A stretch of DNA of 63,290 nt, counting the filler, from Reticulomyxa filosa (lineage: Eukaryota; Protista; Foraminifera): the NCBI GenBank assembly GCA_000512085.1. It is 23 parts of 23 records of this genome, joined end to end, with 100 filler letters (N's around TTAATTAATTAA, not from the genome) between each part and the next. Parts side by side here need not be neighbours in the genome. Positions count along the whole stretch, not along the records: positions 9,948 to 14,488 come from ASPP01026519.1; 22 more parts are not named here. One strand, 5' to 3'. Each line of letters begins with the position of its first letter. Within the stretch, counting starts at the first letter, position 1. The notes under the pieces were generated by a model that had not been told where the DNA came from, did no database searches, and was given only the letters and a program-made list of their open reading frames with translations. This document shows, piece after piece, positions 1-63,290 of the stretch. Position numbers and translations under genes: made by a program.

Positions 1-53
1 AAAAAAAAAAAAAAAGACGAAAATAATAAAAAGAGTGCATATATGCAAAAATG

Positions 54-2201
54 CTAAAAACCGATGTGATGTTTGATGGCTCGATAAGGGTCGAATGTTT
101 CTTGAGATTGGCTATGTTCAGCGTTAATATTGCATGCCAATTGCGAAGCAGACAAAGTATCGTCTTTTTGAGCACCATCGTGGTGTATTTGGCTTATATC
201 TTTGTTGTTATGTTCCGCCGCTTTGGTTTCATTCCGTTGGTAATCGTGTTCAGTGTTAGAAACAGCATCTTCTTCTCTTTGTCCTTGTCCTTGTTCTTGA
301 TCTTGCGCTTGCTCTTGCGCTTGCGCTTGTTCTTGCTCTTGCTCTTGCTCGCGTCCGTCGTAGTTGTTGTCGTCGTCGTCGTCGTCATCATCATTTGGCT
401 CTAGTGGCAGTGACAACTTCATGTCGGAGTTGTTTACACTCGCTTCCCGCAACGTGGACGGCGAAACAAAGCTTGAGCCGTCGCCATCGAGACTAAAATA
501 TTCCCCTTGCAAATCGGGACAAGATTGGGTCCTTACCTCTGGCATCAATGAACAATCGTCCATTTGTTGCTGTTGTAATGGTTGTGCATGTGGATGTGCA
601 TGTGGATGTGGTTCTTTGTCTGAGTTTGTGGATTGAATAGTCTCTATAAAACTATCTTTGAGGTCTTCGCTGGTAGTATGAATCGACCCATCCTCGCCAT
701 TCTTTGTCTTATTATTGTCATTGCTATTGCTATTGTATTCGACCGAGTCTTTTTCCTTTGAAACCTGCAATATCGATTGGTCCTGCACGTGGTCGCATGC
801 CGCTTCCATTTTCTGAAAGTGATATTTTTCGACCAACTTCGACAAGTTGCTCATTTTCTGCTCATGACCGCCTTCGGCTTCCGTGCTTGTCCATATATGG
901 TCTGCGACCTCTCCGAGCTGTTTCGGCGTCCCCATGCCACTCTTGCAAGATACGCACGACGTACACGAGGTACGGAACACTGCTGCGGAGTTATAATACT
1001 GCTTGTCATTGTCTTCGTCCGCATTTCCAAGTATCTTTATCTTCTTGCTATCTTTCCTAAAAAAAAAAAGAAAGTGTTTCAGCCACAACGTATACATATA
1101 CATATACACATACACATGTACATGCGAAAAAAAAAAAAAAATTGAATAATACACACACACACACACACACACACGTATACAAATATATAAGACATACATA
1201 CTTGTCGTGGGTGGTATTCGAATGCATTGAGTTGGAATGATATAGCAGCGGTATCAAGGTGTTTGTGTTTTTCATCAGTTCTGTCAGCACTTTGTCGGTG
1301 GTAGACAGCTGCTTCAAATTCAAAAAGTACGCGCACATAAAGCGTTTACAGCAGGTTTGATAGCATAACAAGTGCTTCATGCACGCCACTTTGCTTATTA
1401 AGTTTGGCAAGTCTTTTCCTTTTCGATGGTACTATGTACATATCAGTTGCACACATATTGCCATTATATAACCTCTCTCTCTCTTTCTAAATATAATGCA
1501 AAAAGGCAGTTTACACATTTAAAAAAAATATAAAAAAAAAAAAAAAAAATGAAGCCAACGAACAACAAAGCACAAACTTGTCTGTTATTAATACATTTTT
1601 CATTGACAGCTGGATCTTGCCAAAGATATGGGAAACATATTATAGGAGTCTTGTGTCACGCGCATATATTTATTGTTCATGTTGTTGTTTTTGTTTATTT
1701 TTTTTTTAATTGATTGGTTGCCAAATATCAAGTCTCAAAAACAAACAAACAAAAATTGAACAACCATCCGATCCACTTAACATCCACCGAATGCATTACT
1801 GTTTTTTCATTTTGCAAATTTTTTTGGCTTTTATGTTTGGACTCATCTTTTGCATTTGCTTCGTACGCTAACTGCTCCCCTCGCACTTCCGTTTGACTTG
1901 CTGAACTGTTGGTGCCTACGCTTGTCTCATATGCTTTTGTGCTGTTCACTTGGTTTGCACAGTTGCTGTCTTGCTTTATATTGCTCTTCGAATGGGACAC
2001 GCTTTGATCTTTCTTCCCCTTTATTTCTTGACGCTTGTCGTAGTTGCATTGGATTTGATTGGAGCTGTAGGGCCGAAGTAGAAATTCATTTGGTCTTGGA
2101 CGATGTACAGACCGTGGGGTAAGAACTGTCCCATCAGGATTATTCTTAGGGGTTTCATTGGGTTTCACCCCTCGCTTGTGATAAATTATTCGATTGCTCA
2201 T
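54..2201 (-). CDS. Hypothetical low-complexity (Q/E/D/N-rich) protein, probably multi-exon
   Basis: Long hydrophilic minus-strand ORFs (54-~1036 and 1728-2201) separated by (TA)/(CA)n and homopolymer intron-like sequence. No recognisable domain; joining them into one gene is inferred. Confidence 0.4.
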
Positions 2202-2587
2202 GTTTAGAGATCAGTTTTTTTTTTTGCAAGGGAGTAAACAAAAAAAAAAGTTTGCTGAAAAAAAACAATTGTGACTACAGAAAATTTCTCAAAAATTTAA
2301 TTTATTTCAACTTGTTGCTGTATAATGTAAAATAAAGTTGGCAAGATAACTTGCTTCTGTTTTGTCAATGTTTTTAAAATTAGTCTTTGATAAGACAAAA
2401 TATTAATTGATATTTATATATTTTTTTTGGTTGTCGATGGGAAATATCTTTTCTAAATGCAGATTAACATGAAATTACAGTGTTATTTCTATGAACTAAT
2501 AAAAATCAATCTTTAACGACCTCTCGCTCTTAGAAAAAATCTAGATTAGATCAATTTCTTAAAGGGGTCTTGAGGACGTTGCATTAA

Positions 2588-4153
2588 ATGTTACAGCATA
2601 ACATGCCAGCGAAGGTAGTACTAAAGATATTGGCCATTTCTGCGCTGTTGTTAAGTTGCTTTTCAGAGGACTTTGACAGTACTGAAATTTCAGAAGAGCC
2701 TTTCTCGGAAGACCAAGTGCTTTCCGAGCAATTAGATTTAAGCAATTGGATGGCCCAAAAAAAGGCGTCATTATGGAACAAGACCCTCCAAGTCCTGAAC
2801 TTTTGTTATTTTGAGTGGAAATCTGTTCCACATTTTAAAAAAGCACTTGTGTGCACCCCCCTTTTGACAAGGAAGAGAAAAACGAGAACATTAAAAAAAA
2901 AAAGAAGCAACAGCAAAGCAAGTCAAACAAATAAAACGTAAACAGGAGCTGACTATACTAGGCACGCACGATAGTGGTTCATTTAACTTAACGAACGAAA
3001 TGCTGCCTGGAGCAGAGCCAAAAGATTTGGAGGCACTAATTGATTTGGCGGAAATGTTGAATATTCCAATTTGGATCGTAATTACCCGATGGAGTAGATC
3101 TCAGCCATTCGGATTTTATGAGCAAATGATGAGCGGAGTCCGCTATTTCGATCTTCGATGTGGTTGGATGCACAAATGGATGCAGTGGGTCGCCTTTCAT
3201 GGCGAAGCTGGTATTTTTTCCCCCCTCCCCCCTTTTTTTTTGTTTGTTTGACAGATAATGTTGTCGTAAGAACATATATTCCAACGCTCGCAAAAATTGT
3301 TGCAACCAAGTTTTTTTTTTTTGGGGGGGGGGGCTAAATGAAGGACAAGCCATAAGTACATTAATGTTGGACGTGAAAGAGTTTTTAGACGAACATCCTC
3401 AAGAAATCGTTTTGATCGAAGCGTCACATTTAGATGGCTCACCAACAGAACTCCAAAAACAATGGTTGGTCAATAATTTCACAGAAATTTTCGGTGATTA
3501 TTTGCTCCCTGTTCAATCCACTTATCCGACATACGGAGTTCTGTCCATTTTTTTTTTTCGCTCCCTCTTGCTTTTTTTTAAAAAAAAAAACCACTTAAAA
3601 AATTGTATTAACCTGGATAATGCGTACATTACAAAAAAAAAAAAAGCAAATGGTAACGTCCGGACAACGTGTATTTTTGTCGCTGGACGACAGCATTGTG
3701 AGCAACTATAACAATATATGGCCTGGGACTGCTTTTGAAAATACATACGCTGACTCCGCTCAATTACGCGAGATGATGCAATATAATAATATGCAAGTAG
3801 CGCTGTTTAATGCCAATCTAACCAATTCCAATTCCTTGTTCAAAATTTCCTGGACTTTGACCCCACAAACTGCAACGGTTATCAGTACGGTTGAACCACA
3901 TTCACCTCACACCCTATTGGTAACATATATGTACATGATGTTTCTTGTCATTACTCTAAACAGATACATACATAAATACGTGAAACTAAATAATAATAAT
4001 AATAAAAAGGAACTGGCTGCGGTGGCCAACGCGGAAATGTGGACATGGGCGTCACAACAGTTCGGCAGGAATTTAAGAATTGGTAACATATTTTTGTACG
4101 ATGATTACCCCACTGCTAGTATCGTTGAAATTATCAACGCTTTGTATAATTAA
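2588..4153 (+). CDS. PI-PLC X-domain-containing protein (PLCXD-like) with signal peptide, spliced
   Basis: Hydrophobic N-terminus, then LSNWM, LTILGTHDSGS (catalytic His), GVRYFDLR, VAFHG and FLDEHPQEIVLI. In-frame GT-AG introns at 2792-2945, 3211-3343, 3538-3646, plus one near 3921-4009. Confidence 0.85.
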
Positions 4154-4777
4154 GTCAAAACAACTTAGCTCCTTTCTCTAGCTCATTGAATCCATCACGT
4201 TTTTACTTCGAATTCAATGTGTAGACACACTCGAGCAATTACACAAATAAGTAAATAAGCAAAGTTACAAACAAGCAATGTATTAATTAATTCGCATAAA
4301 ATTGTCAATGCACTTTCATGGAGCCAAATGAGCTAGCCCTTATTCAGGTTATGGTTTTTTCTTATTTTTTCTAAATCTCTTTTGGTTAGTTCTTGAATCT
4401 GAAAAATTTTATTTCCGACTATCCTGTAGAGCAAGCCCTACGGAGTACGACCCCAAAGGACTCTTAGAATCCTCATACTAACTTCTTCATTTCTTTTTTT
4501 TGCATCGGACATCTCATTTTCAACAGCTGATTTAACTGTCCTTTTCTTTTGAGACTAAGATAATTACAAAATCTGGTGGAGTAAATAAGAGGAAAAAAAA
4601 AAGAGAGAATTTTGACGAGATTAAAATGAAATCTTTTTCCCCACAAGATATGAAAACCACAATGGCATTTAACTTTAAATAGAGATAAAAACCAAAAACA
4701 AAATAAAGATATGAAAACGTAAATAAACAAACAAGTAGGCAAGGAACAAACAATTCATGTTGTAATTTTCGTCGTTG

Positions 4778-5314
4778 TCACTGTCTTTCGACATTTCTTC
4801 GACTTCTTCGATCATGTCTCCGTCGAGTGGAGTGAGGCTGTGACTGAGAGTGTAAAGACGTGCGAGTGGTGTTGTGATTCTGTGCAAGAAAACTCGCATT
4901 ATCATTAGACACATCTGTGGTAGAGTTGTGTGCAATAAATGAAATAGGTGCATCAAAGGATTGTTCGAACGAGCGAGTAGAAGGATTGGTGGTCAAATTG
5001 TTGTGATCATGACCATAGGGATTGTCGTTGTGCATTGCATCAAGACTCCATCTGTCATCAAATAGCTCTCGCTCCAATTCTTGCACGGATGGACTTAAGC
5101 GCGGATTTGAAGTGATCGGTGGTGTTGTCTCTGAAGTGGCATTGTTTCCAACCGCACGAGTGGTGTCTATTTGAGGAGAATATTCGTGATTTTGTATTAG
5201 CGTTTCAAATGAATTGATTGGGCCAGTTCCAGGTGCCGTGAGTAATGGAGTCGAAGGTCCACTCAAAACAATGGTGGCACTGTCATTCGTCGAATTGGCA
5301 CCTCTCCACCACAA
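4778..5314 (-). CDS. Hypothetical S/T/N-rich protein, C-terminal exon
   Basis: 178-aa hydrophilic ORF preceded by an intron-like (TA)n tract; no domain recognised. Confidence 0.35.
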   Translation of the reverse strand: MWWRGANSTNDSATIVLSGPSTPLLTAPGTGPINSFETLIQNHEYSPQIDTTRAVGNNATSETTPPITSNPRLSPSVQELERELFDDRWSLDAMHNDNPYGHDHNNLTTNPSTRSFEQSFDAPISFIAHNSTTDVSNDNASFLAQNHNTTRTSLHSQSQPHSTRRRHDRRSRRNVERQ

Positions 5315-5480
5315 GGGTGCTCCAGTCGAGGATTGCAGTTGGAGATGGCTTACTGGGCGATGTTGTCTTGTGGGAGCATTTGGACGATGTTGTTCTTTTG
5401 TTTATTTGTTTATTTTATATATGTATATACATATATACATATATATATATTTTCAAGTGAATATATCTAAAAAAAAAAAA

Positions 5481-5580
5481 NNNNNNNNNNNNNNNNNNNN
5501 NNNNNNNNNNNNNNNNNNNNNNNNTTAATTAATTAANNNNNNNNNNNNNNNNNNNNNNNNNNNNNNNNNNNNNNNNNNNN
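5481..5580. other. Artificial contig linker N44-TTAATTAATTAA-N44 (first of 22)
   Basis: Identical 100-nt linker with stops in all frames. Others start at 9848, 14489, 15963, 18448, 21878, 23657, 25584, 28444, 33838, 37886, 40998, 42351, 44890, 45990, 47432, 48574, 50085, 52362, 55853, 59290 and 61513. Confidence 0.98.
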
Positions 5581-6466
5581 CAAAGCGAATGAAAGTAGGG
5601 ATAATGGTTTCGTCGATAATTTGTTGGTGCATTTTTAGTTGCTAAGTTTGAGCGAGACGCCATTGTCACTGCGAATACTTTTATTCTCGACACTGTTTGC
5701 ACAATATTGATGATACGATTGGAATCGAAGCAAATATTGATACGCGTCCTGGTTGTCCAATATGTCACCAGCACTAGTACCAATGTTACTATTGCTGTCA
5801 TTAGTGCTATTGCTCCAATGCATTCGGAATAGGGGGTGAATCAATAGTAGGATATCTTCGTCCGTTGCTGTCTCTTTATCCAATTGCATTTCGTTTAATA
5901 GTCTTTCAATGTCTTTCAATTTCTTTTTATATTCAATCCCCTTTTCCTTGTCGTTTTCCGATTTCGAATTGATCAAACGCTCATACCATTCGTCTATCTC
6001 ACTCTTCTTCTTTCTCACATTCCCTTCACTCATCTCTTCTCCTCCGTCACTGCTGCTGTCTGCTTCCGTCATTTTCGACAGCATTTCTCCAAACTCATTT
6101 CGATCCCAATATCCATCACCATTTCTGTGACAGTTCAATATATATATTCATATTTATACTATACATATATTTTATATATACTTTTTTTTAAAAAAAAAAA
6201 AAAACACTTTTAACTTATCGCAAGACTCAAAAATGGATTTGATAGATTGATACAGTGGAGGAAAACTATTGATTCTTTCCTTTTTATCTTCTGTCCCTTT
6301 TTTTTGTGATGTGGGTGAATTGTGGGGCCAAACGACGGAAAACAAAATGACACAAACAAAATGATTTAACCTCTTCAAGCATCGTTGAAGAAAGTTTTCG
6401 AAGCGACCGCACGTTGAGAACGGCGGAGTAGCTCCGTCTTGTTTTGCGAGGCGTTGTGTTAGCCAT
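5581..6466 (-). CDS. EF-hand-like hypothetical protein, 3'-partial, spliced
   Basis: RNGDGYWDRNEF resembles an EF-hand Ca-binding loop; upstream exons lie at 6284-6466 and about 6210-6280. Confidence 0.45.
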
Positions 6467-6773
6467 ATCTATTCAAAGTATATGATGAAAGAGTTTTAAT
6501 GAACTTCTGAAGCGGAACGTCGAGGTCGACGGTTGTATTTTTCTGCGTTTAAACTTTGATTGTTATGTGTTATATTTTTAAATTATATTTTTGGCTGATT
6601 TTTTTCCTCCACTTGTCAATACTAACGTTTATCATAGTTTTTTCAAACTTGTTTTTTAAGTTACAGTAAAAGTTAGTTGGCCGGTTAAAAAGGGTGGGTT
6701 GTCAGGGACACGGAATTTCTGATCCTTTTTTTTTGTTCGTGTTATTGCCCAAGGAGAAAGAAGATTAATAGAT

Positions 6774-7711
<938 letters not shown>

Positions 7712-8866
7712 GCAATCACAACCACATTGTCTCTTTTTTTTGTTTTTTGTTGCAATTTTTATTTAACTTTGATTCAAAAAAGAGGAAACTACGCTTTTTT
7801 TTTGCAGTCTGTTGATGTTTTGAAGTTCGTATTGAGTCTGTTTTAATGGGGGAAATTCTCCAAAATTTTGTTTTTTATTTTCTTTTACACACACACACAT
7901 TTATAACACCAAATTTTAATCTCTCGCAAACAAATTTCATCGGCGATAAACTCAAATTCCACTTGCACTGAAAACAATTATGTTAAGGAATTAGAAGGCA
8001 CTGATAAAAGTGTTGCTATTTAATGGACTCGAGTGCATAATTGATAGTATAACAAATGTTAGATCAATGAATAAATCACACAAGGTGAGGATGAAGCTCT
8101 ACTATTGGCGAGATCGTGAACATTGTTCCCCTTTTCCCCTAATAACTCCTTCTTGCCTTCTCTTGTTTGATCGTTTTTTTGTGATTTAATATACCTATTT
8201 CTGCAAAAAGACCTGCTATGATAGTAATCTTTCGTATTACACTTAGCGCAACCTTTCACAACAGCAATTATCTCACAAGTGTAAACATAACGCGTGGAAA
8301 ATCTTTTCACTTTATTAAAAACGTATACCTTTCACAAAGTTTTTGATTAGTTTTAATTTAATACGTGCTGTAGGACGGGTCCTTAATTCTCATCAGGGTA
8401 ATCTCAAAAAATTAGAGATATGTAAAATTCCAGTTAAATAACGCAAAAAAAGAGGTGTCTTTTCTAATAAAATTTCTTGAAAGAATTTAATGTTGAAGAG
8501 AAACGGCGAGTATTGCTATAACTTAAAACTATTATAATAACATTAGCAGACAAAAATGAGCATTGTCAAAAGACTATTGCAGTGCACTTCAAAAAAATTA
8601 ATGATTTAACTCTGAGTAATCTGCAAATGCAATCCAAGTAATCTTGCAAAAGATGAAAAATATAATTAGTGAAAGTAGTTTCGTTTTTTTTGAACTTGAT
8701 TTGGGCCCTTGCTTTTGCATTAACAAATCGAATCAATGCGTAAGGTTCTAACGCTATTTACCCGTTCACGTTCGTTGTCTTTCATACCTTAAAAAAAATT
8801 AGAGACGTGTGCATGAAATTTCTGGAAATTTCTTTTTTCTTCTCGGCATACCAAAAAATAAACAGA

Positions 8867-9794
8867 TCAATCAAAGCAAGGATTATCATTAGTAAGACGG
8901 TTTTCACAGACACATGCATCGAGAATAATTTCTCGGATAGAGAATCTGGCCGCTGATGCAAGCACGACAACAATATCAATAACACCAATAACAACACCAA
9001 CAACAACAACAACAACACCAACAACAACACCAACAACAACAACAGAAAACCAGCAAATTGAAACAGACAATCCAAGCAAAGAAGGCGATTTCATTGAGCC
9101 AAAGGTGCTAACGAACTTTTTTAAAAAAATTATGCAATGTTTGGACCTCCTTTTTTTTTTTTTTTTTTTTTGAAAAAAGAAAAAGAAAAAAGGGAAAAGA
9201 AGACACAAAGAATTTGGTGAGATGCCTTCGAGGGAATTATTAGAAAGAGTATGGCAACAGAGCAACAGAGGCGACGTCCAGCAGTGTATAAAAACGATAG
9301 TGGAAGAGCTGGCATTGCATTCAGTGGATGAAAGGGGCATATTTGAGGGATGGTTGCATGGACTATCGTTAGTGTTGTACCACTCAGCAGATAACCCCAC
9401 GTTGGGCTTATCGCAAGTCCAAGAGCTATGCCGCAAAGTGTTCGATCATATCCCAATGACATCAACGCAGTTAGAAACAGGGACCACCGAAGTGGGAAAG
9501 CAACGCCAAGGCAGTTGGCAAATATCACATAAAGAGTTTACTGAAATAATCACAACTATCATTTCGTCGATAAACATATCCGGTCATTCCATGTTCGACA
9601 CTATAGACGAAAGGACATCTCTCCAGGCTGTCGAATGGATCATCGACTGCTTTCTGCGAAAGCACTGCAAATGGATCGATAATTCCTTCATCAATCAACA
9701 ATGGAAACATTACTTTTTCAAACATGGTTTTTTATCCCTTTTAGAAATCATTGAATCTGTTCGAGGAAAGCATTACAACCCTTCAAGTATTTAA
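8867..9794 (+). CDS. Hypothetical protein (N-rich exon plus helical exon), partial
   Basis: 190-aa ORF 9222-9794 preceded by a T-run/A-run intron-like segment and an (AAC)n coding-like stretch. Confidence 0.35.
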
Positions 9795-9947
9795 AAAAAA
9801 AGCAGCTCTTTTTTTTTTTTTTTTTTTTTTTTTCCCCCCCCCCCCCCNNNNNNNNNNNNNNNNNNNNNNNNNNNNNNNNNNNNNNNNNNNNTTAATTAAT
9901 TAANNNNNNNNNNNNNNNNNNNNNNNNNNNNNNNNNNNNNNNNNNNN

Positions 9948-10208
9948 CGCTTTCGTCTCTAACTAGACTCAAAGCTCCAATAAAGTTTTTATCGCCTTTT
10001 TTGCGAATTTGCGTAAACGCTAATTTTTTCGTTTTTTATTTCGTTTTATACATAGCGTCTTACAAGTAAGTTACTGCTAAGTGTTTTTTTATTATCATTA
10101 AAACTTCCTAATTGTAAAAGTTTTTTTATCCTTTTGTGTGTTTGCCTTTATAAAATTACAAAACTAGAAACTTTATTGGAGCTTTGAGTCTAGTTAGAGA
10201 CGAAAGCG
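9948..10208. repeat. Perfect 41-bp inverted repeat (9948-9988 / 10168-10208), 179-nt spacer
   Basis: CGCTTTCGTCTCTAACTAGACTCAAAGCTCCAATAAAGTTT is the exact reverse complement of 10168-10208. The left arm is cut by the contig start. Confidence 0.95.
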
Positions 10209-10233
10209 CTACTCCAGAAATAAATTTTCTAGT
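10163..10233 (+). ncRNA. Type I hammerhead-ribozyme-like RNA with variant core
   Basis: Stem I TGGAG(10177-81)/CTCCA(10212-16), extended by TTTAT/ATAAA and ACTAGAAA/TTTCTAGT. Core CTTTGA; stem II GTCT-agttag-AGAC; GAA; palindromic stem III AGCGCT; unpaired A10211 at the cleavage position. Confidence 0.6.
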
Positions 10234-10569
10234 AAAAAGAAAAAACTTGCGAAATTCCGTAGATAAGACCGGATAAGGATAAAATAAAGTGACTGAGTCA
10301 GTCTCTGAAAAAAGTACAACTAGTTTCAAAGTTTTATTACCAACAGGTATAATAAGTATTAAACCTACGTGGTTTAGTTAATAATACTGTTAGTTGGGTC
10401 ATAAGGCTAAAGTTTAGCTGAAAATAAACTACTAGTATACTAAATTAGACCAGTCTACACAAAAAATCCACTCCGGAAAAAGTTTGTGGTAAAAAATCCA
10501 CTCTGAAAAATAAAAAGAACCACAAAAAAAGTGCGAACAGCCGTAGCAGCCAAAAAGTATACGTACAAA

Positions 10570-11456
10570 ATGGCTACCAGTCTACAAGAAAGTACGATCA
10601 TGACAACAGAAAATGAAGAAACAGAAGAAATAACAAGGATACAAGCACATGGTCCAATGGAAGTAGAAAAAATGGAAATATTGGATGATGATATTTTAGA
10701 TAAACTAATTATAGAAAAAGAAAGACAATGGCTAGCACACCTTTTGAAGCATACTACGATATGAATGCAGATGATGATGAAGCAGAAGCATCAATAGAAT
10801 TTAAAATAAAAGGCAGAGAAGAAGTAAAAAGATGCAAAGATGAAGAAATAAAAGAAATCTGCAGAAAATTTTGGATTGAGAATGAATCTAGTAGAAAACA
10901 AGATTTTGAAGAAGAAGAACTAGAATTCTCTACCAATATGGTTAAGAAAAGAGAGTGGGAAAACAACTCAAAAATGGAACACAGCAAACATGAAAACGCA
11001 AGAATAATAGAAATGATGGAAAAAGACATATACAAAGCAAACACAAGAATCAAAGAAATACTTTCGACAATCTGTTACAGAACACCAAGCACTACTAGTC
11101 AATGGCAATGGTTCAAGACACTAGAAGAAGTAATTGAAGAAGAGGAAATTGGAATAGTTCTAGGATATAGAACAGAATCAAGAGTCTGGCTAGGTAGAAT
11201 TTATAATGATGAAGGTTACAGATATTACATGAAATGCAAGAAAAACCAAAGTTCGGAAAACATACCAGAAGTAGATTTAAAAGTGACAAGTAATGGATAC
11301 ATAACAGTAGACAACAAACTAATAAACATTGAAGATACTATGATATCCAGAATGGTCGAAGTAATGCTAAACAAAAAACAATTAATCACTTCAAGTATGG
11401 TTAGAAGTTATCATAACTGGTTAATTGAAGAAGAAAAAGAAAAAGAAAGACAATAA
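10570..11456 (+). CDS. PLE-associated ORF1 of unknown function (acidic N-half), split by a one-base frameshift near 10742
   Basis: Overlapping ORFs 10570-10764 and 10728-11456 join as QWLAHL-FEAYYDMN if one T is added to the TTTT run. Codon style matches the RT ORF. Confidence 0.6.
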
Positions 11457-11687
11457 AATAATATTACATACAAAGTGGGTGTAGTTTCTTGATAAAAGTG
11501 AGTAATCCAACAAGAATACTACATGCGAAAATGCGTAATAGGGATAATTCTAGCAAAGGAAATTGTACAAGTTATTTATAAATAAGAAAAGGAAGTAAAA
11601 TAGTTACAGCAGTAAAAGTTATTACATAGTAAAGAAATTTATATTCATTAATAATTGCTTTTAAAATTATAAACAAGAATAAACATT

Positions 11688-14392
11688 ATGTCCAACATTA
11701 TCGATCTCACCAGCGACTCGGAACCGGAATCCAAAGTTATTGAATTCTCCCCAGCAAATACATGGGCATCGGATACGTATAATTTACAAAAGATAGAATT
11801 CTACCACGAAATGAGTAATTTACTTAATTGGATCTCATATCAATGGGCTTTAATATTAGTCTTAAAGAAGTTAAATCAAAGAAGTGAAATCTTTAGTATT
11901 GAATCAACGCTCGGTATTAGTATGAGATCAATTACAGAACTTAACAAGATACAAAGACAACAAACGGAAGTAGTTACAGCAATAATTAAGGTGCTTAACT
12001 ATATGAAATTAAGACCATACAATGGACCTGCATGTACAATTAGAGACATGTTAGGAATAAATCTAAAAAACATGGAGCAAAAATATATGTGGTCAAAACC
12101 GGAAGCACTAGAAACAGCGACTCTAGTATACTTCATTGAAAAAGATTATGATTACATTGGCAGAGTATCTGCAAGACATTACAACCCGTGTAATCTATTA
12201 GAAGTTGGAAAGAAATATGTTCCAGAAGATGATGAAATAGAAGAATATGCACTTGTAAATAACATCAGAGTTGAATCAATAAATATACACTCATACAAAG
12301 AATGGGAAATTGATAACACTCAAAAACTACTAAATATAATAAAAGAATATAAATATAAAACGATTAGATTATATAGTCCCAGAATTAGTGAAGTAGCAAC
12401 ACTATATATTATATCCAGAATTACAGATAGAACAACACATTATCAAGCAACTAAAAAAATGGAAATATATTATATAAAAAAAGAATATATAACAAAAAAA
12501 GAAGAATTTGAAAGAAATATCAATGATTGGAAGAAATGGGAATTAATAGTAAAAGCAGCAGAACAAGAAAACAAAGAAAAAACAAAGAAAGAAATAAAGC
12601 AAAAGCTTATTAAAGATAAAATCAGAATAATTGGCGTCTCGGATAAAGTACAAGACGAAATTGATCTGGAATTATTATACTTTCTCAGCAGAGGAGCGAA
12701 ATACGCACCACATAAATGGATTGAAAAAGAAGAAAGAATAAAAGAAAAAGTAGATAACATTATGATAAGATTTGAATTAGATGAAAAACAGTAAGACCAA
12801 TAGTCACGAATATGGATTCAGTGAAAGCAGTGGTATCAAAAAAAGTAGCTAACTGGCAAAAAGTATTATTATCAGAAATGGACAATAATTATAACTACTG
12901 TGTAAAAGACACTTTTGACCTAGTTGATAAACTTAAAAGACTTGAAAATAAGAAATATACAATGATTGGAGCAGATATAAAGAATTTCTTCCTAATTATT
13001 AAAATACAAGAATTAGAAAATGCATTATCATGGCATATAGATGAGATCATAAAAAAACAAAAACATAACAAAAATATTTGGCAAAAAAGAAAGGAATATA
13101 TGATAAATTACTACAAAGATGAAGAACTAAGATTATTTAGCTGTGATAATAGAATATACAGAACGGACAGAGGAGTAGGAATGGGAGATTACGATGCACC
13201 AATAGCAGCACAACTAGTAAGAGCATACAAAGAAATGATATGGCTCAAAAAGAAAAATATGACAGTAAAAAATGAACTAATTAAAATATTTGGATACATG
13301 GATGATATTCTAATAATAATAGATGAAGAAAAATATGGAATTGAAAAATTCATAAAAGAAGATCTTGAAGAGATATATAATCCATGGGAATTAGAAATGA
13401 CAGCAGGCTCAGTACAAAAATACCTAGATCTCACTATAGAAACTGACAATAATGAAAAATACGGAAATGACAGAGAAATACAAATAAACAATGGGAAATT
13501 AGTAATAAAGAACTATAAAAGGAAATACAACAAAGAAATATCAAATCTAGAACTAGAAGAGAATAAAATAGAGAATAGAATACAAGAAATAAAAACAACC
13601 ATACAGAATAAAACAGGACAACTAACCTGGTTAACAAGATCAATAAGAGACGGAAAACAAGAAATAAGATTATTAAAAGAAAGAATTAAAAAGGACAGAA
13701 AAGAAACAGAATCAGAAAGCCTATTAAGACCTAATTTCCGACTAGTAAATATCAATGATAGTACAGATGAAGAAAAAACAATGAAAAATAAAGAAAATAT
13801 TAAAAGTATACAAGAGAATATAAGTGAAGAAACTAAAGAGATAGTTAAAATCAAAAAAGAAATCAGAGAACTTGCAGATATAAAAAGATAATTAAATAGC
13901 ACAATCAACAAAAATAATGATCTAACATGGTATGTCACACCCAAAAGTGGCATGGTTCAAAGATATGCAAATCCCGAGACAGCTGGACCTAGAATCTGGA
14001 AAATGCAAGCAATGAAAACAAATAGAGACAGATGGATAAGATTAACACCCAATAAAAAGATATATGATATCGAAATAAAGAATGTAATTGATGAATTCAT
14101 TAAATGTGGATATAAACCAGAATTAGTAAAGAAAAATTTTGAATATATATACATGGACACAGAAGAATACAAACAACAAAGACTTGAAACTTTAGAAAGA
14201 AGAAAAGAATGGCTTGAATTTCCAAAAATAGTAAGCAGATTTAACATCACAGACAATTATGATACCAAAAAAGAAGAACAACTAGATCAAATAATTAATA
14301 ACAAAATTAAATGGACCAAATCAGCCAAACCTAATATATATAGAATAATAAGAGGAATAAACTCAGGAAGACAAATTACAGGAGATCTATAA
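11688..14392 (+). pseudogene. PLE reverse transcriptase ORF, disrupted (frameshift at ~12785, in-frame TAA at 13889-13891)
   Basis: 11688-12794 carries the N-terminal region and LSRGAKYAP. The -1 frame continues KTVRPIVTN into 12812-13891 (ADIKNFF 12971, GVGMG 13172, YMDD 13295, YLDL 13421). The same frame resumes after a single TAA with LTWYVTPK..QRYANPETAGPRIWK..RWIRLT..FIKCGYKPELV (thumb). Confidence 0.85.
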
Positions 14393-14426
14393 TACGTATT
14401 ACACGAATACGAACAGAAATACGTAT

Positions 14427-14488
14427 AATACAGAAACGAAAAACATGAAAGAATACAGAAACGAAAAAACATGGACAAATACAGAAAC
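14427..14488 (+). repeat. 25-26 bp tandem repeat at element 3' end
   Basis: AATACAGAAACGAAAAACATGAAAG / AATACAGAAACGAAAAAACATGGACA / AATACAGAAAC (cut by contig end). Confidence 0.8.
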
Positions 14489-14666
14489 NNNNNNNNNNNN
14501 NNNNNNNNNNNNNNNNNNNNNNNNNNNNNNNNTTAATTAATTAANNNNNNNNNNNNNNNNNNNNNNNNNNNNNNNNNNNNNNNNNNNNATATATTATATT
14601 ATATGCTTATTATATACACAAGTGAGTGTTATTCAAAGTTTGTATGACCCCTTTTTTTTTTTTTTG

Positions 14667-15770
14667 TCATAACGCATTGGTCCTGGACACATGAATAGCG
14701 TTCATCAAGTGTAAAACAGTTCTCGTTTTTCCAGTCCCTGGCGGACCTTGCAACAACGTGATGCCTTTGTGCTGACAAGTTTTCTCGACTGCCAAACATT
14801 GCGATGGATTTAAATACCGTCCTAATCTATCCTTGATGGAATCGGGGACCATGGTCCATACCCAACTGGATTGCATCGTGGCTTTATTGGAGTGGCTGAG
14901 CTTGAGACCGACGGTGTCCGTGCAATTGGCAGCAAGGGGCACTGTCACGTCCGGCTTTTGCGAACAATACAGCTGTTGGCTCATTACTTCTTTGCAATTG
15001 AGAATGACATTTTTCAATGTCATTCGATGGATGTTGCACACGGCCCGAAATTCACGAAGCCGATTCTGAACATTTTCCAAAAACATAATTCCCACAAATT
15101 CTCGCGTTCCAACAATAGCATTTTTTCGCGAGCGTTTTTTAGCCAAGTAATGCTGTAACCATTCATTGTCATCATTTGCTTGCATTTCAGCACTATTGCA
15201 GCCCTTTAGTGTTTCATTGCTGTTATTGTTGCTATTATTGTTGTTACTGTTGTTGTAATTCTTGTTGTCGCTATAATTATTGTTATTGCCATTACTGTTA
15301 TTATTATTATTACTATTCTTGTCAACGTTCATGTTCTTATTTTCGCCACCGCTGGTGTCGGTTTCAGTGTTTTCAAAGCATTTGGCAAGTTCTTTCAATT
15401 TTGATTGGCCGACAGACAACAGCACTCGAACTTCCAAATGGGTATGTCTATTTGTATGTGATTGTATCCAATGTACTGTTCATTCGGATCAAACAACCCC
15501 TTTTTTTTTTTTTGTTTTGTTTAAATAACGATATTTTTTCGACAACAGCGAGGACGTGATTCGGTGGTAGTTGCAATGCTGTGTGGTAAGTTCTGTGATC
15601 CTTTTCGTAAATGATGAGGGCCAAATCATTTTTGGAAGCATGTTGAAGGACCGACGGGTCCACGTTCGTCATTTGGAACGAACATGTGACGTACTTGTTT
15701 CGCGAACGTTGGCTCGTGTCATATCGAAGCTCCGCTGGTAACATTTTGTATAATTTGTATTGACGTAATT
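14667..15770 (-). CDS. SF1 helicase of the Sen1/Upf1 (DNA2/NAM7) family, fragment
   Basis: YLNPSQCLAV (Q motif) and ITLLQGPPGTGKTRTV (Walker A); upstream exon with NDLALI..HVLAVVE. Confidence 0.8.
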
Positions 15771-16273
15771 GCTCGTCGATTGTGTTTTCCTAACCTTTTT
15801 TTTTTTTTTTTTTGATTTTAATTTTGTGGTTTTTTTTAAAATTGATTGGTTGCGTTTTTTTTTTTTGATTGGTTCCCATACATTACCGTGCATATAAATC
15901 CATAAATAAAAGATTGCTGAAATATTTCTTGTATTCCAAGCAAGATTCAAAGGTCAGCATTTNNNNNNNNNNNNNNNNNNNNNNNNNNNNNNNNNNNNNN
16001 NNNNNNTTAATTAATTAANNNNNNNNNNNNNNNNNNNNNNNNNNNNNNNNNNNNNNNNNNNNCCGGTGAACAATGAAAACTAATAGCAAACTTCTTTTTA
16101 AAAAAAGTATTTTCAGAATACTTAGCGAACTTATATGAAAAATGCTTTCAAAAAACTTGCTTGCCGAATAGATGAATGTATTCATTTCAAAAAAATCTAG
16201 TTTAAAATAAAAATTAAAAAACAAAACAATATTAAAACAAATGATACAACACATTTCTTTCCTACAACAAAGA

Positions 16274-18426
16274 TTAATCAACTTCTTCAATTGCCTCGAC
16301 TTCTTCCTTTTCCAAGTCGTCGTTTTCTGCTGCAACGTTTGGTTTGTATGTTGCTTGTATTTCTGGTGCATCTTTCAATGTATCTTCTTCTTGAGGCTCA
16401 TCATCGTCGCCAAAAATGCTTATACCAATTTAATTAATTTATGTATACATCCATCAAACTTTACTGGTTCCTCCAAGCTTGATCCACTGGTCAACAAGGT
16501 TGTTTCGAATAACAGCAACACTAGATCTTTAATTGTATCGAATGGGCATGTTGCAAATTTTTCTTTTAAATTAGCCACAATCGCGTGGTTCGACTGCATG
16601 TATTGCGTAATCGAATTATCTATAACGCTTGAGCATTCATAATTCTTTACATAAGCTGACAGTCCATATTCTCATGTAACCAAAAAGCACATCGGATCAA
16701 CCATTCGATAGCTGACAATGACTTTTTCAATCTTGTCCACCATGATATCTTTCATTTTTTTCGTCGGCGATTCATATGCGACATTTTCGTCTTGTTTCTG
16801 TAAAAACACACAAATCAATTATACGTAATGTTTTTAGTTTTTTTTAAAGAAGTATACTTTTTAAAAAAACAAACTAATTTGTTTCCATCGTATTCTCGCA
16901 ATTGGACATCGTATTCGTCGATAGGGTCCACTAACAATAAGACTTCAAAGTCTATCTTTTTCAATTCTTCCAAAAACTGCAACACTTCCACATTTGCCCG
17001 TGATTCGCCTGTAATGTAAATGTGCTTTTGATTTTCCTTCATTTTGCTAACATATCCTTCAAGCGACGTGATTTCTTTACTAGATATCAGCAAATCTGAT
17101 AATTTATTGATATTCATTGAGTCTTTATTAATTCCCAGTTTGAGACTCTTGTGGAACTGGTCGTAGAATACTTTGAAGCCGGCCTTATTTTCAGTAATTT
17201 CGCCGAATAGTTCCAAACACTTATTTACTACATTTTTCTGGATGACATTCACTATCTTATTTTGCTGCAATGATTCTATACTAAGATTCGATGTCAAATC
17301 TTCGCTGTCCGCTACACAACGAATGAACGACAGATATTTAGTGCAAAGATTCTTGCAATTATCCATAATAAAAATTCTTGGAACGAAGAGTTTAATGTTC
17401 TTCTCTTTACTCATCGGTTCAAATGGGGCATTCTTTGTCATAAATAACAATTCAAAAACCTTTTTTTCTTGTCTCAAAAAAAAAAGTAGCAACACTTCAC
17501 CCCCACCCGTATGTAAGTATATCCAAAACAAATAAAAAACAAACGCAAAACATTTTTTCCATCTTTCATTGTTAACAAGTTGACCAAGAAAACAACCAAT
17601 TGCGAGTGTTTTCTAACAATTTCTTTTACAGTTTTTTCCTTACAAAATTTTGCTCATTCATCTTTACGTATAAGTATATCTCAGTTCCCTGTTTTATCTG
17701 GTACGGGTTATCGCTGTCATCACGAACCCTGAAAGTGCCACTTGCTGTACTTTTCCACACATGTTGTTCGTCCTCGTTGCTTTTACTTTGTTTACTTCTC
17801 ACCACCACGCGCTCACTCACTAAATAGTGCTATAAAAGCCAACACCAAACTGGCCTATTTCAATAAACTTTTTCGTGCCACTTCGGACAATTATCACAAT
17901 GTTATTCACAAGGTCTTCTTTTGTCATCCAGATCCCGGTATATCTTATTATAAACAGTTTTTCATCGGGACTGGGCATAGTCTCAATTTTAAGTTCTATA
18001 TCTTTCTCTAACACTTCAGGGTCGGACGCGATATGTATCTTACTTTATCAAGCGCATTAATATCATTCAACATTAACACTCGCAAAAAAACTTTCTTATT
18101 AGAGTAAACGGCATTAATGGTTAATCTATTTTTGTTATACTTACGTGTGTTTTTTTTATTATACGTACATACGTTTTTTGTTTTTTTTGCGAAATCTTCG
18201 CGTAAAGAAATTTCTTTAAAAAAAAATACATCATCAATTGTGCGATATCTACATTAAATTGAAAAGTCTAAGCTTCTACGCTAGACTTCCAATGCTCTTT
18301 TGCTTCCATTTCTTCCTGGGTTTTGGTTTTTTTCTGGGTCTCTTCATTAGTTGCCGTTTCCTCTTGTTGAGGTTTTTCGTCATTTACATTTTTTGTTGTT
18401 GGTGCGGGTGGGTTCTCATTAGTCAT
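16274..18426 (-). pseudogene. HSP90: Cytosolic Hsp90 pseudogene
   Basis: TFQFNVDIAQLM, INAVYSNK, DLVNN..SGTKKF..IGQFGVGFYS, NIKLFVPRIFIMDNC, YITGES, VDPIDEY and C-terminal IEEVD. Many stops, frameshifts and deletions; introns retained. Confidence 0.9.
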
Positions 18427-18547
18427 TTTTTTTTTTTCTCAATAAACNNNNNNNNNNNNNNNNNNNNNNNNNNNNNNNNNNNNNNNNNNNNTTAATTAAT
18501 TAANNNNNNNNNNNNNNNNNNNNNNNNNNNNNNNNNNNNNNNNNNNN

Positions 18548-18619
18548 AAAAAAAAAAAAAAATACAAACATATACATACATATAAATATATATATTATTT
18601 GTAAATGGCTCAAACAATG

Positions 18620-18650
<31 letters not shown>

Positions 18651-19515
18651 CAAACTCCTCTTTTGCCAAAATTGACTCGGATCCGATCTTCTCCAAACAC
18701 ACGAAGGAAACTATCTTTATCCAAGACTAGAACAACCACATTGTCGGTAGCTCGGACGGTTGCGTTTCGCGGATTGGTGGTGAGCAATGCGGTTTCACCA
18801 AAGTAATCCCCGGGCTTCAAAACAGCCACCTCTTCGCTGAGCTTCTTACTTTCAATGTACATAGACACACGCGCCTCGCCTTGGATGATTATATAGAACT
18901 CGTTGCCTTTGTCTCCTTGCCGAATGATCTCCATTCCTTTGGGATAGCTACGGTCTTTGAACACCAATCCCAGTTGATGTCTGTCTTTCAATGACAATCG
19001 TGCCAGCAATGGCACTTTTTCCAAATAACGTGCCAATATTTTAGCTTTACCCTCGGTATCAAGTTTTTCTACACGTGTATATACATTAGATATACATACT
19101 TTATATTTATATTTATGTATGTATATGTGTGTATTATGTAATGTATTGCTTTGTTGTCTATTTCTCTCAGTGCACTCAAACGGAGATAGGACAGTCTCAT
19201 GCCCATGTCCACGGATGTAAGGTCATTTTCTACTTTCATGTCTTTTTCATCCTCGTTGTTGCTATTGCTATTAGTATTGTTGCTTCCCAATTTGTGGTGA
19301 CTTCGATCTCTTCGGTGGTGCGTGTTTCGAAAATACTGTGACTTCGATTCTTTATCTGATCCGGTTTCGTTCTCTTTTCGACTATTATTTGGTATCCCAT
19401 CCTCTTCTTTTGTACTGTCTCCCTCTCTTTTTTTCTTTTTTTCTTTCGATTTGTCATATTCCATATCTTTCATCTCTTCATCTTCCAAATCTGCACTGTC
19501 CCACAAATCTGCCAA
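18548..19515 (-). CDS. Cyclic-nucleotide-binding domain protein (PKG/PKA-R-like N-terminus), 3'-partial
   Basis: IIRQGDKGNEFYII..G, LKPGDYFGETALL...PRNATVRA (phosphate-binding cassette). Confidence 0.85.
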
Positions 19516-20552
19516 CTGTTGTTGACTGTTTGTTTTTTGGCGCCTATGTTTGTCATTTTTTTTTAATGTTACGTTGTCCCGTCACACAACGAACAAACAG
19601 AGAAACAGCATTACATGAGCTACTTTTCCTCCAAAAATTGAAATACAAATACTTTTACTTTAAAAATAAAAATAAGCGCGCAAGGGACCAAAATTTTATT
19701 TGTAAAAACGAAAAGGTTTTTTCAAATAACTAGCGTAGGGCTTATTACGAAAATTTTATCTCGACTAATGAAATTTTATTTGTTTTGCGTGATGTAAAAA
19801 ATTTTCTTTCCAAAACTATTGATTAAAAATTTAAATTCATTTCCAGTGAAAACAATTTTAAAAAAATATTACACTTTTTTTGTTCGCAATTTTTGTGAGT
19901 ATCACCGTAAAGTCGCAAATGCACCGTTATCGATCAATTGGTTATTCCTACACAATCACAACAATACAACTTTCCATATATTGAAACAAATTTTTTGACA
20001 AAAAAATCAATTTAATAATTGATCAGACATGGGTCCTCTTCAAATCAAACCTAAGTCGGTATGATTTTCAGTTCGGCCTTCTGTTTGTCATCCCACAAAA
20101 CAAAACAAAAAGTAATACACATACCGTAAAATCTTACGGATTCCACTTTTCGAGAAAACTGACAACAAAAGTTGCGAAAAAAGGTGCAAAAAAAATCATT
20201 TATGATAAACAAAGAAAAAGTAGTAAATTGGATTATTGGACAAAAATCACAAATTACAAGTAAAAGTGCAAAAGCAGAAAGACTCTTAAAAAAACAAAAG
20301 GTTGAGCGTTGGCCCCTTTTTTTTCAAAAGTGTCAGCATTAATTCGTACTCAGTTTTTGTGACAATGGATCCATTTTAAGTTTTGGTTGTAGAAATTTGT
20401 TTTAAAAAATTTGCAGAGAAAAATTGTCATGTAAAATGTTAATTTAGCAAAAATAAGAATTGTCTAAGGCAAAAAAAAGTTTTCCTGAGTTGTTAGATTA
20501 AAATTTTCATAAGAGGCGAGCAACTGCCAAACAATCGAGAGAAAGACAAAAA

Positions 20553-21224
20553 TTACTGTGATCGTGGGGGTACCATTGGAAAAAACGCTTGTGGTTGTGA
20601 AGTGACAGTATTTGGATTGGCTGGTTGTGACTGAGACATATTCACGTCTGCAGTTGTATAGGGTTGCATGAAAGGGTTGACAAGATTGACAGTAGAGTTA
20701 CCTAAGTTGGGCACATTGTGTATCTGTTCCTCTTTTATTTGCTGTTCAAACTTGGTTTTATCGATTTGGAAATTGGGCTCAGTCAAGCGAATAGGAAATT
20801 TTGGCAAGCTGATTTTGTCTTTTACCGAATGGTGAGAAATAAATGGCAAAGGGATTTGGTTGATGGTCATCGCTTCGTCCATCGAATCCATAAACGCATT
20901 TGTTTCGCTTAAATGGTTGTTAAAAATATCAAATTCTTGTTGAATTTCGTGACATGCGAATTGAATATCTTTTAGAGAAATTTCTTGACTGTCCCGATGA
21001 TGAGCATTGATTTTCGCTTCGCTCAAAATCTTTATGATATGATTGTAAATGAAATCCGAAAGCATATCCAACACTTTTGGTTCGTACTCTTGGACTTTCA
21101 TTTCTGACAGTATGTTCAAGGCCATTTGATATGGCACTGGGATTGCTTCATCTGTATTTGTTTTTTCCGTGGAAGCTTCAGAGGAAGCTGTTTTTTTCGT
21201 AGAATGTCGTTTATTGGAGGACAT
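20553..21224 (-). CDS. TAF9: TFIID subunit TAF9 (histone fold)
   Basis: ILSEMKVQEYEPKV..LSDFIY..ILSEAK..AHH..I...DIQFA, followed by INQIPLP..RLTEPNFQI. Confidence 0.8.
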   Translation of the reverse strand: MSSNKRHSTKKTASSEASTEKTNTDEAIPVPYQMALNILSEMKVQEYEPKVLDMLSDFIYNHIIKILSEAKINAHHRDSQEISLKDIQFACHEIQQEFDIFNNHLSETNAFMDSMDEAMTINQIPLPFISHHSVKDKISLPKFPIRLTEPNFQIDKTKFEQQIKEEQIHNVPNLGNSTVNLVNPFMQPYTTADVNMSQSQPANPNTVTSQPQAFFPMVPPRSQ

Positions 21225-24200
21225 TTTTTTTTCTCCCTTGGACCCCTGAAAGAGTGACACGATCTCCATATAATCGTAGTTTGCAAAAAAAAAAATGTGA
21301 CGCATTGAAAAGTGAAGAAAGCATTAGTTTCTAAAATCCATCATGTAGTGCAATGCCCTACTAATTACAGTAGAAGCTTAATATGAACGAGGGAACCCTT
21401 TTTTCCTCAACAACCTTCAATGTCTTTCTTCTTTCACTTTTCTGTTTTCTTATTTCTTGTCAGTGCGTTGTTTATCTTGATTATTAACTACTTTTATTTG
21501 CTTTTTGAAAACACCTTTCAGTGATTACTTTCTTATTACACTTAACGCTACCTCAATCTTCATACAATCAGGATATCGCAATCGTTAACAAGATATTCAC
21601 TTACTTTCCTTCTGAACTATAAACATGATAGCACTCACCTAGATGAAAAATAATTGACAACTTCGAAATGATTTCAGAAAGAAAAATTTGTTTGAAATAA
21701 AAGATATAGCATTGTTTTAACAATTGTTCCAGATTCAAAGTTAATTTTTTTCTGTCTTACACTGCTGAAATAGTGTGACAGAAACACGAAAACTGTACGT
21801 ATAACTTTTGCAAAGAGTGAGAAAAAGAGCTACGTGAACACACAGTGAAAAAAAACAATAGTTTCGCGATAAAAATANNNNNNNNNNNNNNNNNNNNNNN
21901 NNNNNNNNNNNNNNNNNNNNNTTAATTAATTAANNNNNNNNNNNNNNNNNNNNNNNNNNNNNNNNNNNNNNNNNNNNATAATATTAATAATATTAATAAT
22001 ATTAATAATAATAATAATAATGACACACAAAGTAAAATTGTTCCAAGTGCAAATAACAGTCGACAAAACAGTGTGAATATCAACTTTCCCACTCCTAATG
22101 CAACTCCCATTTAAAAAAAAAAAAAAAAAAACTTTTACTTTTTTTTTTTTGTTGATGATGATCTGCTTGCTCGTTTGGTTTTGTTAATATTTGAGTATAT
22201 TCTTTCCTCAATAATGATATTACTAATCCAATAATAAATGTGAAGTGGCTCTTTTCATGCTCTTCAACAATCTCTTTCCCACATCAATCGCATCGCAAAA
22301 TAAAACTTTGCAAACTTACACTTGTGCAAACATTCAAATGCAACTTTTATTACGCGTTATTTTTTTTATCTCTTATTGTTTCTATGTTTTGTTCTTGGAC
22401 AAACTCACTTGCAAGTTTTGCCATCGTTTTCGCGTTTCTATATTTTTTTTCTTCTTTTTTTTTGGAGGAGTTTTAACAGTGTGTATAACAAAGGATTTAT
22501 GCAATATTATTTTTGCATCAGTGTTTTTTCAGGATTGTCACAACAATTATTACATATTCTGTTTTCCCAAACGTTTATACATGCCGCACTTACTAAAAAC
22601 AAATTCAACAACAAAAAAATAGTTGAAACGATTGGTGTTGCTAGATTGTTTTGTAAATCGGAAAAATTTGAATGCTAGCAAAATTGTAGAATTTTTAAAT
22701 GTGTTATTGATTTTTTAAGAGGCAGGAAAAGAAACTCGGTTCTGAGAAACGCAACAATTTGCGACGTACTGGAGTTGCAACTTAAAAAACACCTGCTTGG
22801 ACCTAAGAGTAGTGAACAAGGGCAACAACGTCCCAACACGAATTTGTATCCCGCTTGATACAACTTACAAACGTGTTAGCGTTTGCTTGTTTAATCTCAG
22901 CATATTCATTTTCTTTCATCCCACAGGAGATTTTCGATGGGATGAAGAAATGCATATATTGATGAAACATGTCTATGTAATGGATCAATTAGCTTTCTAT
23001 TTTTGTTTACACCTTATAAATGCTGTTATATTTCACTCTTTTTCTTGCTCTTTCACTGTCCATTAGCACGTAACATTGCGTGCGGGCAGGATTTTTTGCT
23101 TGAGCACAGAAAAAATAAATCACTTTACTGAAGGCACAAATACTTTTGTTGACAACCGTTAAAAAGGGGTAAAAAAAAAAAAATTGGTTTGATTCATGTG
23201 TTCTTATCCTTTCTGGTGTAACTAATTTCTTGTCAAAAATCTTGTTCAAAAGAATTAAAAAAAAATGACCAGCATTGTTTGTTTTTATTTGTGTATTTTC
23301 TTGTCCCAACAGGGTTACCAAAAAAAACAAAAAATAATGACATACATAAAGCTTGAAAAAAAGGGTTGGTTTGACTTGGTACATATATATCAGAAGAAAC
23401 AAGAAAGTAAAGAAAAGGAGACAAGAAACACCAACGATAAAACGGAGAGAATGCAAAAAAGCAAAGAGGGTGTGTATGAAATGAAATGGTTTTCAAAACA
23501 AAAAAGTCAAGAAACGTCCCCTGAACTAACGTCACGACCGCTGACATCAGCCCAGGATACTACGAATAAAGGTTCCACTGACCCAAGCCACAACAATAAT
23601 TCGCAACGCCAACGAAACCATTCATTTGTTAAGATCTTTTTTTTTTTTTTTTTTTTNNNNNNNNNNNNNNNNNNNNNNNNNNNNNNNNNNNNNNNNNNNN
23701 TTAATTAATTAANNNNNNNNNNNNNNNNNNNNNNNNNNNNNNNNNNNNNNNNNNNNTGTGCAAAAACACACAACACATTGACATATTTATATATACATAT
23801 ATAAAGATATCACAAACCTTTTATACTCCTTTCGGAGACGGGGTTGGGTTCTACCCCGTATTTTCTTGTTGGTGTCGTCGTTGGTGTCATCGTCAGTGTC
23901 GCTGTTGATACTTCTTGTCACCTATATTTTTTTAAATAATGTGAATCAAATAGACAATATCAAAGTTATACGTTGTTTTTGTGATAATTTTACATTTAAA
24001 AAAAGTTTGTACATATATACGTATGTTAGTCAAATTATTGATATATATTAATTAGTTGTGTTTTAGTTGAACGTGCTTAACTGTCACATGTTATCGCAGG
24101 CACTGTCATCATTGCGGGTTGGCACTATATCATTTTTTATTTACGGGCCATTGTTGGATGATATGTGATTCAATACATTGAATTTACCGATGCTCAAATT

Positions 24201-25849
24201 AGAAAATAGTATTATAATACCAGCCAACAACTCACTTCCACCACTTATTGTGAATTCTTCCACTGGACGTATGTTCGTCGTTGTGGGCTTTGCCAAGTGT
24301 CCAAGCACAACGTTTTGCACAAGCCATGTCATTGTCTGTTTATATTTTATATATGCATATATGTATAAATAAATTAAAATATATCGTTATTATTGTCAAA
24401 ATTTTTGTTTATACTTCTATTCACACTTTTCTTATTTATTTATTTCTTCATTGAAAGAAAGGTAAATAGAAATTAACTGGAACTTGTATCACGTAATATC
24501 ACACTTATTATTTTTGCAAAGCATGTTATATACGTATAATTTTGATTGGCAATATTTATGACCGTGATTTGTATGATAATTGATTGATAGTTGGTGCTGA
24601 TAGTGTGAGAGTTGGTGCGACAGTTGGCGCGATATTTGATTTGGCAGACGATGTGGTTGCCTGTGTAATTTGATATAATATTGTCCGTTTTTGTGGGGAG
24701 TGGCCTTGTTGTGAATTTTGTAATGATAACGGCCGACTTTGAAACGAATGATATGCGCATCATTCGGGGACAAATATTGAAATGGTGTGATCATACGTCC
24801 AACACCAGCGCTGAGAACTCCAACCTTGTCAAGAAAAGGAAAAAAGAGTTTTTGCAATTGTCCAAAGCACAGTTCCATATTAAAAAAAGTTTGTAATTTG
24901 AGTTCAATAATCATATTTTATGAAAATAACTTGTTTTTATCAAAATATTTTATACAAAAACTTATCAATATTTTTTTTAAGACTCTAAATCTATGAACAT
25001 TTGAACAAGATGTTTACAATGAAAACTAATGTAATGTTGTTTCTCCTTGTCATCTGTGATTTTCTAATTTCTTTTAAATTTTGGCTTATGATGTTCTTAC
25101 AAAGAAACCACTGTACAAAAGCTCTTGAAGTTTTTAATATTGATCAATATTTTTTTTAATTGGAGGTTTTCCATTCGAAGGAATACAGAAAGGACAGCTT
25201 TCAAAAATGAGACAAAAGAAAGAAAGCCGAACACAAAGTCCACAGGTATAATGATTTGTGATTATCAAATGAAAAGAAGATAACAGCATGTAGCCAAAGA
25301 GCAATGTCTTCACGTAAATTGTAACAGCCATTTCCTTAAGTTCATGCACCTGTCAATGTACTTTCTGTTCCATTCTTGAATAATGTCTGATTTTTTCAAC
25401 CAGGCCTCTTTCATCGTAATAAGTTGACAGGCAACTTTTTTTTTTTCTGCTACAAGCAACGAAAGAAAAAAACCCCAGCAACACGAGCCCAGGGCAAGCT
25501 ACTTAATTAGACGTGCTCTGTATTGGCAGCGAATAACTGTTTTTTTTTTGACTTAAACTTGGCATTGTAAAAAAGCAAAGATGNNNNNNNNNNNNNNNNN
25601 NNNNNNNNNNNNNNNNNNNNNNNNNNNTTAATTAATTAANNNNNNNNNNNNNNNNNNNNNNNNNNNNNNNNNNNNNNNNNNNNAACATTAGGGGCGAAGG
25701 GGGATCCCATTATATTCATTTTTTTTTTATTTTTTTTTTTTTGAAGTTATTTATTATATGTAATATGTGTATGTATATTGCATATGTATTATATATGTAC
25801 ATATACATATACATATATATGTATGTATATATATACGTATATAATGTCA

Positions 25850-26437
25850 CAAACTTGTTCCCATTTTGAAAGACAATGTTTTTGGTATCGGTAATATCGT
25901 ATTCTCCTGTGCACACGTCTTGAATGTTGCTCGTGTAAGCAAATTTCAATACACTGCATTGGTCCAAATACGGACAACTTCCGATCAACACTTTGGCGTA
26001 ATTATCGGTGGTCGATTCGGACCCAAACTTCCAATTCGTACTGCAATTGTAAGGATGTGGGATGTTGGACAGCTGACATGCTGCGTAGTAGGTGTTGCCT
26101 CCTAGACTGGTTCCAATAAACCATTGCTTGGCATCCACGCTGAAATACATGTACAGACTTGTTAAACTACAATCACTACTGCTTGTCATTTGGTAATACG
26201 CATAATTGTTGTACGTCCCTCGGTACACATACTCTCCATTCAATTGCGTGTTTGTGTTTTTGTTGCCGCTTCCACGGTACCACATGCACACATCTATTTC
26301 CGTCCCCGTCAAACACTTTTCCGTCACAGTCTTCTCACCTTTCCAACTTGGACATCTTAACTCTGCGCATTTGCTATTGAAGAGAATATTCCTAAGATGA
26401 CAAATGCTTTACAAAATAATGAAGTATTGATGAACAT
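25850..26437 (-). CDS. Secreted Cys/Tyr/Gly-rich protein, 3'-partial
   Basis: Signal-peptide-like MFINTSLFCKAFVILGIFSSIANA-Q splices (phase 1) to NVCMWYRG..LNGEYVYRGTYNNYAYY..WFIGTSLG..C..C..W. Confidence 0.6.
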
Positions 26438-26941
26438 TGTAAACAATAAAGTAATTTACACGCTGCGACACTTGGAAATAAATTAAAGAAAAGCAAGCAA
26501 AGCTATTTTTAAAAACACCTTTGGCTTTGCTTTCATACATTGTTTAAACATTTTTAAGCATAAGCAACTGGTTTGGAAACTTGCTGTCTCATGTCTTGCA
26601 TCTGTTTAAAAAAACTTTACTTAAATACGGCTAGCCTTGAGCAATTATTAAATCTCGTAAGAACATAAATTGTTTGTCACACAAATCAAGAAATTTGGAA
26701 TGATTAGATATCTTAATAACAAAAATTAAAAAAATTATTAAAAACCAAAGAATGAAGCAAATCGATTTGGATCTGTTTTTTTGTCTTGGAAATCATGAGC
26801 TAAGAAAAGAATGAAACAAAAAAAACAAAACAAAAAAAGAAATGCAATGGAATTATTGGAATATTTATGTTTGAGAGGAAAAAATAACAACAGCACCATT
26901 TTGAAGTCAAGTCATTTGATTACAAATAAACCGATAGTGGA

Positions 26942-28400
26942 TTATTCATCTAAAAAAGAGTGTTTATTTTCTTCCAATAAAGAAGCAATTTGGGAGAAGT
27001 TGGGTCGTTTCGAAGGATCTTCAGCCCAGCAGCTATTCATCAAGCTGACAAGAAAGTGTGAATCTGGACACCCTCTCAAATCATCATCTTTTAATGGAGG
27101 TCTCTTTCCTGACAATACTGCCGTTTGAATATCGACGTATGGTTGGCCTTTGTATATTTCGCGACGTGTAATTATTTCCCACAATACACAACTATTGCGT
27201 TTTGAGTTGTGAAAGACGCATTCCAAGGTGTGCTTTAAAGAACAGGAAGAGCAAGAGAGCAAGAGAGCAAGAGAGATAGAGAAAGGAAAAGGAAGGAGAA
27301 ATTATTAAAATATAAGTATGTATTATATACATACATATAATAGATATGTACATATATGTATATATTATGTGTGGAGAGAACACATAACGCAAAGGAGTAC
27401 ACGTCAGCAGAAAATCCATACACTGATCTTCGAATGGCACGTGCTTGTCGACTTCCTGGCTTGAATTCAATATTTTTGAGGATCTCAGGCGCCAAAAACT
27501 GAACCGACCCAACGATGGTGGACATGGACTCGGTGATTTGGAACAAAGCGCTTGTAAAACTGTAGGGTGGATTGTCGCCTTTGTTGTTGTCATTGCCGTC
27601 TTCAAGTTCGTCTTCGATGTAAGACATCCCATCGGTACTGCGCTGTGAAGATTCTAGTACCGGGGACTGATTTGTTCCAAAGTTCAATCCAAGATTTTTT
27701 TTCAGTTGTCCGATCAGTCCAAGTTTTTTCCTTTCCTGCTTTTGTGTGTATGCACATGTGTATGTGTTATTGTTTTGAATTGAAGTTCAAAGGGGGAGGG
27801 GGGGGGGGGAGAAAAAAAAAAAAAAAAGGAGTAGCATAGGAATGAAACAAAACAAATTGTAGTGATTTGGGTGACGACGTCAATAAATCAGGCGAAAAAT
27901 TCGGAGAGGGGTTGGATTGTGTCGATCCTCCAGTGTTGATATTCGTCTGGCAATTTGTCGCATTAAAGCTGTTGGAGGTATTATGTAGCGTTGAGCCTAA
28001 ATAGTCTTTAGTCCCAATAGCGTGTGGTTTGATTTCCAGGTGTACGTCATTGGATTGATATTGGGAATCTACAATAAAAAACAATAAGAAGCAAAATAAT
28101 GTCGCTCACGTGGACCCCACAAAGCAAAGACCATATATAATACATATATTCTATGTATATATATATATATATATACATATATACATATATATGTATATAT
28201 AATAGTCATATTCATACCGTTCATATTGGAGTACTGTTCGAGATTGACTGCTCGAGAGGAGCCAAAAATCACAAATTTTGACAACATAATTTGCGTCTTT
28301 ACCCTCTTCATGGATTAGCAAATTGAGAGACTTCAAATCACGGTGCACCAAGCCATTGTAATGTAGGTGTTCCACCCCATTGGCAACATCTGTCCATTTA
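26942..28400 (-). CDS. TKL-type protein kinase, C-terminal part, spliced
   Basis: VHRDLKSLNLL, VKICDF(G) (one extra T in a T-run near 28265), GSVQFLAPE, ADVYSFA, LWEIITR, CWAEDPSKRPNF. Confidence 0.9.
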
Positions 28401-28543
28401 TCCATTCCATTAAAAATACACATATAATTTTTTTTTTTTTTTTNNNNNNNNNNNNNNNNNNNNNNNNNNNNNNNNNNNNNNNNNNNNTTAATTAATTAAN
28501 NNNNNNNNNNNNNNNNNNNNNNNNNNNNNNNNNNNNNNNNNNN

Positions 28544-29242
28544 TTGCTGTTGCTGTTGCTGTTGTTGTTGTTGTTGTTGTTGCTGCTTCCAGAGGTTAGA
28601 ATAACTTTGCGGAGGGAAGCGCATTCGGAAGCCAAAGTTTTCAGTGGCGCTCATGCACCCGTGGCATTGATGACAGTTGCTATTGTTGCTGTTGTTGTGT
28701 TTCACGTGGCCGTAATTGTTGCATGCCGAAGGGACATTGGACCCGTTACTTGTGACTGTTGTCGCAGTCAAGTGATTGGACAGGTCACCAAATCCGGTGC
28801 TCGGCGATACAAACGAAAATGGTTTCATCGGCTGCTGAAACAGCTCTTGCGTCTCTTTACTACTACTACTACTACTACTACTATTGTTACTGTTATTGTT
28901 GTTATTACTGTTATTATTGTTACCATTACTAATGCCGTTGCTGCTACTGCTGCTGTTACTGTTACTATTACTATTACTGTTACTGTTACTGTTACTGTTA
29001 TTTGCGCTGCTGATCGTACTGTTTATCGTGTTATTGCTAGCACTGTTGCTATTGCCACTATTATGACTGTTTCCATATGCGTAATGCATACATTGACCAG
29101 GGGTTGAGTTCGCTATATACGTCATCGAAAGATTGTCGAATAGTCCTGACCCGGATACCATTGGAGTGATTCCCATGTATTCATTCTCACCTCCGTTCAA
29201 GTACGGGTGACTTTTTTCGCTAGTTTTTTTGGTTGTTTGCAC
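28544..29242 (-). CDS. Low-complexity N/S/Q-rich protein fragment
   Basis: Open frame of poly-N, poly-S and poly-Q running into the contig end. Confidence 0.4.
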
Positions 29243-30240
29243 TCAATACGACTGTATGCGTGCGCGAGAAAGAGAGGAAGCAAGAAAAGGAAAAGAAGAA
29301 AAGGGGGGAAAAAATACGGGAGGTGCGCACACTTACAAATTCTCTAGTTTTGGATAGGCGGTTGCCACTGGAAAAATCGCATTAATACCAGAAATGTGAT
29401 TTGTTGACAGAGAGGGGTGACTATATGCCAGATCTTGTGTGAGTGGACCAGGCACTTTTAGCATTCTGGTCCGTCGGAAATTTCAAAACTACACAACCAT
29501 CAAAAAAAAAGGGTTTAAAAACAACAAAAAAACAAGCAAACCAATCTCGCAACTGCAGCAGAGTACACAGCTTGATATAACTCACTAAATTAAAGCATTC
29601 AAGTGATCAAAAAAAGTTAAGCTTTTTTATTTTTTTTAAATACGTTATTAGTAAGTTACATTTAGTCTTTCGTTATGTAAGTTCATTGACCCATCTCTTA
29701 AAAAGAATATGAATTTTTTTAATATGACACTTGATAGTTATGCATTAAATTGTGTAGTTTACAAGTAAATGCATATGCATGATTAACATTATTTTTTGTC
29801 AATGTATTTTTTTCCAATGATTGCAATATACAACTATCGTGACTAAATACAATTAATTTTGAAATGTAATTATACATAATTAAAAGTAATAGTGATTTGC
29901 AATAAAAAAACACAATACTTGAAATATCTTGCAATTTATTTTGATATTTATTATTTTGAAATTTAAACAACAAAGTGAGATATCAAAAAAGAACAAATCT
30001 TTCAATGATTGCATTCAATCAAATCAAACAAGTTTAATATCACCTTACTTTTCTTTTAATCAAACTTTTCAAAAAAAAACACTTTCACTTCTTATTCGAT
30101 AAAAAGTAAATTGTGACCATTCAATGAAAATTATATGTAATATTCTTTGTATTCTCTTTCTTTTTCAATACAATACATAAGACAATGTATTCAGTCATCT
30201 TCACTCATATCCTTTAATAATATATAATTCATTTTTATTT

Positions 30241-30309
30241 TCGAATATCCCAAAAAAGAGTTGTATTATCAATTGATCCAGAACATATCACATTTGAATT
30301 ACCACTACT
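30241..30309 (-). pseudogene. Relic WD40 repeat in very AT-rich decayed DNA
   Basis: Translates SSGNSNVICSGSIDNTTLFWDIR with no long flanking ORF. Confidence 0.5.
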
Positions 30310-32817
30310 ACAGTAGTTTGCAAAAAGTGTACTTTTTTAGTATTTGACTTGTATATCTTTATTGAAAAGAGCTAAAGTAAAAATAATTTTATAGATACAT
30401 AAAACAAATCACATACTATCTTTACTTTATATTGTACTATCTTATCTCTTGCATTTATTTGAAAGGTTATACATTCAATTTTTATATATGGCTTTTACAG
30501 TATGCATTTTTTTTAAACAAAAATTTTTTTATTGCACCATATCAAACTGTAAAGAAAAAATAATCCATTCAACAAACGTTTACACTTGTGTTTAAAAGAA
30601 GATTTTATATTTAATTTACTATTTGTTTGTATCCCATCCGAAAGCATTTGCAAAGCTATTCCCTTAGCAAAAATCATTATAGGGAAGCAATGTGATGAAT
30701 TTACATTCTTATGTATTTTTGTGAGTTAAATACTTTAATATTAATCAGTATAATTAATTTTAAACTTTTTTTGTTTGGTAAGATAATTTTTTTTGAACAT
30801 TGAATTTTTCAAACACATGATGAAAAAGAATGATGCAAAACTTTTCAAATAAATGCAATATATAATATAGTACATCATAGAGTAAAGATAGCATGTGATT
30901 TGTTCTGTGTAACCAGATTGAAACAAATTGTAAATGAAGCAATAGAATAACTTTATACTGAATAAGCGAAAAAGAATAAGAGAAAAAATGTTGTAAGAAA
31001 TAAAAGAAAAAGAAAAAATCTTAAACAAAGTTATTAAGCATATTTGATTCAAAATTAGAACATTAAAGTAAATTTTCATGGTTAACATAATTAGAAAATA
31101 AAGAATCAAAGAAAAAAGAATTAGTAAGAAAAACAAGTACATTATTGTATGTTTGTAGATTAACAGATGATGCAGAATTTGAATATTATATTAAAATTAG
31201 AAATATATATGATATGTCAAAAGCAAAATTAATGATCACAGAAAACAAATACTTAATTGATACGTATTTTAAAGATTTACTGATTAATGATAAAGTAAAG
31301 TTAACTAAAACATCGTAAGAAATGATAAATAAAAAATAATTAATATAATGAAGAAATTTGAAAAATTATCATATATACTTCAATAAAACTAAATAAATAA
31401 AGACTATTGATGACATTGCATAGTCTAGCATTCTTGGTCGTTAGACAAATAATATAATTATGTGCAAAAGAATTAAGTGTTAAAAATACAGATAACATGA
31501 AGCTAGTAAAGTTTTCTTCAATGCTTAAGTTTACTTTTTTCATTAAAGTAATTAATTGTAATTTATAAAATTATACATTATTAAAGGATTCAAGAAATAG
31601 TATATATTACAACAAGCTTATCAGATCCAGAAATTCAAGTTTTTGCGAAGAATGAATTCAAAATCAAATTAGAGAGATCAAAAGATTATATGAAAGAGAA
31701 AATCGTAAAGATATTAGAAAGTGACATGTATATATGTTGCTATATGCTTGCAATAAATAAGCAAAAGTAATGAAATAAAATGATGTTGGATTATACTAAA
31801 AGAGATTGTATGTAATGTAAAGAGAATCTGCAATAGCTAAAAATTAGCGATAAGTACATGAAGATTACAAAAGAATTCTTAAATTTGGCATATTGCTTTA
31901 TTACGAAATTCTATAAAGATAAAATAATCTTTACATGTGAGTATCTAGTAATTGAAGATATGAATAACATGATCATTGATTTATTAGATCTAACAGATCA
32001 CAAAATAGTTAGTATAAATAGATTGAATACTAAATAATACTTGTAATTGAAAAATAATAATAACAAAAATTTGACTCATATAATGTAAGTGAACAAGACA
32101 ATAATGAGGTTTAGTACTATATCAACTGTAGTGCAAAAAACAAGATTATCTACATATGTAATGTACTTACCTTTGATGTTTGTCCTAGGCATGAGTGGTT
32201 TAGTGAAATGCATAGCTTCGACCTGATACAGGCTGTCTGCTCTTTTTTTTTTCTTCTCAAAATTATTTTAAAGAAAAATTGTATCAATCTCTTTCATTGA
32301 TAAAAAAAGTAATTGCTAGACGTTTTTTAATTGAAAAAACTGTTTCTTACAAAAAAATATATATAATGATATAATATTTTCGACACATCACCTTTATTGC
32401 AGTTTTTCCCTCCAGTTTTTTGATCGTATCCGAAGTTGGGTGTCACTTAAATGAAATACTTTTTAATTATTTTCCAATTGGAATTATCTTTTTCCAAAAA
32501 TTTTTGACCAAATCACATCACCACACAATAAGGAAAAACAAAACTTAAAAAACAAAAACAAAAAGAATCACTTTGTTCGATAGAGAAACAAAGATGTTTA
32601 TATTCACAATTGATGAAAGATGTCTTTTGAAGCAATTACTTTCATCACATTTATTTAAAACAGATGTAAGATTACAACGAATATGTTTGTGCTTTTGCTC
32701 ATGATAATATAGTCACAGACTATTGAAATTTCTCAAACTAAAGAGAAAAAACGAAAAAAAAACGAAGAAAAAAAAATAATAATATGTTCGACATTTTTTA
32801 ATTTTTTGCAAATTAGA

Positions 32818-33837
32818 TCAATTAAATTCATCTTCAGCATCTTCCTTAAAAATAAAAGTTCCTTGTGCTTCTTCTTCTTCATAGTCAAAATCTGAATCAC
32901 TGTAAGAGCTTTCATCACCTTCATCATTATTTCCATCACCGTTGTCATTGTCGTCATCATTTTCATTGTCGTTGTTATTCTCTAACAGACGAAGTTTGTC
33001 TACCTTGAGTAATTTTTCATCCTTCAAAGACGCATCTCTCAGTTCTATTAAAGACTGTCTTTGAATGTGCTCCTCATGGTCTGCTTTCAATTCTACAATA
33101 CTTTGTTGAAATGCAGTAGTGAATTCATCCTGTTCTGTTCGCATCGCCAATAGTTGTTTTCGGATTTCTTCCACTGTTTCAAATTGTAACATATAAATGT
33201 GTACATAATATTAGCATACGTATACAATTTGCATTTTGTTTTTTTTTTTTTTTTTTGTGGTTCAACAAAAAAAAAAAAAAAGAAAAAGAACTGGTGTCTT
33301 TCTTCAAATGAATAGCCTCAGTCGGTGTTGTTTCTTTGACCGTGGATAAATCCTTGAACATAGGATCAACATATTTGGTTTCGTCTTCAGTTTCATCTTC
33401 TTCTTCCTTCTCCTCGGGCACCGTCAGAGTGGACTTCTTTTTAGAACGATGTATGGTCGATGTTGCAGAAGTTCCACTTTGAGTCGAGGCAGAAGCAGAA
33501 GTGGAAGAATCAGTTGCAACGGATTGCTGTTTGTTTGTAGACTCTGTGCTATTCGTTCCTTTTTGAGTTGTCGCACTTGAACTGGAAGTAGAAGTAGACG
33601 TAGAGGTGGAAGTAGAAGTAGAGGTAGAGGTAGAGGTAGACGTCGAGGTAGAAGTAGAAGTAGAGGCTGTAGTAGTGGTAGTAGCAGGAGGCTCATTTTT
33701 TTGAGACTCTTCATTTTTCGTCAGTGCAATGGCGTCGTTAACAGACAATAATAAGTGACTCGGAATAGGATTTGGGTTCGAAGCTTTATTTTCATTACTC
33801 TTTGACGCTGCGAGCGAGGAAGAAGAAGAAGAAGAAG
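32818..33837 (-). CDS. S/T-rich and acidic/coiled-coil protein, C-terminal exons
   Basis: ORFs 33179-33748 and 32818-33192 separated by a T-run/A-run intron-like segment. Confidence 0.45.
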
Positions 33838-33955
33838 NNNNNNNNNNNNNNNNNNNNNNNNNNNNNNNNNNNNNNNNNNNNTTAATTAATTAANNNNNNN
33901 NNNNNNNNNNNNNNNNNNNNNNNNNNNNNNNNNNNNNAAAAAAAAAAAAAAAAGA

Positions 33956-34700
33956 ATGATTGGTCATTGGTTCACTATGCTGCAAGGAACGAAACAATCC
34001 CATGTGAATTGACGTTAAATCTCATCAAAGAAAAAATATCCCCTGAAATCTGGCAGAAACTCTTGCTCATGCCCGAAAAAAAAGTTTTGTCTGGTCTTCT
34101 TTTTTGAAATTTGTGAACTCTACCAAAAAAAAAAGAAATGAACATTCGGTTGTTGTCTAAAAGTTTGGCTATACCCCTTTGATGCTCGCAGTTCAAAACC
34201 AGGCTGCACTGCTGCCGGCTGTTATGAAACTGTTGATCCCCGAAAAAATGCCTGATGAGGCCGTCTTTTGGGGAATTGTTGATACTAAGGTATTTCAAAA
34301 TATTGTTTTGCTTTTTTTTTTTTTTTGGAAATAGTTTTACACTTAGCTCTATCAGCTCTATCATTCGCAAAGACTTGTTTTGTTTTTGCAAAAGATGGGC
34401 AGAAATTTGATACATTTGGCTGCGTCTAATGTACACCCCAATGGAACTGTGCGATTCCAAGCTCTTCAAAAATATATCCCAGAAAAAATATGGAACGAAT
34501 TGGTTTTTGCAAAAGACAAGGTTAATTTTTTTGACTTAAGAAAAAAGGAAAAAAGATATATTGGTTAAGTACAAAAAAATAAAACAAAAAATAGCGCGAT
34601 TTGACGCCTTTGCTATTGGCAGTGGAATACCAACACTTGGACTCAGATTCGATAAAGTTGTTAGCCAATGAAAATTCTTGGGAACTCACTGACAATGTTT
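33956..34700 (+). CDS. Ankyrin-like repeat protein fragment, spliced
   Basis: Short repeated exons such as GRNLIHLAASN, GYTPLMLAVQN and DLTPLLLAVEY. Confidence 0.5.
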
Positions 34701-35310
34701 AGATTGTCTACTTTCTTCGTTTCTTTTTTTTGTTGTTGTTCTTTGTTTGAAATGTAAACAAAAGATAACAATAATGATGATAGACCGGAAATAATATTCT
34801 CCATTGTTTTGCCCGATCTGAAAGTTTGGAAAATGTTGCAACTCTGCAATTGCTGAAGAGTAAGATTCCACCAAAGATTTGGTTAAAATTACTCAAGACA
34901 GCTGACTATCAGGTTTCTTCTTTTAAAACAATATCTTTTCTACTTTTTTGATCATCATTTCTGGTTTGTCACATAAAAAAAAAAAGAAAAAACTGACTCC
35001 GCTCCAGATGGCGTTGAGACTACACAAACCGGAAAAAATAATGCGATTGCTCAGCACTTAAACAATTTCCCTTGAAGAAAAACAAAAGCAAAAAACGTGG
35101 TGTGTATTGTCTACTTTTATATTTCGTGGCTGTAAAGTTCATTGTGGTGGGGGGTTCTTTCAATCATAAAATAAAAACATCGATTTCAACAAATTACAAA
35201 TGAAAAGATTTTGCTAAAAAAAATAATAATAACAAAGCAATGACTTTTGCCGATCTTTTTTTTTGTGTTTGTTTATTTTTTCCACCAATTTTTTTTTACA
35301 AGAAATATCT

Positions 35311-36919
35311 TTACTTGGTTCTTCCTTTGAGTTGTGTGATTATGGATTGAAACATTTGTTTGGGTAAGTGTTGTTTCAAATACGGATGTTGATCGATACT
35401 TTGAATAGTGTGTAAGATCTCATGATTCAATTTGGATTCCTCTTCTTTATACAAATCATGCAATCGCAACTCTCGATAAATGTCTTTGACAGCAGCAATT
35501 TTTGAAGGATCATTAATTCCGTAATTGGCTTTTAACAAATTAAACTGACGTGAGTTACAAAGAGGTAACGCTTTGACAATTAACCAGGAGCACTTTTTGT
35601 CTTGGATATCAGTTCCTTGTTTTCCAGTCAACTTTTCATCGCCAAAGCAATCTATGGCATCGTCGTCAATCTGAAATTTATACCCTAATTTTATGCTCAT
35701 ATCATACACAAATTCAAACAACGTTGCTTCCAAATTCTCTTTTTTGTTCGTTTCATTATGGTTGGTGTCGCTCTTATTATCAAGAGTGGTTTGATTTTTG
35801 AAATAGGTAAAGTCGCTCAAGCCATTCAAGTACAAAGCCGAAGTGAAAGGCAAATAGAATGAATACAGCGAGGTTTTGTACTTGACAATCGTTTGATAGC
35901 GATCTAACGTGTAATAATCTTTCAATTTGTTCATATCTTCGATTAATTCCAAATCCATCATTTGTCCAAGCGCAGTACATAATGTTACATGATGAAACAA
36001 AGACGCCAACATGCTCGATAATGATGATTTTTTGCCCACCAATTTTTCCTCTTCATCACTTACCTTTTTTTTTTTTAAACAAAAAAATTTTGCTTATTCA
36101 TCAAACTTGTGTTTTTTTTGTTTCCAAAAAAAAAAAAGAGGTTAAAAAAACAGCAAAAACAACAAGCCTCATTTGTGACCAAGGAAACTAAACAAATATT
36201 TGATTGTAAAGCAGCCAAAAGACATACGACTGAATAATGGGCCCATCATTGGCCGCCTTCAAACCAACGTTGTCATATTTATACCAGCAAGGCTTTCCAC
36301 GACGGGTCAAGGACTGGTCCATAATATCATCCATGACCAAGAAATAAGCTTGGAGTGCTTCAACGGCACAGGCACAGACAATGCTGTTTTGAATGTCACA
36401 ATGAGTCAACTTCTTATTTTGAAGTTTTTTCATTTCGTCGATGGTCTGCAATAATGTTATCCCACGTATATTCTTTCCACCAATTATACACTCTTGCAAC
36501 ATGTATTGTAAACGGGACATAATCTGCTCTCGAAAGACTTTGCTTTCGGCTTCTATGTTTTCTGTCCCCATTCCAAACTTTTGTTGTGACTCGGAGAGAT
36601 GGCGGATAAATTCTTCGATCAAATATAACTGTCCATTATTTATCATATCTCTTGCCTTGTTCCAATCTTCTACCATCACCTCTCCAGCTTGCTTCTTGCT
36701 TCCACTCCCTCCCGTCGCTGGCTCTTCCTTTCGAGCTGCTTTCAAAAACTGCTTGATTTGTTCCGATTTTTCCACGTCTCCGAACACGCGTGGCAGTGAC
36801 ACCGGCGAGAGAAAGGGAGGCTGGTATAAATGAGGAGGAAAGTGTCGCGACAGTGATTTCGAGGTAAAAAAGCGTTTTGACAGCCTCGCACACCCAAAAT
36901 ATTTTAGATTTTGCATCAT
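35311..36919 (-). CDS. FDPS: Farnesyl diphosphate synthase (trans-prenyltransferase) with N-terminal extension
   Basis: GGKNIRG, LQAYFLVMDDIMD..TRRGKPCWY (FARM), GQMMDL, KYKTSLYSFYLP, FQIDDDAIDCFGD..GKQGTDIQDKKCSWL (SARM); one intron at about 36065-36193. Confidence 0.93.
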
Positions 36920-37225
36920 GTCTTTTTTGGTAAATAATTGAATAATAAATAATTTTTTAAAAAAAAAAAATCGAACTAAATGAAAACCTGGCACGACAGT
37001 CAAAAGTATAATTTTTAATTTTAAAATTCTTTCCAAAAAAAAAAAAAAAAATTTACTTCACTTTTTTGGAAAAGCTTGTAATACAAACGTAGAACTAAAT
37101 TGCCAACAGCAAACAAAACGGGGGAAAAAAACATTTCAGTTTTTTTTGTAATTGATAAATGGGCAACCAACCATTTGCGGGCATGTTTTTTTTTAAAAAA
37201 AAAAAGAGGAGGCAAAAAAATTGAA

Positions 37226-37700
37226 CTATTCTTCTCCATCCATGGTCAAAAATCTGGACTCTTTTCTCATGATACTTTCCAAGTCCGTTCTGGTATCGCT
37301 ATTGGAGTTATCACGATTGTCAAAGTCTTCCGGTTCGCTAAGATCGTCATTGGCGTCATAAACGACAAAGGGACTGCCGACGGCCTCTTCGGACCGATGA
37401 TCAGCATTAATGCTCGAATCGGGTGGATGCATTCCTACTCCTCCTCCGCCTCCTCCTCCTCCTTTTCTGTATTTGGAGTGATAGTGATGATCACCTCCAG
37501 AGCCATTATTGTGCAAGGAGCGAGCATTAGAAGGAGGCTGAGAAGACAGAGGGGGATAATTTTTGCTATGATGCGAAGAGACTCCAGTCCTGGAATTGAT
37601 CGGATAGTCCTCTTCATTGCCATCCAGTCTGGCCTGATCTTTGAAAGAAGATCGAAGAACATCCGAGTGCTTATCGGCTTTGACATAATATAATAAGAGA
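37226..37700 (-). CDS. Hypothetical protein, C-terminal exon
   Basis: 161-aa hydrophilic ORF downstream of a (TA)n intron-like tract. Confidence 0.35.
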
Positions 37701-37805
37701 CAATGTATCATATTATGGATTGTGATATCATGGATAAAAATCCAATATGTATTTGTTGCAAAAGGTGCTTTTCATCTATTTTTTTTATTAAATATCGATA
37801 TTATA

Positions 37806-37846
<41 letters not shown>

Positions 37847-37985
37847 CACATATATACATATATTATTTTTAATTAAAAAAACTAANNNNNNNNNNNNNNN
37901 NNNNNNNNNNNNNNNNNNNNNNNNNNNNNTTAATTAATTAANNNNNNNNNNNNNNNNNNNNNNNNNNNNNNNNNNNNNNNNNNNN

Positions 37986-38021
<36 letters not shown>

Positions 38022-41000
38022 TCAGAACGTTTCTTTAAAAATAGGCTCAGAGATGGAAGCACAGAAAAATAGTAAATGCAAAACATTGGATGGTTCGAGC
38101 GATATCAAATTAAATCTTTTCAATATGCCAGTGAGTTGCTGTCTCAATTCCAGCGCTTGTGACATCTTGTTGTCCTTAGCGCGAAGTAGTATTACCCCAT
38201 CTTTACTTAAACGCCTTTGTTGTAACGAGGTGGGTTGAGTGCCCAGGTCTGGCAACTCTCCGCTCTTGTTAACTTCCACCGACCTAAATGATCTGCTTCT
38301 TGCGAAGCCACATCATGAATTCTGACTATAAATGTTTGGTTTTGTTGAGAAAGTTGATGAGTCATTGCAAACAAAGTTGAATGCTATATCAGGCTCTGAA
38401 GTGACCTGTTCCCTGATAGTTCTTTTCCTTCCCCCCCCTGCTGAACGTTCCATGTTCTGGTGGTTGCAAGGGTTCCGGCAAAGGAAAAAACCTAACAAAG
38501 GGCTTACAAATTGTTATCATCGATATAAGTTATGTTTGCGAAGGTGTCAACATAGAAATATTAACAAGGCATTTCAAAAGCAAAAAATTAAAAAAACTTT
38601 ATTTTCAATTTGTTGCTGTGGTGAATGATTTGGTCAGAAATAAAAGCTTTATCCAATTCAAGCACCAGATAAAAGGTGCAAAAAAAAAAATAACAACATG
38701 CAAATAAAACAAAAAGAAATTTTTAAAAATAAAAAAATCAAAACTAGGATGACAACGTTATTGATTGTCTGTTAGAATTTCATTTCGTTGTTGGAACTTG
38801 GAACAGCTTGACTTCAGGTGCGTTGTTGTCTGCGTTGGAGTTCCTGTCCAATAAACAACAACTAATGATTTTAATAATAATGTGCATAAATCGATATATA
38901 ATTGCAAAAATAAACATTAATTTGACAAATCAAAATATCTTTTTTCTTCGTATCATGGCAAGATCGTAATGTTTTGACAGTATTTGATATAATTAAACGA
39001 TGAAGCGCAAGAGACATAATGTCATAACAGACGACATATCTTATACATTATTTTCGCGGAAATTCAGACACGATATGACGCATGTTATTAGGATGCTATT
39101 TCATTTAAACGCATTCGAATAGACATGTTAGCTCGAGCACGATGGATAGCCCGAGCTTCAGTTGATTCCACTGCAGGATATTGCGCTAAGAAAAAGTTTT
39201 GCAGAGGTCAGAGAATAAGATCTGATAGGTTGCTGCGTACGATTGCGACTTGGGCGGCACGCTGGATTGCAACTGTGACTTTGGGTATGTGCAATTGTTG
39301 GAGTTTTGTGGTATATATGAAAGTAGAATTTTAGTATTATATTCCAATACATTTAATGTGTCATTGTATTGCATTGAATAATAGTCATTGTAATATGCGT
39401 TGTAATAATTTGATCAAATTGACAATCAACAATCCGTTCACAATATACATTGGACGTGCGACAAATGATTTTGACTCAAGTTCGCCAAGTCTGTATATTG
39501 CAAGCAAATGCATCTTGATAACAACTTTTTGTTTTTTAAAATTTTTTTGATTAGAAATAAAATGCAAACTATGTACTTATTTGTGGAAAAATGTTACGTT
39601 ATTACTGTACAGTAGATTTATGTAACAAGACAAACAAGTATGAATATATTTAAAAATAAAAATAAAAAATAACAAAACTATTTTTACTTATTTCGAAAAC
39701 TTAGTGACTTCTACCAAGTATTTTGTTTGTCGTAATTATATGTATTTTTTTTCAATACTATAATGACATAATGTTTTGCATTTTTCTAAATGATAATTAT
39801 AAAAAAAAAGTACAAATATATACTTATGTCAAACTATTGTTTGAAAGATCTTAACTTGTAATTTTGCTTTAGTCCTTCATTGATTTACACTTCATGTTCG
39901 AGTCATATTGTACGTTATTGTCTGGCAGTTTGTTCGTTGCTAGATGCAAACTATATACAACAGCTAGACTATTATTATCACTACAATTTATAATAGCTCG
40001 ATCCTTCAATATCAATGTAATACTACTAATCACCTGATTCATTGCATTGCATTACATTGAGACAATGCAACATTTACACTATGCTCTTAATGAACAAATG
40101 TGCTATTATGATCTTGAATAGTCAAGCTATAATTCTTGACAATTATCATAATGCCAACATTACTAATAATCACATACAACTTTATATTCATTGTCTTAGC
40201 TTTGTAAATCGCTATTTTGGTCTTGCCATGAACACAGCATTATGGCCGCAAGTAATCTATTGTATTTATTTATATATGTGTACATGAAATTAAATACTTT
40301 ATTTAGTTGTTCTTATAAATTTTTCACATATTACTATATCACTTTCTTGTTTATTTGTTTTTTAATTAAAGAAAGTTTTGCGAAAGTAACTGTAATGCAC
40401 AGTAACATAATATCGATTGACTCAACCATTTTGATAAAGCACGTGCTTGTGCTCACACCAATTTTGCTGACTGCGTTGAATTCGTTGTGGGTGTGCTGTG
40501 TTTGGTGTGGTGGTCTGCCGTCGTTGGATGTGGAGTGACGACGACCAGAAACAAGAGTGCGGCTTCTACTTTGCACGTATGAATATGCCACTCCAATTTG
40601 ATCCCAAGTACCCTTGAACTTCGAGTCTCACCAAGAAAAAGTAAAGAACGTTGTGACTATTCAATTGTATAACTTTCCATAAAGAAATTTGTAACTTGAA
40701 TTACAATCAACATATTTCATCAAAACAAATTGATTTTAATCAATACATTTTTTTAAAAAAAACTGTTCCTCAACTGCAAAGAGAAAAAGGGTTATAAAGA
40801 CCAAATATCTAAAACACGACACAATATGTTGTCACAGCATATTCGAACACAAGTGCAGAGAATTATCAATGGAGTGAAGTTTTCGTATCTTTTTCATTTT
40901 TTCGTGTTTTTCATTTGTGTCTCCCTTGCAAAAAGAAGAAGAAAAGCATATACAAATGTATAACAAGTTTCAATGACGGTAAAAAAAAAAAAAAAAANNN

Positions 41001-41149
41001 NNNNNNNNNNNNNNNNNNNNNNNNNNNNNNNNNNNNNNNNNTTAATTAATTAANNNNNNNNNNNNNNNNNNNNNNNNNNNNNNNNNNNNNNNNNNNNTGA
41101 AATTTAAGCAAAAAAAAAAAAAAAAAAAAAAGAACGCATTATAACAGAA

Positions 41150-42253
41150 CACGCCGTATTTTCATTTGGGTATTGTTTAATGGGAATTGGGGGAGTTTTG
41201 TTGGCATATTTCTACCTCGGAAAAAGCGTGCACTCGTACGAACAAAAATTCAGCGCGGTGTTGGGTGTGTTGTTGATTGGCAATCCATTGTTGGATGCCG
41301 TTATGTGGTGTTATTTCAAATATCTTCCCGAACGTCGCGTGAAGGAGAAAAAGAAACAATTGAACCGAAGACAAGCACAAGCGTCCAACCAATTACCAGC
41401 TAAAAGCCCATCGTCGTCGGAAAGCTACCAACCGTTGGCCAATGAAAAGGAGCGCTCGGATGAGGAAGAGAAAGGAGACCAACTCGATGGACTTGAAATG
41501 AACCGTTTCAAAAATCATCAAAAAAATGCCTCTACACACACTGAAGGATCTGAAGCACTCTTGGCTGAAATTGCAGAGGATCAGCAGTTAATATTGATTT
41601 TTTTTTTTTTTTGGTATAAGCATGAAGTGAAATGGCAAATGTGTAATGACCTCTTTTTTTTTTTTTTTTTTTTTCACAGGTTGCGAAAAGAACTTGGCCA
41701 GGCCGAAAAGACAATTTCTGACGCATTGCGAAAAGAAGTTGAGATATTGAATTAAAAACCTCCCTGTGTGTATTCAATCTTTTGCTACGATAAGTTTGCT
41801 ATTTTTTTCTTTTTTTCGATCCTCTTCGATCATACAAAAAAAAAAAAAAAAAAAATCAAGTCTGTCCTCTCTTTTCCTTCACTCTTAGATTGTGTTAAAT
41901 ATGATCAATGGCATTCGTCAAGCAACGGAACAACATTCAAAATTGGAACAATCATTGAAACTGGAAATGATAGGAAGTGACCATTTTCCTAAATCGATCA
42001 AAGATACCTATGTTGTGGACTCCCTTTCAATGAACGAGTTTTCAGTTGAAATAACAAATAAAGTAACCAATGCTGACCCGACCAAATCCAAAGCCCGACT
42101 TAAAGTGAAGTTCACGGACTACGCTCCTCATATCTTCCAAGCAATGCGAAAGGAGCTCCATGAGATCACAGATGAGGAGTACTTGGATAGCATTAAATTG
42201 AGTGACACCAACGATTGGCTGTCTCAGTGTAATTTCTCAGAAGGCAAATCTGG
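41150..42253 (+). CDS. GPCR-PIP kinase-like protein (TM helices + LR(x)9GI linker + PIP5K domain start), partial
   Basis: Two hydrophobic helices ending GNPLLDAVMW; spliced linker LRKE|IVLNMINGI (intron 41738-41888); PIPKc motifs FTDYAPHIFQAMR..EEYLDSI and FSEGKSG. Confidence 0.8.
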
Positions 42254-42308
42254 GTTAAGTGCTACGAAAAAGAGATTGAGAGATACTTGATGTGATGGAC
42301 AAATAATC

Positions 42309-42341
<33 letters not shown>

Positions 42342-42450
42342 CTTTTTTTTNNNNNNNNNNNNNNNNNNNNNNNNNNNNNNNNNNNNNNNNNNNNTTAATT
42401 AATTAANNNNNNNNNNNNNNNNNNNNNNNNNNNNNNNNNNNNNNNNNNNN

Positions 42451-42938
42451 TTATTCATGACATCCATTTCAAATTTGACAGAGCAATCGATGCACCCCTT
42501 TTCACATTCGCAGTCTCGTTGGTATTTGAAATGCTCGACGTCGGTGCTGACTAAAGGAACCAGTCCTAATCGATGAGCGATAAACTCGTCGTCTAACACA
42601 CTGCTGTTTTCGTATATGTCCACAAAGTCAAACGCCAGGGCTGGCACTTCTGCTATCATCACTCGTCGCAGTGCATTCACGAACGAGGCGTCACAGTCCG
42701 TCAATGCCAGCGTTATTGAGTCTTCTTTCATCTCTTTTATTTCAATTTGCGGTACGCGGTCTGGTGAGATCTCGTTGTGCTTGCTTCCGCTTTGCGTTTT
42801 TTTTTGCCGATACGAACTCACCGATTTCCCGCCGTCTGTTACTGAGTCTCCATAGGTCGAATGTAGATCGGAAGTATACACATCACTATCTCCATCACCA
42901 CCAGAATATGGACTTTCTGTCCCAGTTGGCGTATTCAT
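42451..42938 (-). CDS. RPB3: RNA polymerase II subunit RPB3, 3'-partial
   Basis: PQIEIKE..LTDCDASFVNALRRVMIAEVPALAFD..ENSSVLDDEFIAHRLGLVPL..CEC..GC..CSV. Confidence 0.93.
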
Positions 42939-43652
42939 TATGCAAGTCCTTTTTTTTTTTTTTGAATGAAGAAAGGGGGGGTTTCTAATAACGAACTTTT
43001 AAAGAAAACTCGGAAAAAAACAAAAAGAGATTATTTAAGCATTTGTGAAAAAAATGACGACATTTTTCTCATTAAAAAAAAATACACATAAAGCAAAAAA
43101 AAAAAAAAGGTATGTTCAATCCCTTTCAAAGCACCACAGGGAAATTAAGCCATAGATTGCAAAAAAATTTAGAGGTGACGTGAGCCAACTATTTTCTTGA
43201 AACTTTATGGCCCAGTCCTTAAATACAAGCTTGCAACCTCGTTTTTCTTAAGACAAGGAGACGCGGTGCGTTTTAACACAAAACTGAACAGCAAAACATA
43301 ATAAAAGCATGGAGCGAGTATCAAAAAAAGAAAGATCCACCACTAAAAATTGAAACGTTCAAGTATTCGTTGATTTATTTAATTTTGAAATTTGTTTTTT
43401 TGTGTTTGGTTTTTTTTTTTTTTCGAAATAGGATGTCGAGAGCTTACGAAACAGAGGGCCCCTTAGGTTCGACTTTTAGAATTTTTGGGGTTTATTCCGC
43501 CAGGCGTTTCATCCAACTGACAGTCGATAATTTGCTCACTTCGACTTGCACTATCACTTTCGACTTGCATTATTGAAAGTGCAGGTCCTAATGGCGTGGG
43601 GTCGTCCATTTTTTTCTTTTCAATTTGGTTTGCATATGTAAAGTTAATAGCG

Positions 43653-44766
43653 TTATTTATTTGGAATGTTTCCAATCAATTCAACAAACAAGCAAACAAA
43701 CAATATAAGTAAAAAGAATACCTTTGCATTCGATTTTCGTTCATTTTGTTGTAATGACAACTTTTCAATGGATTTGGACAATTTGTTGACATCCTTCTTT
43801 TTGTTGTGATCCGAGTGTTTGGAGTGTTTGGAATGTTTGGAGTGTTTGGAATGTTTGGAGTGTTTGGAGTGTTTGGAATGCTTGACGCTGGAGTGAACAC
43901 TATCCTCGTCTTTGCCTCCTTTGCGCTTGTGACTCTTGCCGGCAGTGTTGTTATGGCTGTCACTCTTATGCTTTGACTTGATCTTTTGTTTGTCCTTTTT
44001 CTTGCTGTCGTGGTCGGTACCTCGTCTCGTAGGACGCTTTGCGTGTTTACTACTGCTGCTCGACTGCGAGCGGCTGCTGAGTTTGCCACTGTGACGGTGG
44101 CGATGTTGATGACTGTTACTATCGGAGTCATGTCTCTTTTGCTTTTTCTTTTGCTTTTCTCGTTTCGTCCCTCCATTGTGACTTGACGAGTTAGAGTTAT
44201 TCTCGCTCCGATTTCGATTGCTGTTATTCGTCTCGTTCTTGTCATTGCCATTGTCATTGCCATTACCATTACCATTGCCATTGCCATTACCATTGCCATT
44301 ACCATTGCCATCACCATTACCATTACCATTACCATTACCATTACCGTTGTCATCATCATTCTCCATTTTGCTCGAGTCTTGACTTTTTATGTCGGCTTTG
44401 GACGACTGATTACTACTTGGGTGCTTGGTTGCGTTGGGCTTTTTGGGAGTATGGGCATGGGCATGCTCGTGGTCATGGCCGTGCGCATGCATATACGCAT
44501 GTGCATGCGCATGTGCGTGTGCATGGTCGTATTCATACACATAGCCATGCTTGCGTCCATGCTCATTTCCATATCTATAGCCATGCTCGTGGTGATCATG
44601 CCCGTGGTGATCGTGATTATGCTCGCGCTTTTGATTTTTTTTCTTATTGTCATCGCTCTCGTGACTATCGTACTTTTTGTTGGAAAGATTTGAATTCGAC
44701 TGTTTGTCGTCTTTGTTGCTGCCATTATTGTTGTTATTGTCGTTGTTGTTAGTACTATTGTCATTG

Positions 44767-44807
<41 letters not shown>

Positions 44808-44889
44808 GTTATTATTATTATTGTTATTATTATTATTATTATTGTTATTGTCATTTTCCTTGCTTTTTTTTTCTTCCGCGTCCTTTTGG
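43653..44889 (-). CDS. Low-complexity H/N/K/S-rich protein fragment
   Basis: Long open frame with (NG)n, (HSK)n, (HA)n and poly-N repeats. Confidence 0.4.
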
Positions 44890-46089
44890 NNNNNNNNNNN
44901 NNNNNNNNNNNNNNNNNNNNNNNNNNNNNNNNNTTAATTAATTAANNNNNNNNNNNNNNNNNNNNNNNNNNNNNNNNNNNNNNNNNNNNTTTAAGCAATC
45001 ATGATATAAATGTTTTTTCTTTGAAATTCAGTAAATATGACTTTCATATATTAAAAAATAACAAGCACATAAAAATATTAATTATAAATTCTATATTGAA
45101 ACATAAAAAATAGTTATTCTGTTCGTCAGTATACACTTAACTCAAAGTCTGTTTAATTCTAAATAAGTTTTATCACTTTTCATTATGTTTGTACAATCAT
45201 TTAGCAATAACTTCATCTAAATCTCCAATTATAAATTACTTTCAATAAATATTGATCACTCACTTTGACTGTATATATGTATATTAACTTTGATAGCATT
45301 TGCGATATAATTTTGAACAATGTCGTTTTCAATACTGAAATCAAACATAATATGTTGTTGTCAAACTTTTTTTGCATCTAGTTGCAATCGAAAGATTTAC
45401 TCTACTTGATACTTTCTTTGGCTTTTAATCGTTCAAGCGCACAAGCACTTGATGTTATTTAACTGTTAATCGACAAATAGTATGATCACATTATAATTTT
45501 GATTGTAATTCCAAACTGACAGCATAGCTTACAATTCTTTTTCCACGTAGTCAAGTTTTTTATCATTTGTTGGTCAATTTCGTATTTAATGTTATTTTTA
45601 TTAAATTGTCTTTTACCTATTTGATTATTTCAATTTCAAATTGTTTTTTGTCGTTCATTCAGTTGTTTGAGATTGAGTTTTTCAAACAACGGCATGCGGT
45701 AATCCAATACCTCCAATGTGTTCTATTATATCTTGTTCACAAAAAATTTTATATTTTTAATCAATATTTCTAGCTACGTTTCCTACAATGCGCAGTTGTT
45801 CTATTTGAATCAATTGCTACTTATATCGATAAACTCAAGTTGCTTAAATAAATCAACTATTCATAAATGACACGCTTTGCTTCTATTCGACTCGAAATTG
45901 TTTTTCTTATATTTTTATTGTTTAATGTCACATAATTCTTACTTTCTTCCAACGCGCTACAAAGCGTTAACAGCCCTTTTTTAATATATNNNNNNNNNNN
46001 NNNNNNNNNNNNNNNNNNNNNNNNNNNNNNNNNTTAATTAATTAANNNNNNNNNNNNNNNNNNNNNNNNNNNNNNNNNNNNNNNNNNNN

Positions 46090-46126
<37 letters not shown>

Positions 46127-46201
46127 TTATTTATTAAATCTATTTATTTGTGTAATAAAAGAACCCAACTGAAATATGAGAACACTGTCTCTGTGCATCT
46201 T

Positions 46202-47300
46202 TCAAATCGATTTCCAACTCTCCGATAATTTCGGCATATTGTTGGCGTCGCTTGATATGTTCTTCAGGACGCTCAAAGACAAAGTCGCGTTCGGATTCGA
46301 ACTGATCTCCGTGAACAAATCGATAATGCGTGTGGCGGCATTAACGGGTTGTAGTTTGTCGGATATGGGGAGCGGGAGAGAGGATCGCCGAGTGAAGTTG
46401 TGGTAATTGGACATTGATGTGGTCGAGTCGACTACGTCGTTGTCCACGTTGAGTGATATCAGCACGTCGTCAATGAAGTGTTCCAAGTCTTCCAACTCGA
46501 GGCTGCCGTCATTGGCGGCCATTGAGATTTCTGCCGTGGAGTCTTCCACCAAGTGCATCAGCGCCACCAGTGGTTGCAGTTTCTGCGAAGAGAGTTCCGA
46601 AAATGTATTTGGTTCCAATAAAGGACCCAATTGTTTCTTTTTAAACAATTTTATTATTATTATTATTTTTTTTTTTTTTTTAAAAAAAAAGTCCATTCTT
46701 TTTTTTTTTTTTTTTATTAATTTCAACTTAAAGTTATTATATTAACTTTTATAATTTTGCAGTGCTCTTGAGATTGCGAAAATCCAAGTCGAATCTTTTT
46801 GATTTGAGCCTTGTAGGATATCCACCGATTCGCATGTTCTTTTAGAATTGGCAGCAAAATTTCATTTTTGTTCTTTTTTATTATTTTTTTGTTAACATGC
46901 AATATGCAAATAATATTGCATTATTGTTTTGTAAATAAAACAAAATAAATAAATAAATAAAAATGATGGAAGGATTGTATTTGAAACCTTCTCTTGATTT
47001 GCAACATTGGTGTTCTCATCTTCATCGTCTTCTTCTTCTTCTTCTTCTTTTGAATGATCACGATTGTCGGGGATATGCTTTTTATGCCCGGCTTTGTCGT
47101 TTTGGGCAATCAAGCCGTTTTTGGTCATTTTTCTCGCTGCCTCTAACGCCTGCTGCATTTTTTGCAGGACCAGTGGCGACACTCCACTGTCGTCAGTTTC
47201 CATTCCACCTACGTTGTTCGCTTCCGTGTGGATATCTTTGTTCTTCTTATTGCTCACGTCCTCCTCGTCCTATCGTACACAGATCAGTCCACCCATATTA
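46202..47300 (-). CDS. Hypothetical protein, internal exons
   Basis: Coding-like ORFs 46202-46630 and 46985-47270 separated by homopolymer introns. Confidence 0.4.
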
Positions 47301-47531
47301 TTTTCGCTCTCTCTTTCTCTCTTGTGTTCATTTACTCTTGTTGATTTTCAGTTGAGTCATCAAATAAATGTGACGCTTCCCTTTAAAAAAAAAAAAAAGG
47401 GGGGTCATCCTTGAGGAAAGAAAAAAAAAAANNNNNNNNNNNNNNNNNNNNNNNNNNNNNNNNNNNNNNNNNNNNTTAATTAATTAANNNNNNNNNNNNN
47501 NNNNNNNNNNNNNNNNNNNNNNNNNNNNNNN

Positions 47532-47617
47532 CGAACCTGCGCTGCGACCCCGCGTCGATCGCCGCCCTCCTCGTACCAGGGTGTGAGATCGATCGTGGGA
47601 AACGCAAAGTGCGACAT
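47532..47617 (-). CDS. Bacterial 2OG-Fe(II) oxygenase (isopenicillin N synthase-like) N-terminus, partial
   Basis: MSHFAFPTIDLTPW..GGDRRGVAAQV matches the family's P.IDL N-terminal motif; GGAGG Shine-Dalgarno 7 nt upstream. Confidence 0.65.
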
Positions 47618-47643
47618 GGCCATGCCTCCAGTGTCCCGGTCCC

Positions 47644-47660
47644 AGCAAGCGCGATGCCAG
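47644..47660 (-). promoter_or_regulatory. sigma54 (-24/-12) promoter for the oxygenase
   Basis: Minus strand CTGGCAT-CGCGC-TTGCT matches YTGGCAC-N5-TTGCW with correct spacing. Confidence 0.7.
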
Positions 47661-47672
47661 TTCGACTTTCCG

Positions 47673-47689
47673 CTGGCATGGATGTTGCT
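47673..47689 (+). promoter_or_regulatory. sigma54 (-24/-12) promoter for dctP
   Basis: CTGGCAT-GGATG-TTGCT, 40 nt upstream of ATG 47729. Confidence 0.7.
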
Positions 47690-47728
47690 GCCTTCGCCGG
47701 CAGGCACTTCAAGCAGCAGGGGATTTTA

Positions 47729-48573
47729 ATGAGCCTGATTTCTAGGTTTTCCGCGCTCAAGGCGACCGTTCTCGCCGCAGGCGCGAGTCTGGTGCTGGCC
47801 GGCACGGCCGCCGCCCAGACCCAGTGGATCATGGCCAGCGGCTATCCCGAAAACAACTTCCTCACCCAGAACCTTCGGAAGTGGGTCGAGGACGTCGAGA
47901 AGGGCACGTCGGGCAAGCTCAAGATCACGCTCCACACCAACGACAGCCTGATCAAGCTCGACAGCATCAAGTCGGCTGTCCAGCGCGGCCAGGTGCAGGG
48001 CGGCGAGATTCGCCTGGGCGTCTACGGCAACGAGGATCCGATGTTCATCCTCGACGGCGTCCCCTTCGTCGCGTCGACCTACGAAGAAGCCTGGAAGCTG
48101 ATGGAGTTGCAGGCTCCCTATTTCAAGGGGCTGTTCGACAAGGCCGGCATGGTGATCGCGGGCTACCAGGTGTGGCCGAGCCAGGGCTTCTACACCAAGA
48201 CGCCGGTCAACTCGGTCGAGGACTTCAAGGGCAAGAAGATCCGCATCTATTCGACGGCGACCCAGAAGATGGCGACGCTCCTGGGCTTCAACGCGACGAT
48301 CCTGCCCTTCGCCGAAATCCCGCAGGCCTTCTCGACAGGCCTGATCGAAGCGCTCTTCACCAGCGCACAGACCGGGGTCGATATTCAGGCCTGGGACAAT
48401 ACCAAGTACTTCACGGATGTCGGCGCGATCCTGTCCAAGAACGCCCTGATCTTCAACAAGCGGGCATTTTCCGCCCTGCCGCCCGCGGACCAGAAGGTGG
48501 TGCTGGACGCCGCGGCGGCCTACACGAAGCGATCCTGGGAGATGAGCAAGGCGGCCGGCGACGAAAAGGCGGC
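47729..48573 (+). CDS. dctP: Bacterial TRAP transporter substrate-binding protein (DctP family), 3'-partial
   Basis: GC-rich and intronless; signal peptide (..AGTAAA-Q), SGKLKITLH..SL, AVQRGQVQ, PF, DFKGKKIR, PFAEIPQAFSTGLIE, NKRAFSALP. Confidence 0.9.
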
Positions 48574-48751
48574 NNNNNNNNNNNNNNNNNNNNNNNNNNN
48601 NNNNNNNNNNNNNNNNNTTAATTAATTAANNNNNNNNNNNNNNNNNNNNNNNNNNNNNNNNNNNNNNNNNNNNCCCCCCCTCCCCCCTCCTTTCCTTCCT
48701 GTCTCTCCTAAGATGAACAGATGAAATGAATGGACCAGTCAAAGAAAACAA

Positions 48752-50010
48752 CTAGCCAGTAATAATGGAAGTCTCATAAAATCCAGCAACAATTCGCTTT
48801 GGTTTCAGATGTGAAGGAAAATTTTGTATGACGCCAGGAGGCATAGCCAAGGGATCTCCTCGGATTAATATACCATCGTCAACGTCAATGATATCATCAA
48901 AGCTTTGGACATCTCTATCGTGCAAAGCACCAGTTTTGTCATCTTCACTGGGAGTGAAATTGTAAGTGGCGTTGATAGGATTGGATGTGTTTACAAGTTC
49001 ATAAGGAGGTCTGTGTGGAACAGTTCGCAAGTCACAGCCTCTTTCCCGAATATCTTCCAACATGAAGGCTTGTTTGCGTTCGCGTCCGCACTGTCCAAAG
49101 CGTCCTGACCCCCAGGTATACACCTTTCCGGATTTGGTCAAAGCCGCAGTGTGATTCTGTCCGCACTGCACATCAATCACAAATTCATGCTCAAGGCCTC
49201 CCCCAGTCACTTGTGTGGGCCAGCACTTGTCCATGAAATCTCTCTCCACGCCAATGGCGCCAGTGTTCCCACCGCCAAAACAAAACACCTATTTGTGGAT
49301 CGTTTGTTGTTTGTGGTTTTCAAAAAAAAAAAAAAAAAAAGGGGGTATACACAAACATTCACAAATAAATATAAAAAAATAAAAAGAAATATAAATAGAT
49401 ACAATTATCCGATTGTACAAGTCCAATTAAAAAAAAAAAAAAAAAAAGCTTACGCGACTTAACTAAACTTTTCCATCGGTGGTAAGAATAGCCGAGTGTT
49501 TATGTCCAGCAGAAATTTTAGCAACTTCGGGGACATAATAAGGGACTTGATTTTCAGGCGCCGGCGCGGCTTTGTACTTTTGAATGTCGTAGTAAGTGTT
49601 GTAGTCGTACGAGTCATAGGGCGTCATGGCTTGCCCGGTGTCGTCCGTCAACAGTTTGTATTTGTCAGTGGAGACGCCGTCGTGACTGTCGTCGGATAAA
49701 AGCAGCTTGTTTTCGGTAAAGTCGAATTGCGATTTGAAGTGGGACATTTTCAAGTGTTGTCGCCACAATGGAGTCATGGGCCGAGGGATAGGGTATTGCG
49801 ACAAGAGGGACCCCATGCCACATCCAAGTCGTCCATTCAGTCCGACCCCACAAACCCACACACAGCCAGTGTTGTCCAAGAACAACGTGTGGGCATAGCC
49901 AACGGCAATATCAACAATATGATGTCCCAACAGTCGTTCAATCACCGTGGGTCGAACAAACTCTTCCGTATAATGATTGAATATTTTATGTCCCAATTGT
50001 CCCCATCTTC
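48752..50010 (-). CDS. RCC1-repeat protein, fragment, spliced
   Basis: GRWGQLG, DIAVGYAHTLFLD..VWVCGVGLNGRLG, ISAGHKHSAILTTDGK, VQCGQNHTAALTKSGKVYTWGSGRFGQCG. Confidence 0.9.
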
Positions 50011-50217
50011 CTATTTGTTTTAATGTATGTATATATATACACATATACATATACATATATACATATATATGCATATATATTTTTNNNNNNNNNNNNNNNN
50101 NNNNNNNNNNNNNNNNNNNNNNNNNNNNTTAATTAATTAANNNNNNNNNNNNNNNNNNNNNNNNNNNNNNNNNNNNNNNNNNNNAAAAAAAAAAAAAAAA
50201 ATTGTATATAAATTTTA

Positions 50218-52325
50218 TTGCATATTGTCCAATATACAACAATAAAGATCGAGGAAGAGAACAAAAATTATGAAGTCGAAATTGCACAGAAATTGGAAAG
50301 GGGGAGACGCAAACTAATAAGAATTGGACACAATCGCTATTCCAGCGGCGAGTTGGTTGGGCCGCAGCTATTTCAGCAACATCAGCAGCCACAACAGTCA
50401 CAAGACTTGAAGTCTACACAAAAAAAACTCATGTTCAACTTGCAAGTCGCCTCCGGAAAGACTTCGAATCAAGACGCGGTGACAGACCCCAATCAAGAAG
50501 TTCATGCGCCAAGGGAGGACACACCTTCCAATACACCTATGGATGAGCCTTTGGCAAGCGTGGACGTGAATGAACAAGAGCTGGCGGTAGTGTCCCCAGT
50601 GGATCCCACCAATTATGCCGATATTATTCATACCACATTTGTAGAGCTTTTGTCGTTGTTAGATTTTATCACCGATATGTTTGTGCTGATGATGTTTATC
50701 CAAATTCGCCATCAACTGTGGGCAAGTTATATCTCAATTATCCCTAATTGTGTTTTTGTTGTTTGTTCATTTATGTGTTTTGATGATATGTATATATTTG
50801 TATATCTGATGCTGAGGCGGGCAAAATAAAAACAAACATACAATGAGGCATTATGATACTCTCTATAATTGCGCCTTATCTCGTATCGTATACTGCTTTC
50901 GGCAGTTTGCTTCAACGCACACAACCACGTGACTTTGACAAAGCCACGGACCCTCATGAACCGAAACAAAAACCGAATAGTGAAAACAGCAGTAAAATAA
51001 AATGGATTGTGCAAACGGTGCTTACTCTTGGCCTAATGACGCCTTTGTCCATTATCTATTTTGTCATCATTGACGCTCTGTTTATACTTTTGGAAACGTT
51101 GGCGTTGTTCGCCAATCTACTCTCTCGTGGAAGATATGCAGAAAAAGTCAAAGATCTTTCCTTTGCTGTTTTGCAAAAAATGTTGGGCTTGACTTATATG
51201 GAAGCCATTGGCTATCGCAGGTTTTTTGTTTGTTTGTTTTTTTATTATTATTATTGTAATTTATTGCCAAAGGTGTGACAATATATTTATGATGATGAGG
51301 ACATTAAAAACATTAATTAAAAAATAAAATAAAAAAAAGATGTCGTACTCTGTCTCAACTAATGTTCGAGTCAGTGCCACAATTAATCCTACAAATCCAA
51401 GTGCTATACGACATAAGAAATCATGGGATCAGTGATCCGACAGTGAAACACAAACTGTTGAGCCAAATTAATGTGTCCTATCTTATTGCTTCTGTGTTTT
51501 TTGCAGCTATTCACATCACGGTGGAATTATGGATGCTAAGCATCGAAGGTTAAAATCAAGAAAATAAAAAACTCATTTCTCTGTGTATACGTAACTGTGG
51601 TGTTGTACATGTCACAATAACAATAACAATGACAATAATAATAACAATTAGCAAATGCGGCAAGAATGCATTTGTGGGATTATATGCTATCATGCTTGGG
51701 TGGGCGTTTGGATTGGGTGCCGTTTTCACATTTGCTGAAGAATTACTCTTTCGAGGTGAGTCAGACGAGTCCGGGTTCCAGACGAAAGAAGGGTTGGAAG
51801 AGAGAGCAGAAACGCAAAGCGTCAGGACAAGACGGGATGACATCGTCCTCGGAATATTTGCGCACGTTATTGACATTGGGGTACGACCCAAATGCCGTGG
51901 CAAATAACGACGACAATAATCCAGCAGATATCAAGCACATTGTCACCGATAGCAATGGCATGTGCTACATGGTACTCAATTTTGAACATCTGATTAGCAC
52001 GATGCTATGCGGCAAAAGGTTCTACCGCTTGGAATTTCAATTCAGTGATATGGCCTTGCGCAAGCTCATCGAGCTCATTTACTCCATCCCTTACCACGAA
52101 GATGAAACCACCGAGTCCGTCATGAATTTGTTCCAAAAAACAGGTTCCAATTCGAGCTTCGGCTTCGATGCGAAACTGAGTGTCCCTTTGCTGATTGACA
52201 GTGATCAAAGCAATTCAAAAAAAGACATTACATATGGCAAGCCCATTTTAGTCTTTGGTCCAAACTGTTGCAAAAATGTACATTTGTCTATACTAAAAGA
52301 TTTGAATACTGCCGCGTGGGGACGG
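50218..52325 (+). CDS. Multi-pass membrane protein with XK-related motifs, partial, spliced
   Basis: LLDFITDMFVL, several TM helices and RTLSQLMFESVPQLILQ (compare the XK-family ES.PQL.LQ motif). Confidence 0.6.
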
Positions 52326-52329
52326 TTTG

Positions 52330-52360
<31 letters not shown>

Positions 52361-52461
52361 TNNNNNNNNNNNNNNNNNNNNNNNNNNNNNNNNNNNNNNN
52401 NNNNNTTAATTAATTAANNNNNNNNNNNNNNNNNNNNNNNNNNNNNNNNNNNNNNNNNNNN

Positions 52462-53642
52462 AATAGACTGATGATCATGGACCTGCTTGCATATTGGTAT
52501 TTGCAACGTTGATCTCATATCTTGATCGATTTACAATCACTATCTGAATCAAAGTCGGGTTAATTGATTGCAATAAGGGTTGTAATTGCTGGAATGCTGA
52601 CTTAATATTTGCTAATTCACGTCTTAGCAGTGAGATTTCATCAGCGATTTCTTGTTCTGCAGCATTTGATCTTTATTATTCTTTTTTCTATTGGTCCTCT
52701 TTGGTTTCTGAGATCCATTCTTAGTTTCATTTCCATTTGACCATTGTCCTTTGGCAGCATCAGTATAAGAATAATTCTTTGGCTCACATTTGATTTAATT
52801 GGTTGAGATGCCTTTTTCTTCAGGAATGCATCTTCCTTACTTGTCAATTTAATATCAAGCTTTTCTCTTGCTTTGCGAATCAAATCACATTGCAATGAAT
52901 CGCTTGGGTGCTGCTTTCGGCATAAAATGCATTTGTGTTTACTTGGATTATTCTTGTGTCGGCATTTTGCCGCTTCATAATTTCTTTTGTCAAATGATTC
53001 CACTTTCACCGAATATCCAATCTGAATATCATTGTATTTCAATATTTTGACGACATCTTCAGTCTTGGATAGAAGCACTTTGACAATTGGCATCTTATGT
53101 AATCGTTTTATTCTTGTATTTGATATCTATAATCTTCCAATTCTCCTTGATTTTGCACTAGCTTTCGCGAGTTGATACTCCTCCAAGCAGGACATATCTA
53201 TTCACTTCAGGATTAGTCACTGTTTCTTCACGCTTTTTCTTTTGTTCAGCAGCGAATGTCTTTCGATAATCTTTTTGTTCCATTTGTCCATCATTGAAAT
53301 TTTGAGCTAGATGAATTAGTTGCTGCTCATTAACATCAACTACAAAATGTACGGAAATTTCCAGAAAATGTATGCGCTAATACTTTTCTGGACTATAATA
53401 CAACTTGAAATGTCGATGATTGATGCTTTGCTTTCTTTGCAATTTCATCATTTAATCCATCATCTGGAGTCTTTCGTTTTATGGCTATTCGCCTCGTGCC
53501 ATTTGTGTCGATGTCAATGTCTTTATTTGACGTCATTTTGGATTGTCGTTGCTTGTTTCTGGTATCAGGCATATCAATAATATATCCAATTCAATTTCCA
53601 ACTCCATATCCATTTCCAATGCCACCATGCATACCAGCATTG
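52462..53642 (-). mobile_element. Decayed non-LTR-retrotransposon ORF1/gag-like sequence
   Basis: Zn-knuckle-like AKC..HKCILCRKQHPSDSLQC followed by a coiled stretch; many stops and frameshifts upstream; intronless. Confidence 0.5.
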
Positions 53643-55842
53643 ATGGAGCAACATCAAAATTCCTCACGCAATTTTGGATCATGCTTTCCTTGAAGGAACC
53701 AATTTTAGCAATGCCAATTTGAATAATGTTAGTTTTTATCAAACTTGTCTAAACAAAACTGATTTCACAAACGCATCAATGAATGGTATTTATTTTGGAG
53801 AATATGCTTATTTGCAAGGACATTCATCTAATGTAACATGTGTTCAATTTTCTCATGATGGATCTAAAATTGTGTTATGTTCACGCGATAAAACGATTCG
53901 ATTATGGGATATATTATCAGGCCAGCAAATACAAATATACGAAGGACACACACATTTTGTAAATGCAATATATTTTTCACCTGATGGCTCAAAAATTATT
54001 TCGTGCGCATGGGACAACACAATTCGAATATGGGACGTATTTTCTGGAAAACAAATTTATGTATTAAATGGACATTTGGATAGCGTCATTGGAATACTAT
54101 TTTCACCAGATGGCTCCAAGATTATTTCATATTCAAATGATAAAACAATTCGTGTATGGGATGTGTTATCCGGAAAGCAGCTCCAAGTATTGGAAGGACA
54201 CTCAAAGGATGTACTTGGAGTACAATTTGCATCAAATAGATCACAAATTTTATCATGTTCAGAAGATAAAACTATCCGAGTCTGGGATTTATCTTCAGGA
54301 CAACAAGTTCAAGTATTGGAAGGACATACTTCCGGTATAAATGGAATTCAATTATCGGCAGATGGTTCAACACTCTTGTCATATTCATGGGATAACACTC
54401 TTCGAATATGGAATTTATTATCTGGAAAACAAATCCAAGTGTTGGAAGGACATTCAGATAATATAAAGACAGCAAAGCTTTCACCTGATTGTTCTAGGGT
54501 TATTTCTGGCTCAGTTGATAAAACAGTTCGTATTTGGGATGTGTCATCTGGAAAACAGCTTCAAGTATTGGAAGGGCATGCAGATACTGTAAACGGAGTA
54601 GAATTTTTTCCAAAGGATCCCAAAATTTTATCATATTCAGAAGATGGAACTATTCGTATATGGGACATAGGCATCGAAAGAAAAATTCGATTAACAGAAG
54701 GACATTTTGATAGTATAGCAGATGCACAATTTTCGCCAGATAATTCTAAAATTGTGTCATGTTCATTGGATAAGACTATTCGATTGTGGGATATACAATC
54801 AGAAAGACAAATACATATATTTGAAGGACACACGAATTATGTTCGTGGTGTAATATTTTCAAGAGACGGTTTGAACGTTATATCTTATTCAGATGATAAA
54901 ACAATTCGAATATGGGATGTATTATCTGAAAAACAGCTACGAGTATTAGAAGGACATTCACAAAATATCAATCGAGTTCGACTTTCTCCTGATGGTTATA
55001 AAATTTTATCTTGTTCTAATGATAAAACCGTTCGAATATGGGATATAGTATCAGGAAAGCAACTGCATGTATTAGAAGGGCATTTGGACTATGTAAATGG
55101 GGCAAGATTTACTCCAGATGCTTCGAAACTCATGTCTTATTCTCGTGATAAAACTATTAAATTATGGGATGTATTTTCTGGTAAATTACTTCAAACATTT
55201 GAAGGACATAAAGGAGATATAAAGAGTGCATACTTTTCGTACGATGGATGTACCATTGTGTCAGGCTCTATGGATGGAATAATTCTAATATGGGATGTAT
55301 TATCTGGAAAACAGCTACTAATGTTGAAAGGACATTCAACTTTAATAACTGGGGTCCAATTTTCTCCAGATAATTCCAAAATCATATCATATTCATCTGA
55401 TAAAACAATTCGATTATGGGATATGTTATCTGGAAAACAATTACAAGTGTTTTCAGGACATTTACATGTTGTATGGGCACAATTTTCACACAATGGTTCT
55501 AAAATTATATCATATTCATCGGATAAAACTGTCAGAATATGGGACGTATCTTTAGGAAAACAAATTCAATTATTAGAAGGACACACCGGATTTGTATTTG
55601 GAACGCAATTATCGCCAGATGGCTCAAAACTTGTGTCATGTTCAGAAGATAGAACAATTCGATTATGGGGCTGTGACAATTGTAAAATAGATGATGTAAA
55701 TGAAACTAATTTGGTGAAATGCATTTGGCAAGGAGGCACTCAGCGTTTTGGTTTATCGATGAAAGGCAGTATTTGGAAGAATACAAACGGCTTAACATCT
55801 CAACAAAAACTACTTGTGAGACAACGTAATGGAAAAATTTGA
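53643..55842 (+). CDS. Pentapeptide + 15 WD40 repeat protein (C-terminal part of an NLR/NACHT-like architecture), 5'-truncated
   Basis: WSNIKIPHAILDHAFLEGTNFSNANL..TDFTNASM pentapeptide repeats, then 15 highly regular ~42-aa GH..FSPDGSKI.S.S.DKTIR.WD repeats; intronless. Confidence 0.9.
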
Positions 55843-57547
55843 TCTTTTTTTTNNNNNNNNNNNNNNNNNNNNNNNNNNNNNNNNNNNNNNNNNNNNTTAA
55901 TTAATTAANNNNNNNNNNNNNNNNNNNNNNNNNNNNNNNNNNNNNNNNNNNNATATATATATATATATATATATGCATATATATACATATATGTATTGTA
56001 TTTTTATATAAAAGTGTAAACGACATTTTGATTCAACAATGTAGCTGTAGTCTGCTCAATCACAACTGATACGCTACCATTGCTTTGTTCAAGCTGTTCT
56101 CTCAGCACATCTTCTTTAATCACGTCGTCGTATAATTTTACGAATGTCTTCATTTCCGCTTCATATTTTTGTGTCTTTGGCTCATCTTGCATACCTCCTA
56201 CAAGTCTTGCACGTAATTCGCTAACATGTGACAACGCATTTGCACCATTGTGCGCGAGCATAAGCGTTACTTCTTGATTCTAATCAAGCGACATATACAC
56301 AAATTGATCATAATATATCTTTTTTTTTTTAAAATAGGAAAAAAAAAAAAAAAAAAAAAAGTAAATACAAAAATTATGTAATCTTATCCAAACTTTATTA
56401 CACATATCATCTCGTGCTCCTGCAAGTAGTGTGCCATCACTAGACTCAAATTTGTTGATGTCTAGTCGCATCAACATAGCTGTTTTACCTTTTTTTTAAG
56501 TAGTTTTTTTTTTGCTAAAAAAAAAAAGTAACGTAAATATACAGATGTGTGTATACATTCTTTATAAATCCTATCAAGTAATTGTTCACAATTTACACTA
56601 AATTTCCATACGTCCTTACTTTGCGAGCAATTAATGTTGTCTTTTTTTTTAAGTGATTTTTTCTTTATTGTTGAGGCATAAAGAAAAAAAAAAAGAAATA
56701 CATTTCAAATTGTTCTAACTTGATTGTCTTTTGAATGAAAATGTCATGGTTAAGGGAATAAAAAAGATTGATGTTTTGGTCTTGACAGTAATTAAAGATG
56801 AAAGGCAGATCAAATTTAAAGAGAATTTTTTATGAATAAAGAAAACACACTGAAGCTGTTATTAACTGCCAGAAGCAAATTGCTATGTTTTATTTGAACT
56901 GATTAATAAATATTTTAAACAACAAAATATTGAATACATAACAATAAAGAAAGTATAATTGAATTGCTTTAACCAGGTTTAAAAAGAAAAAATGCGTTAA
57001 TTTAAAGTAAAAAATGAAACTATTACCAAATCTCTGCCGATAATTTTTATTTATCTTTTCTCAGAATAATTTGTCTTTTTACGCATAGCCTCACAATAAG
57101 GATTTCGTGTTTGTGAATTTTTTAAATAATATAGTTCCAAAAAAACTCAATGGAAAAATAACAAATTGAAAAATAATTCTATCAGTAAAAAAAATCTTAT
57201 AAAATCCTTGAACCGTTGGTACTGCACTTATGCTTGTCTTCCGTGCAGTATTATCTGGTAACTTTGAATGAACAAAAAAAAAATCAATATATTTTGGTTG
57301 TAAATATAGGATGCCTTTGAGATACACAAGATCTGATAGGAGGAGAAAAAGGTAAACATTAAAAAATAAGGTTATTTAAAACGATAAAGTAAAACTCTAT
57401 CATTACTTGATTATAAAACTTTTAATTCTGGTCTTTTCACAAATCGTGTTGTAAGACTGGAGCGAAATTTCTAAAAATTCGTCAAAGTCCCTTTTTTTTT
57501 TTTGGAACAAAAACTTAGAGAAAATTCAATTGATTTATGTTTTAGAA

Positions 57548-59002
57548 ATGTCTTCATATAAAGCGTGCGTGAATGATGGAGGAAAAGTGCATACAATAAT
57601 ATTGCCCGACTTGACAATGGAAAGTCTGAGACAACAAATCCTCCAAGCCACTCAGTCAGCACAGACAAATAATGTATTGATAACAATCACTGATGGAAAT
57701 GATGGCTATATAGAAGCTGATGAAGACGTGATTAATGCATTTAAAAGTGATACTGTGTATTTCACTGTCCACTTTCAATCAGGTTTTGTGACAATACGGA
57801 GCGTCTATTAATCTGAAAAATGGACTTTGGTTTCAAAGACAAACAACGATTGATATCAAATAGGGGATATTTCAAAATTGAACAGGAAAAAAAGCATTCC
57901 AGAAGCGTTGGATTTTAAAAGACATTGGAACAGGCAATGGAGAAAAGCAAATGTGGAAGCAGCAAAAACAGTTGAACAGATGATGTGTAATAATGAAAAG
58001 GGATTGATTATTGTTGCATATAAAGCATTCAAAGGAAGAAATAGAGATGGTAATTTGTCCCCCATTGTTGATTTGGTAATGAATGAGAAAGAGGATATTA
58101 GAGATTTTAAAGAATATTGTATGTACACAATAAAAAGGAAATTGATTGTATTAGAACACATAAATATTGATGGAAGCGTATATGTTGTGGATTGCAAATT
58201 TGAATGCAAAAAGCAGGTAAACATTACAACACAAATGTTTGTCACAAAAGATGCAATAATCAATGAGCAATTAAAACAATCCATTTCTCCAATTCCATGG
58301 AATACTGAAATACATTGTAATATTCCAACACAATTTCAAGAGCTCGAAAACAAAAAAGAAGAATGCACACAACAAAATTTGTTTGATGAATCCATCATGC
58401 ATTTGCACAAATATTTGCAAATTGCAATCGATATTTTTGGTTTTAATCATCATTACGTTGCCTTTGCTTACAATATGATTGGAAATGTCTACAATGACAA
58501 TAAGGGACAAACCGAAAAAGCACTTGAATTTTATATAAAGTCATTGAAGCTTACATTGAATATTTTTGGAGTTTATTGCAATTTCGTTGCTCAATTGTAT
58601 GAAAATATAGGAAGCGTTTATGTCAAAAAAATGTGTTATGATAAAGTCATTGAGTATTATGAAATGTCTTTGAAGATTCGAGTAAAAATCTTTAACAAAA
58701 ACCACATTGAAATTGGGCGATTGTACACAAAGTTGGGAATTGCTTATGAAGAAAAGGAATTGAATAATAAGGCAATCGAATGCTATGAAAATTCTCTGAC
58801 AATAGCCAAGATACTATCCGGAAATACAAATCGAGATGTTGCTGATTCATTTTGGAATTTGGGACTTGTATTTACAAGGCTAGGCAACTCTACAATTGCA
58901 AACAAGTACTTTGAAGAAGCATGGAAGATATACAGTATGGTGTTGGGAGAATGGGATAAAGAAACATTACAGGCAAAATGGAAAATACAACATTTTAAAT
59001 AA
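57548..59002 (+). CDS. TPR-repeat protein with small N-terminal PB1/ubiquitin-like module, spliced
   Basis: Kinesin-light-chain-like 42-aa TPRs (VAFAYNMIGNVY..KALEFYIKSL; LYENIGSVY..YYEMSL; LYTKLGIAY..CYENSL); first exon 57548-~57782. Confidence 0.8.
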
Positions 59003-59389
59003 ATGTGTTTTATGTGAAAATAAAACCAAAAAAATTCTTTGTAATATCGACATCCTTTTTTTTATAAAAAAAACAAAAACAAGAAATGGCAGACATCAAA
59101 GTAATTAGCCAGCGTGTTTCTTGCTGAATTTTTGTTCTTTTTTCAACAGAAAAGAATACTGTTTGATGTAAGTCACTGGCTAATATTTGATACCCTCCTT
59201 TCTTATCTTCAACGTTTTTTCAATTTCTTTATTGTGCTACGATTTGCTGTATTTAAGAAATGTGACAACATTTTTACTAAAAAAAAGACNNNNNNNNNNN
59301 NNNNNNNNNNNNNNNNNNNNNNNNNNNNNNNNNTTAATTAATTAANNNNNNNNNNNNNNNNNNNNNNNNNNNNNNNNNNNNNNNNNNNN

Positions 59390-61389
59390 CATCAATTTGT
59401 TTTGCTCCACGTTCCAACAAATAACCGACAATTTTGTCAAATCCACCTGCCGCCGCATACATCAAAGGAGTCTTTTTCCACTGTGATTTACATTATTATT
59501 TATTATTATTATTATTATTTTCCAAATCACGGAGTTGACAAAATAAAGAATACATTGTAATGAGTAAATGAATATATAAACAAAACAAACAAAGGGGGGG
59601 GGGGGAAATAACAACAAATGAAGACCTTGTCACCTGCTCCAACCAATGTGGCCTCGTGTTGCAATAGTATCTTGATGCACTTCAAAGCGTTACTTTGGCA
59701 TCCATGAATCAATGGGGTTCGACCAAACTATGGAGTGTATAAAGTGGAGTCTGTTTTACAGCCTTCAAGCAATGGGGCAAAAAGGGGAACAAGCGTAACA
59801 GTGTCTCTGGCGTTGGGATTGGCTCCATGTTTGAGCAGCAACTTTGTGACTTCTTCAAAATCAAAGGCTAAGCTAACCATTAAAGCAGTCGCTCTCGTGT
59901 TTTTGTCTTCATCACGAGATATTTGCACAGTATCGACCGGGAAACCAGTTTTCAACATTTCCAGCATTCGTCCGTAGTCGCCTTGGGAAGCTGCTTCAAA
60001 CCATTGATTTGACACATTCTTATTTTGTTCTCCCAATCACATTAAGTATATATGTGGATATGAACACAAATCAATTACCAATTCATAGAAGAAAAGAGAA
60101 AAGAGAAAAGAGAAAAAGATGTCAAATATCGTGTACACACACACACACACATTACACACAAAATTAAAGACATGGACATATAAAACATGAAATGTGTCAT
60201 TTGAATAGACTTTGCTGATACATGTTTGAAATCGCTTTCAGACATCAACTGGTCAATTCTAAACATTATATACAAAAGAAACTTTGAAAGAGTCATATGA
60301 CATGTATACAATGCAAGTGACAAACATATTGGAAACACATTAAAAACATACAATGGCCCGACACAATTTTTGCCTTTGGATCTGGCTCGTTGTAAAGACA
60401 AGTCTGCTTTTTGAATCCAGTCTGCAGGACTACGATCATATTGTTGTTGTTGTTGTTGTTGTTGTTGCGAATTGTCTCCTTTGTCAAGTGTGTCCGACTG
60501 TTTGCGCAATAAGCTAATGCCAATGGAAATGGTCAGCCATACTTTTGCAGTGTTGGTTGGACCGTCCCAAACGAGTCGATAGGATCGAGTTTTGGAGTGA
60601 CTTCTGGTTTTTATCTCCTCTGTCGTCGTTGGCGGCACAAGCATTGTTGTTTGACTCTCTTTATCCGAAGCACTGCCGGAAAGAGTGAGCTTCGACAGGC
60701 GATTTTTGTCAAGGTCCAATGTAATTGCAGATTGCTGCAAATGCGAAATTATAGCGCCACTCACCGCCAAAAGTTGTTCAGAGGCTTTTCAAGTGCAAAA
60801 GCAAGCAAAAGAGATGAAACATGTATACATACATATACATGTACATATATATATATATGTACATATATATACAAACGAAACATTCAACAGGTAACACCAA
60901 AGCAAATAAATCCAAATCCAAATGAAACAGCTTTTGATTTTCATTGGAAATTTTGGAATGAAGCAATCCCGACACATGCTGCAAGAACTGATCTCGGACG
61001 GAAATGCCGCCCAATTGGTCGGTTGCGTCTTGGAAGTCGTCGATGGACATAAGAAGCAGCCCCCACTCGTGCGCATCGTCGGCGTCGGGGAGAAGTCCCA
61101 GCGGATCCAACTCTTTGGTGTGCTTGGCCATGTCCGGGTCATCGATCCCAAACACATCGTCGTGCAGCGTGCTGTCGCTCGTCCCGCTGTCGTTCGTGCC
61201 GGAACGGATGCGAGATCGTCCAGGAGCAACCGGCGAATTCGAAGAAGACAGGTCCGGGCTTTTGGAGCCGTGCTTGTCTTGCATCGATGTGTTGTGCTTG
61301 TGTTCATTGAAGATTGTCTCGCAAGTCTGCAGAAACGCATTGTTATTGGGCAGGCCAGTGATAAAGTTGCGTGACAATGTGGCTACATC
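59390..61389 (-). CDS. Degenerate GGDEF-domain + ankyrin-repeat protein, eukaryotic spliced gene, partial at both ends
   Basis: NFITGLPNNNAF; LLLMSIDDFQDATDQLG..RDQFLQHVSGLL..LFHLDLDLFALVLP; LTISIGIS; WIQKADLSLQRARSKGKNCV. Then ankyrins (ATALMVSL..LLLKHGANPNARD, GRTPLIHG, KKTPLMYAAAGG). Introns 60785-60881 and 60259-60351 join in frame. Confidence 0.8.
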
Positions 61390-61612
61390 CTATGTATATG
61401 TATATATGTATATATGTATATATACATATATGTGTATATTGTATTATGTATATTATGTTATTGCATGTGTTACATATACACATGTTGTAGGTGTATTATA
61501 GTTTTTTTTTTTNNNNNNNNNNNNNNNNNNNNNNNNNNNNNNNNNNNNNNNNNNNNTTAATTAATTAANNNNNNNNNNNNNNNNNNNNNNNNNNNNNNNN
61601 NNNNNNNNNNNN

Positions 61613-62106
61613 GTAGTGTACGTTTTGTTTATAGGTTGACCATTTAGGGCTGCAATATCTGCAGGTATTTGGAATCCGTGTGCAAATGAATGCCTTATCA
61701 AAAGGCAGTCCTTGTAAAACTCTTTGGCAGATTCAATGTTTGGAAACTTGGCAGCCCAAAACCATGAATTACTCACGTCCAGTCCTGATACCGAGAAAAT
61801 TAGTCCATGAACCTTATCCCAAGATGGCGTATTGAGTGCTTGGGTTTCATTTTTAACAATAAATTCGAATTGCTGTATTAGAGGCCATGGTTTTTTATCA
61901 GGCTTTGTATTTTCGATATATTCCACTAGTATCTTTTCTACAAAGCCCTCCCATGCGCCTATTGCACATGCAATTGCTGCTTTTAGGCATATTTCTGAAA
62001 TTGTACTTTGTGGATATTTGCCGCCTAGCTTTGCGGAATGGGATTTAAAGAGTATTTCCGCTTCGATCATATTGACCAGGAAAGTTTGGTGTGCTTTTGA
62101 CGACAT
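61613..62106 (-). CDS. HEPN-domain protein (RiboL-PSP-HEPN-like), 3'-partial, bacterial
   Basis: AAIACAIGAWEGFVE (conserved N-terminal Glu helix), LNTPSWDKV..LI..SG..W.W and RHSFAH (Rx4H RNase motif). Confidence 0.8.
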
Positions 62107-63128
62107 CTACATCCCCTTGGCCAGCTTGTTCAATTTTAGCTTGTAATTGTCAAGAGGTCCTTTGTTGAGTTGGACTTTTTTTTGTCCAATCATGTAAGGG
62201 CCTGCAGTCATTTTGTCAACCGGACGGCCTAGGCTGGATGAGACAATTGCGGCGGCGTGGTAATCGGGTATCTCGAAGAATAATTCTTCTTTCCTTCTGT
62301 TGAATATGCTGGGATTTGTATTGTGCACTTCATTGACGTAATCAATTATTTGGCTTGATTTTGCATCCCATGCATTGCTCAATTTGCTGCGATACATGGT
62401 TACCATATTGCTAACAATTGAATTTATCTTTGGCAGTGTAACGCCTTCGGTGTTTGCTTTCTTTGAAAAGCTTATTCTTGCATAAGCTTGAAGATCACTG
62501 CTTGTAATTCCATAAATCAGAGCAAGAATGTTCTCTATGCCCCTCCTTGAGCTGTCGTCTGCTGTATACGGTATTACAATACTATCGGATGCGCAAAGGC
62601 TGATCTGATTGTATATGGAAAAGCTTGGATTGCAATCTATGAATACAGTGGTTTCGGCAGGATCTTTGCTGTCGAATTCTGCACATAGGTCCTTCAGCCA
62701 GAACATCACCCTTTTCCATGAGTCCTCTGGAATTTGCATTTGCGATGCTTGCCTGATAGCCTCTGATAGCAACTCCAGTAGACTGTCGCCAGCTAGAAGG
62801 TGAATGTTTTCTGGTATTTCCTTGTTGTAAATAGATGGTTTTATCAGAAAATTTGTTGCATTGGGTGTGGCGATGAATGGTGATGTTAATCTAGATTCGA
62901 AATAGCCACCAACTGATTTTCTTGGCTTCTCCCTGTAAAGACCATCTACAATCGCTGATGATTGCTCTTTTCCTCCAAGAAGTATTTCCGTGAGATTAGC
63001 TTGCGGACATAGGTCCATGACTAGGACTCTTGTATCCCTATTGAGGCGGGCAATTCGCAGGATGCGGCGAAAGCTAAAAACGTCTTACCAACACCACCTT
63101 TGTTGTTCCAAAATGCATACGTCTTCAT
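62107..63128 (-). CDS. ParA/Soj-family ATPase, bacterial; one-base frameshift near 63053 (probable sequencing error)
   Basis: The true start MKTYAFWNNKGGVGKT (deviant Walker A) at 63128 is missed by the ORF track. Adding one base restores ..ARLNRDTRVLVMDLCPQANLTE. Also VFIDCNPS (Walker B) and IVIPYTADDSS. Confidence 0.9.
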
Positions 63129-63137
63129 TTTTTTTCC

Positions 63138-63170
63138 AAAAAAAAAGGCACACTCAGGAGTGTGCCTTTT
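63138..63170 (-). terminator. Rho-independent terminator of nrdB (potentially bidirectional)
   Basis: AAAAGGCACACTC-CT-GAGTGTGCC-T9 on the minus strand, 30 nt after the nrdB stop. Confidence 0.85.
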
Positions 63171-63200
63171 GCATAACCGCATGTCAATAAAAATGACTTA

Positions 63201-63290
63201 TCAATCCCAGCTCAGCGCGCCGCCAGTCTGGTACTCGGTCACACGCGTCTCGAAGAAGTTTTTCTCTTTCTTCAGGTCGATCATCTCGCT
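63201..63290 (-). CDS. nrdB: Class Ia ribonucleotide reductase beta subunit, C-terminus (proteobacterial type)
   Basis: Translates SEMIDLKKEKNFFETRVTEYQTGGALSWD*, the NFFE.RV.EY tail of NrdB; GC-richer codon use than the downstream genes. Confidence 0.9.
   Translation of the reverse strand, partial: SEMIDLKKEKNFFETRVTEYQTGGALSWD

Follow-up and report, generated by a model that had tools for sequence, protein, structure and literature searches.

Contig ASPP01026519.1 of Reticulomyxa filosa (Rhizaria, Foraminifera; GCA_000512085.1), ~4.5 kb in length, makes up positions 9948-14488 of the window, which is the whole stretch of 63,290 nucleotides. The R. filosa assembly is highly fragmented, and the contigs compared here measure 0.8-8 kb. 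Open reading frames (ORFs) were found on the (+) strand of the contig at 10728-11456, 11688-12794, 12812-13891 and 13952-14392, and the AT skew is positive, from +0.25 to +0.55, between ~10250 and the contig end. An earlier note on this DNA had described an A-skewed unit in a genome of rhizarian type, and both points hold. The features are the following:

9948-9991, no strand assigned: left arm of a 44-nt inverted repeat, 98% complementary to 10165-10208
9986-10599, + strand: non-coding leader, with conserved blocks at 9986-10045, 10165-10224, 10345-10462 and 10509-10566
10600-11456, + strand: ORF1, ~285 aa if intact, start ATG at 10600, broken by a 1-nt deletion at ~10738/10739
11457-11687, + strand: spacer between ORF1 and the reverse transcriptase (RT) ORF; positions 11462-11581 form a conserved block
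11688-12683, + strand: orphan N-terminal extension of the RT protein, ~330 aa, mostly helical, its frame open into motif N1
12684-12710, + strand, frame 0: Penelope-like element (PLE) motif N1, LSRGAKYAP, which aligns with LSKGQNF (P0003), LDKGLGF (P0004) and LAYGTKF (P0009)
12711-12793, + strand: break, with a deletion of ~140 aa (~420 nt) and a frame change; N2 (DKG) and N3 (K.HK) lost
12785-13432, + strand: RT core, motifs 2-7, with RPIV, DIKNFF (at 12974), GVGMGD..AAQLVR (GVGMGD at 13172), YMDD (at 13295) and YLDL (at 13421); RVT_1 E 9.8e-5
13433-13957, + strand: variable K/E-rich linker between RT7 and thumb, exceeding that of P0003 by ~120 aa; TAA in frame at 13889-13891
13958-14392, + strand: thumb-like region QRYANP..FIKCGYKP (CGYKP at 14105), linker motif (KPNIYRII, 14327-14350) and stop (14390-14392)
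14393-14488, + strand: first part of the 3' UTR; a 26-nt tandem repeat in 2.4 copies (14427-14488) reaches the contig end

Leader, ORF1 and N-terminal extension

The blocks of the leader are 81-93% identical to those of another copy, L003, as compared to ~70% in the ORFs, and the leader is likely to be a promoter or 5' UTR. The structured, ribozyme-like leader of the earlier note is not supported. The strong predicted fold (z -8.4) comes down to a single inverted repeat, 9948-9991 against 10165-10208, whose left arm forms the first 44 nt of the contig; this arm is missing from L003, where homology begins only at 9986, and the whole inverted-repeat segment is missing from copy L006, which itself has a similar inverted duplication, of 796 nt, in this region. 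Positions 9948-9991 are no conserved component of the element, and probably either mark the border of another copy in inverted orientation or arose in assembly. An Rfam scan of the window gave 0 matches at E<=1, none was obtained in L002-L007 or L009-L011, and a search for the hammerhead core CUGANGA...(C)GAAA found none; the 3' UTR of this copy is cut off after 96 nt. Apart from Naiad and most Chlamys, every PLE group is reported to have hammerheads (PMC8557442). A smaller conserved block, 10313-10440, has predicted stem-loops with a modest fold (z -2.7), and two compensatory pairs among three sequences.

The single-nucleotide deletion that splits ORF1 here, and that was absent from the earlier note, is not shared by other copies, in which ORF1 is one continuous frame of 276-278 aa. 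ORF1 occurs in four R. filosa copies with 61-91% amino acid identity, and its N-terminal half is acidic and helical, its C-terminal half conserved; it has no match in Pfam or in the Atlas. L004, from a second R. filosa family, is alone in having a very large ORF1 (>1,305 aa) with CCHC knuckles and a phosphatase domain. The spacer block 11462-11581 is 80-85% identical to L003 and L007, which is higher than the coding average. The N-terminal extension is common to L003 (62% amino acid identity over 151 aa) and L006 (87% over 191 aa), and has no Pfam match. Judged by dN/dS values of 0.12-0.24 for ORF1 and 0.09-0.29 for the extension, both are under purifying selection and are thus real coding sequence; the orphan ORF1 and the long N-terminal domain proposed in the earlier note are retained. 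ORF1 would probably serve as an RNA-binding or packaging partner of the RT.

Between N1 and RPIV (12794-12805, frame 2) there are just 27 codons, with a stop at 12792-12794 and a change of frame. Relatives keep this interval, with ~170 aa in P0003 (including ADKG and KLHK) and ~85 aa in P0011. N1-N3 are present in the lineage, as P0003 has LSKGQNF, ADKG and KLHK..RPIIS, and N1 alone remains in this copy. Read against these relatives, the absence of N2 and N3 is damage to this one copy and no trait of the family. Further downstream, the TAA at 13889-13891 interrupts the RT ORF within the linker. We read this linker as coding and not as an intron, because its frame is open for ~130 codons in A/T-rich DNA. 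With the deletion in ORF1, the ~140-aa deletion and frameshift, and the TAA at 13889, the copy is, by its sequence, dead; the frameshift, the TAA and the short gap between LSRGAKYAP and RPIV from which the earlier note had called it defective were all seen.

Continuity and boundaries of the element

The ORF1 and N-terminal module is joined to the RT only in ASPP01026519.1. Homology to this contig ends at ~12113 in L003 and at ~12244 in L006, and L003, L006 and L007 never reach an RT. The full-length structure thus depends on one contig and on the open frame 11688-12794, because no second contig joins both halves. It could be argued that the contig unites two unrelated things, a repeat with ORF1 and the N-terminal ORF and an RT element truncated at its 5' end, either through chimeric assembly or because one was inserted into the other, all the more so since the left halves of L003, L006 and L007 never continue into the RT, the assembly is fragmented and repeats lie at both contig ends. 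We consider this improbable, as a single stop-free frame runs from 11688 to N1 (12684-12710), past the points where L003 and L006 diverge, with ~150 further open codons beyond the divergence in DNA of 29% G+C. Composition and A-skew are uniform over the junction, and the two-ORF layout also occurs in L002, L004 and L009-L011.

The contig is likely, on sequence grounds, to hold a retroelement copy that has been inactivated, from a Penelope-like family of R. filosa with two ORFs and no endonuclease. An intact element would measure ~5.5-6 kb and would comprise the conserved leader, ORF1 (~285 aa, orphan), the second ORF, its stop and a repeat-bearing 3' UTR; the second ORF would encode, in this order, the ~330-aa orphan extension, N1-N3, the RT core, the variable K/E-rich linker and the thumb. 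Several features count against this explanation: the L003 and L006 copies appear 3'-truncated, whereas truncation of target-primed retroelements is usually at the 5' end; the hammerheads reported for most PLEs, and the telomeric-repeat tails reported for EN-less ones, are missing; and the homology of the thumb is statistically weak. Several subfamilies of the element were found in R. filosa, and one truncated copy sits 1.4 kb from a globin-domain gene.

The 17-mer TAATACAGAAACGAAAA of the 3' tail recurs several times in a repeat array of L003 upstream of its leader (738-1048), and its 14-nt core recurs in the arms of L006. The 3'-tail repeat motif is thus found upstream of both leaders, each contig covering only part of an R. 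filosa unit. The ends of L002 are identical over 123 nt, indicating a tandem or circular arrangement. Copies seem to be preceded by a partial duplicate of the 3' UTR, comparable to the pseudo-LTRs of PLEs, and in some cases to lie head to head. Common telomere motifs were looked for on both strands of every locus and no runs of them turned up, nor were reverse-complement telomeric repeats found next to a hammerhead at the 3' end of this copy, in which 96 nt of 3' UTR are present.

Reverse transcriptase kinship and absence of an endonuclease

A HMMER search with the RT against 1.84 billion protein representatives (cut-off E<=1e-3) returned 20 matches, one of which is the contig's own product, leaving 19 other proteins. 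In the resulting tree a clade of this RT, P0002, P0011 and P0003 is set apart from the remaining 16 with support of 100/99; the tree covers these matches, and would fit a place beside the PLEs as well as one inside them. Besides this RT, the clade consists of two more from R. filosa and one from a metagenome. Pfam detects RVT_1 plus GIY-YIG in four of the matches, a Penelope-type GIY-YIG HMM is positive for at least 11 of the 16 non-clade matches, and the GIY-YIG-bearing matches include animal proteins, from Lygus and Hydractinia. The nearest relatives of the RT core are indeed proteins with RT plus GIY-YIG.

A profile of the clade matches that of endonuclease-positive (EN+) PLEs with a probability of 99.5% (E 3e-22), over an alignment that spans N2 (DKG) and N3 (K.HK, RPI.S) to RT7. 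When kinship to PLEs was tested, the RT core was closer to PLE RTs than to other RT classes. The RT of ASPP01026519.1 is, by sequence comparison, very divergent and Penelope-like, and the distinct PLE lineage suggested in the earlier note takes shape as a small four-RT clade set apart from the 16 other matches. That note had also claimed both PLE RT motifs and a PLE thumb: the motifs are confirmed, and the thumb is colinear with that of PLEs, with CGYKP matching NGYP, but its own match is weak (E 4.7e-4, probability 33%) and that of P0003 is not significant.

The RT ORF stops 13 codons past PNIYRII (14330-14350). No GIY-YIG domain was detected by hhalign C-terminal to the thumb and linker, and the GIY-YIG HMM gave a best E of 0.44 on six-frame translations of L001-L007. 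P0003, which is 30% identical, stops 8 codons after the linker motif, at a position homologous to the stop of this copy. Because no GIY-YIG is present in the clade loci, including L002, a complete metagenome unit of 4,806 bp in which both ORFs are intact and 1.4 kb is non-coding, and the 2.4 kb downstream of the thumb in L004, endonuclease loss is a trait of the lineage in the sequence covered here. The RT ORF ending without a C-terminal endonuclease, as first noted in this copy, thus extends to the clade, in which no GIY-YIG was found at either terminus. Since the AF2 models of both ORF1 and the extension are unusable (pLDDT 37 each), either may carry a nuclease of some other type.

We considered whether this is a Naiad/Chlamys-type element, whose extension would be a reduced, permuted GIY-YIG as in Physarum_Pp1. 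The extension does carry VYFIEKDYDYIGRVS, a YIG-like nonamer, at 12144-12170, and the Physarum element has a reduced, weakly conserved N-terminal endonuclease with in-frame stops (PMC8557442). This reading is very unlikely, as hhalign of the PLE GIY-YIG profile on the extension aligned 9 columns with a probability of 0.14%, and Pfam found no GIY-YIG there even at E<=10. On direct reading, VYFIEKDYDYIGRVS lies too close to the GIY-like element, the R/H/E/N residues do not follow, and the CxC motif is absent from the extension and from the P0003 N-terminus. The stretch from RPIV to DIKNFF has no insertion compared to canonical PLEs, and thus no IFD between RT2a and RT3(A). Moreover, only ~45 aa precede N1 in P0003, whose ORF1 has no GIY-YIG signal.

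An ordinary PLE lineage with a C-terminal endonuclease, of which this copy had lost the 3' end, was a refuting case named in the earlier note. The mere 96 nt between stop and contig end and the other deletions of this copy speak for it. It is even less probable, and is largely refuted by P0003, L004 and the GIY-YIG HMM: the stop follows the linker motif by 13 codons, the corresponding distance in P0003 is 8 codons, with 1.4 kb of non-coding DNA after its stop in a unit that is complete, L004 shows no endonuclease in 2.4 kb 3' of the thumb, and the HMM, blank in all frames of the clade, is positive in the outgroup matches as given above. Finally, that the RT belongs to another RT class and is not Penelope-like, for which one could invoke the weak Pfam RVT_1 match (22.6 bits, below cut-off), the PDB profile search in which DRT1 and group II intron RTs rank above TERT, and the lack of an outgroup in the tree, is hardly credible, since every significant library match is PLE-like, none comes from the far commoner LINE, LTR or group II RTs, and the homology covers the PLE-specific N2 and N3, with N1 present in this copy.

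Relation to known elements and significance

Athena and Coprina are endonuclease-deficient PLEs (Gladyshev and Arkhipova 2007, as summarised in PMC8557442). Compared by description, the R. filosa element shares with them a PLE-type RT with N-terminal motifs and a thumb-like region, the absence of an endonuclease, and an upstream co-oriented ORF; its host is a protist, and the host range of Coprina is broad. Unlike them, hammerheads and reverse-complement telomeric repeats were found neither in this copy nor in L002, the ~330-aa extension is fused to the RT, and one copy adjoins the globin-domain gene. The Athena-based Terminons of bdelloid rotifers likewise combine an EN-less PLE RT with extra co-oriented coding capacity, but are giant (tens of kb) with many ORFs, as opposed to ~5.5-6 kb and one extra ORF here. 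EN-less PLEs are candidates for the ancestral state.

With canonical EN+ PLEs (Penelope/Poseidon, Neptune, Nematis, Hydra) the element has in common the RT core, N1-N3, a candidate NGYP-type thumb motif (CGYKP), a linker motif that ends where their endonuclease starts, and a suggested pseudo-LTR layout; it differs in having no GIY-YIG or hammerhead, in its two ORFs versus one, and in the 100/99 separation of its clade. Among retroelements, PLE RTs stand closest to telomerase, and in the literature TERT is their sister group. Tribolium TERT was reached in the PDB profile search (E 6.5e-5), but the present sequence belongs to a mobile element, is multicopy and decaying, and includes an ORF1, and TERT-specific domains were not found.

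A unique N-terminal extension without recognisable endonuclease is also known from PLE-X1 (Selaginella, Chara), which lacks an endonuclease and is related to Chlamys (PMC8557442). The Chlamys group resembles the R. filosa element in its protist and early-plant hosts, in the lack of a canonical hammerhead in most members and in tandem repeats that lengthen the elements, and Chlamys-1_pPol has an insert between RT7 and thumb, SAP in place of the K/E-rich linker (PMC8557442). Unlike Chlamys and Physarum elements, the R. filosa element has no detectable CxC, IFD or N-terminal GIY-YIG, and no rDNA or microsatellite target was seen.

It is possible, although we hold it only tentatively, that the R. 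filosa families and metagenome L002 form an undescribed deep branch, of superfamily rank, of EN-less PLE-like retroelements that would occur in Rhizaria and in uncultured protists and stand apart from Athena/Coprina, without hammerheads or telomeric-repeat tails, and with lineage-specific ORF1s, tandem or circular units and head-to-head pairs. If so, there would be an integration route that needs no endonuclease and is not telomere-guided. Without a nuclease of its own, the RT would have to prime cDNA on an existing 3'-OH, at chromosome ends, breaks or nicks; priming on such ends has been proposed for Athena and Coprina. A dead copy and a fragmentary assembly set practical limits. Literature searches found no report of PLEs in Foraminifera; a rhizarian EN-less lineage that has neither hammerheads nor telomeric tails would extend the PLE host range to this group and would offer a test case for integration by an RT without a nuclease.

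Coding layout and identity of the element

ASPP01026519.1 carries a dead copy of a highly divergent Penelope-like element (PLE) from a foraminifer, one with two ORFs and no endonuclease. This contig of assembly GCA_000512085.1 (4,541 bp) spans 9948-14488 in full, with a G+C content of 24-34% and a positive AT skew from about position 10250 onward; proteins encoded on its sister contigs are named Reticulomyxa filosa, a foraminifer of the Rhizaria. The ORFs, reverse transcriptase (RT) motifs, thumb-like region and linker described in an earlier note on this DNA were each found where that note had placed them.

Coding features of ASPP01026519.1
10728-11456, + strand, ORF
11688-12794, + strand, ORF
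12684-12710, + strand, motif N1, LSRGAKYAP
12785-13888, + strand, RT-bearing frame, followed by TAA at 13889-13891
12794-12805, + strand, RPIV, in a frame that differs from that of LSRGAKYAP
13433-13957, + strand, K/E-rich stretch, open for about 130 codons
to the stop at 14390-14392, + strand, continuation of the RT frame past the TAA, in the same frame

The RT motifs DIKNFF, GVGMGD..AAQLVR, YMDD and YLDL were read in the contig together with a thumb-like FIKCGYKP and the linker KPNIYRII, 13 codons past which lies a stop. An intron reading of the K/E-rich stretch was dismissed, given about 130 open codons in A/T-rich DNA. The protein P0002 (L005:39-759) stands for a third RT subfamily in R. 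filosa and shares 39% identity with the contig RT. It carries a different, repeat-containing insert with (E/Q)NFP-type units between RT7 and thumb, at the same site as the contig's linker; the RT7-thumb linker is thus a variable site in the clade.

Pfam placed RVT_1 below threshold on the contig RT and returned nothing stronger. A HMMER search of 1.84 billion representatives (E<=1e-3) matched just 20 proteins, the contig's own product included, and a word-index search with the RT as query found nothing beyond that product. Pfam RVT_1 and GIY-YIG occur together in four of the other HMMER matches, and fusion of an RT to GIY-YIG is the hallmark of Penelope-like elements (PMC8557442). An endonuclease (EN) HMM built from the GIY-YIG domains of these four proteins was positive for at least 11 of the 16 matches outside the clade of the contig RT, insect and cnidarian proteins among them. 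Alignment of the clade profile to that of the EN-bearing matches gave a probability of 99.5% and an E-value of 3e-22, spanning DKG (N2) and K.HK/RPI.S (N3) and continuing to RT7; the thumb aligns with those of PLEs in a colinear, weak manner. In the PDB, a single-sequence search with the RT gave a chance coiled-coil match only, and a profile search did not discriminate, reaching Tribolium TERT as well as DRT1 and group II intron RTs.

The copy itself is dead. Merely 27 codons and a stop, with a change of frame, separate LSRGAKYAP from RPIV. The related RT proteins P0003 and P0011 hold 85-170 amino acids, including ADKG and KLHK, between N1 (or N2) and RPI.S, and ASPP01026519.1 has therefore suffered a deletion of about 140 amino acids plus a frameshift. 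This deletion with frameshift, as well as the in-frame TAA at 13889-13891, had been claimed before and is confirmed here. A third lesion, missed at that time, is a 1-nt deletion at about 10738/10739 that cuts the start of ORF1 (ATG 10600) from its remainder; in the R. filosa loci L003 and L007, ORF1 is unbroken and forms a single ORF of 276-278 amino acids.

Endonuclease absence and related families

In a maximum-likelihood tree of the 20 HMMER matches, the contig RT, P0002 and P0011 (both from R. filosa) and P0003 (from JGI metagenome 3300021855) split from the other 16 with support of 100/99; this tree has long branches and no outgroup. The GIY-YIG HMM, run against six-frame translations of the related loci L001-L007, yielded nothing better than E 0.44, and the EN profile matched neither the thumb piece nor the N-terminal extension of the RT protein in hhalign. 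P0003 stops 8 codons past the homologous linker. Its contig, L002 (JGI Ga0213854_1148992, 1-4929), has ends that are identical over 123 nt and therefore represents the whole of a 4,806-bp unit, either tandem or circular. This unit comprises an intact 534-aa ORF1 with a basic tail, a 631-aa RT ORF that overlaps it and is likewise intact, and a non-coding part of 1.4 kb. No EN was found in the 2.4 kb 3' of the thumb in L004, from a second R. filosa family. Since no clade locus shows an EN, including the complete L002 unit and the 2.4 kb past the L004 thumb, its absence is a trait of the lineage and not an accident of the ASPP01026519.1 copy, as the earlier note had proposed. Assignment to Naiad/Chlamys, PLEs with an N-terminal EN, IFD and CxC, has a YIG-like nonamer at 12144-12170 as its sole hint and fails on every feature tested.

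L002 (= L008) was the single contig returned by a metagenome scan. Its 1.4-kb non-coding part has a higher G+C content; a sequence resembling a tRNA T arm, GGTTCGATTCC, lies there near 2680, but ARAGORN calls no tRNA. The second R. filosa family of EN-less PLE-like elements (L004:13-5818; ASPP01026434.1, reversed) has an upstream ORF of >1,305 amino acids with three CCHC-type knuckles, a CCCH-like finger and a dual-specificity phosphatase domain with an HC..G..R motif (weak Pfam matches to DSPc and Tc-R-P), followed by a broken RT with a LINSGYFP thumb. Another EN-less two-ORF group is found in ENA and TARA marine metagenome contigs (L009, L010 and L011), in which an ORF1 of 867-898 amino acids precedes a 520-aa RT (P0008), with neither GIY-YIG signal nor Rfam match in the three contigs. 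P0008 clusters with P0004, P0006 and P0010 (support 95/93).

Orphan proteins and the leader

ORF1 relatives are confined to R. filosa (L003, L006 and L007; 61-91% amino acid identity). Word-index searches returned three relatives for ORF1 and one for the N-terminal extension, all from R. filosa; the first 150-190 amino acids of the extension recur in L003 and L006. Low dN/dS values (0.12-0.24 for ORF1, 0.09-0.29 for the extension) indicate that both evolved as proteins. Pfam and Atlas gave no usable match for either, and their AF2 models were unusable (pLDDT 37 each). No similarity was detected among the ORF1 proteins of L002, L004 and L009, nor between any of them and R. filosa ORF1 or the extension; with unrelated ORF1s in L002, L004 and the marine L009-L011, these elements thus have the upstream ORF in common as a layout, while each lineage fills it with a protein of its own.

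The leader had been described as ribozyme-like, a reading that did not hold up. Its strong predicted fold (z -8.4) comes from a single 44-nt inverted repeat (9948-9991 versus 10165-10208), its left arm taking up the opening 44 nt of the contig. Homology to L003 begins at 9986; L003 keeps the right arm and lacks the left, and the whole 9986-10239 segment is missing from L006; the repeat was rejected as part of the element on these grounds, and is no RNA element of it. L006 (ASPP01028123.1, reversed) itself opens with a 796-nt inverted duplication (1-796 versus 1002-1797, 99.6% identical, 205-nt spacer) that sets two copies of the upstream region and leader start back to back; this is a palindrome of recent origin or else a product of the assembly. 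Head-to-head pairs, or their assembly collapse, thus recur in the family. Rfam gave zero matches at E<=1 in the window and all related loci, and neither a hammerhead core nor a tRNA was found; on these results the leader was rejected as a hammerhead, as a tRNA and as any other known RNA.

In several blocks of the leader, identity to L003 is 81-93%, compared with about 70% for the ORFs (dS about 1), and the block 10313-10440 has modest predicted structure (z -2.7, two compensatory pairs among three sequences). Judging from this conservation, the leader probably carries a signal that belongs to a promoter or 5' UTR. Between ORF1 and the RT ORF, the spacer also contains a block (11462-11581) with 80-85% identity across subfamilies, above the coding average, which may serve as a signal for translation or processing.

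Junction, ends and integration

Homology to ASPP01026519.1 ends before the RT in both L003 (at about 12113) and L006 (at about 12244); ASPP01026519.1 is therefore the one contig in which the left half is linked to the RT. A frame that stays open from 11688 until it enters N1 supports this link, as does the uniform composition. Past this point, L003:3605-4976 holds unrelated Q/N-rich ORFs with 35-nt repeats. In L006, 1.4 kb past the truncated copy of the element, there is a globin-domain ORF (5070-5486, - strand; Pfam Globin, E 1.5e-4).

At the other end, 96 nt follow the stop and include a 26-nt repeat that extends into the contig end. An array of 42-47-nt repeats upstream of the L003 leader holds several occurrences of the 17-mer core of this 26-nt repeat, and a 14-nt core of the 17-mer is present in both L006 arms. 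This recurrence of the tail repeat upstream of leaders suggests, though no R. filosa contig spans the full unit, a partial upstream copy (pseudo-LTR), which would give such a pattern; it also agrees with L002 being a tandem or circular unit. None of the loci has runs of common telomere motifs. By analogy with Athena and Coprina, the element would most likely integrate by priming on pre-existing DNA 3' ends.
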